In this document: piece after piece, positions 1 to 50,280 of the stretch
Layout: each line of letters begins with the position of its first letter
Numbering within the stretch: the first letter of the stretch is position 1
Origin: a virus
Lineage: Duplodnaviria; Heunggongvirae; Uroviricota; Caudoviricetes
IMG/VR virus record: IMGVR_UViG_3300032046_000003
Span: 128,001 to 178,280 of that record
Strand: one strand, 5' to 3'
Length of the DNA stretch: 50,280 nt
The notes under the pieces: generated by a model
What the model saw: only the letters and a program-made list of their open reading frames with translations
Databases searched by the model: none
Told to the model about the DNA's origin: nothing
Translations under genes and position numbers: made by a program

Positions 1-399
1 AAGCAAATGGTCAAAGAAAAATATGGAGTAGAAGCTAATCAATTGTATGATTTATTGTGTCTTACAGGTGATGGATCGGATAATGTATCAGGCATTAAAA
101 ACATGGGTGTTAAGAAGGCCGCGAAGTTAATTAATGAATACGGCAATATAGATGAGATAATAAGCAAATCTGGTGAAAATCCTAAGCTTCAGGCGATAAA
201 GGACAACGTTACCATTTTACAAAGCAACAAAAAGGTGATAAAATTAAATTATGGGATAGATACAAAAATAGATTCAGGAAATAAGAATCTAGATTTGGTC
301 AAAGACATGTTTCACAATTATTTCAAATTTGAGTCTCTAATAAAGAGATGGGACGAAATAGAGAATTTATCGGCAATAGGAGGACAATTAATTGAGTAA
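1..399 (+). CDS. 5'-3' exonuclease / flap endonuclease (PolI 5' nuclease, T5 D15/T4 RNase H-like), C-terminal part, truncated by window start
   Basis: H3TH motif LTGDGSDNVSGIKNMGVKKAAKLINEYGNI. Confidence 0.85.
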   Translation, partial: KQMVKEKYGVEANQLYDLLCLTGDGSDNVSGIKNMGVKKAAKLINEYGNIDEIISKSGENPKLQAIKDNVTILQSNKKVIKLNYGIDTKIDSGNKNLDLVKDMFHNYFKFESLIKRWDEIENLSAIGGQLIE

Positions 400-574
400 T
401 GAAGTTGCGGCGAAATTATTAGTGCAGTTTATGTTTAAATTAATAATGGCAATAATAGCCTATAAATTAATAATGTGGATAGGAGGTAAAATAAGCGTAT
501 TACAGCTAATAGCAATTTGGATAGCGTTTCATATATTCTGTAGTTCGCGCATAACATTTGAGTCTAGGAGGTGA
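392..574 (+). CDS. small hydrophobic membrane protein
   Basis: 60 aa, two hydrophobic stretches, upstream GGAGG, overlaps previous stop. Confidence 0.5.
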   Translation: MSNEVAAKLLVQFMFKLIMAIIAYKLIMWIGGKISVLQLIAIWIAFHIFCSSRITFESRR

Positions 575-617
575 TGATAAGTAGTTTTTTGTGTTTGTAA
601 AATAAAGGAGGATTGAA

Positions 618-1262
618 ATGGTAAATTATAAAAAGGGTTTGGATGACGTTTCTAATGAATATGAGGGTAGTGGGTTTTCGTGGTTTAAGGTAAAAGAAAA
701 TGAGACCAAGACAATAAGGTTTTTGACTGAGGCCCCGGATATTATTCGTCTGCCTCTTCACTTCATTAAAATAGGGAAATTTAAAGGAAGTGTTATGTGC
801 CAGAACGATCCCGATACCAACAAATTTGATTGCCCGATGTGTAAAGTTGCCCAAAAAGAATTCACTGCTCCAGTTGGTATGGTGGCGGAAAGAATGTTTG
901 CCGTGATTATAGACAGGGAATCCAAGGAGGCGAAATTATTTCAAGGCACGGCTTCTGTTATGAATAAAGTGGCAGAAAGCTATAGACTCAACAAATCTCT
1001 AACAAATGTTGATTACTCAATCTCATTGAGGAGAGGCAAGAATAATTTCTTGGAATATTCTTTAAACGCCCTGGTTAATACCGCGGGCGAACTTAAACCA
1101 GAGGAAAAGGCTCTGGTAACAAAAATAAACATGGACGATGTTATTAAGGGCTTTACTAAGACTGACGAAGAGGTCACCAAGATTTTAAGGGGAGAATACG
1201 CTCCTAAAAAGAAAAGTGGCTCAGTTTTAGACGACATAATGGGCAGCAATAACGTTTTATAA
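618..1262 (+). CDS. phage single-stranded DNA-binding protein (gp32-like)
   Basis: WFKVKENETKTIRFL, H..C...CPMC Zn ligands, replication context, AAGGAGG RBS. Confidence 0.7.
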   Translation: MVNYKKGLDDVSNEYEGSGFSWFKVKENETKTIRFLTEAPDIIRLPLHFIKIGKFKGSVMCQNDPDTNKFDCPMCKVAQKEFTAPVGMVAERMFAVIIDRESKEAKLFQGTASVMNKVAESYRLNKSLTNVDYSISLRRGKNNFLEYSLNALVNTAGELKPEEKALVTKINMDDVIKGFTKTDEEVTKILRGEYAPKKKSGSVLDDIMGSNNVL

Positions 1263-1600
1263 TGGAGAAGTTAGAACAAATATTTGAGTTCCAAAAAGAG
1301 TTCGGTAGCAGGTTTATCGATTTCGATAAGCTTAATGAAGAGCAGCAGGAATTAAAAACTCTCGAATTCATAGACCACTGTATAGAAGAGCTCATAGAAA
1401 TGCGCAAGGAAATTCCTCGTAGAAAACACTGGAAGAAATTAACTCCAGTGGATAAGGTAAAATTATTAGATGAATACGTTGATGTCTTACACTTTTTTAT
1501 TGAATTAGCAATAATTAATGGATGGACAGCTGAAACAATATATCAAGGTTATTTAGATAAGAACAAAGTAAATCATCAGAGACAGGAGAATGGTTATTAA
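1262..1600 (+). CDS. dimeric all-alpha dUTPase/dCTPase (MazG-like fold)
   Basis: EELIE...KHWK...LLDEYVDVLHF...YLDKNKVNHQRQ motifs. Confidence 0.85.
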   Translation: MEKLEQIFEFQKEFGSRFIDFDKLNEEQQELKTLEFIDHCIEELIEMRKEIPRRKHWKKLTPVDKVKLLDEYVDVLHFFIELAIINGWTAETIYQGYLDKNKVNHQRQENGY

Positions 1601-2844
1601 TGTATGATGTTGCCATAATAGGCTTTGGGAGAGTTGGTGCTCCCTTAAGCTTATCACTTGAAAAAAATGGATTGTCTGTTGTAGCAATTGATATATCAAA
1701 AGATATTATTAATAAAGTTAATAACAAAATAATGCCATTTAATGAGCCTGGATATGATGAGTTGTTATTGTCATCAAAAATACAAGTGTTTGATGGTAAT
1801 GAAATAGAAAAATATCCAGAAGCGAAATGTTATATAATAACAGTTGGTACTCCATTAATGCAGCAAATAGAGACCGATCTCAGTCAAATTAAAAGAGTTA
1901 TAAAAACTCTAATTGACAAAGTAGATATTAAAAATAAATTAGTAGTTCTACGCTCAACAGTGGCTCCATATACAACAGAATTTGTAAAGAATTACATATC
2001 ATCAACATGTAATTTAAAATTTGGTGATGAGTTCTATTTAGCAATGTGTCCAGAGAGAATAGCAGAGGGTAAGGCATTAATTGAACTAGAACAATTGCCG
2101 CAAATCATTGGAGTAAGTGATGAAATATCATTTATGCTCGCGCAAGACGTCTTCTCTGTTCTAAAAGTTGATATTCTAAAATGTACTTATATTGAGGCAG
2201 AGTTGGCAAAGTTGTTTTGTAATATATACAGATATATCAATTTTGCAATTCCAAATTACTTTACTTACATAGCTGACAAATTTAAGGTGGATATATTTAA
2301 ACTGTTAAATGTAATGAATTTAAAATATCCTAGAAATAGTGGATTAAAATATCCTGGATTTGCTGCAGGCGCATGTCTTCGTAAAGATTTTGGTATGATA
2401 AACGAATATTTTCCTCAAACAGACTTGTTGCTTCAAGCACACAAAATCAATGAATATATGCCTAAATTTTACACTGATCTAGTAAAAGATAAAATTAATG
2501 GCAAAAGAATAGGAATATTAGGCTACACATTTAAATCAAATACAGATGATACAAGAGATAGTTTAGTCCCTAAAATGATTAGATATATTGAAAGACAAGT
2601 ACCATCCAATATTTTGATTCATGAGCCAAATCTTCCACAAGGACAATATTGCGACAAGTTTAATGAATACAGTTTTGATAACAAGTCATTAGATGATGTT
2701 ATACAAAATTCAGATATTATATTTATAGCCATCAATCACAATGAATTCTCAAAGTTGAATGCGAGTATGTTAAAAGAATACGGTTGTAAAACTATTGTAG
2801 ATATTTGGGGTATTTTAAACCTAAACGAATTGGTAATTAATTAA
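1600..2844 (+). CDS. nucleotide-sugar dehydrogenase (UDP-glucose/UDP-ManNAc/GDP-mannose dehydrogenase family)
   Basis: GFGRVG Rossmann motif, VGTP, LRST, CPER, ELAKL, GACLRKD catalytic Cys, FKSNTDDTRDS. Confidence 0.9.
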   Translation: MYDVAIIGFGRVGAPLSLSLEKNGLSVVAIDISKDIINKVNNKIMPFNEPGYDELLLSSKIQVFDGNEIEKYPEAKCYIITVGTPLMQQIETDLSQIKRVIKTLIDKVDIKNKLVVLRSTVAPYTTEFVKNYISSTCNLKFGDEFYLAMCPERIAEGKALIELEQLPQIIGVSDEISFMLAQDVFSVLKVDILKCTYIEAELAKLFCNIYRYINFAIPNYFTYIADKFKVDIFKLLNVMNLKYPRNSGLKYPGFAAGACLRKDFGMINEYFPQTDLLLQAHKINEYMPKFYTDLVKDKINGKRIGILGYTFKSNTDDTRDSLVPKMIRYIERQVPSNILIHEPNLPQGQYCDKFNEYSFDNKSLDDVIQNSDIIFIAINHNEFSKLNASMLKEYGCKTIVDIWGILNLNELVIN

Positions 2845-2859
2845 GAAAGAGGGGACTTC

Positions 2860-3885
2860 ATGAAAATATTGTGGACTGGAGATAGAGGATTTATTGCTGG
2901 TTATGCTATTCAAAAGCTTTTAAACGAAGGTCATGAAGTGTTTGGAGTTGACAATGATTGGAAATATGGACCTGTAAAGAAAAGCTATGATGATTTTCAA
3001 TTATATCATCACTATAAATTTGATTGTAAAGACAAAGACAAGTTAAAAGAATTGGTAATGGATAATAATATTGATGTATTGGTGTTAGGAGCAGCTATAA
3101 TTGGTGGAATATCTTTATTTCACGAACTTGCATATGATTTAATGTCAGAAAATGAAAAATTAACGGCTACAGGATTTGATATTGCAGTAGATGCATACAA
3201 AGACAACAAATTAAAGCAAGTATTAGCAATATCATCAAGTATGGTATTTGAATCTGCTAACACATTCCCATCAAAAGAAGGTGATCAGTTTATTTGTCCA
3301 CCACCATTATCGACATATGGATTTCAAAAATTAGCAGTTGAATATTTCGCTAAAGGAGCAAGACAACAATATGATTTGCCAGTCACTATAGTTAGACCAT
3401 TTAATTGCGTAGGAGTTGGAGAACAAAAAGCTTTGATAGATAAAAAAATATTGAGTGGTAATGTTAATTTAGCAATGAGTCACGTGGTGTCCGATTTAAT
3501 TCAGAAAATATTTAAAGGACAAAATCCATTACACATATTAGGAAATGGTAATCAAATAAGACATTATACTTATGGAGGCGATTTAGCGAATGGAATATAT
3601 AAGGCAATCACAGTTCCACGAGCGTTAAATGACGATTTCAATCTATCAACTGACAAAGGACATTCTGTTTTAGAGTTAGCAAAAATTATATGGGATAAGA
3701 TTAAGCCTGGAGAAGAATTTAAATATATTTCAGATGCTCCATTTTTATACGATGTTCAAAAGAGAGTTCCTAACACTGAAAAGGCTAAAGCTATTTTGAA
3801 TTTCGATGCAGGCACATCTCTTGAAACCGCTTTGGATGAAATAATCCCTTGGGTAAAGAAAGCCGTAGAAGATGACGTTATATGA
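2860..3885 (+). CDS. NAD-dependent nucleotide-sugar epimerase/dehydratase/decarboxylase (extended SDR)
   Basis: TGDRGFIAG, SSSMVF, YGFQK (YxxxK), RPFNCVG, GNGNQIR. Confidence 0.9.
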   Translation: MKILWTGDRGFIAGYAIQKLLNEGHEVFGVDNDWKYGPVKKSYDDFQLYHHYKFDCKDKDKLKELVMDNNIDVLVLGAAIIGGISLFHELAYDLMSENEKLTATGFDIAVDAYKDNKLKQVLAISSSMVFESANTFPSKEGDQFICPPPLSTYGFQKLAVEYFAKGARQQYDLPVTIVRPFNCVGVGEQKALIDKKILSGNVNLAMSHVVSDLIQKIFKGQNPLHILGNGNQIRHYTYGGDLANGIYKAITVPRALNDDFNLSTDKGHSVLELAKIIWDKIKPGEEFKYISDAPFLYDVQKRVPNTEKAKAILNFDAGTSLETALDEIIPWVKKAVEDDVI

Positions 3886-4435
3886 TGATTTTAAAGTTAT
3901 AGAAAGTGAAGTTTTAAATTGCAGTAAGTGTGAAAGATTAAGATCAGTTACTCCCAATCAAATGCCTCACATATTCTATGGGAATATAGACGACATAAAG
4001 CTTGTAATTGTTGGTAGGAATCCTGGTCTTGAAAATGACACTTCTAAAATTTCAAAAGAAAATTTCATGGATTATTATAGAGAGAAATGGCTAGAGTGTA
4101 AAATAGGAAAGTATTTAAGAGAAAAACTTGGAGATGAAGTGATTTTGAAGAAAATGTTTTTTACTAATATATGTAAATGTTCATCACCAGACAACAGCGC
4201 ATTATTAGAAGAAGAGAAAACAAATTGTTTAGAGTTTCTTAAGAGACAAATTAATTTAATAAAGCCTAAAATAATAATAGCTCTAGGGTCAGATGCTAAA
4301 AAAGCAGTCAGTTCAATAGGATATAATTGTTCAACTCATTATTTATATCATCCAACTTTTTTTTTGTATAAACACGACAAAACATTAATTCATCAACAAG
4401 ACTGCAGTTTAAATCTCATAAAAGGTGTATTATAA
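3872..4435 (+). CDS. uracil-DNA glycosylase superfamily protein (family 4-like, Fe-S)
   Basis: CSKC, GRNPG, FTNICKC, NCLEFLKRQINLIKPKIIIALG, YHP. Confidence 0.8.
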   Translation: MTLYDDFKVIESEVLNCSKCERLRSVTPNQMPHIFYGNIDDIKLVIVGRNPGLENDTSKISKENFMDYYREKWLECKIGKYLREKLGDEVILKKMFFTNICKCSSPDNSALLEEEKTNCLEFLKRQINLIKPKIIIALGSDAKKAVSSIGYNCSTHYLYHPTFFLYKHDKTLIHQQDCSLNLIKGVL

Positions 4436-5102
4436 TATATTGAGTAAAACACAACAAACCTCATCACTAAGAAGCTCTCTCTCAAAAATAGATTTAGACC
4501 CAGGTTATTTTTGTAAGTTTGTAAAAGATCAGTTTGTAAGAAATTTTATTAAGCAGACAACTAATCCAAAAATATTAGATATTGGTTGTGATACATGTTA
4601 TATAGCTGGATTATTGAATTATGATAAGTTTAAATTTTCATATTTGGGATTAGATATAGAAGATAGAGTTTGCAAAGAACATTTTAAAGGTAAAAATCAA
4701 CAATTTAAAATAATGAAGGATATAAGTGATATTTATAAGTTAGACCAATATGATATAATCTTATTGTTGGATGTAATTGAGCATATGAAAAATAAAGAGC
4801 AAGGATTTGAATTAATAGATATGTGTTTTGATAAACTCAAGAAAGGCGGCAAATTAATAATAAGCACTCCAAACCAATTAGGCAAAAAAGTGAATTGGCC
4901 TAAATATCATAAATTTGAATATACTTTTAAAGAGATAATGAATCATTGTGAGCATAAATTAATTACATGTTTTGGTTGGAGCATGGATGACGATTTGTTT
5001 AAAATTAGTTGTGGAATATTGCCAAAAGAAGTTAAAAGGGTTTTGCATGCAATTAATAATCCAGATTTAAGCAGGGATGTGTTATACGTATATGAAAAAT
5101 GA
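4425..5102 (+). CDS. class I SAM-dependent methyltransferase
   Basis: ILDIGC, YLGLDI, YDIILLLDVIEH, LKKGGKLIISTPN. Confidence 0.85.
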   Translation: MYYNILSKTQQTSSLRSSLSKIDLDPGYFCKFVKDQFVRNFIKQTTNPKILDIGCDTCYIAGLLNYDKFKFSYLGLDIEDRVCKEHFKGKNQQFKIMKDISDIYKLDQYDIILLLDVIEHMKNKEQGFELIDMCFDKLKKGGKLIISTPNQLGKKVNWPKYHKFEYTFKEIMNHCEHKLITCFGWSMDDDLFKISCGILPKEVKRVLHAINNPDLSRDVLYVYEK

Positions 5103-5613
5103 CATAATAATTTTTGAAGGTCCAGATAGATGTGGCAAAACAGAAATAGCAAAGAATCTTGCAGACATATTGGATTATCAATATTTTAAGAACACAGAAG
5201 AGCACAATAACTTTAAAAAAGGTTCTTTTAATGTTTCAATTGAATTAAAATATATTACAAGCCTTCTATCAAACATTGAGGTAAAAGGCAATGGAATAAT
5301 TTTTGATAGATTTTTTATATCAGAATATGTATATGCAAAAATGTATAAAAGGTCATTAAATTTAAAAGAGATAAAACATTATGATTCATTATATGCAAAA
5401 TCTAATGCTAAAATAATCTATTGCTATAAAGATAAGTATAGAACTTATGATGATGAAATAATAGACATTAAACATATAAACAAAATAAAAAAGTTATATG
5501 AGCAATATTTTAATAAAACTGAGATTAAAGTTTTTAAACTTAAAACCGATGATGAAGATTTGATTAATCAATTAGCTGTGATAATATCGTGGTTAAAGAA
5601 TGGCAAAAAATGA
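5092..5613 (+). CDS. deoxynucleoside monophosphate kinase (thymidylate kinase-like)
   Basis: P-loop IFEGPDRCGKT and FDRFFISEYVY; ATG at 5092 preferred. Confidence 0.85.
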   Translation: MKNDIIIFEGPDRCGKTEIAKNLADILDYQYFKNTEEHNNFKKGSFNVSIELKYITSLLSNIEVKGNGIIFDRFFISEYVYAKMYKRSLNLKEIKHYDSLYAKSNAKIIYCYKDKYRTYDDEIIDIKHINKIKKLYEQYFNKTEIKVFKLKTDDEDLINQLAVIISWLKNGKK

Positions 5614-6821
5614 ACATATTATACATATTACAACAATCAATATATAATAAAAATAAGAAATGGATAAGCAGTGACAGTAATATACAAATGATGAGAGGCA
5701 TCCTGAGCGAATTGATTGAAAAGACAGATTGGAATTTTTATGTATTAATTGCTGAATTAGAGAATTTTGCAGATATTAAAGATTATAAAGAAATTTTTGA
5801 CAATGAAAGAGTTCATTTTATTCCCTATAAATTTCCAGTAGATGCCTTTTTACTTAGACAACACTTCAACACAACTGAATTCGATCTATTATTTAGATAT
5901 GGATTGCCTAAAATAGATATTATATGGAACAATATAGCTGAAATTTCTAGGAACATAAAAACCTATTTAAAGTTTAATGTCAAAGACAATATTAAACTAA
6001 TAACTTGTTGTTATTGGTTGGACACTCCAATGATAAAAGGACAAAATAAAGTTGATATTGATATATCATATGATTGGAGACAATTTGATGGATTTGAGTG
6101 TTCTGATTTATGCGTGTTTACTTGTAAATCAACTTTTAATGCATTTTTAAATAATGCAAAGCTTAAATTCAATAATAAATTTATAAAGAAAATAGCTAAC
6201 AAATCTACTATATGGGATTTTGGCTATTCAATAAAAGAGTTAAATCAATATAAGGTCTCAAATGTGTTTGAAAAGCCAACTATAATGTTTTTAAATAGAT
6301 TAAGTGAAATAAATTACACAAAACATATGGAGTTTATAAAAGCAATAAATAGGCTAGCTAAAAAGAGAAGTGATTTTCAAGTAGTGTTCACTAATCCAAG
6401 CATGAAGGTCGACTTTGAAGAGTTAAATAAAAGTGTTAGCAATATATTTCTATATTCAACAAAGCCATTAAACAGAGAACAATATATAAAATTATTATGG
6501 GGTGGAGTGATTTCAGTCCATCTATATACAAAAGAACTGTATGGCGGTTGTGCATCAAGAGAAGCAATAGAGTGCAACAATATAATAGTTACTCCAAAAG
6601 TATTTGAATATAGACAAATTTTAGGAGAAAATTATCCATTCTATGTTAAGCCAGGAATAAGTGAAGAGTATAAGGACCTTGATAAGATTTTAAACAAGGC
6701 ATTAGACGGATATAAAAATTTTATTAAGAGCAATAAATTTAAACAGATATTGGAAAGAAATAGAAATAGCTCATTTGAGAAAATATCAAACAGAGTTATA
6801 AAGGATATAAAAGGTTTATGA
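5610..6821 (+). CDS. GT-B fold glycosyltransferase, probably DNA/base-modifying
   Basis: C-terminal GT-B-like features IMFLNRLS..YTKHMEFIKAI and ELYGGCASREAI; lies between dNMP kinase and TS homologue; ATGA overlap at 5610. Confidence 0.7.
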   Translation: MNILYILQQSIYNKNKKWISSDSNIQMMRGILSELIEKTDWNFYVLIAELENFADIKDYKEIFDNERVHFIPYKFPVDAFLLRQHFNTTEFDLLFRYGLPKIDIIWNNIAEISRNIKTYLKFNVKDNIKLITCCYWLDTPMIKGQNKVDIDISYDWRQFDGFECSDLCVFTCKSTFNAFLNNAKLKFNNKFIKKIANKSTIWDFGYSIKELNQYKVSNVFEKPTIMFLNRLSEINYTKHMEFIKAINRLAKKRSDFQVVFTNPSMKVDFEELNKSVSNIFLYSTKPLNREQYIKLLWGGVISVHLYTKELYGGCASREAIECNNIIVTPKVFEYRQILGENYPFYVKPGISEEYKDLDKILNKALDGYKNFIKSNKFKQILERNRNSSFEKISNRVIKDIKGL

Positions 6822-7654
6822 GCAATAAGGACGTTTTTGTAAAAATATTCAAAGATTTAGATGATGCAAAAACATATAGTCCTAGAAATTTAAAAGTAAA
6901 AGAGATAGTTAATTACAACTTCACCATAGAGAATCCTTATGATAGAATAATGAACTTTGAAGGCAGGAACATTAATTTAAAATATATCATCGCAGAGCTA
7001 TGCTGGTACTTACGAGGTGAACTCAAATTGGATGGTATAGATAACTATTCAAAATTCTGGCTTAATGTCTGTGGTAAAAAAGGTCAGCTTAATTCGAATT
7101 ATGGGCATTATATATTTAAAGAGAAGCAACTTTTCAACAATGTAATAGATAGACTCAAAAAAGACATGTTCTCAAGACAAGCAGTTATCATTATAAATAG
7201 ACTAAGTGTTATAATGAATAATGATACAAAAGATCAGATATGCACAACATCGTTGCAGTTTTTGATAAGAGACAATAAGCTTCATATGATAGTTAATATG
7301 AGGTCAAATGATTTGATTTTTGGGTTAGGCAACGACTTGCCATTCTTTACTATATTGCAAGAACTTGTATTAGAGATTTTAAAAAAATATTATCCATCTT
7401 TATATATGGGAAACTATTACCATAATGATGGTAGTCTACATATTTATGAAAGACATTTTCAAATGGTTAAAGATGTTATAAAAAATGATAAATATGACTC
7501 AATAGCATTTCCAAAAATTAATGGTTATAAGGAAGCCATGTATATTATCAACAATTTAGGTTCAATTGAGCAGAAAATTAGACAAGGAAAGGACATTAAA
7601 TGTGATGATGAGTTTAAATTTACTCGTCAATGTATTATGATATTAAAAACATGA
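6818..7654 (+). CDS. thymidylate synthase homologue with dCMP-type specificity (dCMP hydroxymethylase-like)
   Basis: DQICT catalytic Cys; MRSNDLIFGLGND has Asp where dUMP-specific ThyA has Asn, as in T4 gp42; SLHIYERHF. Confidence 0.8.
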   Translation: MSNKDVFVKIFKDLDDAKTYSPRNLKVKEIVNYNFTIENPYDRIMNFEGRNINLKYIIAELCWYLRGELKLDGIDNYSKFWLNVCGKKGQLNSNYGHYIFKEKQLFNNVIDRLKKDMFSRQAVIIINRLSVIMNNDTKDQICTTSLQFLIRDNKLHMIVNMRSNDLIFGLGNDLPFFTILQELVLEILKKYYPSLYMGNYYHNDGSLHIYERHFQMVKDVIKNDKYDSIAFPKINGYKEAMYIINNLGSIEQKIRQGKDIKCDDEFKFTRQCIMILKT

Positions 7655-8064
7655 AAGATAGAGATAAGCTTTTTATAGATATTGCCAAAAGAGTATCTGA
7701 AATGTCATATGCTAAAAGAAATAAAGTTGGTGGCATACTAGTAAAAGATAAAAACATAATATCTTTTGGATGGAATGGGACTCCAACTGGCTTTAATAAT
7801 AAATGTGAAGATGATAAAAACATGACTCTACCAGAAGTTATCCACGCCGAAATGAATATATATGCAAAATTAGCAAGAAATGGTGGCTCAGCTAAAGGCT
7901 CTGTTTTATATTTAACATTATCACCATGTTATGAATGTGGAAAACTTATTATTCAATCAGGAACAAAAAGAGTGGTATATTTAGAACAGTATAGGAATCC
8001 AGAGCCAATAAAATTTTTATTGAAAGCTGGCGTTAAATGTGTTCAATACAAGGAGAAAAAATGA
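7651..8064 (+). CDS. dCMP deaminase
   Basis: GWNGTP, HAEMN, LSPCYEC. Confidence 0.92.
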   Translation: MKDRDKLFIDIAKRVSEMSYAKRNKVGGILVKDKNIISFGWNGTPTGFNNKCEDDKNMTLPEVIHAEMNIYAKLARNGGSAKGSVLYLTLSPCYECGKLIIQSGTKRVVYLEQYRNPEPIKFLLKAGVKCVQYKEKK

Positions 8065-10811
8065 AAGATTTCGTTCATCTTCATGTGCATTCTGAATATT
8101 CAATATTAGATTCAGCTGCAAAAATAAGAGATGTAATAGATAAGTGTGGAAAATTAGGCCAAAAGGCTGTAGCGTTTACTGAACATGGCAATATAAATAG
8201 CGCACTAAGAGCGTATCTTTATGCAAAGTCTAAAAATATCAAATATATACCAGGAGTAGAAGCGTATATTGTTGATGATATGACTAAAAAAGGTTCTGAT
8301 GAAGAAGAAGACGAATTTGGCAAAAAGAAGAGACCTAAGAAAAATCACATAGTTCTTTTAGCTAAAAATGATATAGGATTTAAAAATTTATTAAAAATAA
8401 CTTCATTTGGCTATATAGATGGATTTTATTATAAGCCAAGAATAGACCTCAATTTAATTGAAAAATATAAAGAAGGCATAGTGGTTTTATCAGCTTGTGT
8501 ATTTGGAATTATAGCAGATAAGATTCTATATTCAACAGAGCAAGATCTGCAAAACACTGTTGTTAAGTTTAAGAATATGTTTGGTGATGATTTTTATTTA
8601 GAGATTCAGCCTCATAATTTTAAAGAGCAAATAGTGGTTAATAAGAAAATAATAGAGCTTTCAAAAAAACACAATATAAAATTAGTGGCCACAAATGATG
8701 TTCATTATACAAATGAAGGCGATCACATTGCTCAACAGTTTTTAACGATGTTAAACATGAAAATTGCTATCAGTCAATATGATAAAAGTAGATTAAACAA
8801 TAACACTGGATTTCATTTTAAAACTAGAGAAGAAATGTTTAATGATTTTATGGTTAATCATAAAGAAAATGAAATTGAAATTAATGAAGCACTAGATAAC
8901 TCAAATTTAATAGCTGATAAGGTTAATGTTGCTATAGACACTAAAACATATAAACTCCCAAAATTCACTCATATAGATGTTGATAAGACGCTTCAGGATT
9001 TGATACATTCAAGATGGGATAAAATAAGCGTAGACATGGAACCATCAAAGATTCCTCTTTATGTTCATAGAATAAGACACGAATATAAGATTATAAAAGA
9101 GAAAAATCTCTTAGATTTCTTATATATTATATATGATGTGGTTTTATGGGCAAATAAAAATGGCGTTATGACTGGTGTTGGTAGAGGATCAGCATGCGGA
9201 AGTCTACTGTGTTATTTATTAGATATAACCAAAATTGACCCAATACAACATGATTTGTTATTTGAAAGGTTTATAAATGCCAATAGAATGGAAATGCCTG
9301 ACATAGACATAGACTTTGACCATAGATACAGATATAAAATAAAAGAATATTTAGTGTCAAAATATGGTGAACAATGTGTGTCTTCTATAGGAGCTTTCAG
9401 CACATTTCAACCTAGAGGTTTATTAAAAGATTTGGCAAGAGTATATGAATTGCCATTAGACGAAATTGATGCTGTAACAAAAACAATTCCATTTGATGCA
9501 GATGATTTTGATAAAGCGTTAAATGTTCCACAAGTTAGTGAATATTTTAAAAAATATCCACATCTATTGCCAATAGCAACAAGATTACAAGGTCAAATAA
9601 GACATTTTTCTACTCATGCTGCAGGATTAGCAATATCCAATAGAAGTTTATTTGAAAATGTTCCATTATGTAGATATAAAAACGAGTTAATAACAGGATG
9701 GGATGAAGGCGGAGAAGATATTAAATGTATATCAGAAATGAAAATAATGAAATTAGACTGTTTGGGGTTAGCAACACTAGGAACAATAAAAGATACGATT
9801 GATTTAATAAAACAAACTAAAAAGAAAGATTTATATGATTTCTTATTTTATAAATTACCTTTAAATGACCCAGAGGTTTTAAGACTAGCTCATAAAGCTG
9901 ACACAACTGGTGTATTCCAATTTGAAAGTTATTCTATTAAAAATTTATTAGAAGAAGTAGGAATACAAGAATTCGAACACTTAGTTGCTGTTAATGCTTT
10001 ACATAGACCAGCGACATTAAGATCAGGATTTGCTAAAGAATATGCATTGAGAAAGAATAGAATCAAAGAAATAAAATATGTTCATTCATCACTAGAAAAG
10101 CCTCTTAGTAGAAGCTACGGACTAATGCTGTTTCAAGAAGATTCAATGAGAATAGCGAGAGATGTCGCAGGATATACATTAGAAGAAGCTGATGATTTAA
10201 GAAAAGTTACATCTAAAGGAGCTAAATTATATCAATTAGGCCAAGGACATTTAGTTGATGAAGCAAAACAAAGATTTTTAGATAGATGTGTTAAAAATGG
10301 AACAACATTGGATCAAGCAAAAGAGATATTTGGATTTATAGAAAAATTCTTAAGTTATTCATTTAATCGTTCTCACGCTGTAGCATATTCATATATAGCT
10401 TATCAATGTTTATATTTAAAGAGATATTATCCTTTAGAATATATGACTGCATTATTGAATAATTCTGGCAGTGAAGACGACCTTAAACTTTATGCTAGAG
10501 AATGCAAAAAGATGAAGATAGTTATTCATTCACCTAGAATAAATGAAAGCAAATCAAAATTTGTTATTTTTGGTAGTGAGATGTTGTGTGGATTTTCAAT
10601 TGTTAAAAATGTTGGTGAAAAGGCTGCTGATAGCATAGTTCAAAATCAACCTTATAGAAATTATAAAGAATTCCTAGCCAAGGTTAATAGAAGAGTGGTT
10701 AATAAGAGAGTAATAGCCGCATTGAACAAATATAAGGTATTCAGTCAGTTTAGTGATTTTTCATTAGAACTTACTGAGAAAAAACCTTCTAAAAAAACTA
10801 AAATCGAGTGA
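8061..10811 (+). CDS. dnaE: DNA polymerase III alpha subunit (family C)
   Basis: PHP HLHVHSEYS, GRGSACGSL, PDIDIDF, KLDCLGL, FNRSHAVAY; AAGGAG RBS before 8061. Confidence 0.95.
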   Translation: MKDFVHLHVHSEYSILDSAAKIRDVIDKCGKLGQKAVAFTEHGNINSALRAYLYAKSKNIKYIPGVEAYIVDDMTKKGSDEEEDEFGKKKRPKKNHIVLLAKNDIGFKNLLKITSFGYIDGFYYKPRIDLNLIEKYKEGIVVLSACVFGIIADKILYSTEQDLQNTVVKFKNMFGDDFYLEIQPHNFKEQIVVNKKIIELSKKHNIKLVATNDVHYTNEGDHIAQQFLTMLNMKIAISQYDKSRLNNNTGFHFKTREEMFNDFMVNHKENEIEINEALDNSNLIADKVNVAIDTKTYKLPKFTHIDVDKTLQDLIHSRWDKISVDMEPSKIPLYVHRIRHEYKIIKEKNLLDFLYIIYDVVLWANKNGVMTGVGRGSACGSLLCYLLDITKIDPIQHDLLFERFINANRMEMPDIDIDFDHRYRYKIKEYLVSKYGEQCVSSIGAFSTFQPRGLLKDLARVYELPLDEIDAVTKTIPFDADDFDKALNVPQVSEYFKKYPHLLPIATRLQGQIRHFSTHAAGLAISNRSLFENVPLCRYKNELITGWDEGGEDIKCISEMKIMKLDCLGLATLGTIKDTIDLIKQTKKKDLYDFLFYKLPLNDPEVLRLAHKADTTGVFQFESYSIKNLLEEVGIQEFEHLVAVNALHRPATLRSGFAKEYALRKNRIKEIKYVHSSLEKPLSRSYGLMLFQEDSMRIARDVAGYTLEEADDLRKVTSKGAKLYQLGQGHLVDEAKQRFLDRCVKNGTTLDQAKEIFGFIEKFLSYSFNRSHAVAYSYIAYQCLYLKRYYPLEYMTALLNNSGSEDDLKLYARECKKMKIVIHSPRINESKSKFVIFGSEMLCGFSIVKNVGEKAADSIVQNQPYRNYKEFLAKVNRRVVNKRVIAALNKYKVFSQFSDFSLELTEKKPSKKTKIE

Positions 10812-10819
10812 GTTATCAT

Positions 10820-10870
10820 TTTACGAAAGTGTAATTTCATGTTATAATATATATAGAGGAGAGTGATAAA
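10820..10870 (+). promoter_or_regulatory. sigma70-type promoter plus RBS of recA
   Basis: TTTACG-17 nt-TATAAT with extended TG; 32 bp (10839-10870) identical to 48777-48808. Confidence 0.7.
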
Positions 10871-11945
10871 TTTGCCAAGAGGTAGAAAGAAGAAAATTGT
10901 AGAGCAGATTCCCATAAACAAATCATCGGAGGATAAACAAAAGCAGTCTAATACGTTAGTGGAATTGACCATGGAAGAATTACTAAAATCAACAGATGAC
11001 AAAAAAAAAGTTTTAGACACTTTAATGAGGGTTATAAATAAGCAGCATGGTAAGGGCATAATGACGACCGCGGACGACCCTAAATTAAAGATCAAATGCA
11101 TTCCAACAGGCATTAGGACATTGGACGCCCTGTTGACTAGAGAAAATCAAGAAACCGGATTACCGATGGGCAGGACTATAGAATTGTATGGGCCTGAGCA
11201 TTCAGGTAAAAGTACTATTGCCTTAAGATTTATTGCACAAGCGCAAAAATATGGATTTATGTGCGCTTATTTAGATAGCGAAAATGCATACGATGAAACT
11301 TGGGCAATTAAGCAAGGCGTAAACACTCAACTGCTTCAATATTCGCGATTAGAAAAAGACGACCCAGAATCCATAGAAAAAGATCCTGAGAAGATAAAGA
11401 AAATGCCCATGACATCAGGAGAGGTCTTGCAGTTAGTCAGGACCCTGGTAAAAAGCACAATATTCAAAATTGTAATAGTCGACTCAGTAGCCTCTTTAGT
11501 TCCAAGGAAAGAGCTGGAGGGCAATATAGAAGACAACCAAATGGCTCTGCTTGCCAGAGAGATGAGCAAAGGAATGAGATGCTTAACTGCGGAAAATAAA
11601 ACTCAAGGAACCATAATCATATTCATAAACCAGCTGAGAAGCAATATCGGTGTTATGTACGGCAATCCAAATGTTACACCCGGAGGAAGAGCCTTAAAAT
11701 TCTTCGCGAGTTTAAGGATGAATGTGCGGTCAGGTGAATCATGGCCTAATAAAAAAGAAGCAGAAGCAAAAGAGGTTATTGTTAAGCTTGATAAGGACAA
11801 AATATTTGGCAAATGGGAACAGGACGAAAGGTTCTTTTTGTTCAGAGACGGGCATATAGATTTTAGAGAGGATTTAAAGAAAAAGATGAAAGGCACAGAC
11901 GACGATCCTACGCCAGTTCCTGCCGATGAATCTGGCATTTTTTAA
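10863..11945 (+). CDS. recA: RecA recombinase
   Basis: GRTIELYGPEHSGKST, IVDSVASLVP, IFINQLR, TPGGRALKFFASLR. Confidence 0.95.
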   Translation: MINLPRGRKKKIVEQIPINKSSEDKQKQSNTLVELTMEELLKSTDDKKKVLDTLMRVINKQHGKGIMTTADDPKLKIKCIPTGIRTLDALLTRENQETGLPMGRTIELYGPEHSGKSTIALRFIAQAQKYGFMCAYLDSENAYDETWAIKQGVNTQLLQYSRLEKDDPESIEKDPEKIKKMPMTSGEVLQLVRTLVKSTIFKIVIVDSVASLVPRKELEGNIEDNQMALLAREMSKGMRCLTAENKTQGTIIIFINQLRSNIGVMYGNPNVTPGGRALKFFASLRMNVRSGESWPNKKEAEAKEVIVKLDKDKIFGKWEQDERFFLFRDGHIDFREDLKKKMKGTDDDPTPVPADESGIF

Positions 11946-11993
11946 TAATATAAAATAGCATTATGGCTATAGCTGTCTTTATGGGAGGCGAAA

Positions 11994-12140
11994 ATGGAAA
12001 AATTAAATTGGCGCCAAAGAATAATGAAATGGCTTAAATGGATTATTTGTCGGCATGATTTCACGGACTGGGATTATTGGGAAGATTTTAAAACAAGAAT
12101 ATGCAGAAAATGTGGGGAAGAAGAAATAGAAGAAACATGA
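11994..12140 (+). CDS. small Cys/His protein (48 aa), not in ORF track
   Basis: GGGAGG RBS; MEKLNW...ICRHDF...ICRKCG; stop overlaps next ATG. Confidence 0.6.
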   Translation: MEKLNWRQRIMKWLKWIICRHDFTDWDYWEDFKTRICRKCGEEEIEET

Positions 12141-12646
12141 AAACCAAATCAAAAAAGCAAGAATTAAGATGGGCAAAATCATTAGACGGCAAGGCCATTC
12201 CGGGAAGTGGCAATCAACCGTCTTGGAAGGGCGATGTAGACTCAGGTTTAAATAGTCCAGATTTTCTTGATGATTGGAAATTAGAGTGTAAAACCACAAA
12301 GAGACCGTTTTATACTTTGCATATAAAAGACTTAACCAAATTAGAAGGTCAGGCTAAAAAAGTTTCAAGATTACCAGCTTTTGTAATTGAATTTTTAGAC
12401 GCTTGTTTATATAATGGAAACGAATATGTTATTATTAGAGAACAAGATTTTAACAATGAAAGATTTCCGCATTTATTAGACAATGAAAGCACGATATATC
12501 AAATTAAAAGCAAAAACATTAAATTTACTGTAGAAGAATTAGATAATTATTGGTTAAATGATAAAAAAATAGAATTATTATACAAGGACAACCTATATAT
12601 AATACTAAATAAACTTGATTTCTTAAAAATGATAAGGAGGATTTAA
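12137..12646 (+). CDS. PD-(D/E)XK nuclease, Holliday junction resolvase-like
   Basis: QE...PGSG...KGDV...LECKTT motif; follows recA. Confidence 0.7.
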   Translation: MKTKSKKQELRWAKSLDGKAIPGSGNQPSWKGDVDSGLNSPDFLDDWKLECKTTKRPFYTLHIKDLTKLEGQAKKVSRLPAFVIEFLDACLYNGNEYVIIREQDFNNERFPHLLDNESTIYQIKSKNIKFTVEELDNYWLNDKKIELLYKDNLYIILNKLDFLKMIRRI

Positions 12647-13458
12647 TGAATAACGTTAAACACGGTTTAGATGATATAAAAAAGTATTTTAGCGTCTCAC
12701 AGATCAACACATATATGAGGTGTCCTTTTCAATGGTATTTTAGATACGTAGAAGGCCTAGTAAAGCCACCGGATTTCGGGTTAATAGTCGGAAGCGCAAC
12801 TCACAAAGCAATAGAGACCAATTTCAAACAAAAAATAACATCAAAAATTGACGCTCCTATGGAATTATTAGAATCAGCATTTAGTGATGAGTTTGATAAA
12901 AAGAAATTAGATGTTCCAGATAGGAATGACGAAGGCCAACAAAAAGATATGGGTATAAAATTGGTGAGAATGCATCGTTCTAAATTAGCGCCCCGAATAC
13001 AGCCTACGCATGTTGAGCACGAATTTTTAATAGATGTTCCAAAACAAGAAATAAATATAGAAAGCAAGTCGGTTATTATAGATATTCCGTGGAAATTTAA
13101 AGGCTATATAGATTTAATAGATGCGGACAAAGTTGTTGTTGACAATAAGACAACTGGAAAATCATATCAAGAAGACGCCGCAGACGAGAACTACCAGCTT
13201 ATGGGATATGGATTTGCTCATAAGCAGATATTTGGAGAATTGCCCAGTGGGGTCAGATTTGATATATTGGTAAAAACAAAAGTCCCAAAATTCCAACAAA
13301 TTAGATCAACAATTGACGAGAATAAAATTAACAGGTTTTTATTGGCAGCGAGCAACGTGTATAAAGCCATCAATGCAGGAATATTTTACCCTAGACGTGG
13401 ACAAGATTGTTCCTGGTGCGGGTACAAAGAAAATTGTAAAAATAAAAAGATTTGGTAG
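12646..13458 (+). CDS. Cas4/RecB-like PD-(D/E)XK exonuclease with Fe-S cysteines
   Basis: SVSQINTYMRCP, GYIDLID, VVDNKT, QLMGY, CSWCGYKENC. Confidence 0.85.
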   Translation: MNNVKHGLDDIKKYFSVSQINTYMRCPFQWYFRYVEGLVKPPDFGLIVGSATHKAIETNFKQKITSKIDAPMELLESAFSDEFDKKKLDVPDRNDEGQQKDMGIKLVRMHRSKLAPRIQPTHVEHEFLIDVPKQEINIESKSVIIDIPWKFKGYIDLIDADKVVVDNKTTGKSYQEDAADENYQLMGYGFAHKQIFGELPSGVRFDILVKTKVPKFQQIRSTIDENKINRFLLAASNVYKAINAGIFYPRRGQDCSWCGYKENCKNKKIW

Positions 13459-13471
13459 GTGATAAAATAAT

Positions 13472-13657
13472 ATGACATCAGGAGTTTATATAAGAACAAA
13501 ACAACATATATTAAATCGAGTTGCTTCTAGAAAGAAATATGATAAAAATGGAATGCTAAGTTTTAAAGATATTCAGCGTCAGAAAGAAATCCAAGAAATG
13601 TTTCCTGACTTTAAATTTAAAAGAATAAAAGAAAGTGATACTGGAGTAAATTTATGA
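13472..13657 (+). pseudogene. internally deleted remnant of the local homing endonuclease family
   Basis: Retains N-terminal MTSGVYIRT and C-terminal DIQRQKEIQEMFPDFKFKRI but lacks the PD..E catalytic core. Confidence 0.75.
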
Positions 13658-14829
13658 AAATAAATAAATGTAAAATGGAACAATTACTTAAAAAACATAA
13701 AGGAGATAATTTTGAATGTTGGACGGAAATGGGCGTATCAGAAAGAACATGGCAAAGATATAAACGATTATATAAATTGAATCCAGTTCAATTTGGGCTA
13801 TCTCCTCATCAAGAAATAATTAAAGATTCAAAATTAGACAGTCTGTCATCAAAATTAAAACAAAGCGAAGAGAAATACAAAATAGTTTGCAAAGATAACG
13901 AGTCGCTTAAATCATTATTAGAGGCAACGAGAATCATAGATTCCGCCAACACTTATTTGATAAAATCTATTAAGCACGATAGCAGAAATTTAGTTACAGC
14001 GGTTGCCTTGGCCAGTGATTGGCATTATGAGGAAACTGTTCATCTTGCCAATGTTAATAACAAGAACGAATATAACCCTAAAATTGCAAAGGAAAGAGCA
14101 GAAATGTTTTTCATCAGCACAGTAAGGCTTCTTAAAATATTTGGCAAAGAGAGCGAAATAGAGAACCTTATATTGGCGTTGTTGGGCGATTTCATTAACG
14201 GCCAATTAAGAGAAGAGGCGATGGAAAACAATTCCATGAGGCCCACCGAGGCCATGTTAGAGTCCTGGAAAATTTTATCGGCGGGTATCAATTATATTCT
14301 GCAAAACACAGATATTAACTTGACAATACCGTGTCACTCAGGCAATCACGCTAGAATTACCCCCAAAACTCACATGTCTACAGAAGCCGGTAATTCTTTA
14401 GAGTATATTATATATCATGGACTTGCATCAGAATTTAAAGATAACAAAAGAGTCAAATTTATTATTCCAACAAGTTATCACTCTTATATAGACATAAATG
14501 GATTTACAATTAGATTCCATCACGGCCACGCAATGAAATACCACGGCGGAATCGGGGGGATATATATCAGCGTTAATAAGGCTATAGCCCAATGGAACAA
14601 GGTTAAGCATGCCGATCTAGATGCTTTTGCGCACTTCCATCAACTAAGAGATGGCGGCAATTTTATTTGCAACGGTTCTTTAATTGGCTGGAACGAATTC
14701 GCTAATTTTATTAAAGCCGATTATGAGAAGCCCAAGCAAGCATTTTTCTTGATAGACCATGAAAGACAAGAAAAGACCATCAACGCTCCCATATTTCTTT
14801 CTCGTAAAGATAAAGAGGGGACACAATAA
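13654..14829 (+). CDS. calcineurin-like metallophosphoesterase with N-terminal HTH/coiled coil
   Basis: SDWH, LGDF, GNH, HHGH, AHFH motifs. Confidence 0.8.
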   Translation: MKINKCKMEQLLKKHKGDNFECWTEMGVSERTWQRYKRLYKLNPVQFGLSPHQEIIKDSKLDSLSSKLKQSEEKYKIVCKDNESLKSLLEATRIIDSANTYLIKSIKHDSRNLVTAVALASDWHYEETVHLANVNNKNEYNPKIAKERAEMFFISTVRLLKIFGKESEIENLILALLGDFINGQLREEAMENNSMRPTEAMLESWKILSAGINYILQNTDINLTIPCHSGNHARITPKTHMSTEAGNSLEYIIYHGLASEFKDNKRVKFIIPTSYHSYIDINGFTIRFHHGHAMKYHGGIGGIYISVNKAIAQWNKVKHADLDAFAHFHQLRDGGNFICNGSLIGWNEFANFIKADYEKPKQAFFLIDHERQEKTINAPIFLSRKDKEGTQ

Positions 14830-15509
14830 TGTCATCAGGTGTTTATATAAGAACAGAATATCACAAAAAACGCTTAAAAGAAAATCATGTTGGAATGTTG
14901 GGCAAAAAACAATCTAAAGAAACTATAGAAAAGAGAAGTTCTAAATTAAGAGGTAAAAAAAGACTATTATCTCTACAACATATACAAAATATACAAGTTG
15001 CTAATATAAAAAGATGTAAAGGTAATCCCGCGCATAATAAAGGAATTCCATCATCAGAAGAATCAAAATTAAAAAATAGATTATCACATTTAGGTAAAAA
15101 ACGTTCTAAAGAATCTATTAAAAAACAGAAAGAAAATGCCAAGATAACTTTAAATAGGCCGGAAATTAAGGCAAAAATGCGTCAAAAAGCTGTTCAAAGA
15201 GTTTTGCTTAACAATGGTAAATTTCCTTCTTACAGTAAAAAACAAGTAGAATATTTTAAGAATTATGATAAAAAAAATAACGCCAATGGACAATATGCTA
15301 CTCATCCTCATGAGTATTATATTAAAGAGCTTGGCTACTGGCCTGATTATATTAACTTTGATAAGAAAATAATTATGGAATATGACGAAAAATATCATTT
15401 TAATAAATCAACTGGGTTACTAAAAGAACAAGACATTCAGCGTCAACAAGAAATCCAAGAAAAATATCCAGATTTTGAATTTATAAGAGTAAATAAGGAC
15501 AAAATATGA
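14829..15509 (+). mobile_element. free-standing homing endonuclease (NUMOD3-like repeats plus Vsr/EDxHD-like nuclease)
   Basis: MSSGVYIRT, HLGKKRSKES repeats, LGYWPDYINFDKKIIMEYDEKYH. Confidence 0.8.
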
Positions 15510-15736
15510 TAGTATTTCCGATTGCATTTTTTGTACTTATGATTTCATTGACAATCATAGGAAACATAATGGAACGTAAGCTTTGGAATAAAGGAAAATG
15601 CCCCGATTGTAATAAAAAATGGAGATATTTTGATACTGATAGTCAGGGCGGCAAGGGATATACTTGCGATAAATGTGATAGAACTATTTGGATAAGCTGG
15701 CCATTTATAGATAAGAAGACAAACAATGGAGAATAA
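15506..15736 (+). CDS. membrane-anchored Zn-ribbon protein
   Basis: N-terminal TM, CPDC...CDKC. Confidence 0.6.
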   Translation: MIVFPIAFFVLMISLTIIGNIMERKLWNKGKCPDCNKKWRYFDTDSQGGKGYTCDKCDRTIWISWPFIDKKTNNGE

Positions 15737-16049
15737 ACATTCGAATTGTCACAATAGGCCAGAAAAACATTGTCAAGAATGCAGAGCTCTAAGAAAAGCA
15801 AGAGAAGACAAAGAATACGCTTGGGAAATGGTCGAGTACAGAGAAAAACAAATAGAGGCATTAAAAAAACAAATTAAACAAAAATGGCAGATATTACATA
15901 GAATATCTTGTGGAAAAGATAGCAAGTGGATTTCAAATTGTGGAGTTTTATGTGATAAAAAAGGATTATTAAAATCTATAAGCAAAACACTAAAAGAAAA
16001 AATGGATAACGGCGAAGACTTTATTTTGGCAGTAAGAAAAGCGATATAA
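15726..16049 (+). CDS. hypothetical protein
   Basis: Overlapping operonic ORF, Cys/His-rich N-terminus. Confidence 0.5.
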   Translation: MENKHSNCHNRPEKHCQECRALRKAREDKEYAWEMVEYREKQIEALKKQIKQKWQILHRISCGKDSKWISNCGVLCDKKGLLKSISKTLKEKMDNGEDFILAVRKAI

Positions 16050-16061
16050 TGGAGGTAAATT

Positions 16062-16721
16062 ATGTTAAATGTTAAATTCAATGAGCCATTAAGGGAGACA
16101 TGCGTGATGTTTTTCTGTCCCGCCTATCAATACATTGTATCATTAAGCAACAACGGAGATTTGAAAGGGCCTGTTAAGTGCCCCAAGATTTTTTGCGATA
16201 GAATGAAATTGATTAACGGGGCTTGTTCAAAATGCAAACAATCTAAACCCATTCATCAAGGTTATTATATTAACAGTGCGTTTACATGTTTTGAATGTGA
16301 CAGCGGCATCGAACAAAAGCATATAGAGATAAAAGAAGGGCCGGCTAAAGAGGTTACCGTATCTCAAAACAAAATTGACGCATTAACGAAGGAACTGTTA
16401 GACAAGTCTAAAAATTCTAAGTTCATGCAATATTATAGTGACACCAACAAAGAGCAGCAAAAGATAAGTTTTTACAATCCAATGAACACGTCAAGCTTGC
16501 CGCTGGTGTGGGATTTTGATTATGTTAACAACAGCAGCATAGAGGCCTTAAGAATTGAAGTGTTCGCTTTCTTCAAATCATTTTTTGAACATTTTGAGGA
16601 TGCTCCTAGCTGTCAAGGGTGCAAATATGAAAATACAACTTGTAATGGTATGAGCTGCGTAGATTGTAAAAGAAATAAGAACAGTATGTCAATATTAAAA
16701 AAGGATCGTTTTAAAGCTTGA
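16062..16721 (+). CDS. Cys-rich hypothetical protein (multiple CxxC)
   Basis: GGAGG RBS; CSKC, CFEC, CQGC, CVDC. Confidence 0.6.
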   Translation: MLNVKFNEPLRETCVMFFCPAYQYIVSLSNNGDLKGPVKCPKIFCDRMKLINGACSKCKQSKPIHQGYYINSAFTCFECDSGIEQKHIEIKEGPAKEVTVSQNKIDALTKELLDKSKNSKFMQYYSDTNKEQQKISFYNPMNTSSLPLVWDFDYVNNSSIEALRIEVFAFFKSFFEHFEDAPSCQGCKYENTTCNGMSCVDCKRNKNSMSILKKDRFKA

Positions 16722-16960
16722 AAATACTGTGTTTTTATAGCAGCAAAGACGACAAGTTTAAAAAGCACAATGAGGAACAACTCATTGAATATACAGATTG
16801 TGACAAGAAAAAAAATAAGGATAAATTTGATGAATACGTATTCAGAAAAGCAAATTTACCAGCGTATTATTTTTATTCAGGTGATAAGCTTAAATACAAT
16901 ACAATGGGCTTGTATTTAACAGACAATGATGTTAAAGAGGTGATAAAAAGATATGAGTAG
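16718..16960 (+). CDS. hypothetical protein, possibly degenerate thioredoxin-like fold
   Basis: TTG start overlapping previous stop; no CxxC. Confidence 0.4.
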   Translation: MKILCFYSSKDDKFKKHNEEQLIEYTDCDKKKNKDKFDEYVFRKANLPAYYFYSGDKLKYNTMGLYLTDNDVKEVIKRYE

Positions 16961-17183
16961 CGCCAATGATAGAGGAGGCCAATATTACAGAGATGGAGGC
17001 ATAGAGACTTGGGATTATATTTTGTCTCATCATTTAGGGTATTTAGAAGGCAATATCATAAAATATGTGACCAGATACGATAAAAAAAACGGATTGGAAG
17101 ACTTATATAAAGCTAAGCATTATTTAGAGAAGCTTATAGAATATTTGCAGATTAATAAAAAAGAAGGGGGTGAAAAAAAGTAA
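16953..17183 (+). CDS. DUF3310-like phage protein
   Basis: YY..GGIETWDYI...GYLEGNIIKYVTRY.KKNGLEDLYKAKHYL. Confidence 0.85.
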   Translation: MSSANDRGGQYYRDGGIETWDYILSHHLGYLEGNIIKYVTRYDKKNGLEDLYKAKHYLEKLIEYLQINKKEGGEKK

Positions 17184-17329
17184 TGCAAAAGTTAAGAAGT
17201 AAGTTTCGCAACAGTTCAAGTTTAGAGAAGTTCATTGATAAGAGTGGTGGGGTTGTAACTGCGGCTCACAAATTAGGCGTGGACAGGAAGACATTGTACA
17301 ATTTCAGAGTGGAGATGGATCTTATATAA
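17183..17329 (+). CDS. small Fis-type HTH protein (48 aa), not in ORF track
   Basis: TAAHKLGVDRKTLY HTH signature; TAATG coupling and GGGGGTG RBS. Confidence 0.7.
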   Translation: MQKLRSKFRNSSSLEKFIDKSGGVVTAAHKLGVDRKTLYNFRVEMDLI

Positions 17330-17330
17330 T

Positions 17331-17468
17331 GATATAGGCGCCGACAGGCTTAATAAAGGGAAATATAATGCCCTAATTGGGATGCCAATTGAAAGCCTAT
17401 ATCGATTAATAATAGGAGCCGGTGGTATGTATACTTTATCGATTATACCTCTGCAGCCGGCTTCCTAT
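17331..17468 (+). ncRNA. candidate structured RNA (multi-way junction plus long hairpin)
   Basis: GATATAGGC/GCCTATATC closes three small hairpins; ATAGGAGCCGG/CCGGCTTCCTAT second stem. Confidence 0.45.
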
Positions 17469-17480
17469 AAGAAAGTAAAT

Positions 17481-17957
17481 ATGATAATAATGGCAATCGA
17501 CCCAGCAAGTAAAAAAATAGGCTACGCATATTTTGTAGACGACAGATTGATAAAATATGATAGCCTGGACCTGTCTAAGGACACTGATATTAATAGCAGG
17601 TATAAGAAAATATATTTAGATTTATCAAACAGGTTGTTAACGCTAAATCCAAATGTAGTCGTTCTAGAAGCGCAAAAGCATTTTTTAAATGCTAAAACTG
17701 CGAGAGTGCTTAATGAGGTTGTAGGGATTATCAAAATCTGCTGTTTAATAGAGTATGGATTTTGTAAGTTAGAGGAAATACACCCAAAAACTATGAAGAA
17801 AATGGTTACAGGAAACGGAAGCGCATCTAAAGAAGACGTGATAAAATACATTATGAAAATATACCCTATTAATATTAAAGATAAAATCACTGAAGACATG
17901 GCAGACGCGATAGGATTAGGCTATGCATATTTTAAGAGGCAAAAGTGTCAGAAATAG
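17481..17957 (+). CDS. ruvC: RuvC Holliday junction resolvase
   Basis: MAIDPAS..IGYA, VVLE, KKMVTGNGSASKEDV, DMADAIGLG; true start likely 17481. Confidence 0.9.
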   Translation: MIIMAIDPASKKIGYAYFVDDRLIKYDSLDLSKDTDINSRYKKIYLDLSNRLLTLNPNVVVLEAQKHFLNAKTARVLNEVVGIIKICCLIEYGFCKLEEIHPKTMKKMVTGNGSASKEDVIKYIMKIYPINIKDKITEDMADAIGLGYAYFKRQKCQK

Positions 17958-18178
17958 AATGTCATGAATGTGCAAGCAGCATAGATTCAGACGATGAAGC
18001 TTGTTGCTCTAGTTGCATGGAAGAATTAAATAGTAAATTAGAGGATGCAGAAGAAGAAGTTGAAAATCTAGAATATGAAGTTGAGTGCTTAAAAAAAGAA
18101 AGAGATGACGCAATAAAAGAGTATGAAAAATTGGAAGAAAAAAATAAAAAAGGGGAAATAAAGGACGAATCAATATGA
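17945..18178 (+). CDS. small acidic Cys-rich coiled-coil protein
   Basis: CHEC...CCSSC followed by coiled coil. Confidence 0.5.
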   Translation: MSEIECHECASSIDSDDEACCSSCMEELNSKLEDAEEEVENLEYEVECLKKERDDAIKEYEKLEEKNKKGEIKDESI

Positions 18179-18576
18179 AAGATAATACTGAAGTCGACGA
18201 ATTTATATCATCAATGGGCTCCAGCAAATCTAAGATACCTATCACTTATCAATCTAGCGAAGTAGAGACCATTGTCGAGAAAATAGGGGGTCAGGTTTTA
18301 AACAGAAAGCAAAGATATGATAACGGAATTGACGTCGTTTTACAATGTTCTGGATGTGGTGAATATATAGTGCAAGGCAAAGAGACGAATGATCAGGTCG
18401 ATGAAAGCAAAATATACTGTTTTAGATGTCGCGAATATAAAGTAAGAAAAAATATATTAATATGGTCAAAGAATAATTTATGGATGAAGCCAGAAATGCC
18501 TACAATGAGAGTAGAATATGAGAAATTGATCAATGAGTTTATTAAGAATAACAAGCCAAAAATAATTAAGATATAG
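18175..18576 (+). CDS. Zn-ribbon hypothetical protein
   Basis: CSGC...CFRC. Confidence 0.55.
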   Translation: MKDNTEVDEFISSMGSSKSKIPITYQSSEVETIVEKIGGQVLNRKQRYDNGIDVVLQCSGCGEYIVQGKETNDQVDESKIYCFRCREYKVRKNILIWSKNNLWMKPEMPTMRVEYEKLINEFIKNNKPKIIKI

Positions 18577-18584
18577 GAGATAAT

Positions 18585-19295
18585 ATGCCTACGGGAATTT
18601 ATATAAGGACTAAAAAACATAATAAAAATATTTCAAAAACACTAAAAAAGACTTGGGTTAAAATAAAAAATAGCGCCTGTACTTTAAATAGAAATAAAAA
18701 AATAAGTAAGGCTAATAAAGGCAGGCTTTCTCCTAAAAAAAATAAAAATTATGAGGAATTTTATGGGATAAAAAGATCTAAAGAAATAAAAATAAAACAG
18801 AGTAAAGCTAAAAAAGGTAAAATATTTTCGCAGCAACATTGTAAAAATATAAGCATCTCTCAAAGTGGATTAAATAAGAATAAGACTTATGAAGAAAGAT
18901 TGGGAGCGGAAAAAGCAAAAAAATGTAAAATAAAACAAAGGCTAAAAGCTATACAAAGAATAGAGAATAATTATGGCAAATGTGAACCTAATTATAATTT
19001 AAAAGCCTGTAAAGTATTAAGACAATTTGATAAAATTAACAATACAAAAGGTCAATATGCAGTTTATGGTGACGGAGAGTATTTAATAAAAGGCTTACAT
19101 TATTTCCTTGATTATATAAATTTCGATAAGAAATTAATTATAGAAATTGATGAGAAACATCACTTTGATAAATTTGATAATTTAAAACTAAAAGATATTG
19201 AAAGACAACAGGAAATTCAAAAAATTTACCCAGATTTCAAATTTCTAAGATTTAAAGATAAAGAAATGGATAAAATTTTGGAGATAAAAATATGA
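18585..19295 (+). mobile_element. free-standing homing endonuclease (same family, more divergent)
   Basis: MPTGIYIRT, YEE.YG repeats, YFLDYINFDKKLIIEIDEKHH, DIERQQEIQKIYPDFKF. Confidence 0.8.
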
Positions 19296-19717
19296 AAGAT
19301 AGTTTGAGCTATGTGATAATTTATATAATTATCTCGGTGCCTGTAATTGTTATTACAGTGTCTATTTCATATTTTATATTGCAAATAATTCCATCATTTA
19401 AAATATTTCTTGAGAAAAGAGGTCAAATAGGAGATAAAATAATTGTTGTTAATCCCCAATCAAGTCAACAGCCTGTCGCAAATGATTTTTCAGGATTGGC
19501 AGAAATTATAGCGAAAATTACATCAGGACAAAAAGTTGACGCACCGGCTGGACTTAGTGATAAGGAACAAGAAGAAAAATTTGAAGAGATGAAACATAGG
19601 GTATTTATTGCGCCTGATAAAAAAACTTCTACAACAAATTTTGAATCTTTAGGTCAAGAGACTACTAAAAAGGATAATATTAATAAAACAGTGAAATTAC
19701 TAAAAAAGGATAAATAA
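19292..19717 (+). CDS. membrane-anchored hypothetical protein
   Basis: Long N-terminal hydrophobic helix. Confidence 0.6.
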   Translation: MKDSLSYVIIYIIISVPVIVITVSISYFILQIIPSFKIFLEKRGQIGDKIIVVNPQSSQQPVANDFSGLAEIIAKITSGQKVDAPAGLSDKEQEEKFEEMKHRVFIAPDKKTSTTNFESLGQETTKKDNINKTVKLLKKDK

Positions 19718-19718
19718 T

Positions 19719-20453
19719 ATGCCCAAAGGAATATATATACGAACTAAACAAAATATTGAAAATTTAAGTAAGGTGCATAAAAATTTACCAAGTCCAATGC
19801 TGGGTAAACATCACACTAAAAACGCCAAAAAACTACAAAGTAAATTTAGAAAAAACAAGACCTATGAAGAGATTTATGGGGTAAAAAATGCCAAAGAACA
19901 AAGAAAAATAAAGGTTAGGGCTATATTAGGAAATAAAAATCCTATGAAAAATCCAAATATTGCATTAAAAGTTAGTTTATCACTTAAGAATAGAAAATTA
20001 ACTGAAGAACATAAAAACAGTTTAAGCGAATCTCATAAAGGAATAAAATATTCAAAAGAACGAAATAAAAAAATAAGTAAAAAAAATAAAATTATTTTAA
20101 ATACGCCAGAAATTAAAGCAAAAATACGTCAAAAAGCTGTTCAAAGAATACTTTTAAACAATGGTTATTTTCCATCTTACAGTAAACAACAAGTAGAGTT
20201 TTTTAAAAGTTATGATAAACAACACAACACTAATGGTCAATATGCAACAAACCCACATGAGCATTATATTAAAGAGCTTGGTTATTGGCCAGATTATATC
20301 AATTTTGATAAGAAACTTATAATGGAATATGATGAAAAACATCATTACAATAAAAATGATAAACTTAAAAAAGAAGACATAATTCGACAAAAAGAAATTC
20401 AAGATTTTTATCCAGAATTTAAATTCATAAGAATAAAGGAGAACGCTATATGA
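19719..20453 (+). mobile_element. free-standing homing endonuclease
   Basis: MPKGIYIRT, MLGKHHT, LGYWPDYINFDKKLIMEYDEKHH; C-terminal half closely similar to 14829-15509. Confidence 0.8.
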
Positions 20454-21217
20454 AGGGTGTGGTACTTTGTGGAGGGCTCGGGACTAGGTTGGGTCTCATC
20501 ACTCAAAGGGTGACAAACAAACATTGTTTGCCGGTATATAATACACCTATGATAATTTATCCTTTGAGAACGCTAGTTAAAGCAGGAATAACAGATATTT
20601 GCATAGTGACAGGGGGAAGATATAAGGGTCATATACTGGATTTATTAGGAAACGGAAAGGAATTCGGAATTAATTATTTAACATATGAGTTTCAATATGG
20701 GGAAGGCGGAATAGCTGAGGCTTTAAGTTTATGTGAAAGATTTGTAGAGAGCGATAATTGTTGCGTCATATTAGGCGATAATGTATTTGAGACGTTTGAT
20801 TTAAAAAGCATTGTTAATGAATTTGATAAACAAAATGAGCCAGAGGTTGCCATGAGAATAAAAACCAAGCCGCCTAAAGCTAATTTATTTTTAACTAATG
20901 TAAAAGATCCTCAAAGATTTGGAATAGCAGAAATTAAAAATAACAAAATTATTAATATAGAAGAAAAACCCGCAATTCCTAAAACAGATTTAGCAGTCAC
21001 CGGTCTTTATATGTATGACAATAATGTTTTTGATTTTATTAGAGAGATAAAACCCAGTCAAAGAAATGAGTTAGAAGTGACCGATTTAAATAATTTATAT
21101 AAAGAAAGAGGCAAATTAAGCTATACAATACTGAATACTTTTTGGAGTGATGCAGGAACACCTGACAGCCTCTTAAGTTGCTCAGAGTGGGTAAAGGAAA
21201 AAAATAAAAATGCATAA
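20450..21217 (+). CDS. rmlA: glucose-1-phosphate thymidylyltransferase
   Basis: GVVLCGGLGTRL, NKHCLPVY, ILGDN, EEKP, AVTGLYMYD, RNELEVTD, WSDAGT. Confidence 0.9.
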   Translation: MKGVVLCGGLGTRLGLITQRVTNKHCLPVYNTPMIIYPLRTLVKAGITDICIVTGGRYKGHILDLLGNGKEFGINYLTYEFQYGEGGIAEALSLCERFVESDNCCVILGDNVFETFDLKSIVNEFDKQNEPEVAMRIKTKPPKANLFLTNVKDPQRFGIAEIKNNKIINIEEKPAIPKTDLAVTGLYMYDNNVFDFIREIKPSQRNELEVTDLNNLYKERGKLSYTILNTFWSDAGTPDSLLSCSEWVKEKNKNA

Positions 21218-22166
21218 TATACTCATAACAGGCGGCTGCGGATTTATAGGCAGCAATTTTATTAAACATATCATGGATAAAAAAGATTTCAATTTGTTAA
21301 TCAACGTGGATAAGCTAACATACGCCGGCTCAATGTTGAATGTTGTTGATTTAAATCTAGACACAAATCATGTATTTATTAAGACGGATATAAACGATAA
21401 AGCGGCGATCAAATACATTTTGGACAATTACAATATAGACTATATTGTTAATTTTGCGGCCGAAAGTCATGTTGATAGAAGCATTGAAGATAGCGATGCA
21501 TTTATGCATTCTAACATATTAGGCGTAAAAAATCTTTTGGATTGTTGTAGAGAATATGGCAAGCTTAAATTATTTATTCAAATATCGACAGATGAGGTTT
21601 ACGGGAGCGCCAAACCGGGGCAATCATTTAAAGAGGACGCTTCATTTAATCCAGGTTCGCCCTATGCGGCATCAAAAGCGGCCGCCGAGATGATATGCAA
21701 GGCGTATGCTAATACTTACAAAATACCCATAACTATCACAAGGTGCAGCAATAATTACGGTCCAAAGCAATACCCTGAAAAATTGATACCAGTGGTTATA
21801 AGCAAGGCTTTAAATAACGAGAAGATCCCGGTGTATGGAGACGGAAAGAACGAGAGAGAGTGGATTTATGTTGACGACCACTGCGAGGCGATATACCAGA
21901 TAATAAAGAACAATATCATTAATAAAATATACAATATATCTAGTAAGCATAAAATGAGCAATTTAAGTTTGATTAAAATTATACTTAATAAACTTGATAA
22001 AAAAACCAATTTAATAGAATTTGTAGCTGATAGATTAGGACATGATAGAATATATTCTATCAATTCTAATAAGATACGAAAAGAACTTAAGTGGAAACCA
22101 ACAACTAATTTTTATGATGGTTTATCGACAACAATTAGATGGTATAGGGAGAGATATAATGCCTAA
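21210..22166 (+). CDS. rmlB: dTDP-glucose 4,6-dehydratase
   Basis: TGGCGFIGSNF, DKLTYAG, FAAESHVDRSI, STDEVYG, SPYAASKA, DRLGHD. Confidence 0.95.
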   Translation: MHNILITGGCGFIGSNFIKHIMDKKDFNLLINVDKLTYAGSMLNVVDLNLDTNHVFIKTDINDKAAIKYILDNYNIDYIVNFAAESHVDRSIEDSDAFMHSNILGVKNLLDCCREYGKLKLFIQISTDEVYGSAKPGQSFKEDASFNPGSPYAASKAAAEMICKAYANTYKIPITITRCSNNYGPKQYPEKLIPVVISKALNNEKIPVYGDGKNEREWIYVDDHCEAIYQIIKNNIINKIYNISSKHKMSNLSLIKIILNKLDKKTNLIEFVADRLGHDRIYSINSNKIRKELKWKPTTNFYDGLSTTIRWYRERYNA

Positions 22167-22911
22167 AAAAGGATATAAGCAAACAGAATTACATAGAAAA
22201 AATACGAGCATATCTATGAAAGGTAAAAGACATGATTCACCTATAAAAGATATGACTTATGAACAAAAATATGGAGTTGATAAGGCTAAAGAAATTAAAA
22301 CAAAGCAAAGTAGAAGCAGAAAATATATAAAGTTCTCAGAACAATGGTGCGAAAATATAAGCAAAGCCAAAAAAGGTCTAAATAAAAATAAGACTTACAG
22401 CGAAATGTATGGTATTGAAAAAGCACAAGAAATTAGAAAAAAACAAAGTAAAGCTCTTAAAAATAAACATTATAAAGATAAAACTTATGAAGAGAGATAT
22501 GGAATTGAAACTGCTAAAAAATTAATAAAAAAATTGAGTGAAGCAAAAAAAGGTAAAAACCAAACAGAATCTGCAAAAATAAAAACTAGACAAAAAGCAG
22601 TAGAAAGAGTCTTATTAAACAATGGTAAATTCCCTTCTTACAGCAAAGAACAAGTTGAATATTTTAAAAACTATGATATTAAAAACAATACTAATGGACA
22701 ATACGCAACTAATCCTCACGAATATTACATTAAAGAATTAGGTTATTGGCCAGATTATATAGATTTTAATAATAATCTTATTATGGAATACGATGAAAAA
22801 CATCATAGTAAACCTAAAAATAAATCTAAAGACGTAATTCGTCAAAAAGAGATTCAGCAATTATATCCAGATTTTAAATTTATAAGAATAGGAGATAATA
22901 ATCATGTCTAA
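22159..22911 (+). mobile_element. free-standing homing endonuclease
   Basis: Start likely MPKKGY at 22159; three TYE(E/Q)xYG-type repeats; LGYWPDYIDF...MEYDEKHH. Confidence 0.8.
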
Positions 22912-23701
22912 TCGCGTCTTGATATGCGTAACTTCTTATAACAGACAACCCTACACCAAACAATGTTTAGAGGCGTTGTTCAATTATACAAGCGAGCCTT
23001 TTGATTTAATTGTGGTAGATAATGGTTCAGCAGCACCTTCATTAGAACTATTAAAGAATTTTGAAGATAAAAAATATGGCAATGGTTCAACTTCAAGAGT
23101 AGTATATAATGGAACTAATTTAGGGGTATCAAAAGCCTTAAACATAGGAATGAGATTGAGGCAACCCGGGCAACACTACATGAAGCTCGACAATGACATG
23201 GTATTGCCAAATAATTACGAGAGCTGGCTGACTGAGATGATAGACATCACCGAGAACAGCAGACGAGATATTGACAATGTAAAATTGGTAGCATTATCGC
23301 CATTTAATTATAATAGGCCTATGTCTGAACATTTTCCTAGGCGTTTTTTGGATTTAACCAATGGGCACAGATATGAAATAGAGGACCCTATGCCATACGC
23401 TTGTTTGGGGGCAGGAAAATTTGTGCATTCAGATGTTATAGACAGAATAGGCGGATATAACGAAAAGTTCGGATTGTATGGATTTGAAGACACTGATTAT
23501 GGCAACAGGGCAATAAGAGTGGGGTTTAAAAATGTATATCACGCAAAAGTTCAGGCAAAGCACATAGATGCCGAAAATTTGCCAGAAAGCGCTGAATTAA
23601 GGGCTTTAAAGACCAATGCTCTGAGACATAATGGAATACTGGCTGGAAACGCCAGGATAGAATACGCTCATGACGGCGGAAAGGTTCGCATTCCGCTTTA
23701 A
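22904..23701 (+). CDS. GT2 family glycosyltransferase
   Basis: TSYNR, VVDNGS, NLGVSKALN, KLDND, GLYGFEDTDY. Confidence 0.9.
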   Translation: MSNRVLICVTSYNRQPYTKQCLEALFNYTSEPFDLIVVDNGSAAPSLELLKNFEDKKYGNGSTSRVVYNGTNLGVSKALNIGMRLRQPGQHYMKLDNDMVLPNNYESWLTEMIDITENSRRDIDNVKLVALSPFNYNRPMSEHFPRRFLDLTNGHRYEIEDPMPYACLGAGKFVHSDVIDRIGGYNEKFGLYGFEDTDYGNRAIRVGFKNVYHAKVQAKHIDAENLPESAELRALKTNALRHNGILAGNARIEYAHDGGKVRIPL

Positions 23702-23801
23702 GGATGATAAATGAGTAAATCTATAATAAGAGGAATTAAAACAAATCCAGCTGAAGAAGAAATGCACAAGATTTTAAAACTTAAAATTGAGGGAAATATA
23801 A

Positions 23802-24575
23802 ATGCATAATCCTATTTTAGTGGCAATGCTTTCATATAATAGAGTAGACTTTACTCAACAAGCCATAGAAGCATTATATAAAAATACCGATCTAATGTTT
23901 GATTTGGTTATTTTAGATAATGGTTCTAATGATGAGACTGTCAAGTATTTAAAGTCATTAAATAAAGAAAATTTACATATAATATATGAGCCTGTAAATA
24001 TAGGAGTTTCCAAAGGAATGAATGTGATATTAGAACATAGAATGAAAGATCAGCATTTTATGAAACTCGATAATGATATGGTTTTTGATGATAGTACCAG
24101 TAAAGATTGGCTCGAAACGATAATACACTTGTTAGAATTTCCGTTAGAAATTAACGTGAATGATCCCCGGATTAAAAAAACAAATGTTTGTAAAATAGGC
24201 GCAATTGGATTAAAGCCGTATAAATTATTGCCAGAATTTGAAAATAAAATAAATGTTCTGGGCATTAATTTAGAATTGCCGCCAGAAGGAACTTTAGGCT
24301 GCGCCACGGTCTACAAGAATGAAATATTCGATAAAATAGGGAAATTTAACGAGGAATACGACAAATACGGATATGAAGACCCGGACCTAAACATTAGATT
24401 AGGCATGTCAAACTATATAACGTGTTTTTGGCCAGAAATAAAAATAGCTCATATTGACCCAGGCGGTGAAACAGACTATATGAAATGGAAGCAATTAATG
24501 GCTGTAAAAAACAATAAGTTGTATTTTGATAATTATAATGACTATAAGGGCGGTAAGAAGAAGGTAAAAATATGA
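23802..24575 (+). CDS. GT2 family glycosyltransferase
   Basis: LSYNR, ILDNGSND, KLDND, YGYEDPD; paralogue of 22904-23701. Confidence 0.9.
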   Translation: MHNPILVAMLSYNRVDFTQQAIEALYKNTDLMFDLVILDNGSNDETVKYLKSLNKENLHIIYEPVNIGVSKGMNVILEHRMKDQHFMKLDNDMVFDDSTSKDWLETIIHLLEFPLEINVNDPRIKKTNVCKIGAIGLKPYKLLPEFENKINVLGINLELPPEGTLGCATVYKNEIFDKIGKFNEEYDKYGYEDPDLNIRLGMSNYITCFWPEIKIAHIDPGGETDYMKWKQLMAVKNNKLYFDNYNDYKGGKKKVKI

Positions 24576-25006
24576 TAAATTTTTTAGATAATGTATTTGG
24601 CGTTGCAGATGAATATTTTAAAGACGAAAAAGAATTTAGGCATTTTGGTGGCAATCATCTAAACAAGCTAATAAATAAGCATTGCAGAAAAGACATGACG
24701 GTGATCGACGGCGATTGCATCCAACATAAAATCAACTTAAATGGTAAAGAATACATTAGAGACATAGAGTATAAGCATCATAAGGATTCAATGTCACAAG
24801 TTCAACTTAATTTATTATTGAGGAGAGCCAAGGATGCTAAAATAGTTATGGAACATGAACCCGATCAAGTAAGGCAAGTATACATAATTCAGTCTGATTA
24901 TCCTTTTCAAAGAAACAACATAGTAAAAAACCTAATAACGGGGGCTTCTAAAACTCTTAATTATGATGATTTTATAAAATTTTTAAATTTCGAGTTGGAG
25001 GTATGA
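24572..25006 (+). CDS. hypothetical protein, possible PD-(D/E)XK-fold
   Basis: IDGD...DIEYK pattern only. Confidence 0.4.
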   Translation: MINFLDNVFGVADEYFKDEKEFRHFGGNHLNKLINKHCRKDMTVIDGDCIQHKINLNGKEYIRDIEYKHHKDSMSQVQLNLLLRRAKDAKIVMEHEPDQVRQVYIIQSDYPFQRNNIVKNLITGASKTLNYDDFIKFLNFELEV

Positions 25007-25007
25007 A

Positions 25008-25682
25008 TTGATAGATATAATAATTCCTTCAGGTAATATAAAACATTTAACGCATCAATGTATTAATAGTTTATCATCATTTGATGCAGGAATGTCTTTT
25101 GAAACAATAATTGTTGACAACAGCGATGGAGAGCCTTTCAAATTGCTTGCAAATTTTAAAGTTGAAGGAATTAGAATAATCAGACTGAATGGTCAACAAG
25201 GGTTTGCAAAAGCGGTTAATGCGGGATTAAAAGAGTCTAAAAATGAATATAAACTAATTCTTAATAATGACACCGTAATAAAACATAATAATTGGTTGGC
25301 TAACCTGCATAAATGTTTTAATCATCAAGAAAAAATAGGCATAGTTAGTCCTACGACAAATTTCATAGCTGTAAATGAGGCTAGATGCCCAGGAATAGAA
25401 CAATTGCCTAACAAATACATAGAAACCTCAGTAGTTTCTGCAGTTTGCTGGCTTGCAAATCAAAAAATAATAGAAGATATAGGATTGATGGACGAACAAT
25501 TTATGAATGCCTTTGATGATGCGGATTATTGTAAAAGAGTCAAAGAAAAAGGATATAAAATATTCATTGACGGATTCACCTTTATACAGCACCTTGGAAG
25601 TCAAACAGTTTCTAGAACTCCAGGATATTACGAGGCATTTCAACAAAGTTCAGACAAATTTACAAAAAAATGGAGGAAATAA
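25008..25682 (+). CDS. GT2 family glycosyltransferase
   Basis: IDIIIP, IVDNS, GFAKAVNAG, ILNNDT, FDDADYC. Confidence 0.9.
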   Translation: MIDIIIPSGNIKHLTHQCINSLSSFDAGMSFETIIVDNSDGEPFKLLANFKVEGIRIIRLNGQQGFAKAVNAGLKESKNEYKLILNNDTVIKHNNWLANLHKCFNHQEKIGIVSPTTNFIAVNEARCPGIEQLPNKYIETSVVSAVCWLANQKIIEDIGLMDEQFMNAFDDADYCKRVKEKGYKIFIDGFTFIQHLGSQTVSRTPGYYEAFQQSSDKFTKKWRK

Positions 25683-25683
25683 T

Positions 25684-26169
25684 ATGACAGTAAAAACACT
25701 AGACGACATATTGAAATTTAAAATAGAAGAGTTGGGCAAAACAGAAATACCAGAGTGGATAGATAAGATCGAGAAAGAATATGATACGGCGCTTGAATTA
25801 ACAGACTATGAGTTGACGCCCGCCGAACACGATATTTATGCTATAAAATTTGCCAGAATTCATGACTGGTTTACTATTCAAGTAGCAAGAGCATCATATT
25901 ATAAAGCGGAAGTGGAAGGCAAGCTAGAAAAAATATTAAGAGAAAATAAAAGAAATGCGCCCCCAAACTTTACCTCAGAAGCCTCAAGAGTTAGGTGGGT
26001 AGAAGAAAATGTACCTGATTATGGTAAAATTAAAGACGAAATGTCTCAAGCAATAGGATATTATGATTATTTTAGTGGTAAGATTGAGAGCATAAAAATA
26101 AAGCACTATCTTTGTAAGAATTTGGGCAAGTCTGAAAAGTCGGGGTTCAATATAGGATCACACACTTAA
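25684..26169 (+). CDS. helical protein, possibly UvsY-like recombination mediator
   Basis: GGAGG RBS before 25684; coiled-coil character; function is a guess. Confidence 0.4.
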   Translation: MTVKTLDDILKFKIEELGKTEIPEWIDKIEKEYDTALELTDYELTPAEHDIYAIKFARIHDWFTIQVARASYYKAEVEGKLEKILRENKRNAPPNFTSEASRVRWVEENVPDYGKIKDEMSQAIGYYDYFSGKIESIKIKHYLCKNLGKSEKSGFNIGSHT

Positions 26170-26384
26170 TGACCGAATTAAAAATAAATAAGAAAATAGA
26201 GATTGAATTAAAGCCCTACATAGACGAAATGTTGGAGCGCGTTCATAAGGTAAGGAGAAAAGGAGGTTATGCGACCATTCAGTTAAACGCTAAGGTTATT
26301 ATTCAAGACGGCAAAGTCACCCAGTTGACATTTAATGAGGAGCACATAAAAATAAAGGAGGAAGAAATATGTTCAGGGACATAA
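26169..26384 (+). CDS. hypothetical protein
   Basis: TAATG-coupled ORF. Confidence 0.5.
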   Translation: MTELKINKKIEIELKPYIDEMLERVHKVRRKGGYATIQLNAKVIIQDGKVTQLTFNEEHIKIKEEEICSGT

Positions 26385-26578
26385 CAGAGTTTATAATAGG
26401 TGGTCTAATATCGGTTCCATTGGCGATGATTGTAGTTTCTTTTATGAAATGCGAAGGTTTAAGACTGGCATTTTTTGATGTATTGCCCACAGCCATATAC
26501 ATGATAGTTATTTTTATAGTGTTTGAAGCGGCTTCGGCCTATAGAAATATGAGAGAAAGAGAAAATTTAAGGAGATAG
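26369..26578 (+). CDS. two-TM membrane protein
   Basis: AAGGAGG RBS, two hydrophobic helices. Confidence 0.55.
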   Translation: MFRDITEFIIGGLISVPLAMIVVSFMKCEGLRLAFFDVLPTAIYMIVIFIVFEAASAYRNMRERENLRR

Positions 26579-26580
26579 GT

Positions 26581-26817
26581 ATGACAGTTATATTATATAC
26601 TTTGCCTACTTGTGAAAAATGTAAAGGCCTAAAAAAAATAATGAAAGAAAGAAAAATAGAGTTTAAAGAGCTCGACTTGAGTAATCCAGATAATTTAGCT
26701 ATTTTAGTCATGAAAGGCGTTAATATTTCACTTGCTCCAATTTTGGAAATTGACGGTAAGTTTTACAATAATCATGAAGGAATTTTAAAACACTTAGAAG
26801 GAAAACGAAATGAATAA
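26581..26817 (+). CDS. glutaredoxin/NrdH-like redoxin
   Basis: ILYTLPTCEKC, APILEIDG; upstream of RNR. Confidence 0.85.
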   Translation: MTVILYTLPTCEKCKGLKKIMKERKIEFKELDLSNPDNLAILVMKGVNISLAPILEIDGKFYNNHEGILKHLEGKRNE

Positions 26818-26835
26818 AATATCGGAGATAAATTT

Positions 26836-27036
26836 ATGAAAAAGCAAAAAATTAAGATTAAAGATTTGCCAGAAGATTTTGATATGATCGGGTGTAAGTT
26901 AAAAGGTAAATATATTTATAGCGGTTGGAATAAAGGGTTTTGGATGAAAAAGAAGATGAGCGATACTGAAATGTTTCCTTTGTTTTTTAAAAGTTTTGAT
27001 GATATTAAGAATTGGGAGATAGAAATAATAAAATGA
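26836..27036 (+). CDS. hypothetical protein
   Basis: GGAG RBS, ATGA overlap with nrdD. Confidence 0.5.
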   Translation: MKKQKIKIKDLPEDFDMIGCKLKGKYIYSGWNKGFWMKKKMSDTEMFPLFFKSFDDIKNWEIEIIK

Positions 27037-29237
27037 CCAAGAAAAAAATTAAAGTAATAACAAAACAATCTAAAGCAGATACTACTGACAAATCACTTAA
27101 TGTAGAATCTTTTTCTACTTATGAAATGATAACTGAGTGGGATAAATCTAGAGTCGCTGATAGTCTGCAAAAAGAAGCCGGAGTGACTGAAAAATTAGCA
27201 AAAGATATAGCAAACGCGGTAGAGAACAAATTATTAAAACTCGAGATTGAAAGCATTTCAACAGAATTCATCAGGTCTTTGGTTGATGAGGAATTGCTTA
27301 TAAGGGGCGAAAAGAAAAAGCTCCAAAAACAAAAAGCATTAATTATACCCACTTATGATTTAGAGCAAGTATTGTTCGATAAAACTAATGAGAATAGTAA
27401 TGTTCAATCAAATAGTCCCGAGGCAGTAAACATGTTTATAGCCGAGTCTATATTAAAACAATATGCTCTTAACCGAGTATTTTCTACTGAGGTCGCCAAT
27501 TCACATCTGAACGGAGAAATACATCTACACGATTTAGGGTATATTGACAGGGTATACAGTCTAGACGGGTTAAATAGTACCATAGAGATTAAAAGTGGCA
27601 TAAATGGGCCATCTAGAAAAATTTGTATGAAAAATTTATATGATGTTATATGCGAAGAGGAATTATATGATCCAGAATTAGATGCACATATAAAATATCC
27701 CAAAGATTTATTTATTAGGGATAAAAATGAATGGGTGGAGCTAAAAAAAGTATTAAAACACAAAACAGATAAGAAAATTTTAAAAATAGACACAACAGAA
27801 GGGGATAGCCTATGGGTTACAGAAGATCATCCTTGCATAATTTTAGAAAATGAAATAGAGATTACAAAACAGGCAAAAGATTTAAAAGAGAACGATATAT
27901 TGTTAAAAATTATATTAATAAATGCGTCAGAAAGGTTAAAAGTGTTTATGCAACAAGTTAAAATAAAAAAAATACAAAAAGTAATTAATTCAAGCGATTT
28001 TGTTTATGACGTAACTACAAAATCAGGAACGTTTATATGCAATAACTTATTAATTCACAACTGTTCATCTCATTCATTAGAATACATAAAGAAATATGGA
28101 TTAAGTTTGCAGAATCTGTCAACAAAATCGTCACCTGCGAAATATGCTTTAACGTTAACAGGTCATTTAAATACTTTCCTAGCTTCAATGCAGGCTTTTT
28201 ATGCAGGAGCCCTAGGAATAAGCTACGTGAATATATTTTATGCTCCGTTTTTATTAGGAATGACTAAAAAAGAATTAAAGCAACAGGCTCAATACCTTAT
28301 ATTTTCATGTTCTCAAAATGCTTTTAGCAGGGGAGGGCAGACTTTATTTATAGACTTTAATATACATTTAGGAGTACCTAGCATATTAGCAGATGTTCCA
28401 ACAATAGGTCAAAATGGTAAATATATTACTGAATTAATAATCGATGGTATGGAACCATCAGAACAAAGAAGAGAAAACAAGGAATTCAGAGAATCTTTAT
28501 GGATATTGACTAAAGAAAGAGACGAATTGACGCATGAGAAAATATTACAATATTATGAGTTATTTCCGCTAGAATATGAAGGCAAGAAAATAATAGAATA
28601 CATAAGACTTAGAGCTTATCATACAAGGCAATTAACATATAAAGATTTTGAGAAAAAATCTCAAGAATTTGCTCAAGCCTTAATGGAAGTATGGCACGAG
28701 GGCGATTCTAATCACGGAGTATTCCCATTTCCTAAATTTGACCTACATGTTAATGAAGAGTGCTTTACTGATGAAACTCAAAAAAAACTAATGGAATATG
28801 CCTGCGAGTTGTCGGCAGACAAAGGAATAACATATTTCTTCTTTGATAGGTCAGAGGCTCAATTGGCGCAATGCATTTCTGGTAATTCATTGATCAAGAT
28901 TAATAATAAAAAAGTACAAATTGAAGATTTATTTGAAAAATTAAGTAAAAATGTCGAAAAAAGACAAGATGGCTCTGAAGTTATAAAAATTAAAAATATA
29001 AAAATTGATGATTTTGATATAAAAAATAACAAAAAAGAGAATGTAAATATGAATGCATTGATGAGAAAAAAATATAAAGGTAATATTATTAAAACAATGA
29101 TTAATAATAAAGAATTAATTTGTACGCCCGATCATAAATTTACTGTTAAATGTAAAAAAAATAATGAGTTAATTGAAATAACTGCAGAAAAATTATATGA
29201 AAATAAAGATTTATATTTAATCCCAATGGAGAATTAA
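27033..29237 (+). CDS. nrdD: anaerobic ribonucleoside-triphosphate reductase NrdD, N-terminal fragment (ATP cone, cis intein, ends in N-intein)
   Basis: ATP cone, GEIHLHDL, SRGGQTLF, FPFPK; ends AQ|CISGNS...CTPDH. Confidence 0.9.
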   Translation: MTKKKIKVITKQSKADTTDKSLNVESFSTYEMITEWDKSRVADSLQKEAGVTEKLAKDIANAVENKLLKLEIESISTEFIRSLVDEELLIRGEKKKLQKQKALIIPTYDLEQVLFDKTNENSNVQSNSPEAVNMFIAESILKQYALNRVFSTEVANSHLNGEIHLHDLGYIDRVYSLDGLNSTIEIKSGINGPSRKICMKNLYDVICEEELYDPELDAHIKYPKDLFIRDKNEWVELKKVLKHKTDKKILKIDTTEGDSLWVTEDHPCIILENEIEITKQAKDLKENDILLKIILINASERLKVFMQQVKIKKIQKVINSSDFVYDVTTKSGTFICNNLLIHNCSSHSLEYIKKYGLSLQNLSTKSSPAKYALTLTGHLNTFLASMQAFYAGALGISYVNIFYAPFLLGMTKKELKQQAQYLIFSCSQNAFSRGGQTLFIDFNIHLGVPSILADVPTIGQNGKYITELIIDGMEPSEQRRENKEFRESLWILTKERDELTHEKILQYYELFPLEYEGKKIIEYIRLRAYHTRQLTYKDFEKKSQEFAQALMEVWHEGDSNHGVFPFPKFDLHVNEECFTDETQKKLMEYACELSADKGITYFFFDRSEAQLAQCISGNSLIKINNKKVQIEDLFEKLSKNVEKRQDGSEVIKIKNIKIDDFDIKNNKKENVNMNALMRKKYKGNIIKTMINNKELICTPDHKFTVKCKKNNELIEITAEKLYENKDLYLIPMEN
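27558..28061 (+). mobile_element. cis mini-intein (168 aa) in NrdD
   Basis: Starts SLDG after RVY, block B VTEDHP, ends VYDVTT...IHN followed by Cys; no endonuclease domain. Confidence 0.85.
28872..29237 (+). mobile_element. split intein N-half (NrdD)
   Basis: CISGNSLI...LICTPDHKF then stop. Confidence 0.85.
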
Positions 29238-29242
29238 TAAAA

Positions 29243-30214
29243 ATGTGTAAAAATATGATTAAAAATAAAAAAGGTAGACCTAAAATAGAAAGACAGTTTA
29301 AAACATGTAAATGTGGTAAAAATTTCGAATGTAGGATAACAGAAAATAGGAAATATTGTTCATTAATATGTTGGTATAAATTTGGCGATAAAACTAAAGA
29401 AAATAATCCAGCATGGAAAGAAAGGGAAACTCACTATTGTCAATGTGGTTGTAATGAAATATTTGAAACAATAATAACATCTAAAAGAAGATTTATTAAT
29501 GGTCATCAAATGAGAGGCATAAAGCGTAGCGATGTAACAAGAGCAAAATTAAGGGAAGCGGCTAAAGGAAGATTTACTTTAAAATGGTATATAGAAAGAT
29601 ATGGAGAAAATGAAGGTGAAAGGAAATACATAGAACGCAATAAAAAGACAGTTTCTAACAATTTAGAGGCATTAACAGTTAAATATGGGAAAGTTGTTGC
29701 TAAAGAAAAATTTGATAATTATCTCAAAAAATGGAAAAGACAATACATTGAAGAATTTTGGATTGAAAAATTTGGCGAAAAGATTGGTAAAGAAAAATAT
29801 ATTAAGAGAATGAATAAGCTTTTTCCCAATTGTTCATCAAAGATCTCTCAAGAATTATTTTTTAAATTATACAATAAATTAAATTTATCTAAATACAAAT
29901 ATGTTTATTTTGACAAATTAAATCATGAATTCTCATGTGGAACTAGATATAATTTTGATTTCGTAATAAATGATATTAAAAAGATAATTGAATTTAACGG
30001 TGATAAATTTCATGCTAATCCTTCTATTTATAAAGCTGAAGACGTTTCTAATCCATTTGAAAAATTAACAGCTAAAGAAATTTGGGAAAATGATAGTATC
30101 AAAATAAATAAAGTTTTAAATAAGGGATATAAAGTACTTGTTATTTGGGAAAGTGATTATTATAAAAATAAAGAAAAAACTTTTAAAAAATGTAAAGAAT
30201 TTTTAGAGGAGTAA
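29243..30214 (+). mobile_element. free-standing Vsr/DUF559-like homing endonuclease between the NrdD split-intein halves
   Basis: CxCG and CSLIC Zn motifs, FDFV...IIEFNGDKFH, GYKVLVIWE. Confidence 0.85.
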
Positions 30215-30218
30215 AAAA

Positions 30219-31175
30219 ATGAAATTTCGTGAAATAGATGATATAAAAATAGAAAAATATGATGGATATGTTTATGATTTAGAAACAGAAAAATATAATC
30301 ATTATGCTGCAAATGATTTTATAATACATAATTGCTGTCGTCTTCGAGAAACTATAACAGATATGACTATGGTTAAAAATCCTGAAAGTTTGAGATTTTG
30401 TGGGTTCCAAAACGTGACTATTAATCTTCCGCAAGCTGCTTATAGGGGTAAGGGTGATTTTAATAAAACTGTAGATGAAATAATCTGGGCAATGAAAATA
30501 GCTATGAAAGCCCATCTGCAGAAAAAGAAGTTTATACAAAGTTTAATGGACGATGAAAATAAACCTCTTTGGCAAGTAGGAAAACCATCTGAAGACGGAA
30601 AACCATATATCGACTTAGAAAAGTCAACATATATTATAGGAATGCTAGGATTAAATGAGTGCGTTCAAAGAATAATGGGAAAACAGTTGCATGAATCGGA
30701 TGATGCGTTGAATATGGGTATAAAAATAGTCGCTCATATGTATTCCGAATGTAAAGAATTTGCCAAAGAATATAAATTAAAAGTCGTATTAGAAGAATCT
30801 CCTGCAGAAAGTGCGGCAGCTAGATTGGCTAAAATAGACTTGAATAAATTTCCAGAGGCTAAAAAGTATATTAAAGGCAATAAAGATAACGGAGATGTAT
30901 ATTATACGAATTCTACTCATTTTACCGCAGATGCAGATATTGATATATTAGACAGGATAGACAAACAATCTAAATTCAATCAACTTATAGAGGCAGGAGC
31001 CATAACGCATGTTTTCTTAGGAGAGCAAAGGCCCACAAAAGAAGCAGTATTTAATTTGGTAGAAAAGACATGGAGAAATACTCAATCAGCTCAATTAACG
31101 TTAAGTCCTGAATTGATAATATGTCATGATTGCGGAAGGGTGACCAGAGGCTTTTCTCAAGTTGAAGATGAATAG
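30219..31175 (+). CDS. nrdD: NrdD middle fragment, beginning with 38-aa C-intein
   Basis: VYDLET...IIHN|CCRL, VTINLPQ, IGMLGLNE, EESPAES, YYTNS; ends with only CHDC, no glycyl-radical motif. Confidence 0.9.
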   Translation: MKFREIDDIKIEKYDGYVYDLETEKYNHYAANDFIIHNCCRLRETITDMTMVKNPESLRFCGFQNVTINLPQAAYRGKGDFNKTVDEIIWAMKIAMKAHLQKKKFIQSLMDDENKPLWQVGKPSEDGKPYIDLEKSTYIIGMLGLNECVQRIMGKQLHESDDALNMGIKIVAHMYSECKEFAKEYKLKVVLEESPAESAAARLAKIDLNKFPEAKKYIKGNKDNGDVYYTNSTHFTADADIDILDRIDKQSKFNQLIEAGAITHVFLGEQRPTKEAVFNLVEKTWRNTQSAQLTLSPELIICHDCGRVTRGFSQVEDE

Positions 31176-31204
31176 TTTAATTTTTATAATAAATGTATTA
31201 TAAT
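31175..31204 (+). promoter_or_regulatory. phage promoter, motif A
   Basis: GTTTAA-13 nt-TGTATTATAAT directly upstream of tRNA. Confidence 0.65.
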
Positions 31205-31212
31205 AAATATCT

Positions 31213-31283
31213 GGCGTCATCGGCTAACGGTAGGCCAGCGGGCCTTCAACTCGCTAACAAGGGTTCGACTCCCTTTGGCGCCA
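31213..31283 (+). tRNA. tRNA-Glu(TTC), atypical C33
   Basis: GGCGTCA/TGGCGCC acceptor, GCGGG-CCTTCAA-CTCGC anticodon arm, AAGGG-TTCGACT-CCCTT T arm. Confidence 0.8.
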
Positions 31284-31306
31284 TAATTAAATTATAAGGA
31301 GATAAC

Positions 31307-31600
31307 ATGAATTGGTTAGAAAAAATGGATAAATTGCCAGAAAAAATTACTGATATATTTTCTAATAAATGTCCTAAATGTCATAAGAAAATATATAATT
31401 GGACAAAAACATATAGATTGTATTTTTTTAGAGTTAAAGGTAAATGGTTTGGTACTTATAGGAATCAAGAAACTATAGACAATGTAGTTTATTATCAAGA
31501 TAAGAATTTTGAAAAATTAATAGAAAAACTTTATAGGTGGACAAGGAAGTATAAAAATTGGATAAGGGCTGGAGAGGAATACGAAAAAAAAGGAGGTTGA
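31307..31600 (+). CDS. hypothetical protein (CxxC)
   Basis: AAGGAG RBS; CPKC. Confidence 0.55.
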   Translation: MNWLEKMDKLPEKITDIFSNKCPKCHKKIYNWTKTYRLYFFRVKGKWFGTYRNQETIDNVVYYQDKNFEKLIEKLYRWTRKYKNWIRAGEEYEKKGG

Positions 31601-31603
31601 AAA

Positions 31604-31762
31604 ATGGACAAAAAGAAAAAAGTAATCTGTTGCAAAGAATGCGGCTCAGAAAATGTTGATTTATTGACGCGCATAGTTGGATATTTTAGTTCTATCAAAG
31701 TTTGGAATAAATCTAAAAAACAAGAACTGAAAGCCCGTCAGAAAGGAAAGTATAAATTATGA
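31604..31762 (+). CDS. nrdD: NrdD C-terminal glycyl-radical domain as a separate 52-aa protein, not in ORF track
   Basis: AAGGAGG RBS; MDKKKKVICCKECGSENVDLLTRIVGYFSSIKVWNKSKKQELKARQ = CxxC plus RxxGY plus WNxxKxxE signature. Confidence 0.85.
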   Translation: MDKKKKVICCKECGSENVDLLTRIVGYFSSIKVWNKSKKQELKARQKGKYKL

Positions 31763-32328
31763 TTTTAGAAAAAGAAGTCAATCTTATTCAAGATATAGAG
31801 ATAAAAGAAAATACTCGTAGGCTGGTAGACAAATACGAGGAGAAAATAAAAACTCAACCAACAAGTTTAAGCGGAAAATATCACAGAAGTGATCCTGTTG
31901 TTGAACTTCATTTACGCAGAACGACCTGGTTCGCGAATGAATTGTGTAGAGAATTTAATGTTATAGGCATAGAGAGAGATAGCATTATTTCTGCATCGAT
32001 ACTTCATGATGTGGGCAATTACGAATTTTCTCACAAAGGCAATGTAGAAAAGTGTGCCAATTATTACCCAGCAACGGGATGGTGCAGAATGTTTCCTCTT
32101 GATCAGCATCCTTTAGAGGGCAAAAAGATAATTGACGAAAAGTCATTTAAAAAGTCAGAAGAGATAGGCAGAATGGTAGCTAGTCACATGAGTCATTGGC
32201 ACAAAAATTGCCCTCAGCCCACTAAACTAGATGAATATATAGTTTGTATTGCTGATTATTTTGCTTCAAAAGAAGAAGTTTCGGTTGAAGGAATTAATTT
32301 AAGTCAGGCTAAAGAAATAGCGAAATAA
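31759..32328 (+). CDS. HD-domain phosphohydrolase
   Basis: H...ILHDVG...H...SHM...IADY. Confidence 0.8.
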   Translation: MILEKEVNLIQDIEIKENTRRLVDKYEEKIKTQPTSLSGKYHRSDPVVELHLRRTTWFANELCREFNVIGIERDSIISASILHDVGNYEFSHKGNVEKCANYYPATGWCRMFPLDQHPLEGKKIIDEKSFKKSEEIGRMVASHMSHWHKNCPQPTKLDEYIVCIADYFASKEEVSVEGINLSQAKEIAK

Positions 32329-32339
32329 GGAGGTATAAT

Positions 32340-32513
32340 ATGAATGAAAGTGAATGTTTAAAGATGGGTGGACATTGTTGGGATAATAAAAATGCAATAA
32401 TGACTGATAGTTTAGGAAATGCAGTAGTTCCTGTAAGATTTAAGCAGGTATGTAAACATTGTGATAAAACAGAATTTAAAACAATGGATGAAATGTTGAA
32501 AGAAGAAAGATAA
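32340..32513 (+). CDS. small Cys/His protein (57 aa), not in ORF track
   Basis: AAGGAGGT RBS; C..GGHCW...CKHC. Confidence 0.55.
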   Translation: MNESECLKMGGHCWDNKNAIMTDSLGNAVVPVRFKQVCKHCDKTEFKTMDEMLKEER

Positions 32514-32514
32514 C

Positions 32515-32874
32515 ATGGATATAAGAGGCTGGCATAAAGTGAGCTTACTGGATTATCCAGACAAGGTAAGCACATTAATTTTCACTTATGGATGCAATAG
32601 AAGGTGTCCATATTGTGTGTCAAACGACACTAAAATAACTTTAAAAAATGGTAAAACAAAAAGAGCCGATTTAATTAATGTGGGAGATATTTTAAAAACA
32701 CCTTTCGGAAAAACCAAAGTTACGACTTATATAGAAGACATAAAAGAACTTTATGAGATTAAATTTAAAGGTGGTAAAAAAATTAAAGTAGGCAAAAATC
32801 ATTTATTTATGAGTGAAAAGAATTTAAAAAAAGTAAAGAATTTAAAAATAGGGGATATAATTTATGGTGTGTAA
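32515..32874 (+). CDS. nrdG: NrdG activase N-terminal fragment plus split intein N-half
   Basis: SLLDYPDK...GCNRRCPY|CVSNDT...NHLF...LKIGD. Confidence 0.85.
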   Translation: MDIRGWHKVSLLDYPDKVSTLIFTYGCNRRCPYCVSNDTKITLKNGKTKRADLINVGDILKTPFGKTKVTTYIEDIKELYEIKFKGGKKIKVGKNHLFMSEKNLKKVKNLKIGDIIYGV

Positions 32875-33652
32875 TTTAAATAATAGCTTAAGAATGAAAT
32901 TAAACAATCCAATGAAAAATAAATTAATTGTTAAAAAAGTTATGAACACTAAAAAAATAAATCATGTTTATGAAAAAATGGCTAAGAATGCCATAGGAAA
33001 AAAAATGTTAAAAGAATCAATTTTAAAAAGACAGAAAACTTATTATAAGAACAATCAGCATATTAAATCTTCTAATAGAATGAAGATTAATAATCCAATG
33101 TTCAGAGTTAATATTAAACAAAAGATGAAAAATACATTTAAAAATAAAACTTTCAAAGAAAGAGAAATTATTAATAATAAGATTTTAGAAACCAAAAATA
33201 AAACTGGATGCTATAAAAATATGTCCAAAAATATGAAAAAAAATAATCCTATGTTTAATGAAAATACAGTTAAAAAGATGGTCAAAACTATGTATGAGCT
33301 TTGGCCAAATAAAAAAAGTGGATTAGAAAAAAAATATGAGAAAATATTTTATATATTAGATAAAAAAATTGAATTTGTAGGTAATGGTTCAGTTTGGATT
33401 AAAAGACAAAACCCTGATTTTATATTGAGAAGTAAAAAGAAAGTTATTGAAATGACTTCACATTGGTTTTATAGAACTAAAAATAATTATGCCATTAATA
33501 GAATAAAAAAATATAATGAATGTAATTGGAATTGTCTAGTCATTTTCATAGATAAGGATAAATTTAATGATAGCTTAAGATTACAAATACTAGATTATTT
33601 AAAACATGATTATTCAGGGGTAATAGAATATGGCAAACTTGAAAAAATATAA
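32864..33652 (+). mobile_element. free-standing homing endonuclease between the NrdG split-intein halves
   Basis: NNPM repeats, NPDF...KVIEM..HW, WNCLVI. Confidence 0.8.
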
Positions 33653-34334
33653 AATTTTGAGTATAAAAAAAATAGGATATGACAAAGTTATAGATTTTTC
33701 ATGTGAACCAATACCATATTATATATCTAATAATATGATTTCGCATAATTGTCATAATCCAAAATTAGTCTTAGTGAGAAACAAATGGAAATTGACTGAA
33801 AGAATAAAAGAAGACAAAATCATAAATTTCATTAAGAGTAAAAACAAGACTAAAAAATGGGTGGATGCTATTTCCATATGTGGCGGTGAGCCTACGACCC
33901 AATGGAGTTTGATCAAGTTCTGCGAGAAGATAAAAAAAGAATTAGGAATACTTATTAAGGTTGATACAAATGGAACTAACCCCAGAATGCTCAGAAAATT
34001 AATAAGTAGGAAATTGGTTGATTACGTGGCAATGGATGTTAAAGTGGATTTATTCAATAGGCGGAACTATAATCTCAGCATCAAGCTAGTAAAGAAGATG
34101 AAAAATTATGAATTTCGTTTGACAGCGGTTCCAACATTGGTTAAAGACGACAATATAGAACAAATAGCAGAAAAGTTCAAAGGAGCCAAGAGGTTCTATA
34201 TTCAGCAGTTCAACAACAAGGTTAATATGCTGAATAACAAATATAAGGATATAAAGCCTTATAAGCGGGCGACATTGGAAGAATGGTGCAAGAAAATCAA
34301 GAAAAATTTTGATAGATGCGAGGTGCGCGCGTAA
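33630..34334 (+). CDS. nrdG: split intein C-half (40 aa) plus NrdG C-terminal fragment
   Basis: VIDFSC...ISHN|CHNP, ICGGEPT, KVDTNG, DYVAMDVK, YEFRLTAVP. Confidence 0.88.
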   Translation: MANLKKYKILSIKKIGYDKVIDFSCEPIPYYISNNMISHNCHNPKLVLVRNKWKLTERIKEDKIINFIKSKNKTKKWVDAISICGGEPTTQWSLIKFCEKIKKELGILIKVDTNGTNPRMLRKLISRKLVDYVAMDVKVDLFNRRNYNLSIKLVKKMKNYEFRLTAVPTLVKDDNIEQIAEKFKGAKRFYIQQFNNKVNMLNNKYKDIKPYKRATLEEWCKKIKKNFDRCEVRA

Positions 34335-34367
34335 TGTGTTTTAAACAAATTCTATGTTTGTTGGGTA

Positions 34368-34396
34368 TGTACAAAGATGAAAAAATATGTTATAAT
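34368..34396 (+). promoter_or_regulatory. sigma70-type promoter
   Basis: TGTACA-17 nt-TATAAT with extended TG, same layout as 48758-48786. Confidence 0.55.
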
Positions 34397-34417
34397 AGTA
34401 TTAGAGAAGAAGATAAG

Positions 34418-34885
34418 GTGAATGAACCTGTAAAGCTTTTACGACCAGTTCAAAAAGATATTAAAGAGGGGATGTTATTCGGAGAAGTCTATCCTGCAGA
34501 AATACAAAAGATGACGGGAAAGACTTCTCATATGGGCATAGATTATTTAGCGCCAGTAGGAGTTAAGTGTTATGCTTCAGGAGGAGAAATAGTCAACGTT
34601 TACGATGATAAAACTTTGTTCGGGTTATATGTAGTTGAGAAGGTAATAATAGATGCAGAGAATACTATATTTTCATACTTTGCACATTTGTCAGAAGCAC
34701 TAGTTAAAATAGGAGACAAAACGGAAAGAGGTCAAATTATAGGTTTGTCTGGATGTAGTGGGGATGCCACGCAGAACGGGATTCCTCATCCTCATCTTCA
34801 TTTCGAGGTACGATTAAATAGTAGATTGCCAAGTGCGGCTATTAATCCAGAGCCATATATAAGCGTTGTAGACGAGGTGATTTAA
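34418..34885 (+). CDS. M23 family peptidase (peptidoglycan hydrolase)
   Basis: HMGIDY, YFAHLS, GLSGCSG, PHLHFEV; GTG start at 34418 inferred from upstream promoter. Confidence 0.85.
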   Translation: MNEPVKLLRPVQKDIKEGMLFGEVYPAEIQKMTGKTSHMGIDYLAPVGVKCYASGGEIVNVYDDKTLFGLYVVEKVIIDAENTIFSYFAHLSEALVKIGDKTERGQIIGLSGCSGDATQNGIPHPHLHFEVRLNSRLPSAAINPEPYISVVDEVI

Positions 34886-35140
34886 ATGAATAATAAAGAA
34901 TGGTTAATAGACGAATTTAAATGTGCTTGGGGAGATAGCAAAGAATACGAAAAATGGAGGATAGGCCCCAAAGATGCATGGTTTTGGACTGGAACCGTAG
35001 AATCAGAAAGGTCAGCAGAACCTATAGTAGAAAAAATAAAATTTTATAGAAAAAAGAAAAAGAGCAAAAGAATACACAAACTAAAGCATAACGCTCTCAA
35101 TAAGATGAAGAAAATAGGAATTATAGACGAGGCCATATAG
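34886..35140 (+). CDS. hypothetical protein
   Basis: GAGGTG RBS. Confidence 0.5.
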   Translation: MNNKEWLIDEFKCAWGDSKEYEKWRIGPKDAWFWTGTVESERSAEPIVEKIKFYRKKKKSKRIHKLKHNALNKMKKIGIIDEAI

Positions 35141-35169
35141 TTCAAGTTTTGTGTTAAATGCATTATAAT
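35140..35169 (+). promoter_or_regulatory. phage promoter, motif A (heads the HAD-Ubl-E2-JAB-E1 unit)
   Basis: GTTCAA-13 nt-TGCATTATAAT. Confidence 0.7.
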
Positions 35170-35180
35170 AGGAGATATTA

Positions 35181-35411
35181 ATGAGAATAGAATCATCAAT
35201 AGCAGACGAAATAATAAAAATGTTAAAAGGTAGAAAAATTAAGGATGCCATTGACAAATTAGAGGGACTGAAATGTAAACATCATATCCCTTTACCATAT
35301 AATGTCACGCATGCGTCAGGTTACGGGTTGAAAAAAAATAAAACATATAAGCGTTGTTCAATATGCGATGAAATATACGAAGAGATTAAGCCTAAAAGTT
35401 GGAGGGCATAA
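35181..35411 (+). CDS. small Cys/His protein
   Basis: CKH...CSIC; AGGAG RBS. Confidence 0.55.
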   Translation: MRIESSIADEIIKMLKGRKIKDAIDKLEGLKCKHHIPLPYNVTHASGYGLKKNKTYKRCSICDEIYEEIKPKSWRA

Positions 35412-35872
35412 TGACCAGAAAAAAAGAGGCCGTGATATGCGACATTGACGGAACAGCGGCATGTGATATGCCTAGGTGGAGTGCGGCGACCAATAACACT
35501 AATAAATTGAAAAATGTCAATTGGGATATTTACTTTGACGAGAACTTGCTGTTAAACGACAAGCCTATTAAAGAAATAAAAAAAATAGTATTGAAATATT
35601 TTTCAGAAGGTAAACAGATAATATACTTGACAGGAAGGCATGGTAAACTTTTAGGTATCACCAAAAAATGGCTTAAAAACAACAATTTTCCAATAGGAAT
35701 AGTGTTAATGAGAGAAAATGACGATTATGAAAACATATTTAATTTTAAAACAAGCAAAATAAAAGAAGTATTAAAGAAATATAATGTAGTATTTGCATTG
35801 GGCGATTTAAAAGAAGACAAAGCAGCTTATGATTCATTTGGAATACCAAATTTTATTGTAAAAGGGGGGTGA
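35411..35872 (+). CDS. HAD phosphatase (T4 PNKP 3'-phosphatase-like)
   Basis: ICDIDGT, YLTGR, LMR, FK, LGD. Confidence 0.85.
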   Translation: MTRKKEAVICDIDGTAACDMPRWSAATNNTNKLKNVNWDIYFDENLLLNDKPIKEIKKIVLKYFSEGKQIIYLTGRHGKLLGITKKWLKNNNFPIGIVLMRENDDYENIFNFKTSKIKEVLKKYNVVFALGDLKEDKAAYDSFGIPNFIVKGG

Positions 35873-35879
35873 AAAAGTT

Positions 35880-36101
35880 ATGGCAGAAATTACATTCCAT
35901 CGTCTTGGTGGAGATGTGTCTAAGTTGAACATAACAGAGGAAATATCTGTTAAGGATGCGTTAGACAGGGCAGGTGTAAAGTATCAAACCGGTGATGACA
36001 TCAGAATCCAAGGCAAATCTGTGGGGCTTGATACGAAGATTACCCCTGATCAAGCGCAGTTTGTCACAGCAGTCCCGAAAGTCAAAGGGGGTATTCACTA
36101 A
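35880..36101 (+). CDS. ubiquitin-like (beta-grasp) protein with GG plus 2-residue extension
   Basis: 73 aa ending PKVKGG-IH; adjacent to E2, JAB, E1. Confidence 0.8.
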   Translation: MAEITFHRLGGDVSKLNITEEISVKDALDRAGVKYQTGDDIRIQGKSVGLDTKITPDQAQFVTAVPKVKGGIH

Positions 36102-36203
36102 AATTTTAGTGTGATAGGGATTAAGGACGGTGAGTCCGCCGATAAAAATTGGGAGCATTGGACATCTTTACCAAAACCTTAGTTCCGTGTAAAGGAGAAA
36201 AAA

Positions 36204-36851
36204 ATGGCTAAAGTAGATGATAAAATAGAAGACAAGAAATTTAAAGAAGAGCAAGAAAGCTATATTCAGACATGTCAAACTAGGCATGACCATAGAATAA
36301 AGACTTGCGATGACAAAGAAAAGCAAATAAGCAAGGAAATAGAGCAGACCAGTAAGCAATTAATGTTGTATGTTAGAGCGTTAAATGATATACAAATCGA
36401 GTCAAACGACCTGAAAAACAACAAAGAGAAGAGCATAGAAAAATATAGAGAGGAATTCAAGGCGCTCAAGTCTATGAAAAATTACAAAAATATTCAAGTT
36501 TCATTTAGCAACAACAGACCGGCGCTGGTAGGCTTTACTAATATGATATATATACAAGATAAAAATCAGTGGTACAAAATAGGTAAGTTTAAAGTTGTTA
36601 TTCAAGATGGTACTATTAATATCGATAATTTGACAAGTAAAAAAGAGGGGTATAATCATCCACATGTTCAAGGAAACGGCACTCCGTGCCTCGGAGACTT
36701 ACAATCAAGTTTGCCCAAGTTAATGGGCAATCACGAATATGCGCTCGTGTTTGACATCATACACAAATATTTATGTAGCTACAATGAAAGAAGTCCGTAT
36801 AAAAAAGTAGAGGCCTGGGAGAGAGTAAGCAAGCCAGGGGATGACGCATAA
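36204..36851 (+). CDS. E2 (UBC-fold) conjugating enzyme with N-terminal coiled coil
   Basis: HPHVQGNGTPCLG matches the E2 HPN/H...C motif; YN..SPY C-terminus. Confidence 0.75.
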   Translation: MAKVDDKIEDKKFKEEQESYIQTCQTRHDHRIKTCDDKEKQISKEIEQTSKQLMLYVRALNDIQIESNDLKNNKEKSIEKYREEFKALKSMKNYKNIQVSFSNNRPALVGFTNMIYIQDKNQWYKIGKFKVVIQDGTINIDNLTSKKEGYNHPHVQGNGTPCLGDLQSSLPKLMGNHEYALVFDIIHKYLCSYNERSPYKKVEAWERVSKPGDDA

Positions 36852-37355
36852 ATGTTAAAATCCAAAATATTTTTAACACCAGAAACATTCAAGAAAATAA
36901 GATTTTTTACCGATCTGGCTGAAGGTGAGGTATCAGGTCTAGGTAAGGCAGAGCGATCGGGTAATGATTTTATTATTACAGATGTCTATTGTCTTAAACA
37001 ATATAACACAGGGGCATCAACTGAATTAGACAGTGAAGACATTGCAAAATTACTGTGTAGACTGTATGAGAAGAAAGAAGATGTTAGCCTGTTGAAATTC
37101 TGGTGGCACTCTCATGCTAATTTTGGTGCATTTTGGAGTGGAACTGATACTCATACTATTAGTGAATTTGCAGCCAGCAACAGCTATTTAATATCGCTCG
37201 TAACAAATAAAAACGGCGACATATTGGCCAGATTAGACATATTTAATCCAATTGAATGCACTTTTGATAATGTAGAATTGGACGTAATGATAGATGCGAA
37301 AGATGCTGCATTAAAAGAAGAGTGCCAGAAAGAATTGGAGCATATTAATGAGTGA
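36852..37355 (+). CDS. JAB/MPN+ metalloprotease (Ubl maturase/deconjugase)
   Basis: GEVSG...WWHSH....WSGTD JAMM motif. Confidence 0.88.
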   Translation: MLKSKIFLTPETFKKIRFFTDLAEGEVSGLGKAERSGNDFIITDVYCLKQYNTGASTELDSEDIAKLLCRLYEKKEDVSLLKFWWHSHANFGAFWSGTDTHTISEFAASNSYLISLVTNKNGDILARLDIFNPIECTFDNVELDVMIDAKDAALKEECQKELEHINE

Positions 37356-38001
37356 ACAAAAATATTGGAGACAGTTAGATATAGTTAATAATGATAAGTT
37401 AAGCATTCCTATAACTATAATAGGTGCAGGGGCCGTCGGTTCATTTGTGTGTTTGACATTAGCAAAAATGGGATGCACTGATATAACAGTATATGATGAT
37501 GACGACATAGACACTCACAATATTTCTAATCAATTTTACAGAGAACAAGATTGCGGTAATTCAAAAGTTGAAAGTTTGAAGGCAATAATAAAAGAGTTCG
37601 ATAATATAGATATTAAGATTGTTTCAAAAAAATACAAAAATCAATCTCTTGAAGGCATAATTATATCTGCTGTTGACAGTATGAACGTAAGAAACGATAT
37701 ATGGAAGAATATCAAATATAATCCCTCCATAAAATTATTCATAGATGGCAGAATGGGCGCCGAAGTTATGAGAATATACACAGTAAAGCCTCATGATAAG
37801 GACGAGATAAAGTTCTTTGAAAAATATTTATATACTGAAAAAGAAGCAGAGGAATTAAAATGCACCGAGAAGAGCATAATATATAATGTTGCTGTTGTCA
37901 GCGGATTAATAACTAATCAAGTTAAGAAATATTGTATGGAGCAAGAATATAACAAAGAATTGATTTTTGATTTAAAGAACTTGTTGTTTATAAAGAATTA
38001 G
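37348..38001 (+). CDS. E1/ThiF-family activating enzyme
   Basis: IIGAGAVGS, YDDDDIDTHNISNQ, SKV, AVDS, DGRMG, candidate catalytic Cys in ELKCTEK. Confidence 0.9.
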   Translation: MSEQKYWRQLDIVNNDKLSIPITIIGAGAVGSFVCLTLAKMGCTDITVYDDDDIDTHNISNQFYREQDCGNSKVESLKAIIKEFDNIDIKIVSKKYKNQSLEGIIISAVDSMNVRNDIWKNIKYNPSIKLFIDGRMGAEVMRIYTVKPHDKDEIKFFEKYLYTEKEAEELKCTEKSIIYNVAVVSGLITNQVKKYCMEQEYNKELIFDLKNLLFIKN

Positions 38002-38030
38002 TTCAAATGAGAAGAAAAATGCATAATAAT
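38001..38030 (+). promoter_or_regulatory. phage promoter, motif A (degenerate)
   Basis: GTTCAA-13 nt-TGCATAATAAT. Confidence 0.5.
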
Positions 38031-38312
38031 ACTGATGTGAACATAATAGACTATACATTGTCCAGGGAACTGGACAAGATTAAAAGGAAGCGTCGATCAG
38101 CTGAAAGAGATTTAGCAGATATTAAATCCAGATATGAATTAGCTTCGGTTGAAGTTGAATATTATAATCATTGTGAAAAAGAAATTCTTGAGAAGTTAGA
38201 TAGTAAATACATAAAAAAAATGAGCGAGCCTGAATTCGAAAGAGTCAGAAGAGCCAAATATAATAGTTCGGTCAAATATAGACGTAATGGAATTACGGAG
38301 GAAAGTATATGA
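38007..38312 (+). CDS. coiled-coil hypothetical protein coupled to the Clp ATPase
   Basis: ATGA overlap with clpC; start uncertain. Confidence 0.5.
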
Positions 38313-40828
38313 TATGTGAAGATTGCCGTCAAAATGAAGCGACATTTGAAGCCATATTTAATATAAATGGCGCCAGGCGCGTTAAAAATATATGTGATGT
38401 ATGCTATAACAAATATCAACTAAGCAACGACGAACAAGTTAAAGAAATTTATAACAAATTAAGCGACGCCACCAAGAAGTCTATTTATTATGCAAGGAGA
38501 GAGGCTAAGAACAGAAGGCATAAATATGTCACCGAATACCATTTATTATACGGAATCGTTCTCGAGCAAGGCAGCACATATAACACTTTAATAAGCATCG
38601 GCGTGAATATTGATAGTTTAAAACAAAAAATAGATTGGGCTTTAACTGCTGTTGCTGATTTAGTTGATAGGGGTAGTCAAGTTGAACCACTTTTATCAGT
38701 TGAAGTAGCCAATACATTAAAAGCCAGTGTCAATATAATAAATAAAATAGAGTTTCCAGAAGTGGAGCCTGAACATATTCTAATAGCAATCTTGGAACAA
38801 AGAGACAGCGAATTGTGTAGAGTGCTGAAACAGCAATTTGGATTAGACATAATTAAGATATTGGAGGAAATAGAGGCTCAATTACCCGGCGATATTGACC
38901 TAGTTAGAAAATATAAAGAAAATGATTCTAAGAAAACAGCATTAGAAAAGTACAGCAGGAATCTGACTAAAATGGCCAAAGCCGATGAACTCGATCCTTG
39001 TATAGGTAGAACCTTAGAAATAGAGAGAATGATACACATATTGTCTAGAAGGACCAAGAACAACCCTGTGCTGGTCGGAGAAGCCGGTGTTGGTAAAACT
39101 GCAATAGTAGAGGGATTGGCAAGAAAAATAGTTGAAGGTGATGTACCTGAAAACATATTAAATAAGCAAGTCTTAGCGCTGGACTTAAACTCGATGGTGG
39201 CGGGAACTAGGTTTAGAGGAGAGTTTGAAGAGAGAATAAAGGCTGTTCTCGATGAGGTAAAATCTCGCTCAAGAGAGGTTATTCTTTTCATAGACGAATT
39301 GCATACGTTGATAGGCGCAGGTTCGGCTCAAGGAAGCATGGACGCCGCCAATATATTGAAACCCATGTTGGCGAGAGGGGAATTACAATGTATAGGAGCA
39401 ACAACTCGAGAAGAATACAGCCAACATATAGAAAATGACAAGGCGCTAGAAAGAAGATTCCAACTTATTGACGTTTCAGAACCTACGGTAGACGAGGCAA
39501 AAGAAATCTTAAAAGGCGTAAAATATAGATATGATAATTTTCACAATGTGAATATAAGCAACGAGGCTATTGACGCGGCCGTTGAAATGTCAACTAAATT
39601 CATAGCCAACAGATTCTTGCCGGATAAAGCAATAGATTTGATGGACGAGGCCAGTGCTAAGGTAAAATTAAGCAAGTTGGAATTACCAGAAGACATTAAA
39701 TCCCTTAAAAAGCAAATAGCGCTAGATAAGAAAAATAAAAAAGATACTGTAAAAGAAGAAAAACTGCTTAATCAGAAACTCGAAAAAAGAACAGAGGACA
39801 ATAGCAAAATAGTTCTAAATGTCGAGAAAAACGACATAGCGCAAGTGGTTAGCAGATGGACTAAAATACCCGCAACTGAACTATTGAAGGAAGAGAAAAC
39901 TAAACTATTGCATTTAGAAGATAAGCTGCACGAGAAAATCATAGGTCAAGACCAGGCAATAAAGGCGCTTTGCAATTCGATACGAAGATCGAGAGTCGGT
40001 ATAAACGACCACAACAAGCCAATAGGCTCTTTCATATTTGCCGGTAAGACCGGAGTGGGTAAAACTTTAGTGGCCAAAACACTAGCCGAATATCTATTTG
40101 ATTCTCCCGAGCACTTTATAAAAATTGACATGTCAGAGTATCAAGAAAAACATACAGTTTCTAGACTAATAGGAGCGCCTCCAGGATATATTGGATTTGA
40201 GCAAGGCGGGCAATTAATAGAACACTTAAGAAGGCACCCTTATTCAGTTATATTGTTAGATGAAATTGAAAAAGCTCATCCAGACATATTTAACGTATTA
40301 TTGCAAGTGACTGAAGACGGGGTAATAACTGATGGCAGAGGAAGAAAAGCCGATTGTAGGAATTCCATCATAATAATGACTTCAAACATAGGGGCGTTAA
40401 AAAAGGACATTATAGGGTTTAATGCAAAGATCGAAACTAAAGACGAATATGAGAGGCTTAGAACAGCTACAGAGAATGCCATGAAGGAGTTTTTTAAGCC
40501 TGAATTCTTGAACAGGATAGACGACGTCATAGTATTCCACAATCTGGAAGAGGACGACATGTATAAGATAGTAGAATTGATGATAAACGACTTGTCTGCA
40601 AGAATGAAAAAGCAAGAGCTCAATATAAAGATAGACCAAGACGTCAAGAAGTTGTTGGTGGAATCTGGATTTGACAAAGAATATGGCGCTAGAAGTTTGA
40701 AGAAATTCATAGTTCGCAGGATAGAAAATCCATTGGCTGAAGAGATGCTTAAGGACAAATTTAAGCCTAATGACACTATATTAATTACTAAAGAAAAGAA
40801 AGAAATAATTTTTGAAGTAGAAAAATGA
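38309..40828 (+). CDS. clpC: ClpC/ClpE-like AAA+ unfoldase
   Basis: N-terminal CEDC...CDVC Zn finger, Clp-N repeats, [32 protein letters not shown] ClpP-docking loop. Confidence 0.92.
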
Positions 40829-41244
40829 TACCCTTAGTTATTAAAAGATTAGAGCCAGATTTACTTAAAATTTATAACAAATTAATAGAAGACGGATGGA
40901 ATTGTGTATCTAATAGCAGAATGATATTTATGAAAGATTTGTACGAGGATTTTCATACAAAAGTTACTGTTATTAAGGGACGCAGAAAATTTCGCTGTCA
41001 AGTAGACTGGGACTTTTCTAAACTGTTATGGATTGAAAACGATTCAAGGGTGAGGCTGATCGAATTTCACAAGTCAGATAAAACAAAGTGGTTTCGATCA
41101 AGAGGACAGTTGGAGAATAGAGAAATATCTGTAGATCAGTTCGGTAATTTGGATGAAATATTAGACGAAATGTTTGACAATATACAAAATATACACAGCA
41201 TTAACAAGGTCAAGCGATTGCGTTTATTTAACGAAAACATTTAG
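40825..41244 (+). CDS. hypothetical protein
   Basis: ATGA-coupled to clpC. Confidence 0.55.
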
Positions 41245-41273
41245 TTCAAGTTTGTTGAAAGTTGCATTATAAT
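41244..41273 (+). promoter_or_regulatory. phage promoter, motif A
   Basis: GTTCAA-13 nt-TGCATTATAAT. Confidence 0.7.
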
Positions 41274-41293
41274 ATAATAGGAGGTTAAAACAA

Positions 41294-42481
41294 ATGAACG
41301 TATTTGATTATGGAGTTGACTTATCAGGTGTTTGTGATAAATGTAATAAAAAAATAATAATGGGTATATGCGCTTGTGAAAAGACAAATAGAAAATTAGC
41401 TTCTATACAAAAAATATTAGCAGTTGAACCCATAGAAGGAGCTGACAACATAGAGAAGGTTAAGGTTCTTGGGTGGCAAGTAGTGGTGAAAAAAGGAGAA
41501 TTTAAACCAGGAGATTTATGCGTATTTTTTGAAATAGACTCATTTTTGCCCATAAGAGAAGAGTTTGAATTCTTAAGAAAATCTAGTTATCGCCTTTTAG
41601 AAGATGGCAAAGAAGGATTTAGATTAAAGAGTTGCAAGCTCAGGAAGACTTTATCTCAAGGACTTGTAATGCCGCTATCTATTTTAGATGGAAAATTAAC
41701 TTTTTCAGCACCTTCTGGTTTAGAATTAGGAAAAATGATGGAAATGGCAATAGACAAAGTATTAAGTGCAGAAGAAGGATTAGATGTTACAGAAATATTA
41801 GGCATTACAAAATATGAGATAGCAATTCCCGTCCAACTGAAAGGAATTTTAGAGGGGAAATTTCCTACAGAAATAATACCCAAGACAGACGAGATACGCA
41901 TCCAGTCGGAACCCGGTCTTATTGAGGAAATGAAAGGCAAGGAATATTACATCACTGTCAAGGTAGACGGAACAAGCGCCACATTTTATAAGCACAACGA
42001 TAAGTTTGGTGTATGCGGCAGAAATTGGGAACATAAATTAGAGTCCCAAAACGCTTATATGCAAATAGCACAGAAATACGATTTACAGAATAAGCTGAAT
42101 GCACTGGGTAAGAACTTGGCGATACAAGGGGAAATCGCAGGGCTTGGCATACAGAAGAATCCTTTGGGACTTAAAGAATTAGAATTATTTGTGTTTTCTA
42201 TATATGATATAGATAATAGAAAATATTTGGATTTAGAGGAATTTTTAAATACAGCAAGAGAATTAAATCTTAGAACAGTTCCATTTGAAGGAAGAGATTT
42301 GGATTTTGATTATATAATGGAAGAACTTATTGAAAAAGCTAAAGGTAAATATGTAGGGACACAGAAAAACCGAGAAGGCATAGTTATAAGACCGATAAAG
42401 GAAACATATTCAGAGTTATTGAAAGGGAGATTATCATTTAAGGTTGTTAATGATGATTATTTACTTAAGGATGAAGAATAG
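41294..42481 (+). CDS. RNA ligase (DRB0094/Rnl5-like)
   Basis: RKLASIQ..PIEGADNIE N-domain, KVDGTS, IQGEI, REGIVIR, SFKVVN. Confidence 0.9.
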   Translation: MNVFDYGVDLSGVCDKCNKKIIMGICACEKTNRKLASIQKILAVEPIEGADNIEKVKVLGWQVVVKKGEFKPGDLCVFFEIDSFLPIREEFEFLRKSSYRLLEDGKEGFRLKSCKLRKTLSQGLVMPLSILDGKLTFSAPSGLELGKMMEMAIDKVLSAEEGLDVTEILGITKYEIAIPVQLKGILEGKFPTEIIPKTDEIRIQSEPGLIEEMKGKEYYITVKVDGTSATFYKHNDKFGVCGRNWEHKLESQNAYMQIAQKYDLQNKLNALGKNLAIQGEIAGLGIQKNPLGLKELELFVFSIYDIDNRKYLDLEEFLNTARELNLRTVPFEGRDLDFDYIMEELIEKAKGKYVGTQKNREGIVIRPIKETYSELLKGRLSFKVVNDDYLLKDEE

Positions 42482-42670
42482 ATGAGCAAAGAGGGTTTAC
42501 AAAAAGCTGCTCAAGTATTTATAGATATGCAGCAATTAAGAATAGAGTTTTTAGGGCATTCAAAAGATAAACAAGATATTCTTTTAGGGCAAATGTTGGA
42601 AGTAGGTAAAGACGCTATGCAAAAACATTTTGCAGAAATTACCTTAATGGAAAAATATGATTCAATTTAA
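42482..42670 (+). CDS. hypothetical protein
   Basis: Directly follows the ligase stop. Confidence 0.45.
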   Translation: MSKEGLQKAAQVFIDMQQLRIEFLGHSKDKQDILLGQMLEVGKDAMQKHFAEITLMEKYDSI

Positions 42671-42671
42671 C

Positions 42672-42739
42672 GCCGGGATAGCTGAGATTAGCGCAACCCT
42701 GAAAAGGTTGAGACAATGGTGCGATACCATTTCCTGACA
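42672..42739 (+). tRNA. tRNA-Phe(GAA), compact and atypical
   Basis: CAACC-CTGAAAA-GGTTG anticodon arm; short D arm, TGCGATA T loop, one acceptor mismatch. Confidence 0.7.
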
Positions 42740-42742
42740 CAT

Positions 42743-42813
42743 TCCAGGGTCGGCTAATGGTAGGCCAGCGGGCTTTGAACCCGTTAACGGAGGTTCGAAT
42801 CCTTCCCCTGGAG
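42743..42813 (+). tRNA. tRNA-Gln(TTG)
   Basis: TCCAGGG/CCCTGGA acceptor, GCGGG-CTTTGAA-CCCGT, GGTTCGAATCC. Confidence 0.92.
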
Positions 42814-42842
42814 TTCAAGTTCGCTGAAAAGTGCATTATAAT
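42813..42842 (+). promoter_or_regulatory. phage promoter, motif A
   Basis: GTTCAA-13 nt-TGCATTATAAT. Confidence 0.7.
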
Positions 42843-42863
42843 AAAGATAGGAGAGTGATTAAT

Positions 42864-43955
42864 ATGAAAAATTGGATTAGTGTATTGGTAGTTTCAATGT
42901 GTTTAGGCGTAATGTTGTGTGGATGCGGTCAAAGCCCTGTAGATAATAGCAAGGACAAGACGTATTCAACAGTTCATCATTATTTTGGGACACAATCCCC
43001 CGGCGATGCATGGGACTGGACTACTGAGAATTATACATTTAGCGGCAGCAATGAAATGACAGGCCTTTATTTTTCTGGCCTATATTCAATTACCTCTAAT
43101 GGATATATGAAGGCAACAATAGAATCTACAAGCGATAATGTGAATATGCCAACCGGAACAATAATATACGGACTAGAAATTCCGGGAACAATGCTGATAA
43201 TCAAGCCCGGAATAAATGACAATATGAACAGAGTTATTATATGCGCTGCAAAAGCAAATTCCGCCTATGTAGGCAAATTCAATTGGGTGGTTATGCCTGG
43301 TGCATATTGGGATAATTTCGGTCCTTCACCAGCCTATGGGACAGGCGAAATAGTCTCTCAACTTGATAACACATATACCGATTATGCTACAGGCAATTAT
43401 ATAGACGGTTCATTTGCCGCCTCATGGCAAACAGACGGAATGATTTTTGACAATGGACTATTTTATGAACCAGGAGAAGACTTTAAAACCTGTATTATGG
43501 AAAGCGGAATAGGAGTATCAGATTGCGGCGCTAATAGTAATAGCATAATTAATTTGGGCGACCCGAATACTGAGATTAGTTCTGTTGATGTCGCTGCAGA
43601 TTTAGATTATAGAGGAGTTATATATTATACCAATGCTGTTGGCGCTACAAGTACGGCAGAAACTAAACTTATCGGAGCCAGGAAAGACCCGTCAAGAGAA
43701 GGAGCATTGCAGATATACAATTGGGCAGGGAACAACTTTGAAGATGGAAGCCCAGATTATACAAATTGTATTACTTTGGAATTGGGAAGCAATATCAACA
43801 ATGGAATATTAAAAGGAAAATATATAGACAGTAATGGAGCTACACCTAATAGTGAAGTAATAATCTCTAAAATTGACAATAAATATATTGTTTTCGGAAT
43901 ATCTACTCTACCAATATCTAATTATCCAGTTAATGTGGTTTTGATACAGAGGTAA
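42864..43955 (+). CDS. lipoprotein, beta-rich
   Basis: MKNWISVLVVSMCLGVMLCG-C lipobox; start 42864 after GGAGAG. Confidence 0.7.
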   Translation: MKNWISVLVVSMCLGVMLCGCGQSPVDNSKDKTYSTVHHYFGTQSPGDAWDWTTENYTFSGSNEMTGLYFSGLYSITSNGYMKATIESTSDNVNMPTGTIIYGLEIPGTMLIIKPGINDNMNRVIICAAKANSAYVGKFNWVVMPGAYWDNFGPSPAYGTGEIVSQLDNTYTDYATGNYIDGSFAASWQTDGMIFDNGLFYEPGEDFKTCIMESGIGVSDCGANSNSIINLGDPNTEISSVDVAADLDYRGVIYYTNAVGATSTAETKLIGARKDPSREGALQIYNWAGNNFEDGSPDYTNCITLELGSNINNGILKGKYIDSNGATPNSEVIISKIDNKYIVFGISTLPISNYPVNVVLIQR

Positions 43956-43958
43956 AAT

Positions 43959-44489
43959 ATGAAATGGAATGAAACAATAGCAAGTCAATGTAGATACGGC
44001 GATATAGCTGGACAAGTATGGGGCAAGTGGGATATTATCTGGGAGGACAGTTCGGCTGATTATCAAGGTCATGCAACTATTTTGGCTAAAAAGGGTAAAA
44101 AATATTGCTTCTATGAGTGGCATTACGGTTCGTGCTCAGGTTGCGATGGATGGGAAGCTGACGGAAAGACTGGCGACGAAATAGAAAAAGAGATGCGAGA
44201 CACAGCGATGTGGCTTGATAATAAAGCACAACTCAAAAAGTGGCTAAACATGCTTGAAGGCGACCCTAGAAGTAATGCTAGCATGGAAAGAGGCGGAGGT
44301 CTTGCATATGGAATAGATTTTCTAAGTGGAGGCTTAATAGACAGGATAAATGCCATTAGAAAAGAACTTAAAATGCCCGAGCTTAAAAAAGAAGATTTTG
44401 ATCCTTCAGAAGTAAGCTCGTGTGAAAGCTGTTTTTGTATGACTCACGCTATTAATGGTAAATGCGGAAAATGTGGAGCTGTTAAATAG
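43959..44489 (+). CDS. hypothetical phage protein
   Basis: DYQG...YGSCSGCD motif, C-terminal CxxC pairs. Confidence 0.6.
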   Translation: MKWNETIASQCRYGDIAGQVWGKWDIIWEDSSADYQGHATILAKKGKKYCFYEWHYGSCSGCDGWEADGKTGDEIEKEMRDTAMWLDNKAQLKKWLNMLEGDPRSNASMERGGGLAYGIDFLSGGLIDRINAIRKELKMPELKKEDFDPSEVSSCESCFCMTHAINGKCGKCGAVK

Positions 44490-44677
44490 GCTGGTGCCAA
44501 AGTTGGGGTTTGAAGCCGCAGTTATATGCGAATTGTATATAACTCATAAGACTATCTTCGAACACACCAAGCCAAGCTGTCAGGAGCAATTTGCGGTTGA
44601 AAAATAGGCGTTATTTAGATTAAGGGTTAGTCGACTTGATTGAATAAGGACATTTTCAACAACGGACAGTCAGCCTA
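44487..44677 (+). ncRNA. candidate ~190-nt structured RNA
   Basis: Two long bulged hairpins plus alternative closing helix TAGGCTG/CAGCCTA; no ORF. Confidence 0.5.
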
Positions 44678-44707
44678 GTTTGCAATGTGTTCAATAGAGG
44701 TGATAAT

Positions 44708-45157
44708 ATGAAATGGTTATGGAAGAATTTTCGAAAAATTATAAGAGATAATTTCTGGCTGATAGCGTTTGTTATAATAATCGGCATACATCAAGCTCAA
44801 TATGCCTCTTTAATGTCTAGAATTGACATGTGGGAAGCTGAAATGGGATTTTCTCAAGCAACAGGGTGGATTAATGTAGTTGCGTCTTATTTCGGTAAAG
44901 GTGATGGTTTAGAAAAAGCAATTATGTATAGCGGGACCAGAGTCAATGACAAAACATTATTCTTTGCCTCAAGACATGTTCCTATGGGGACAAAGGCAAT
45001 GTTTTATAATCCTAAGACCAAAAAATATGCCGTAGGAATATGCTTGGACTGGGGGCCGAATGCAAGGTTGAAAAGAGATGTGGACTTGGGACCTGCATTA
45101 TCAGATAGACTCGGATTCAAAGGGGTTTATGCTATAAGAATGAAGGTACTGAGATAA
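44708..45157 (+). CDS. RlpA-like (double-psi beta-barrel) lytic transglycosylase with N-terminal TM
   Basis: VASYFG, FASRHVPMGT, LDWGP, RDVDLGPA. Confidence 0.7.
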   Translation: MKWLWKNFRKIIRDNFWLIAFVIIIGIHQAQYASLMSRIDMWEAEMGFSQATGWINVVASYFGKGDGLEKAIMYSGTRVNDKTLFFASRHVPMGTKAMFYNPKTKKYAVGICLDWGPNARLKRDVDLGPALSDRLGFKGVYAIRMKVLR

Positions 45158-45170
45158 GGGAGGTAAAAGA

Positions 45171-45515
45171 ATGAGAGCTAGAATACTCTGCTTCTTTATG
45201 GGGCATAAGTGGTGTGACCATAGATGTTTGCGGTGTGAGCAATGGCAGGAAACTAAAACCTGTAATACTTGGGGCGAAGAAACAGCAAGCATATTGGCAC
45301 AACCCTTTTCAGAATCAGTAGGGGGGTTGAGTGCTGAGCAAATGGAAATTGTTGAGAGGCAAGCCCTCGCCATCAAGGAAGCAGGATATGTGAAGAGGGA
45401 TTGGGTTATAGGGATAGTGGAGAAGGCAAAAAGGACATATTGCTTTAAGCCAATGAAAGGACTTGATGTATTTGACCAAGCAATAAAAGAAATACTGTGG
45501 GAGGTAAAAGAATGA
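45171..45515 (+). CDS. hypothetical protein (Cys/His N-terminus)
   Basis: LCFFMGHKW...CLRC. Confidence 0.6.
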   Translation: MRARILCFFMGHKWCDHRCLRCEQWQETKTCNTWGEETASILAQPFSESVGGLSAEQMEIVERQALAIKEAGYVKRDWVIGIVEKAKRTYCFKPMKGLDVFDQAIKEILWEVKE

Positions 45516-45649
45516 AGTGTGACCATTGGGGATGGTTATACCCAAAGTTTATTAAAAGAAAGTTAAAAGTCTTGTGCTGTAGGTGTGATAAGTGGCTAAC
45601 AAAAAAGGAAATAAAGAAATTATTGCCTGAATGGAAATTGGGGAGGTAA
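45512..45649 (+). CDS. small Cys-rich protein (45 aa), not in ORF track
   Basis: Repeat RBS; MKCDHW...CCRC. Confidence 0.55.
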   Translation: MKCDHWGWLYPKFIKRKLKVLCCRCDKWLTKKEIKKLLPEWKLGR

Positions 45650-45653
45650 AAGA

Positions 45654-45905
45654 ATGAAGTTAATACCGCCAGATAAAAAACAATGTCAAGCTGAAAAGCC
45701 CTGTGGAACTAATTTTATGACATTAGGTGGACTCCCAGTAGGAACGCTTGTGAGATGTACAAACAAACCTACAGTTATAATTACTGAAGCAAATAAAAAC
45801 AAAAAAGATGGTAAAAAGGGAAGTATGGCATTATGTGATGATTGTCTTGGAGTAGCTTTAAAAGATTTTACTAAAAGGCATTTTGTTATCAAGACTATAA
45901 AATAA
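45654..45905 (+). CDS. small Cys protein
   Basis: Repeat RBS; CQA...RC...LCDDC. Confidence 0.6.
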   Translation: MKLIPPDKKQCQAEKPCGTNFMTLGGLPVGTLVRCTNKPTVIITEANKNKKDGKKGSMALCDDCLGVALKDFTKRHFVIKTIK

Positions 45906-45923
45906 AATGTGGGAGGTAAAAGA

Positions 45924-46037
45924 ATGAGAGAGATAAAGTTAGACAATCTTGCTATGTTTAATTGTGGTTGTTTAAGTCGGGCATTGGCAATCATAGATGC
46001 TCAGATAAAAGAATTGTCAAACAAAGGAAGTGAATAA
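45924..46037 (+). CDS. small protein (37 aa), not in ORF track
   Basis: Repeat RBS; MREIK... Confidence 0.45.
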   Translation: MREIKLDNLAMFNCGCLSRALAIIDAQIKELSNKGSE

Positions 46038-46041
46038 ATAA

Positions 46042-46353
46042 ATGAATACGTTTAGGAACTTGTCAGAAGAGGAATATGAATTTATTAAAAGGACTATAAA
46101 AGAAGACCAAGCAATGGAAACTTTGCAAATATGCTTTGTTTCAGATAAACGCGGAAAATTCACCACATGTTTATTGAAGGTTAAAAATCCGCCTCTTTTA
46201 GATTTGTATTGTAATGAGATATATGTGGGAAATAGCAAGAGGGTCACTTACGCTAAAATGGCAGATACTTATAATGAAGCGACCGGCAGATTAGTATCAT
46301 TAGGAAGAGCCATTAAGCATTTAGTCAATAAAGAAAGTTTCGTGTCTTTGTAA
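46042..46353 (+). CDS. hypothetical phage protein
   Basis: VGNSKR...DTYNEATGRLVSLGRA. Confidence 0.6.
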   Translation: MNTFRNLSEEEYEFIKRTIKEDQAMETLQICFVSDKRGKFTTCLLKVKNPPLLDLYCNEIYVGNSKRVTYAKMADTYNEATGRLVSLGRAIKHLVNKESFVSL

Positions 46354-46365
46354 GAAAGGAAAAAT

Positions 46366-46951
46366 ATGGGAATTTGTATAGTTGACATTGAGTCCACTTG
46401 CGATATTTCAAGGAATATAGATTCAGAAATAATCGAAATAGGCGCCATTAAAGAAGATGGAAGTGAATTCCAAGCTTTTATCAAGCCTACAAAAAAACCC
46501 TATTCTGTCGAAATTTTGCAAAGAATTAACAAGCATAACGCAAGATCAAGTGGAAAGCGCCGAGAAGTTCAACATTGTAGTTCAAAGCTTCATAAAATGG
46601 CTCGGAGAAGATACGATAGTTTCATGGGGCGATTATGACAGGAACATGCTTCAAAAGCAATACTCTTCATATTTTCAAGGTGCTAAATGGTGTTTTAATC
46701 ATGTTAACCTTAAGGCAGTATGGGCAAAGCTTCACAAAAGATGCAAACAATGCGGTATGAAAAAAGCTCTAGAAATAGAGGGAATACCACTAGACGGAAC
46801 TCATCACAGGGGGATAGACGACGCTCGCAATATTCTTAAAATATATAAAAAAATAAAAGATAGAATAAATTCATCAGAATTATTAAAAAATGATATAGAA
46901 TTATTAAATTTAAAATTAAAAGGTCATAAAGTACAACCTTATGAGAAATAA
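46366..46951 (+). pseudogene. DEDDh 3'-5' exonuclease (ERI1/KapD-like) split by a frameshift near 46491-46500
   Basis: VDIESTC...IIEIGA..FQAFIKP in one frame; PILSKFCKELTSITQ...SWGDYD...HHRGIDDA in the +1 frame; A7 run at the junction. Confidence 0.8.
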
Positions 46952-47026
46952 ATGTTTTATATAGCGACTTTAATTTATATAGCGGCTTTAATATGGTTTT
47001 TAAGTGGTATGCAATGGTAGGTAAAA

Positions 47027-47110
47027 GTCGAAGTGGTGGAACTGGTAGACACAAGGGCCTTAAAAGCCCTCGTTCGTAAGGACATGCCGGTTCGATTCCG
47101 GCCTTCGACA
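47027..47110 (+). tRNA. tRNA-Leu(TAA)
   Basis: GTCGAAG/CTTCGAC, AGGGC-CTTAAAA-GCCCT, long variable arm, GGTTCGATTCC. Confidence 0.93.
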
Positions 47111-47133
47111 TTAATTAAGAAAGAGGGGATAAA

Positions 47134-47343
47134 ATGGGAATAGATTTTTTTAATTTAGAAAGTCCCTGTTTAAACAATAATATAGAATGCAAAAATTTTA
47201 AAAAATGCTCAGATGAAAAATTAGCTTGCGCCAGGTTTTTAAAGTATTATGAGAGCATTACAGGTAAAATAGACGTTAATGAGGATATTGCACCTCGTAA
47301 AATTTATTATAAAAGGATATTTAAAGAAAATGATATTCATTAA
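47134..47343 (+). CDS. small Cys-rich protein
   Basis: SPC...C...C...LAC..F; GAGGGG RBS. Confidence 0.55.
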   Translation: MGIDFFNLESPCLNNNIECKNFKKCSDEKLACARFLKYYESITGKIDVNEDIAPRKIYYKRIFKENDIH

Positions 47344-47503
47344 TTCGACAGGGGGAATAGAATGGTGTTGCAAGTGTCAAACAAATCAGTTATGTAATAA
47401 ATTTATTCAAGGTAAGGTAAAAACTTATCAATGTACAGTGTGCGGAACGACCATAAGGACGGAATATGTTAAAGCTAAAAACAAAAGAATTAAAAAGAAA
47501 TGA
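47330..47503 (+). CDS. Zn-ribbon protein
   Basis: CCKC...CTVC. Confidence 0.5.
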   Translation: MIFINSTGGIEWCCKCQTNQLCNKFIQGKVKTYQCTVCGTTIRTEYVKAKNKRIKKK

Positions 47504-47831
47504 CGCAAAAGTAATTAAAGAGTTTATTAGCTTATTGAGAAAGCAAAATAAATCTTCAATAACATGTGAGATGCATCTTATTAATGCAGGACCTTTTAAA
47601 GTACATTATGAGAGCGGCAAAGTGTATTGTTCAGATAGGGGATATTATATTCCAGGAGACCACATTATATGCTGTCATTATAAAGGATTAAGTTTAAAAT
47701 ACTTATTAGAAACATTAGCGCATGAATTTAAGCACTTCATTCAAGATTTAGAAGAAAAAAAAATAGACATGAACGACGAGGAGGAAGCCGATGGATTCGC
47801 TAAGGATTTTGTTAGAGAATTTGGTAAATAA
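47466..47831 (+). CDS. zincin-like metallopeptidase (IrrE/ImmA-like)
   Basis: TLAHEFKH...EEEAD.FA. Confidence 0.65.
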   Translation: MLKLKTKELKRNDAKVIKEFISLLRKQNKSSITCEMHLINAGPFKVHYESGKVYCSDRGYYIPGDHIICCHYKGLSLKYLLETLAHEFKHFIQDLEEKKIDMNDEEEADGFAKDFVREFGK

Positions 47832-48180
47832 TTTACGTCAAGACGCCATGTTAACAGCAATAGAGAGGGATATTATGGATAATAATGAAAGAGAAAACGA
47901 AGAATTTAGACAAAGAATGGAATTAAGACACAATTTGACAGGCATTGACGTGGTGGACAGGGACCCATATTACTTTGAAACTACACAACGCAGGTCGGGA
48001 TTAAGAATCTCAGGTTTTAGTTATCATCGCATTAAGTATTATGTTTTGAAAATGGAAGACGGGAATATCGAAGTTTTTGATGCAAATTTGTTAATCGCAA
48101 AACAAGTTCCCAGCAAAAGCGAAATTTTCAAAAAAAGAAGCAAATTACTTAAGGAGGGTTTACTAGATGAAAGCCTATGA
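47791..48180 (+). CDS. hypothetical protein
   Basis: GAGGAGG RBS; overlapping operonic ORF. Confidence 0.45.
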   Translation: MDSLRILLENLVNNLRQDAMLTAIERDIMDNNERENEEFRQRMELRHNLTGIDVVDRDPYYFETTQRRSGLRISGFSYHRIKYYVLKMEDGNIEVFDANLLIAKQVPSKSEIFKKRSKLLKEGLLDESL

Positions 48181-48757
48181 TTTTCCTATGAAAGATACTA
48201 TCGACTTTGTAAGAAATAGCAATAAAATAGAGGGTATAGACTATGATTATGCCAAATATGAAGAGGCCATAAAATACCCCGAGACTGTTGATAATGATGA
48301 GATACAAGGTCATCTCCGCGCTTATGAGTATCTGGCTGTAAATTATAAAGATGATTTAACAGAAGAGCACATATTAGCGATGCACAAACTACTGACCAAA
48401 GGATTGGTGGCCGATAAGCATAACGGCAAGTACAGAGACTGTCTCGTGTCTATTGGGGGCAGGATTGCGGAATTGCCCATTGCAATAAGACCTAAAATGA
48501 GAGAATTAATTGTCATGGCTAAAAAAGTCAAAACAATTAAAGAAATATGGGCTATACATGATGAATTTGAAATTGTGCATCCTTTTGTGGATGGTAATGG
48601 GCGCACAGGAAGACTTATTCTTAATTGGTTAATGTTAAAAAGTGATCATCCTTTATATATAGTCTATTTTGATAATAGATATGGCTATTATGAGAGAATA
48701 GAGCGGTATAGGCGTAAAAAATACGAAGTTTTTAGTTTAAAAAATTACGATAAATAA
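48167..48757 (+). CDS. Fic-domain protein (AMPylase-type motif)
   Basis: HPFVDGNGRTGR, SNKIEG. Confidence 0.92.
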   Translation: MKAYDFPMKDTIDFVRNSNKIEGIDYDYAKYEEAIKYPETVDNDEIQGHLRAYEYLAVNYKDDLTEEHILAMHKLLTKGLVADKHNGKYRDCLVSIGGRIAELPIAIRPKMRELIVMAKKVKTIKEIWAIHDEFEIVHPFVDGNGRTGRLILNWLMLKSDHPLYIVYFDNRYGYYERIERYRRKKYEVFSLKNYDK

Positions 48758-48808
48758 TGTACAAAGTCACAAATATATGTTATAATATATATAGAGGAGA
48801 GTGATAAA
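48758..48808 (+). promoter_or_regulatory. sigma70-type promoter plus RBS
   Basis: TGTACA-17 nt-TATAAT; 32 bp identical to the recA leader. Confidence 0.7.
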
Positions 48809-48810
48809 AA

Positions 48811-48972
48811 ATGTGCGGAACTAAGAATTTTACAATAGCTTTCAAAACTCGCAGCGGTGAATTTCTAGACACTGTTGTAGAAGCTGTCAATACCCCAGAA
48901 GAGGCGGTTAAGGCATTGAGAGAGTCTATTCCAGAAGTTGAATCTGTAGTATGGACTGAGGAGAAAAAATGA
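48811..48972 (+). CDS. small protein (53 aa), not in ORF track
   Basis: Follows promoter/RBS; MCGTKNFTIAF...WTEEKK. Confidence 0.55.
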   Translation: MCGTKNFTIAFKTRSGEFLDTVVEAVNTPEEAVKALRESIPEVESVVWTEEKK

Positions 48973-49069
48973 TCGACAAGAAAACTATAGAGCTGCTTCA
49001 AATAGCAGTTGTTATATTGTTTTTTATAGGAACAGGATTATTAATTTGGGTGAGGGAGAAAATATTTAA

Positions 49070-49519
49070 ATGAAACTTTGCAAAAATTGGCACTTATATG
49101 AGGCTATTGACATAGCTTTACATGCTCACGGCGAACAAGTAGACAAGCAAGGTTTGCTTTACATTTTACATCCTTTATATGTAATGGAGATTGTTAAAGA
49201 TCGGGGAATAGACTATCAAATCGTAGCAATATTACATGATGTGCTGGAAGATACAGAAATAACTTCAAGCGATCTTCATATGTTTCCAGATTATATTTTA
49301 GATGCCTTGAAGTTGTTAACTCATAAAGATAATGAAACATATGGGAATTATATAAATAAAATAGTAAAAAGCAGAGATGAACTAGCAATTACAATTAAAT
49401 TTGTTGATGCGCATCATAATCTTATGAGGCTACCTCAACTTAAAGACGCTAAAGAGAGAAAAAGATTAGCAAAGAAATATTTAATGGTTCATGAAAAGCT
49501 CAGAAAATTAGTACCATAG
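49070..49519 (+). CDS. HD-domain protein, SpoT/Mesh1 (p)ppGpp hydrolase-like
   Basis: AHGEQVDKQG.LYILHPL.V, AILHDVLEDT, LLTH, IKFVD..HN. Confidence 0.85.
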   Translation: MKLCKNWHLYEAIDIALHAHGEQVDKQGLLYILHPLYVMEIVKDRGIDYQIVAILHDVLEDTEITSSDLHMFPDYILDALKLLTHKDNETYGNYINKIVKSRDELAITIKFVDAHHNLMRLPQLKDAKERKRLAKKYLMVHEKLRKLVP

Positions 49520-49531
49520 GAGGTGAAAATA

Positions 49532-49987
49532 ATGTCTCAATTAGGAATTGGAAGCAAGGTCGAATATATTGGACGGTCTACAGGCGTTAGAGGAATAGGT
49601 ACCATAAAAGAAATCAAGCAAACGGGCATAAATGAATTTAATGTCGAGTTTGATTCAGGCATGAGATGGTGTTCCAAAGAAGAGTTGCAAGAAGTAAAGG
49701 GAGGTGGAAAAAAGATGGCAGAAAATAGAGGATTATATCAGGTTGTGGTGGTTAATCCCACTGAAGACGGAGAGGTTCTTTTAAACGAGCTCGTAATAGC
49801 AAAAGACATATCAGAGGCCAAGTTCAACGCTGAAATTAAACCAAAGCTTAAAGAGAAAAGCCTTAAGATTGGGTCGGTTGACATAATAGTGAATAAGGTC
49901 GGAGACGTTAGACCTTATGCCGAAGAGCAAACTGTTAAGATCGTGGGCGGAGTCGGCGAGTATAAATTGATTAAGGAGGCACAATGA
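49532..49987 (+). CDS. hypothetical protein, apparently two modules (SH3/KOW-like plus second domain)
   Basis: IGSKVEY..GIGTI; internal GGGAGGTG RBS before in-frame ATG 49715. Confidence 0.55.
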   Translation: MSQLGIGSKVEYIGRSTGVRGIGTIKEIKQTGINEFNVEFDSGMRWCSKEELQEVKGGGKKMAENRGLYQVVVVNPTEDGEVLLNELVIAKDISEAKFNAEIKPKLKEKSLKIGSVDIIVNKVGDVRPYAEEQTVKIVGGVGEYKLIKEAQ

Positions 49988-50050
49988 CATCAGGCGTTTA
50001 TAAGAAAACCTTTTGCTGAACAACATTGTATAAAAAAATTAAATTGGTAA
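49984..50050 (+). pseudogene. frameshifted 5' remnant of the homing endonuclease family
   Basis: ATGACATCAGGCGTTTATAAGA versus ATGACATCAGGAGTTTATATAAGA at 13472. Confidence 0.55.
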
Positions 50051-50063
50051 GGAGGAGAAATAA

Positions 50064-50280
50064 ATGAAAGCAATAGGCGGAATTCTTGTATTTGTGGGGA
50101 TAATCGTAGGCCTATACGTTGGAGTTTGGTGGGCTTTTATTGGAGGCATAATTCAAATAATAAATGCCGTTAAAGCAACTCCAGTAGAGGCAATGCCGGT
50201 TGTCATAGGCATAGCCAAAATAGTGTTCTCAGGAACATTAGGCTTTATAGCTGGCGCTGTATTATGTATTCCAGGAATGT
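50064..50280 (+). CDS. membrane protein, truncated by window end
   Basis: AAGGAGG RBS; MKAIGGILVFVGIIVGLYVGVWWAFIGGIIQII. Confidence 0.65.
   Translation, partial: MKAIGGILVFVGIIVGLYVGVWWAFIGGIIQIINAVKATPVEAMPVVIGIAKIVFSGTLGFIAGAVLCIPGM

Follow-up and report, generated by a model that had tools for sequence, protein, structure and literature searches.

The window analyzed here, a stretch of 50,280 nucleotides from a phage genome of 178 kb (IMG/VR record IMGVR_UViG_3300032046_000003, positions 128,001 to 178,280), very probably encodes a class III (anaerobic) ribonucleotide reductase (RNR) made of two obligate chains that are bridged by a structural Zn site. In the large NrdD chain, 13 residues follow the first CxxC motif (CHDC), and the second CxxC motif, the radical glycine and the C-terminal tail are encoded by a separate gene of 52 codons. 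The same gene structure is conserved in relatives, and no element that would join the two parts was found at the break.

Pieces of nrdD and nrdG

All features are on the plus strand, and coordinates are those of the window. The large chain would be produced from ORFs 27012-29237 and 30219-31175 after removal of a cis-splicing intein and of a split intein. Extein 1 (27012-27557), the boundary of which was set by comparison with intein-free homologues, encodes the N-terminal region (positions 1-52 of the Pfam NRDD profile, with a weak ATP-cone match). It is followed by a contiguous mini-intein of the type S...HN|C (27558-28061; PF14890 Intein_splicing, 3.4e-13), and the junction sequence RVY|CS.HS is present in the intein-free homologue L013. 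Extein 2 (28062-28871; alignment A2) encodes the first half of the barrel. At position 28872, the sequence diverges from the ...LSACCRL of the homologues and enters the N-half of a split intein (28872-29237; a second Intein_splicing stretch), which starts with CISGNS and ends at a stop codon. A free-standing endonuclease-like ORF (29243-30214; phrog_22677 at 2.4e-32, with weak matches to endonuclease phrog_13076 and to PF18741 REase) separates this half from the C-half (30219-30332; PF14890 positions 120-155 and TIGR01443 intein_Cterm), which ends with IIHN before CCRL. Extein 3 (30333-31175), also matched by NRDD, contains the CCRL cysteine loop (the radical acceptor), the remaining half of the barrel and CHDC (31122-31133), and ends at a TAG codon (31173-31175). 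All 48 sequences of alignment A3 share C1, C2, R3 and L4 of extein 3, and C264 and C267 of CHDC are likewise invariant in this alignment.

ORF 30219-31175, whose product terminates in ...ICHDCGRVTRGFSQVEDE*, corresponds to about positions 239-518 of the NRDD profile, the start being given as 239 or 244. Together with the peptide, four pieces provide contiguous coverage of that profile (1-52, 53-251, 239-518 and 522-561 of 562), and TIGR02487 is matched at 264-537 by the large chain and at 541-580 by the peptide (of 581), such that the NrdD family profile (PF13597/TIGR02487) is accounted for over its whole length. A search of the whole phage genome revealed a single set of NrdD pieces, with a large chain devoid of a radical tip and no full-length NrdD.

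The cognate activase, NrdG, is encoded with NrdD and is also interrupted. The N piece (32515-32874; Pfam Radical_SAM, Hint and Intein_splicing) contains the radical-SAM motif CNRRCPY followed by a split-intein N-half. The C piece (33630-34334; PF04055 at 7.1e-11, plus PF13353) contains a split-intein C-half ending with ISHN before CHNP, followed by the rest of the radical-SAM domain; the sequence CNRRCPY|CHNP is therefore read across a split intein. In total, nrdD and nrdG display five interruptions within 7 kb, and the inteins retain their splice-junction residues. Fractured genes of the kind reported by Dassa et al. 2009 (cited in PMC3653736) carry split inteins, the two halves being separated by a free-standing endonuclease gene. 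The break at 28872-30332 in nrdD and the break in nrdG have the same layout, whereas the break leading to the separate radical peptide lacks intein halves and leaves two distinct chains.

The radical peptide and its relatives

The peptide gene (31604-31762) is preceded by a Shine-Dalgarno sequence read as AAGGAGG (31590-31596), located 7 nt before the ATG. The stop codon of the gene shares bases with the ATG of the gene downstream, and the two genes are translationally coupled. The product (NRDD match at E = 4.4e-11) contains C10 and C13 (CKEC, 31631-31642), R23-I-V-G26-Y with the Gly26 codon at 31679-31681, and a WNKSKKQE tail. The preliminary description, which was made from the sequence alone, had located the three motifs and the ribosome-binding site exactly as we found them; it had, however, ended the large chain at CHDC, which is corrected here, 13 more residues being present before the stop codon. 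NRDD was the sole Pfam match of the peptide, and its NCBIfam matches were all NrdD models. Only one peptide gene was detected in a search of the whole phage genome.

In alignment A4, residues C10, C13, R23, G26, W34, K38, E41 and R45 of the peptide are invariant despite a mean column identity of 28%, and within the RxxGY motif Y27 is nearly so. The four cysteines expected of an NrdD structural metal site are present, with CHDC on the large chain and CKEC on the peptide, and are invariant in alignments A3 and A4. This agrees with the two-plus-two division of the putative site that had been proposed previously. The peptide was aligned to residues 698-735 of the Prevotella copri enzyme (8P23).

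A word-indexed protein search with the peptide at near lengths returned one close relative only, and the family was revealed by an exhaustive phmmer search, which retrieved 228 cluster representatives at E ≤ 1e-3. Among the best 150 of these 228 matches, most are stand-alone ORFs of 48 to 130 residues; 114 have a length of at most 130 residues, and 79 of the 114 start with methionine and contain the second CxxC only. For the large chain, 79 to 80 of the 120 nearest homologues end at the same point as the phage protein and 41 to 42 are fused to the radical domain. The nearest split large chains originate from cellular operons (ftsZ-nrdR-nrdD-small-trx-nrdG; DPANN archaea) and from phage contigs. 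In the cellular operons (L006, L007-L009, L010-L011 and L013), the large chain ends just past the first CxxC. The small gene follows with a ribosome-binding site of its own in some cases; in others, it overlaps the large gene or comes after a ferredoxin gene. In related phage contigs, the small gene is located 3 nt after the large gene (L016) or 3.9 kb and five genes downstream from it, directly before nrdG (L015). The GenBank phage collection yielded no match, whether searched by blastn with 30219-32328 or by tblastn with the peptide, and a scan of IMG/VR with the middle piece returned no relatives.

The window belongs to a clade of 10 sequences (99% support), all of which are split, and the state changes between split and fused at least seven times among 122 relatives (minimum on an unrooted FastTree tree). 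Many uncultured bacteria, archaea and phages thus share the two-gene layout, and the phage very probably inherited the split from an old and widespread two-gene nrdD lineage. The fused relatives, a search for which had been proposed at the outset, provided a direct comparison. Since a phmmer search of PDB sequences with the tail of the large chain gave alignments that stopped short of the first CxxC, the fused relative L014 (62% identity) was used as the comparator in place of PDB sequences. Residues 20-276 of the large chain correspond to residues 1-258 of L014 and residues 10-50 of the peptide to residues 260-300; the two pieces tile L014 with no gap or overlap.

An assembly artifact, which had been considered as a possible origin of the break, was ruled out by an independent metagenome contig, L005, which has the same stop, a tRNA-Glu gene at the same place and the same small ORF, preceded by GGGAGG before a GTG start codon. 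L005 is the sole very close relative (98% identity), and within-clade selection statistics therefore rest on few changes: the middle piece differs from the window by 19 synonymous and 6 nonsynonymous codon changes. In the recombined tail, P, E, L, both cysteines, G, R, R, G and F are retained despite 9 synonymous changes.

Proposed assembly of the two chains and competing readings

In the proposed enzyme, the two chains would be translated independently and would dock noncovalently. The barrel would come from the large chain, together with the first CxxC of the metal site and the CCRL cysteine loop required for catalysis; the peptide would supply the second CxxC, the loop bearing the radical Gly26 and a tail wrapping around the surface. 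A strand of the peptide would pair with the SPELIIC strand of the large chain, and the four cysteines would close one Zn site across the chain interface. NrdG, itself split by an intein, would then place the radical on Gly26.

Modeling of extein 2, extein 3, the peptide and Zn, which was one of the checks named in the preliminary description, resulted in a score of 0.86 in comparison to 0.01 for the best control, a value that may arise because the tool recalls NrdD structures already solved as single chains (T4, T. maritima and P. copri) and that reports likeness to known structures, not binding. In the calibration of the tool, the mark for this score was reached by 58 of 80 solved complexes and by 2 of 110 mismatched pairs. 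Three runs agreed in at least 91% of the contacts, with a partner pLDDT of at least 81. The predicted interface is extensive and buried, with about 170 contacts and a shared Zn site; on the peptide, C10 is in contact with C264 of the large chain, and the CC of the CCRL loop reaches the peptide as well. Noncovalent assembly through a Zn clasp had been proposed previously. Such assembly is in line with the presence of this break in many lineages and with the controlled complex model; the clasp itself, that is, Zn bound across the chains, is suggested by homology and by the model.

Since there is only one peptide gene in the genome, and no full-length NrdD that a spare could rescue, we consider that the 52-residue peptide is a regular subunit, not a spare. 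The reverse, a renewable part that is swapped after oxygen cleavage or pre-activated by NrdG as a free peptide in the manner of GrcA/YfiD, appears unlikely. According to that scheme, the peptide would be an exchangeable protein-borne radical cofactor: NrdG would charge the peptide while it is free or only loosely bound, and a new copy would take the place of a cleaved one, the 80-kDa chain being retained, which we likewise hold to be improbable. The location of the oxygen-labile glycine on the small chain speaks for exchange, as does the mobility of the small gene relative to the large one, exemplified by its position beside nrdG in L015. The recurrent changes between split and fused forms suggest, in addition, that a split enzyme is either readily tolerated or favored. 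Recent reviews leave open whether such parts, validated only for pyruvate formate-lyase, exist for other glycyl radical enzymes (PMC8683613; PMC13450708). Against exchange, the peptide matches the NRDD family only, with no kinship to GrcA, and there is no large chain with its own tip that a spare could serve. The buried interface and shared Zn site of the model would also suggest a tight rather than an exchangeable complex.

The region between the two genes was described previously as containing a promoter, a tRNA-Glu gene and a 97-codon ORF. The last two were confirmed. The tRNA-Glu (UUC) gene (31212-31284; ARAGORN, and Rfam RF00005 at 56.8 bits) has an unusual C at position 33. The promoter is a sigma-70-like consensus match only (TTGAAG-17-TATAAT, 31162-31190; 10 of 12 consensus positions), in a region where 8 such sites occur in 1 kb for 4.2 expected. 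The 97-codon ORF (31307-31600), which encodes a CPKC motif, is absent from L005. Its product had no match in Pfam, NCBIfam or PHROG, and itself as the sole match among 5.8 billion proteins; Atlas matches were below the chance level (0.82), and the Atlas's own model was poor (pLDDT 0.47). Assignment as a homing endonuclease or as a second radical or zinc module was dropped in view of the lack of a family match, and the ORF remains an orphan. The spacer is a recombination patch and, given this and the C33 of the tRNA, expression of the region could be disturbed. We rejected the tRNA gene and the orphan ORF as the cause of the split, since about two thirds of the 120 nearest homologues end at the same point; both settled later in a spacer that already lay between the two genes of an old enzyme.

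The unusual tRNA, the recombined spacer and the five interruptions in 7 kb could also be taken as signs of decay, nrdD having been broken up by two inteins, an endonuclease ORF, a tRNA gene and an orphan ORF, with the 52-codon ORF as a nonfunctional leftover. This is very unlikely, since every piece keeps all of its catalytic and structural motifs, the splice-junction residues of the inteins are kept, and the break point is the same as in many cellular operons. Changes relative to L005 are mostly synonymous, and the small ORF retains a strong ribosome-binding site as well as translational coupling to the gene that follows.

The least credible reading is that the parts, once transcribed or translated, are joined into a single-chain NrdD, be it through a group I intron, trans-splicing, ribosomal bypass or an intein that escaped detection. 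Phage nrdD genes are known to harbor group I introns and inteins (PMC3653736), and two inteins occur elsewhere in this one. However, an Rfam search of 30900-31900 at E ≤ 10 returned no intron or riboswitch and the tRNA as the sole match, and the spacer of L005 comprises 108 nt that are nearly all tRNA. The two ORFs differ in frame and have a tRNA gene and another ORF between them, the pieces are five genes apart in L015, and the small gene of cellular operons has its own start and ribosome-binding site. RNA splicing was rejected on the first two grounds. A split intein or protein trans-splicing was rejected since only 13 residues follow CHDC and 9 precede CKEC, with no Hint sequence or intein blocks flanking the break (Pfam, TIGRFAM); intein motifs had been described previously as lacking at this break, and the matches within nrdD were confined to its two other breaks.

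Comparison with known systems

The known NrdD enzymes, such as those of phage T4, T. maritima (4COI/4U3E) and P. copri (8P23), are single chains activated by NrdG. To our knowledge, every characterized glycyl radical enzyme carries the radical glycine on the catalytic chain. The phage enzyme shares with these NrdD proteins the whole-length profile, the CCRL loop, a four-cysteine site before a buried glycine loop, the C-terminal tail and a radical-SAM activase encoded nearby. In P. copri NrdD, residues 676-739 contain the structural Zn site directly before the buried glycine loop, followed by the C-terminal tail (PMC11226230). The phage enzyme and about two thirds of its nearest relatives differ in that the protein is cut between the two CxxC knuckles: the radical glycine is thereby placed, along with half of the Zn ligands, on a distinct polypeptide of 5 to 6 kDa that has its own start codon.

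GrcA/YfiD from E. coli and Y06I from phage T4 are autonomous glycyl radical cofactors for pyruvate formate-lyase (PFL). GrcA is a PFL-type domain, a repair part encoded in addition to full-length PFL. We know of no detached radical modules other than these spare parts of PFL. The phage peptide is similarly a small stand-alone protein consisting essentially of the glycyl radical loop, which presumably receives its radical from the activase of its own enzyme and docks into a large chain without a working tip. Unlike GrcA and Y06I, it is of the NrdD type with half of a Zn site and has no homology to the PFL-type Gly_radical domain in Pfam or NCBIfam. Unlike GrcA, it is the sole source of a radical loop in the genome, with no additional complete enzyme, and thus resembles an obligate subunit more than a spare.

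The class Ia RNR of Aeromonas phage Aeh1 is split into nrdA-a and nrdA-b by the mobE endonuclease gene and is active by noncovalent assembly without splicing, as reported by Friedrich et al. 2007 (cited in PMC3653736). In both systems, the catalytic subunit of a phage RNR is encoded by separate ORFs that flank foreign DNA. The Aeh1 break is recent, lineage specific and caused by the inserted endonuclease gene, whereas the class III break is old, is shared with cellular organisms and detaches the radical site, the inserts being secondary.

A full-text search of the literature, conducted largely outside subscription journals, returned no description of an NrdD radical domain encoded by a separate gene, an absence that is not proof. 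A two-chain enzyme would provide a natural system for studying how the activase recognizes the radical domain and whether this domain must leave the barrel for activation, and it makes exchange of the radical tip after oxygen damage directly testable. If the peptide were exchangeable, class III RNRs would share a repair principle so far shown only for PFL, and exchange could help to explain the preference for the split form in phages and ultra-small microbes at oxic-anoxic interfaces. There is also a consequence for annotation: because such large chains appear truncated, and most of the small genes go unnamed or are overlooked, the capacity for anaerobic dNTP synthesis is under-called in phages and in genomes of the CPR/DPANN type.

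A glutaredoxin-like gene (26581-26817; a CxxC redoxin-like ORF) is located just upstream of nrdD, and a PF00462 glutaredoxin gene also directly precedes nrdD in the related phage contigs L015-L018.

Organization of the nrdD and nrdG genes

The phage record is complete (178,280 bp, with direct terminal repeats), and the window is its final 50 kb. The genes for a class III ribonucleotide reductase (NrdD) and for the activase of this enzyme (NrdG) lie at 27012-34334, broken into many pieces. NrdD exteins 1 (27012-27557) and 2 (28062-28871) are separated by a contiguous mini-intein with a Ser start (27558-28061). Between exteins 2 and 3, at the catalytic CCRL loop (28872-30332), the N half (28872-29234) and C half (30219-30332) of a split intein flank a free-standing endonuclease-like ORF of 323 aa (29243-30214; phrog_22677, with weak REase and endonuclease matches). 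This layout is of the "fractured gene" type of Dassa et al. (2009). Extein 3 (30333-31172) matches Pfam NRDD positions 244 to 518 and ends with ICHDCGRVTRGFSQVEDE and a stop codon. The preliminary description had located the break correctly but had placed it directly after CHDC, a motif that is followed by 13 further residues.

The glycyl-radical domain is encoded by a separate peptide ORF of 52 codons (31604-31762), which matches NRDD positions 522 to 561 (E = 4.4e-11) and TIGR02487 positions 541 to 580 of 581. The second CxxC (CKEC; C10 and C13), the radical motif (R23-I-V-G26-Y), the WNKSKKQE tail, and the ribosome-binding site of the gene (AAGGAGG; 31590-31596) were all found as initially reported. 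So were the tRNA-Glu(UUC) gene (31212-31284; ARAGORN, and Rfam at 56.8 bits) and the 97-codon ORF (31307-31600) located between the two NrdD chain genes, whereas the "promoter" in the same spacer (31162-31190) is a consensus match only. The initial observation thus holds in all essentials, the 13 residues and the promoter being minor exceptions. The window is particular in being part of a complete phage genome and in that a tRNA-Glu gene and an orphan ORF separate the genes for the two NrdD chains. The ATG of the following gene, which encodes an HD-domain protein (31759-32328; PF01966, phrog_5889), overlaps the stop codon of the peptide gene (ATGA), indicating translational coupling that is also kept in L005, a closely related metagenome contig.

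The nrdG gene (32515-34334) is also fractured, with a split intein interrupting the radical-SAM CX3CX2C motif (CNRRCPY, intein, CHNP). No family match was found for the 262-aa ORF (32864-33652) between its halves. An interrupted nrdG was absent among the 128 phage genomes of Dwivedi et al. (2013) (PMC3653736). Building the full system takes three nrdD and two nrdG translation products.

Position and conservation of the break

The same arrangement is present in L005, an independent contig of 1.66 kb, in which the middle piece of NrdD (98% amino acid identity) stops at the same place and is followed by tRNA-Glu and then by a small ORF with a GTG start behind GGGAGG; the 97-codon ORF is missing. 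The tRNA takes up nearly all of the L005 spacer (108 nt in its entirety), and no intron was detected by Rfam in 30900-31900 at E ≤ 10. As noted in the preliminary description, there is no intein at the break between the large chain and the peptide, intein profiles matching the other breaks only, and the frame of the large-chain ORF differs from that of the peptide ORF. It is therefore improbable that the break reflects an assembly error or that the two parts are joined by RNA splicing (both raised earlier as alternatives), by protein splicing, or by read-through.

A fused NrdD relative, L014 (62% identity), is tiled by both pieces, its residues 1 to 258 corresponding to large-chain residues 20 to 276 (…CEDCNRSTRGLHE) and its residues 260 to 300 to peptide residues 10 to 50 (CTICGSQHVYGITRIVGYYS…). 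Residues 698 to 735 of the solved Prevotella copri NrdD structure (8P23) also align with the peptide. The cut thus separates the two knuckles of the zinc ribbon. C264 and C267 are invariant in 48 large chains of the split family, and C10, C13, R23, G26, W34, K38, E41, and R45 are invariant in 42 peptides. In the middle piece, synonymous codon differences from L005 outnumber non-synonymous ones 19 to 6, with 10 and 0, respectively, in the first 296 codons and 9 and 6 in the last 22 codons, which belong to a recombined patch and keep every family-conserved residue.

This mosaic patch (window 31107-31603 versus L005 1265-1438) comprises the last 22 large-chain codons, tRNA-Glu, and the spacer, all much more diverged than the flanks (98.8% identity). 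The tRNA is only 78% identical, with compensatory stem changes. The patch looks like a cassette swapped by recombination. The window tRNA-Glu, of uncertain function, has C at position 33, a near-universal U elsewhere, and an anticodon loop CCUUCAA, versus the normal UUUUCAA in L005. The 97-aa ORF carries a single CPKC motif and has no relative but itself among 5.8 billion proteins; its stop codon (31598-31600) is 3 nt before the peptide gene start, and the ribosome-binding site of the peptide gene lies inside its last codons.

Distribution of split NrdD

When the 52-residue peptide was searched exhaustively with phmmer against 1.84 billion cluster representatives, 228 matches were obtained at E ≤ 1e-3. 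Among the best 150, 114 had at most 130 residues, including 79 that have a Met start and, ahead of the RVVGY motif, no CxxC other than the second. In the genomic contexts, the large nrdD stops a few residues past the first CxxC (…ISPEFTxCxDCxxVSxGYxR-stop) and the small gene is next. The gene order is ftsA-ftsZ-nrdR-nrdD-small-thioredoxin-like-nrdG in cellular operons L010/L011 and L013; in DPANN archaeal MAGs (L007 to L009), the small gene is 47 nt downstream of the large gene or overlaps it. A 61-aa ferredoxin gene (5731-5916) separates the two in L006, and a small thioredoxin-like gene follows the radical-peptide gene and precedes nrdG in L007, L010, and L013. The products of these genes may be reductant partners of the split NrdD subtype.

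Fused versions, a search for which had been proposed, do exist, L014 being one of them, and 41 to 42 of the 120 nearest extein 3 homologues (56 to 72% identity) are fused, and 79 to 80 end at the break. Mapping of the split or fused state on a FastTree phylogeny of the core sequence, with the tail left out, required at least 7 changes, at least 3 of them forced by well-supported branches (label-shuffle mean, 35). The window belongs to a clade of ten (support, 99%), all split, whose members are on phage-like contigs and share its glutaredoxin-nrdD start. By these comparisons, the split of the radical domain from the large chain is old and widespread.

In two related phage contigs, the small gene is 3 nt after the large gene (L016) or 3.9 kb and five genes downstream of it, directly before nrdG (L015), so it behaves as an independent gene that is free in its position. 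The tRNA-Glu and the 97-codon ORF are mere occupants of the spacer between genes already separate. In L015 (7179-11250), the radical peptide (49 aa) gene abuts nrdG, and the five intervening genes include an SbcCD-like pair (a 350-aa ORF and a 683-aa SMC_N/AAA_23 protein). Some stand-alone peptides (P0011 and P0027) have extra upstream CxxC pairs, e.g., CANC…CPDC before RVVGY, so that in some lineages the small chain may carry the complete zinc ribbon.

Predicted assembly of a two-chain NrdD

Split phage ribonucleotide reductase genes are already known, with introns, inteins, and the Aeh1 nrdA-a/nrdA-b pair, which was created by mobE and is active without splicing (PMC3653736). No description of a NrdD with its radical domain as a separate gene was found in the literature searched, which took in few subscription journals. 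We class the system as a two-chain class III ribonucleotide reductase.

Complex prediction, as suggested in the preliminary description, was performed with extein 2, extein 3, the peptide, and one Zn, using alignments of 42 to 48 relatives each. The complex scored 0.86, and the best of three controls 0.01. In the calibration of the method, 58 of 80 solved complexes reached this mark, as did 2 of 110 mismatched pairs; these counts apply only roughly when custom alignments and a ligand are used, as here. At least 91% of the contacts were common to three runs, with a partner pLDDT of at least 81. Large-chain residues 258 to 267 (SPELIICHDC) are predicted to pair with peptide residues 17 to 23, and the model places C264 in contact with peptide C10 and the CC of the CCRL loop in contact with the peptide. 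This result may be recall of known folds, because single-chain NrdD structures have been solved. The two pieces fit the canonical NrdD architecture in the model, which does not imply binding.

Building on the demonstrated gene structure, conservation, and absence of joining elements, we infer docking, metal bridging, and enzyme activity of the two chains. Maturation of the large chain would involve two protein-splicing steps, one in cis and one in trans, and the peptide would be a separate translation product with a ribosome-binding site of its own. Paired strands and a four-Cys Zn site to which both chains contribute would hold the two chains together, and spliced NrdG would generate the radical on Gly26, next to the CCRL cysteine.

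The analogy with GrcA, the spare radical domain of pyruvate formate-lyase (PFL), drawn in the earlier proposal of a replaceable radical domain, is attractive because it is at their radical glycine that enzymes of the glycyl radical type are cut by oxygen. Validated spare parts are known for PFL only, although others may exist (PMC8683613; PMC13450708). In this phage, however, the peptide gene is present in a single copy and every large chain encoded lacks a tip, the peptide is of the NrdD type rather than the GrcA type, and the modelled interface is large. The peptide is therefore taken to be the regular subunit, and its exchange after damage, though conceivable, is quite improbable.

Follow-up and report, generated by a model that had tools for sequence, protein, structure and literature searches.

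Can a bacterial virus carry its own ubiquitin-like (Ubl) protein-conjugation pathway? The question is raised by four consecutive genes at 35880-38001 of the window, a 50,280-nucleotide stretch of a phage genome, which a sequence-only reading had interpreted as a complete Ubl-E2-JAB-E1 operon. To our knowledge, bacterial Ubl conjugation has so far been characterised only as anti-phage host defence (CBASS, Bil), and archaeal sampylation is E2-less. Here the full ubiquitin-style kit of tag, activating enzyme, E2 and trimming protease is carried by the virus itself. As set out below, the block is probably a genuine virus-encoded ubiquitin-like protein-conjugation cascade of an undescribed family.

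A four-gene block in a complete phage genome

The source record is a complete 178-kb sediment phage. Its viral origin is borne out by terminal repeats, a CheckV completeness estimate of 100% and a model match for an HK97-type capsid protein; because the capsid model matched, the failure of the Terminase_6N model to find a match in the phage genome is not counted against this origin. An assignment as 'T4-like' was dropped, the best GenBank match of the polymerase (~34%) being annotated as DNA polymerase III alpha, from phages of Firmicutes and others. Among sediment metagenomes (DNA), one contains the stretch fully and is probably its source, and two contain part of it, covering fractions of 0.45 and 0.35 of the words sampled; no RNA data set is listed as containing it. 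Searches of GenBank phages gave no match, either by blastn of the region or by tblastn of the E2.

All four open reading frames lie on the + strand in the order originally read, their residue and codon positions verified, and they are tightly packed: the JAB start abuts the E2 stop, E1 begins within JAB, sharing 8 nt with it, and the downstream genes follow through ATGA overlaps. The sole sizeable gap is the 102-nt spacer between Ubl and E2 (36102..36203, + strand), in which inspection finds a ribosome-binding site, AAGGAG, ahead of the E2 start. A strong Shine-Dalgarno sequence stands upstream of the Ubl gene, and, the DNA being AT-rich, a scan for promoters and terminators gave no useful signal. 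When related loci were located with the family E1 alignment, the E2-JAB-E1 order with an adjacent Ubl was found in most of 48 viral and 22 MAG loci. The block occurs in dozens of uncultured viral contigs as well as in CPR and Melainabacteria MAGs; among the viral contigs its order, Ubl included, is retained at 28-65% E1 identity, and nearly every family member has its E2 gene linked to JAB and E1. With this recurrent order, and with motif residues invariant across 75 E2s, 28 E1s and 5 JABs, the four-gene block is far beyond chance.

The purposes proposed in the sequence-only reading, that the virus tags host proteins or jams host Ubl immunity and that the coiled coil on the E2 selects substrates, are guesses. 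The block could also be anti-phage or superinfection-exclusion cargo that the phage carries, a Bil-like system tagging the structural proteins of competing phages and not serving the phage's own infection. Its neighbours in this large phage, genes of replication and nucleotide metabolism, speak against such cargo, as do the synteny kept over many different viral contigs and the ESM Atlas clusters of the E2, most of which bear a viral label. The idea draws its force from precedent, since every bacterial E1/E2/JAB system characterised so far defends against phages (PMC10097602; 10.1101/2023.09.04.556158; PMC10557695), and from the presence of the module in cellular MAGs too, if patchily (3 of the 81 sampled genomes of the Melainabacteria class). 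The family features of Bil and CBASS are nevertheless missing here: the E2 is HPN-type and matches nothing in PADLOC, Pfam or NCBIfam, and the E1 is single-domain. Carriage as defence cargo is thus unlikely.

Tag, E2, protease and activating enzyme

The first gene (35880..36101, + strand) encodes the presumptive tag, a 73-aa beta-grasp protein of the SAMP2/ThiS/MoaD type. Its family profile (A5) matches Pyrococcus furiosus SAMP2 (5lda_B) over the full length (E 9e-11), and its AF2 model (pLDDT 82.6) has beta-grasp topology, for which Foldseek returns ubiquitin, SUMO2, NEDD8 and SAMP1 as the best matches at a probability of 1.0. The identification as a beta-grasp Ubl therefore stands, even though the protein itself has no match in the Pfam, PADLOC, PHROGs or NCBIfam libraries. 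The family is related to ThiS, MoaD and TtuB, and its longer relatives exceed the Pfam ThiS cut-off. The protein ends in KVKGG-IH, with Gly70-Gly71 encoded at 36087-36092 and a two-residue cap, Ile-His, at 36093-36098. That this is a capped di-Gly needing maturation by the JAB protein is upheld in part. Residues follow the conserved glycine in 40 of the 61 family Ubl-like ORFs, the cap being 1-6 residues long in most relatives, a pattern that would fit maturation by a protease. The Ubl of the closest relative (L002), on the other hand, ends in a bare GG with no cap, so not every member of the family needs trimming.

The second gene (36204..36851, + strand) encodes the 215-aa E2. An 88-residue helix (residues 2-89; about 36207-36470) precedes a UBC core (residues ~90-215) that carries HPHVQGNGTPCLG, with His152-Pro153-His154 encoded at 36657-36665 and Cys162, the predicted catalytic residue, at 36687-36689. 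When the AF2 model (pLDDT 83) was compared with the PDB by Foldseek, the best ranks were nearly all E2/UFC1 (probability up to 0.98, E 7e-3). A wide search with VIA-align, independent of Foldseek, likewise placed UBC E2s on top, with Z 7.4-8.0 over 116-121 residues (model residues 73-208). For this predicted structure the match scores are moderate rather than overwhelming. At the sequence level, family profile A2 aligns with human UbcH7 (E 1.2e-3), hPHv..g.pClG falling on HPNIDEKGQVCL and the family cysteine on Cys86; the 75-sequence profile was needed for this match, the smaller first profile A1 having found no solved relative. The UBC-fold E2 is thus borne out by structure matches and family profile, with Cys162 on the catalytic cysteine of UbcH7, although by these scores (E 1.2e-3 by sequence, E 7e-3 by Foldseek, Z near 8) it is a remote relative of canonical E2s.

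In the 75-sequence alignment, Gly127, Pro153, His154, Cys162 and Gly164 are fully or almost fully conserved, Cys162 strictly; the position of the HPN asparagine is occupied by histidine here and in most members, and by asparagine, giving a literal HPN, in a few. The long helix on which the sequence-only reading had remarked is present but not peculiar to this protein: at ~85 residues it is conserved across the whole E2 family and constitutes its hallmark. E2 paralogues at loci L008, L011 and L016 have N-terminal regions that differ. No Pfam family, UQ_con included, matches the E2 at E <= 0.1, and none matches 10 + 5 of its relatives at E <= 0.01; Prok-E2 models do not recognise it, which places it on a distant branch outside the current models. 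No Bil or Cap2 chain is among the PDB sequence matches of profile A2. Because neither Pfam, PADLOC, PHROGs nor NCBIfam holds a model for it, this family of 2,454 cluster representatives (E <= 1e-3), ~770 of them strong, is invisible to standard annotation.

The third gene (36852..37355, + strand) encodes a JAB/JAMM metalloprotease of 167 aa with a full motif, composed of Glu26 (36927-36929) and HxH-x7-S-xx-D (His86-Ser-His88, Ser96 and Asp99; 37107-37148). Glu26, His86, His88, Ser96 and Asp99 are invariant in the five family JABs (alignment A4). Rpn11/PSMD14 (E 1.8e-8), CSN5 and PfJAMM1 are all matched by the profile, which confirms a JAMM protease; the single sequence stays below the Pfam Prok-JAB cut-off (18.9 vs 25 bits). 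The fourth gene (37348..38001, + strand) encodes a minimal E1 of 217 aa with a single ThiF-type adenylation domain (Pfam ThiF, PF00899; 73 bits vs a cut-off of 28.1, E 2.7e-20), which by sequence is closest, among solved proteins, to UBA1, UBA5, ThiF and MccB. Its adenylation site is intact, with GxGxxG (37423-37440) and the Mg/ATP-binding residues Asp110 (37675-37677) and Arg115 (37690-37692); Cys172 is encoded at 37861-37863. Fourteen residues are invariant in 28 family E1s, among them Gly26/28/31, Asp110, Arg115, Arg135 and Cys172. As the sole invariant cysteine, Cys172 is the candidate catalytic residue, in keeping with the original assignment. Presumably it lies within one residue of the position of UBA5 Cys250, as judged from an HMM alignment of the following helix and the UBA5 sequence. 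Searches by structure, family profile or Pfam model with the four proteins returned beta-grasp, UBC, JAMM/MPN+ and ThiF, as had been expected.

A probable conjugation cascade and its relatives

From these four proteins, their order and their invariant residues, we infer a cascade of five steps. The JAMM protease would first remove the Ile-His cap, exposing the Gly-Gly end of the 73-residue tag. The ThiF-type E1 would then use ATP to adenylate the terminal glycine, and probably hold the tag as a thioester on Cys172, a residue placed roughly where non-canonical E1s such as UBA5 have their catalytic cysteine. The tag would next be handed to Cys162 of the E2, which, in the infected cell, would attach it to lysines of target proteins. 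Finally, the same JAMM protease could reverse the modification. Since no E3 is visible, the conserved N-terminal helix of the E2 probably mediates oligomerisation or target binding. Transfer from E1 to E2 is an assumption of this scheme, because the E1 has neither a separate catalytic-cysteine domain nor a ubiquitin-fold domain for E2 recruitment; a complex predicted from two E1 copies and the UBC domain of the E2 scored 0.03 and carries no weight for or against docking.

The missing docking domain invites the thought that the E2 may be dispensable. In a SAMP-like, E2-independent scheme, the E1 alone would conjugate the Ubl, and the E2-like protein would serve as an adaptor or scaffold without catalytic function. 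The closeness of the Ubl to SAMP2, and an E1 as minimal and ThiF-type as UbaA, would suit such a scheme. It is, however, hard to explain without catalysis why the cysteine and its flanking HP(H/N) and G should be invariant or nearly so in 75 diverse E2s, and the E2 is linked to JAB and E1 almost throughout the family. Conjugation by the E1 alone is therefore very unlikely. Less likely still, indeed extremely so, is a sulfur-carrier pathway, in which the E1 would thiocarboxylate the Ubl for cofactor, tRNA or DNA thiolation, in the manner of ThiS, MoaD or TtuB. Neither an invariant-Cys E2 nor an Rpn11-like isopeptidase has a role there; Pfam finds no rhodanese domain in the E1; and the complete phage genome encodes no ThiG, MoaE or TtuA-type (TtuA/NcsA) gene, so that the absence of thiamine, molybdopterin and tRNA-thiolation partners, first noted for the window, extends to the whole genome. 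What such a pathway can claim is the kinship of the Ubl family with ThiS, MoaD and TtuB, and E1 relatives in GenBank phages that are annotated 'thiamine biosynthesis protein ThiF'. Protein conjugation, the preference of the sequence-only reading over ThiS/MoaD-type sulfur transfer, is supported by this evidence.

Among conjugation systems, the block shares pieces with several and coincides with none. Similar in layout is Bil (BilABCD, types I and II; operon classes 6d/6c of Iyer et al. 2006; PMC1779556; PMC10557695; 10.1101/2023.09.04.556158), which also has separate Ubl, E2, JAB and E1 genes, a Ubl with a conserved and often short-capped C-terminal glycine, and an expected cascade from E1 through E2 to lysine. 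Bil E2s, however, lack the HPN histidine and have a conserved His after the Cys, whereas the phage E2 keeps H-P-(H/N) before it; and BilD, a large E1 built of two domains, has a mobile cysteine domain, in contrast to the 217-residue single domain of the phage (PMC1779556, PMC10557695). None of the PADLOC or NCBIfam models, whatever Bil families these include, matched the E2 or the Ubl, and Bil is a host defence while the present block is encoded by a virus, in a complete phage genome. Type II CBASS Cap2/Cap3 (PMC10097602) offers the likeness of E1 and E2 chemistry with a JAB protease in a prokaryotic conflict system. Cap2 nonetheless fuses an E2 to an E1, uses the CD-NTase itself for conjugation and has no free Ubl, whereas the phage has separate genes and a free Ubl; PADLOC E1-E2 models match the phage E1 weakly, in its Rossmann part only. 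Bub (PMC11601596) is likewise a diverged prokaryotic E1/E2/Ubl pathway, but it works through serine oxyesters, with a peptidase-E1 fusion that lacks a catalytic Cys and with a serine protease, in place of the invariant E1 and E2 cysteines and separate JAMM gene of the phage (PMC11601596).

The archaeal and eukaryotic systems resemble other parts of the block. Sampylation (SAMP1/2, UbaA, HvJAMM1/PfJAMM1) and Thermus TtuB/TtuC have in common with it a small ThiS/MoaD-type Ubl ending in GG, a single-domain ThiF-type E1 and a JAMM protease. They operate without an E2, however, whereas the phage family has an obligate neighbour in its invariant-Cys E2; the phage E1 scores 34.2 bits with the NCBIfam UbaA model, whose cut-off is 450. 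The eukaryote-like E1/E2/RING/Rpn11 operons that Caldiarchaeum and Asgard archaea carry (PMC3082918, PMC5654768), together with canonical eukaryotic E2s and Rpn11, share with the block an HPN-type UBC E2 and a JAMM protease, that of the phage having Rpn11/PSMD14 and an archaeal Rpn11-like protein as its nearest solved relatives. In contrast to them, the phage block has no RING E3, its tag is SAMP/ThiS-like rather than ubiquitin-like in sequence, its E1 is far smaller, and its E2 has the conserved ~85-residue N-terminal helix and usually His in place of the HPN Asn. Lacking the defining features of Bil, CBASS and Bub, the block is read as a new variant of prokaryotic Ubl conjugation. By sequence, its E2 and deubiquitinase are nearer to eukaryotic UBC/Rpn11 types than to the known bacterial defence versions.

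A coupled unfoldase and other viral E1s

Downstream of the E1 lie a small helical ORF of 101 aa (38007..38312, + strand), which has no family match in Pfam, PHROGs or NCBIfam and has a counterpart in the same place in L002 (7172-7441), and a gene for a double AAA+ unfoldase of the ClpC/ClpA type (839 aa; 38309..40828, + strand; Pfam AAA_2, ClpB_D2-small and Clp_N). The latter gene is translationally coupled to the block through an ATGA overlap and is also found in L002. Its product has an N-terminal CxxC..CxxC zinc ribbon, Walker A motifs and an IGF loop (Ile702-Gly-Phe, from 40412), and its NCBIfam ClpB/ClpA scores fall under the equivalog cut-offs. Since the unfoldase has an IGF loop and the phage has no ClpP of its own, docking onto host ClpP is proposed. 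Operon coupling in two related phages, the Rpn11-like protease, and Melainabacteria in which a Clp-type ATPase, there without the IGF loop, directly follows an E1 of a distant branch of the E1 tree, together suggest that the Ubl cascade and the ClpC-type unfoldase may form one virus-encoded tag-and-unfold or tag-and-degrade pathway. The E2 would mark chosen host or phage proteins, the unfoldase on host ClpP would process them, and the Rpn11-like JAMM would remove the tag so that it could be used again. The proposal is tentative and doubtful; if true, it would describe a bacterial-virus analogue of the ubiquitin-proteasome system.

The E2 family is large, mostly viral and undescribed in the catalogues and full-text literature searched, and that literature (full text outside subscription journals) yielded no account of a phage-encoded cassette like this one. 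If active, the cascade would allow phages to rewrite the proteome of the infected cell through covalent tagging, would supply compact E1, E2 and DUB enzymes (217, 215 and 167 residues) for mechanistic work, and would bear on the spread of HPN-type E2s and Rpn11-type proteases before or outside eukaryotes. ThiF-type E1s are likewise encoded by other viruses, namely the Asgard virus Nidhogg (10.1101/2021.07.29.454249) and crAss-like and Flavobacterium FpV4-like phages, the latter two with a JAMM gene directly upstream. Those viruses differ in having no recognisable E2 of this family and no recognisable Ubl, and their E1s are annotated as thiamine biosynthesis genes. A search by hhalign for a diverged E2 upstream of JAB-ThiF in the crAss-like and FpV4-like phages gave weak matches (E 0.016 and 0.29).

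Gene layout and identity of the module proteins

The four genes that the sequence-only reading had grouped as one module were recovered as ORFs at the same coordinates, all on the + strand, and the codon positions of all motif residues in the four proteins agree with the window sequence. They encode a 73-aa Ubl with the C-terminal end KVKGG-IH (35880-36101), a 215-aa E2-like protein carrying HPHVQGNGTPCLG (36204-36851), a 167-aa JAB protein (36852-37355), and a 217-aa ThiF-type protein, the E1 (37348-38001). The JAB start directly abuts the E2 stop, the JAB gene shares its last 8 nt with the start of E1, and 3′ of E1 a 5-nt spacer and then ATGA overlaps lead to a 101-aa ORF, a ClpC-like gene, and the next gene. 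Such packing would be an arrangement for translational coupling. Only the Ubl is set apart, 102 nt from E2, and both of these genes have good ribosome-binding sites.

The weakest claim of the earlier reading, the assignment of 36204-36851 as an E2, was tested by model and Foldseek, by VIA-align, and by a HMMER family profile. The model, built from close homologues (pLDDT 83), comprises one long helix at residues 2-89 followed by a sheet and two more helices. The chains that Foldseek returned from the PDB were nearly all E2 or UFC1, with weak E-values (best 7e-3), while VIA-align, which is independent of Foldseek, placed UBC E2s on top among 48,161 chains (Z 7.4-8.0; 116-121 matched residues spanning model residues 73-208). 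The family is large: in an exhaustive HMMER search, 2,454 cluster representatives fell within E ≤ 1e-3, of which 774 reached ≤ 1e-10. A profile of 75 UBC-domain segments matches human UbcH7 by sequence alone (E 1.2e-3), pairing the family's YxIGxFxI strand with YDKGAFRIEI, its HPH with HPN, and its cysteine with the catalytic Cys86; together with the structural searches, this bears out the E2 identity. Gly127, Pro153, His154, Cys162, and Gly164 are invariant in the 75 sequences, a few family members have a literal HPN, and no Pfam domain was found in 15 members tested. The long helix, which itself has conserved positions, precedes the UBC core in >90% of the 150 top-ranking members; it is thus characteristic of the family and not an accessory. 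A second cysteine in this helix, Cys24 (36273-36275), is kept in ~70% of the top 150. Separately, two related phage loci contain short E2-family ORFs of 162-192 aa (L008 8364-8897, 11231-11719, and 11731-12309; L011 9662-10216) that match the UBC profile at E 5e-9 to 8e-21, lack the HPH...C motif, and adjoin active-type E2 paralogues in the same phages; these may be inactive, UEV-like variants.

The window Ubl had no match in single-sequence family searches. A profile from 18 small ORFs adjoining the module in related loci gives a full-length match to Pyrococcus furiosus SAMP2 (E 9e-11), followed by Haloferax SAMP2, MoaD, and TtuB, with SUMO2 weakly; in Pfam, longer relatives score above the ThiS cut-off. 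The AlphaFold2 model (pLDDT 82.6) shows the beta-grasp topology, and in Foldseek it matches ubiquitin, SUMO, NEDD8, and SAMP1 at probability 1.0, so the predicted fold stands. The proposal that JAB matures a capped di-Gly end fits most of the family. Among 61 distinct family Ubl-like ORFs, 1-6 residues follow the GG in 17, and 23 have G-N or G-A, either as the very end or ahead of 1-3 more residues; five end in a bare GG. The Ubl of L002, the nearest related contig, has a bare GG end. With extensions in many of these ORFs, trimming by the adjacent protease is reasonable to expect across the family, though not universally.

JAB has the make-up of a JAMM protease, as predicted: its complete site (Glu26, His86, His88, Ser96, Asp99) is invariant in five diverse homologues, and the best solved relatives of its profile are Rpn11/PSMD14 (E 1.8e-8), followed by CSN5, an archaeal Rpn11-like protein, and PfJAMM1. 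The E1 matches Pfam ThiF at 73 bits, its nearest solved structures being UBA1, UBA5, ThiF, and MccB, and no rhodanese, cysteine, or ubiquitin-fold domain was found in it. All 28 family E1s compared share the glycine-rich loop, Asp110, Arg115, and Arg135, and Cys172 is their one invariant cysteine, in keeping with the candidate catalytic cysteine proposed earlier. Cys172 directly precedes a helix that HMMER aligns with the UBA5 helix following Cys250; Cys172 is a plausible thioester site.

Probable mode of action and distribution

These proteins could in principle serve sulfur transfer. No ThiG, MoaE, or TtuA-type gene was found in the complete phage genome by searches that, as controls, each matched in 11 to 14 of 14 reference genomes, and sulfur transfer offers no role for an E2 with an invariant cysteine. 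Sulfur transfer is therefore most improbable, and conjugation, the earlier preference, is favored. An E2-independent, SAMP-like use of the tag is very unlikely, as it conflicts with the invariant E2 active-site residues. That the module is a Bil-like defense system carried as cargo is also unlikely: it fails the family features of Bil and CBASS, and it is located among replication genes. Conjugation thus remains the preferred reading: the module is predicted to work like Bil or eukaryotic ubiquitylation, while by family features it is a member of none of Bil, CBASS, Bub, and SAMP. No description of such a phage module was found in the searchable literature, and the class is apparently undescribed. 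Among prokaryotic viruses the nearest precedent is an Asgard virus that has only E1-like genes (10.1101/2021.07.29.454249).

The gene order recurs in many viral contigs. In IMG/VR, an E1-based scan found 48 of them, the longest 190 kb, most with the order E2-JAB-E1 and an adjoining Ubl; L002 (152 kb), the nearest relative, has a gene order identical to the window. In several phages there are two to five E2 paralogues, which differ in their N-terminal regions, and the E2 clusters in ESM Atlas are unnamed and mostly labeled viral. In GenBank phages the E2 had no match, and E1 relatives (~31% identity) occur in cultured Flavobacterium FpV4-like and crAss-like phages, annotated "thiamine biosynthesis" with a JAMM gene directly upstream. 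In FpV4 (KT876724.1; L054 2602-5672) and cr85_1 (MT774390.1; L055 2664-5648), a JAMM protein (HSHN..FFSG.D) precedes ThiF, and no Ubl was recognized at either locus; the protein before the cr85_1 JAMM has HSH...TPCLG and weakly matches the E2 profile (hhalign E 0.016). A scan of cellular genomes, in which each prokaryotic species was represented by a single genome, gave 22 loci, all in MAGs, from CPR groups, Chloroflexota, Omnitrophota, and Melainabacteria. The MAG of locus L071 is labeled Saccharibacteria, and its E1 falls within the Melainabacteria clade with full support, which suggests a binning error or recent transfer.

Clp unfoldases beside the module

The ClpC-like unfoldase (38309-40828, +) lies two genes downstream of E1 and is also kept in L002. 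It has an IGF loop, the kind that docks ClpP; no ClpP was found in the phage genome. A Clp-type ATPase also follows E1 in the chromosomal operon of Melainabacteria MAGs (L066 406-9336, L064 1876-9216, and a further seven loci, with contigs reaching 7 Mb), which runs Ubl, E2, E2, JAB, E1, ATPase. The Ubl there, found in five loci, is 216-293 aa with two or three beta-grasp domains in tandem and the end RPVRGN; the E2s are ~634 and ~286 aa, JAB ~580 aa, E1 229 aa, and the AAA+ ATPase 814-821 aa, without an IGF loop. On the E1 tree a well-supported branch separates the two Clp-linked groups, and Clp linkage must therefore have changed at least twice. This pattern is suggestive of a possible functional link between unfoldase and module. 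In one 7.6-Mb Melainabacteria MAG, eight E2 genes are arranged as four pairs. The N-terminus of the phage ATPase (38309-38420) forms a CxxC...CxxC zinc ribbon weakly resembling Pfam DUF7685 and the N-terminus of McsA (NCBIfam NF053706, E 0.0015), the arginine-kinase activator of the ClpC pathway.

The viral genome and genes with probable insertions

The window is the final 50 kb of an IMG/VR record of 178,280 bp, which carries direct terminal repeats and is 100% complete by CheckV. The whole genome includes a gene for an HK97-type major capsid protein (Pfam model match), the window itself encodes a DNA polymerase, UvsX-like recombinase, exonuclease, NrdD, and RNA ligase, and sediment metagenomes contain near-identical DNA. 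The contig is therefore viral, as the sequence-only reading supposed. A T4-like label was dropped because the polymerase is at best ~34% identical to GenBank phage polymerases, its best-annotated match being labeled DNA polymerase III alpha.

The capsid gene (67306-69021 of the whole genome) matches Pfam in two pieces, at profile positions 10-94 and 96-279, ~850 bp apart and with a TGA within the second, which points to an inserted intron, intein, or endonuclease. An NrdG-like radical-SAM activase (32515-34334), uninterrupted in L002, is broken directly after its CxxxCxxC cluster motif: ORF 32515-32874 holds the N-terminal part (..GCNRRCPYC) and then an intein-like start (CVSNDT..), ORF 32864-33652 contains several copies of an NNPM (NUMOD-like) motif, as is typical of homing endonucleases, and ORF 33630-34334 continues the activase from ..ISHN|CHNPKLV. 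The interruption is probably an intein with an endonuclease and, with each of the three pieces in a different frame, one that would be decayed, split, or affected by assembly errors.

Follow-up and report, generated by a model that had tools for sequence, protein, structure and literature searches.

Routes by which a small covalent tag leads a protein to destruction include the ubiquitin-26S proteasome/Cdc48, archaeal SAMP-proteasome and actinobacterial Pup-Mpa-20S systems, in which the tagged protein is passed to a ring ATPase and from there to a self-compartmentalised protease. Bacillota such as B. subtilis and S. aureus have a related arrangement, with the covalent phosphoarginine (pArg) mark read by the N-domain of ClpC and followed by ClpP degradation, and with MecA and McsA/McsB as partners, while the BilABCD (Type I/II, bacterial ISG15-like) and Bub operons follow a four-gene logic of ubiquitin-like protein (Ubl), E2, JAB peptidase and E1. 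A link between prokaryotic ubiquitin-like modification and the Clp system has been proposed before, as an uncertain suggestion that modified proteins may be handed to the latter (PMC1779556), and phages are known to interfere with host Clp-dependent proteolysis, SPO1 Gp53 being an adaptor-like protein which retargets host ClpCP (PMC6873191). The locus described here has a counterpart of the tagging cassette and a ClpC-like unfoldase in a single block of a viral genome.

The window analysed (the whole stretch of 50,280 nucleotides) belongs to the complete genome of a sediment phage (178,280 bp, with direct terminal repeats), in which Ubl, E2-like, JAB, ThiF E1, 101-aa ORF and 839-aa Hsp100 genes follow one another on the + strand (Table 1). 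All of the gene elements in the original prediction for this locus were recovered at the positions listed, and its statement that the window holds no clpP could be extended to the complete genome, as a PF00574 search found no ClpP in either, and likewise none in G000, G001 and G002. As the phage genome is without its own ClpP, any proteolysis must therefore use that of the host.

Table 1. Features of the Ubl-ClpC block and its surroundings (window positions)
Feature	Position	Strand	Basis or remark
Promoter-like motif, perfect TAGTTCAA-N13-TGCATTATAAT copy	35138..35169	+	Precedes 76-aa ORF, HAD phosphatase gene and Ubl cassette
Ubl, 73 aa, ending in GG-IH (GG exposed only after trimming)	35880..36101	+	Homologue tails, beta-grasp model, Foldseek
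Predicted E2-like conjugating enzyme, 215 aa	36204..36851	+	HPH-x7-Cys162, Foldseek, family profile
JAB/JAMM metallopeptidase, 167 aa	36852..37355	+	Intact E..HSH..S..D; Rpn11 match
Minimal single-domain E1 (ThiF fold), 217 aa	37348..38001	+	ThiF match; invariant Cys172-Thr
Promoter-like motif, 1-mismatch copy	37999..38030	+	TAG is the E1 stop codon; overlaps small-ORF start
101-aa charged ORF, earlier candidate adaptor	38007..38312	+	Not conserved across the clade
ClpC/ClpE-hybrid Hsp100 unfoldase, 839 aa	38309..40828	+	phmmer, Pfam, NCBIfam, motifs
McsA/ClpE-type C4 zinc finger (C3, C6, C29, C32), unfoldase N-terminus	38315..38404	+	NF053706
I702-G703-F704, predicted ClpP-docking tripeptide in D2 loop	40412..40420	+	Alignment to B. 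subtilis ClpC
139-aa ORF	40825..41244	+	Start overlaps clpC stop codon
Next perfect promoter-like motif	41242..41273	+	Precedes RNA ligase gene; marks end of clpC unit

The Ubl ends in KGGIH, and 8/8 of its homologues terminate in GG plus 0-2 residues; its AF2 model is a beta-grasp fold for which the best Foldseek matches were SUMO2, ubiquitin, NEDD8, SAMP1 and BubA, each with probability 1.0. The E2-like protein gave no Pfam match and belongs to a family of 3753 representatives for which no Pfam model exists, but it has a long N-terminal helix (~90 aa) followed by a UBC-like core, the HPH of which was invariant at 7-8 residues ahead of the Cys in 40 family members; its best 39 Foldseek matches were all E2 enzymes (39/39), and the family profile matched UBE2L3 with E=4e-4. 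The E..HxH..S..D motif of the JAB is invariant and its closest PDB match was Rpn11 (7e-7), while the E1 matched ThiF at 2.7e-20 and retains an invariant Cys-Thr. The Ubl cassette is complete and, by these motifs, looks catalytically intact. Identity with the PRTRC cassette was rejected, since the proteins failed to reach the NCBIfam family models: the E1 scored 38 bits against TIGR03736 (cut-off 144.75), and E2, JAB and Ubl had no NCBIfam match, including to the PRTRC models TIGR03735-03742.

Profile and motif matches bore out the earlier description of the Hsp100 as carrying a ClpE-type zinc finger, Clp-N repeats and two AAA modules. It matched B. subtilis ClpC with E=7.5e-212 (phmmer) and is only 45-48% identical to any bacterial ClpC. 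The finger (CxxC-x22-CxxC, residues 3-32) matched the McsA N-terminus (NCBIfam NF053706, 7e-5), all four of its cysteines being invariant across all clade members, and is followed by two Clp_N repeats (residues ~48-195; PF02861, 1.6e-14) in a region that aligns with the ClpC N-domain. Both AAA modules are intact, with Walker A/B and pore-loop aromatic motifs reading GEAGVGKT, ILFIDEL and RFRG in D1 and GKTGVGKT, VILLDEI and GYIG in D2. The IGF loop, which had been proposed as the ClpP-docking element, aligned to the VGF docking loop of B. subtilis ClpC, a position with [LIV]GF in bacterial ClpCs but not in ClpBs, and it is kept as HIGFN in the ClpC of a relative. Two diverged lineages have a readable D2 (the L020 contig stops inside D1), and both keep the tripeptide and the length of the loop, which argues for selection on ClpP docking. 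These comparisons support its assignment as a class I Hsp100 of the ClpC type, with a predicted ClpP-docking loop at the proper position.

The regulation of this unfoldase appears to be another matter. Its M-domain is ~16 aa shorter than that of ClpC, with alignment gaps of 3+5+8 residues which remove “QEF”; the tip Phe (F436) is missing, there are zero aromatics in the M-domain and no UVR motif (PF02151) was found in the protein, whereas bacterial ClpCs match it. In cellular ClpC the tip aromatic serves both to form the resting state and to bind MecA, and its role, together with those of the pArg-pocket glutamates E32 and E106 (B. subtilis/S. aureus numbering), has been described (PMC12583610). 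The E106 equivalent in the window Hsp100 is E155 and the E32 position reads TEYH, while D, A and V stand at the pocket positions in the ClpC of relatives. These varying positions and the shortened M-domain without its tip Phe suggest regulation unlike that of host ClpC, and the phage unfoldase is probably always active because the M-domain tip for repression and MecA binding has been lost.

The promoter-like motif TAGTTCAA-N13-TGCATTATAAT is present in 6 copies in the window, compared to 0.10 expected from shuffling, and in 12 copies genome-wide, on the + strand only. A degenerate promoter near 38001 had been raised as a caveat to any link between cassette and unfoldase, and the case for it is stronger than was first noted, the site being one mismatch from the phage's own motif; clpC probably has its own promoter. 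In favour of a link, the Ubl cassette unit and the clpC unit both carry copies of this promoter-like motif, and no terminator-like site was found between E1 and clpC. The 101-aa ORF did not hold up as the adaptor it had been suggested to be, as it is missing in L020, has an unrelated small gene in its place or next to it in other lineages, and has its start under the near-consensus promoter copy. It gave no family match, and its similarity to the 89-aa ORF of a relative is limited to 21 aa (E=0.015) at the C-terminus, coinciding with the clpC Shine-Dalgarno sequence; the ORF may have a later start or be non-essential. It is charged, with a coiled-coil appearance judged by eye alone. The 139-aa ORF after clpC had neither a family match nor a counterpart in the relative.

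The block from Ubl to ClpC was kept in all three of the clade lineages with contigs reaching far enough, in the order Ubl-E2-JAB-E1-(1-2 small genes)-ClpC, while the flanks differ, the RNA ligase gene lying upstream of the block in L020 and downstream in the window. The E2 of lineage L001/L006/L021 is 50% identical to that of the window and its ClpC 67% identical, and the E2 of L020 is 46% identical. Between E1 and clpC the gene content varies in the clade, and because nrdG-Ubl adjacency (3/4 lineages) is about as conserved as the Ubl-ClpC linkage, conserved adjacency alone is weak evidence.

A census of the cassette family gave ~42 IMG/VR phage loci, 4 of them with an unfoldase-type ATPase within 7 kb: ClpC in a relative from the clade of the window phage, a ClpB-type Hsp100 with no docking loop 6 kb away in G001, a 589-aa Cdc48/VAT/Mpa-like AAA protein 0.6 kb upstream of E2 in G005 and, in G007, a classic AAA protein at a distance of 6.6 kb. 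The G001 gene is a fragment at a contig end, 66% identical to housekeeping bacterial ClpB, and could be host flank; a comparison of G000 with G001 gave only 14 ORF matches, all of them weak. About 38 of the ~42 cassettes are unfoldase-free within 10 kb, and none of 10 cassette-bearing records (5 of these 92-100% complete) had an Hsp100 (AAA_2) domain above the Pfam cut-off, so the cassette has a function for which a dedicated unfoldase is not needed. Hsp100 genes are scarce in phage records generally, with 202/50,697 matched, a number which includes many contaminated contigs. The census supports the recurrence of different unfoldase families beside this cassette family in otherwise unrelated phages, and as the unfoldases outside the clade are without a docking loop (G001) or of non-ClpP families, the feature which recurs there is unfolding, not ClpP delivery.

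The block as a whole may be a phage proteostasis weapon of two linked parts. The JAB peptidase would trim Ubl-GG-IH to Ubl-GG, which the minimal E1 would adenylate and pass on by thioester transfer via Cys172 to Cys162 of the E2, and the E2 would then attach Ubl onto target proteins. The phage ClpC, keeping its IGF loop, would cap host ClpP, and Ubl-marked proteins (of the host or its defences) would be engaged by the diverged N-domain and zinc finger of the unfoldase, unfolded and fed into host ClpP, with the JAB recycling the tag. Conjugation activity, constitutive activity and host-ClpP docking are steps that we infer, and recognition of Ubl by the unfoldase most of all; the Hsp100 showed no recognisable ubiquitin-binding element of a known kind, and no tag receptor was identified in the phage system. 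Tag-dependent degradation through phage ClpC and host ClpP is plausible and, although we hold it tentatively, the most likely single mechanism. What counts against it is a view stated in the field, that Ubl conjugation in bacteria is unlikely to mark proteins for degradation (PMC11601603). The bolder proposal, that phages have repeatedly joined a minimal Ubl cassette to an unfoldase (ClpC here, Cdc48/Mpa-like in G005) and that Ubl is in this clade a true degron directing proteins of the host or its defences through phage ClpC into host ClpP, we consider rather unlikely. If it is true, bacteria and phages would have their first ubiquitin-type tag-and-degrade pathway, one in which tagger and motor are viral and the protease is stolen from the host.

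It is a substantial possibility, if short of a probable one, that cassette and unfoldase are independent accessory modules which are merely adjacent, the deregulated ClpC hijacking host ClpP alone for host takeover, with substrates picked via its N-domain and zinc finger or degraded broadly, and the cassette doing the same as in the unfoldase-free phages, for instance a modification of phage or host proteins that does not lead to degradation. The majority of cassettes stand alone, clpC would be under its own near-consensus promoter, and both the variable genes between E1 and clpC and the equally conserved nrdG adjacency fit such independence. A brake-less ClpC would be a plausible weapon by itself, overactive ClpC mutants being described as toxic to bacteria (PMC13657355), and SPO1 Gp53 is a precedent for phage manipulation of ClpCP (PMC6873191). 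Chance adjacency would, however, not easily place 3-4 unfoldase families 0.3-7 kb from one cassette family in different phages, and the block has outlasted rearrangement of its flanks.

The unfoldase could also work with the cassette but without proteolysis, as a Cdc48-like segregase that pulls out or unfolds Ubl-tagged proteins or as a phage-assembly chaperone, and the IGF loop would then be a relic. The phage has no ClpP of its own, and the ATPases close to the cassette in G001, G005 and G007 have no ClpP-docking loop or are Cdc48/VAT-like, both of which would suit this reading. We think this improbable, as the tripeptide and loop length are kept wherever D2 is readable, in two diverged lineages, and the phage ClpC did not lose the docking loop as ClpB-type proteins did. 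Trimming of GG-xx tails by JAB is known in sulfur-carrier pathways too, and together with the minimal ThiF/MoeB-like domain of the E1 it favours a ThiS/MoaD-like sulfur-carrier system with E1 and JAB, as in CysO/Mec and QbsE/QbsD, serving a phage nucleotide or cofactor modification and unrelated to ClpC. Operon classes for such sulfur-carrier/JAB pathways have been set out (PMC1779556), but an E2-like protein with invariant HPH..Cys is always in the phage cassette, the neighbouring genes include none for a sulfurtransferase, a rhodanese or a cofactor, and the Ubl model resembles ubiquitin/SUMO no less than MoaD, all of which makes this reading very improbable.

Compared with the known systems, the ThiS/MoaD-JAB-ClpS neighbourhoods (class 4d of Iyer, Burroughs and Aravind 2006, PMC1779556) have the adaptor ClpS but no E2 and no unfoldase, and sit among cysteine-synthesis genes, while SPO1 Gp53 is a small modulator of host ClpC where here the phage brings a whole unfoldase. 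The phage Hsp100 shares with Bacillota ClpC the N-domain with two Clp_N repeats, D1, the coiled-coil M-domain, D2 with [LIV]GF, and D2-small, but it adds a zinc finger of McsA/ClpE type, its clade varies at the positions of the pArg-pocket glutamates, and no MecA-type or McsB-type partner was recognised near clpC. It is like ClpE of the Bacillota in the N-terminal C4 zinc finger, two AAA rings and ClpP-docking loop, but carries a full ClpC-type N-domain between finger and D1, which ClpE lacks, and the solved ClpE chain aligns to it from residue 212 onward only. This architecture is not unique, because a metagenomic 942-aa protein (P0232) has the same fusion of finger and N-domain.

The cassette has the same gene order as Bil (Ubl-E2-DUB-E1), and in Bil, too, the conserved Gly of the Ubl precedes a short tail which the JAB removes (10.1101/2023.09.26.559546). 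Its E1, however, is a single adenylation domain where BilD is multidomain (inactive and active adenylation domains and a CYS domain), its E2 has HPH before the Cys (canonical HPN-like) where the Bil E2 has Cys then His (CEHH-type), and solved Bil/Bub chains gave only generic E1, E2 and JAB matches; unlike Bil and Bub it belongs to phages and not to bacterial defence islands, and an unfoldase gene comes after it. Pup differs in being disordered and in the chemistry of its ligation, and compared to the proteasome systems the protease would here be host ClpP rather than 20S, in a pathway known from sequence alone. The proposed logic is nevertheless that of the tag-dependent systems, with a GG-type tag C-terminus and a JAMM peptidase related to Rpn11, and in phage G005 the same cassette is paired with an ATPase like those of the Cdc48 and Mpa systems themselves.

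The genes of the original prediction, a Ubl-E2-JAB-E1 cassette followed by a 101-aa ORF and a ClpC-type unfoldase, were all found where it had placed them, in the final 50 kb of a complete virus record (178,280 bp, direct terminal repeats) which has a G+C content of 35% and nearly all of its genes on the + strand. A megablast of the DNA of the region against cultured-phage records gave no match. An alignment of Ubl with seven homologues showed that GG plus 0-2 residues forms the end of every one, and its best structural matches were SUMO2, ubiquitin, NEDD8, SAMP1 and BubA (probability 1.0 each). The E2-like protein had no hit in Pfam, PHROG, PADLOC or NCBIfam, but its model (pLDDT 84) begins with a long helix, after which comes a core, the best 39 Foldseek matches were E2 enzymes throughout, and a 40-member profile of its family matched UBE2L3 (4e-4). 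HPH-x7/8-Cys is invariant in this family, which comprises 3,753 cluster representatives at E<=1e-3; the wider motif is HPH-x7/8-C-[LF]-G, and many members have long, variable N-terminal extensions (total up to ~950 aa). A tblastn search with the E2 as query found no match, and a scan of viral and genome contigs for back-translated HPH[VI]-x5/6-C[LF]GN gave 11 and 40 stretches, none of which was a family member by HMM or BLAST. With ~3,750 cluster representatives, no Pfam model and at least ~40 phage lineages, the cassette family is largely undescribed and would be of interest even if cassette and ClpC were independent.

Coordinates of the features of the Ubl-ClpC block and of related loci
Feature	Position	Strand	Description
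Promoter-like motif, all copies in window	4405, 31173, 35138, 37999, 41242, 42811	+	
Perfect motif copy	35138	+	precedes 76-aa ORF, HAD phosphatase gene and Ubl cassette
HAD/PNKP-type phosphatase gene	35399-35872		
Ubl	35880-36101	+	73 aa; C-terminus KGGIH; beta-grasp fold in model
E2-like protein	36204-36851	+	215 aa; assigned by structure matches and family profile
JAB	36852-37355	+	E..HxH..S..D kept in 8/8 homologues compared; best solved relative Rpn11
E1	37348-38001	+	217 aa; single ThiF domain; invariant Cys-Thr
One-mismatch motif copy	37999-38030	+	its TAG is the E1 stop codon; covers start of 101-aa ORF
101-aa ORF	38007-38312	+	
Last codons of 101-aa ORF (T-E-E-S-I)	38294-38312	+	clpC Shine-Dalgarno GGAGGAA
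ClpC-type unfoldase	38309-40828	+	839 aa
Perfect motif copy	41242	+	precedes RNA ligase gene
RNA ligase gene	41294-42481		PHA02142 OB fold and RNA_ligase
G001 ClpB-type Hsp100	L011:2-640		L011 (IMGVR_UViG_3300028043_000001), 116-kb phage contig
G001 sister cassette	L011:6869-9465		
G005 AAA protein	L094:5410-7179		589 aa, single ring; IMGVR_UViG_3300025005_000002, 178 kb, 92% complete

Over its full length the unfoldase aligned with B. subtilis ClpC (E=7.5e-212); it carries two Clp_N repeats and has intact Walker A/B pairs and pore loops in both rings. The IGF loop on which the proposed docking depends is correctly placed, I702-G703-F704 aligning exactly with the ClpP-docking VGF of ClpC; bacterial ClpCs carry [LIV]GF in the D2 loop, whereas the loop of the ClpBs in the homologue list is shorter and lacks the tripeptide. 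Residues 3-32 hold a CxxC-x22-CxxC finger, matched by the McsA N-terminus at 7e-5, which by its sequence is a ClpE-type finger, and in architecture the protein is a ClpC/ClpE hybrid. A metagenomic ClpC, P0232 (942 aa, on a Logan contig of 4.8 kb), has the same McsA/ClpE-type finger ahead of a canonical ClpC N-domain, and so this architecture is not confined to the phage clade of the window. The M-domain is ~16 residues shorter than in cellular ClpC and, unlike the latter, has neither a UVR hit nor the phenylalanine at the tip; the positions equivalent to the phosphoarginine-pocket glutamates of cellular ClpC vary across the phage clade. S. aureus ClpC owes its repressed resting state to F436, a residue that MecA contacts, and its F436A mutant is constitutively active (PMC12583610). 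Judging from its sequence, the phage unfoldase would be ClpP-dependent and is probably unrepressed. No ClpP domain was found in the whole genome or in records G001 and G002, extending to the complete genome the earlier observation that the window lacks clpP. Whether or not the two parts of the block are independent, a brake-less phage ClpC that has to borrow the ClpP of its host would represent a novel type of tool for host takeover. The clpC gene gives no indication of the host, its closest bacterial ClpCs being only 45-48% identical and spread over many phyla. An excess of AGGAG-type sites between genes across the genome makes it probable that the host relies on strong Shine-Dalgarno pairing. 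Few phage records matched Hsp100-like genes (202 of 50,697, many of the 202 being contaminated contigs), and when homologues of the ClpC N-terminus were sought by a word-based search, the sole match was the close relative.

The arrangement Ubl-E2-JAB-E1-(small genes)-ClpC with zinc finger was found in three clade lineages: the window, the close relative (L001/L006/L021; identities to the window of 61% for Ubl, 50% for E2, 51% for JAB, 65% for E1 and 67% for ClpC) and L020 (46% for E2 and 56% for the N-part of ClpC). In the fourth lineage (P0011) all contigs end just after E1. The RNA ligase gene, downstream of the block in the window, is found upstream of it in L020, showing that the Ubl-ClpC block has survived a local rearrangement. 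A control comparison showed nrdG-Ubl adjacency to be kept in three of the four clade lineages too, so that adjacency at such a distance is moderate evidence only. The phosphatase and RNA ligase genes which flank the block in the window suggest an RNA-repair or counter-defence neighbourhood.

The 101-aa ORF, proposed as a candidate adaptor, had no hit in family databases. The close relative has two small genes (109 and 89 aa) between E1 and clpC, and L020 has one (117 aa), which is a homologue of the 109-aa gene (4e-18) and not of the ORF of the window; the latter shares with the 89-aa ORF a 21-residue likeness only (E=0.015). The C-terminal I(T/S)EES common to the small ORFs was rejected as homology because its codons are the clpC ribosome-binding site GGAGGAA. 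None of these small genes occurs in every lineage, and the adaptor idea therefore lacks support.

A phage-specific promoter-like motif, TAGTTCAA-N13-TGCATTATAAT, consisting of a -35-like box and an extended -10, occurs six times in the window (0.10 expected) and twelve times genome-wide, always on the + strand; it was absent from the loci of relatives at up to 3 mismatches. The caveat that a degenerate promoter near 38001 might separate the transcripts was well founded, as the copy there has one mismatch, so that clpC is probably served by a separate promoter of the class that also precedes the cassette. No terminator-like site was found between cassette and clpC; a sigma-70 and terminator consensus scan gave 38 sites, little above the 31±6 expected. 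Cassette and clpC are likely to be co-expressed, but not likely to depend on a single transcript.

Scanning IMG/VR with an E1 profile gave 75 viral loci (flanks of up to 10 kb each side), and an HMM census of these found E2, JAB and E1 together in ~42, in three gene orders. Among these ~42, an Hsp100 lay within 10 kb of the cassette in the close relative and G001 only, and searches of ten entire records with the cassette, five being 92-100% complete, gave no Hsp100 (AAA_2) above the Pfam cut-off. Three more contigs had the cassette alone: one phage-like, one from a bacterial MAG and one other from a metagenome. The cassette therefore has a function that needs no dedicated unfoldase. The expected co-occurrence with clpC holds in three clade lineages, but family-wide the two are distributed largely independently, one of the outcomes that the original prediction had named as speaking against it. 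Flavobacterium phage FpV4 (L025; cultured) and the crAss-like cr85_1 (L026) have a small ThiF-type E1, ~30% identical, adjoining a metalloprotease-domain gene; in such phages this ThiF is annotated as 'thiamine biosynthesis protein'. These loci were excluded from the cassette family, as the neighbours fail the E2 profile and there is no Clp gene.

Other unfoldases do recur beside the cassette. In the non-clade phage G001 (G+C 46%, just 14 weak ORF matches to the phage of the window), a sister cassette (E1 46% identical) lies 6 kb downstream of a ClpB-type Hsp100 fragment without docking loop, which groups with housekeeping bacterial ClpB (63-66% identity) and, being at the contig end, may be host flank. 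Nearby small ORFs of G001 gave weak Pfam matches, F-box-like (1.2e-3) and RING-like (6e-3), the RING-like one directly after Ubl. G005 has an E2-E2-JAB-E1-Ubl-like array, and 0.6 kb upstream of its E2 the gene of an AAA protein whose best solved relatives are VAT and p97/Cdc48 (1e-85 to 1e-76) and Mpa (1e-57). The N-terminal region of this AAA protein gave a MIB_HERC2-like match, which is weak, and a phmmer match (3e-4) to a 292-aa ORF directly after E1 in locus L114. In G007 (183 kb, complete) a classic AAA protein lies 6.6 kb downstream of E1. By a rough estimate rather than a formal test, three or four unfoldase families within 0.3-7 kb of one cassette family are unlikely to be there by chance. 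The recurring neighbour is an unfoldase and not ClpP docking, the ClpP route being specific to the clade of the window.

We tentatively favour a coupled tag-and-degrade mechanism, at somewhat less than even probability, with the linkage kept in the clade and the recurring unfoldases speaking for it. That the two modules are independent, as the many cassettes without Hsp100 would suggest, is a reading nearly as probable. A non-proteolytic segregase or chaperone role is unlikely; Cdc48-like relatives are seen for the G005 protein, and the unfoldase of the window carries the ClpP-docking tripeptide. The sulfur-carrier reading, for which there is a single-domain ThiF-type E1 and against which stand the E2-like protein and its matches, is very improbable. 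What stands of the original interpretation is a ClpP-dependent, probably unrepressed unfoldase whose physical and temporal link to a complete Ubl tagger is supported by the sequence; the adaptor is without support. A complete tagger and a ClpP-docking unfoldase are thus physically joined in the block, with a parallel Cdc48/Mpa-like case in another phage, and both make the consequence of tagging directly testable with six small, expressible genes.

Ubiquitin-like conjugation is established in bacteria, in the Bil, Bub and CBASS Cap2 systems. Bacterial Ubl conjugation has been stated to be an unlikely degradation signal (PMC11601603), and a link between Ubl and Clp was once floated, as uncertain, for ThiS/MoaD-JAB-ClpS neighbourhoods (PMC1779556). 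Phages are known to interfere with ClpCP, as does SPO1 Gp53 (PMC6873191), and none of the papers found describes a phage-encoded ClpC adjoining a Ubl cassette. The cassette proteins fall short of the PRTRC family models. The minimal E1 and HPN-type E2 differ from those of Bil, and so the cassette is not a member of that system, with which it nevertheless shares gene order and logic (10.1101/2023.09.26.559546).
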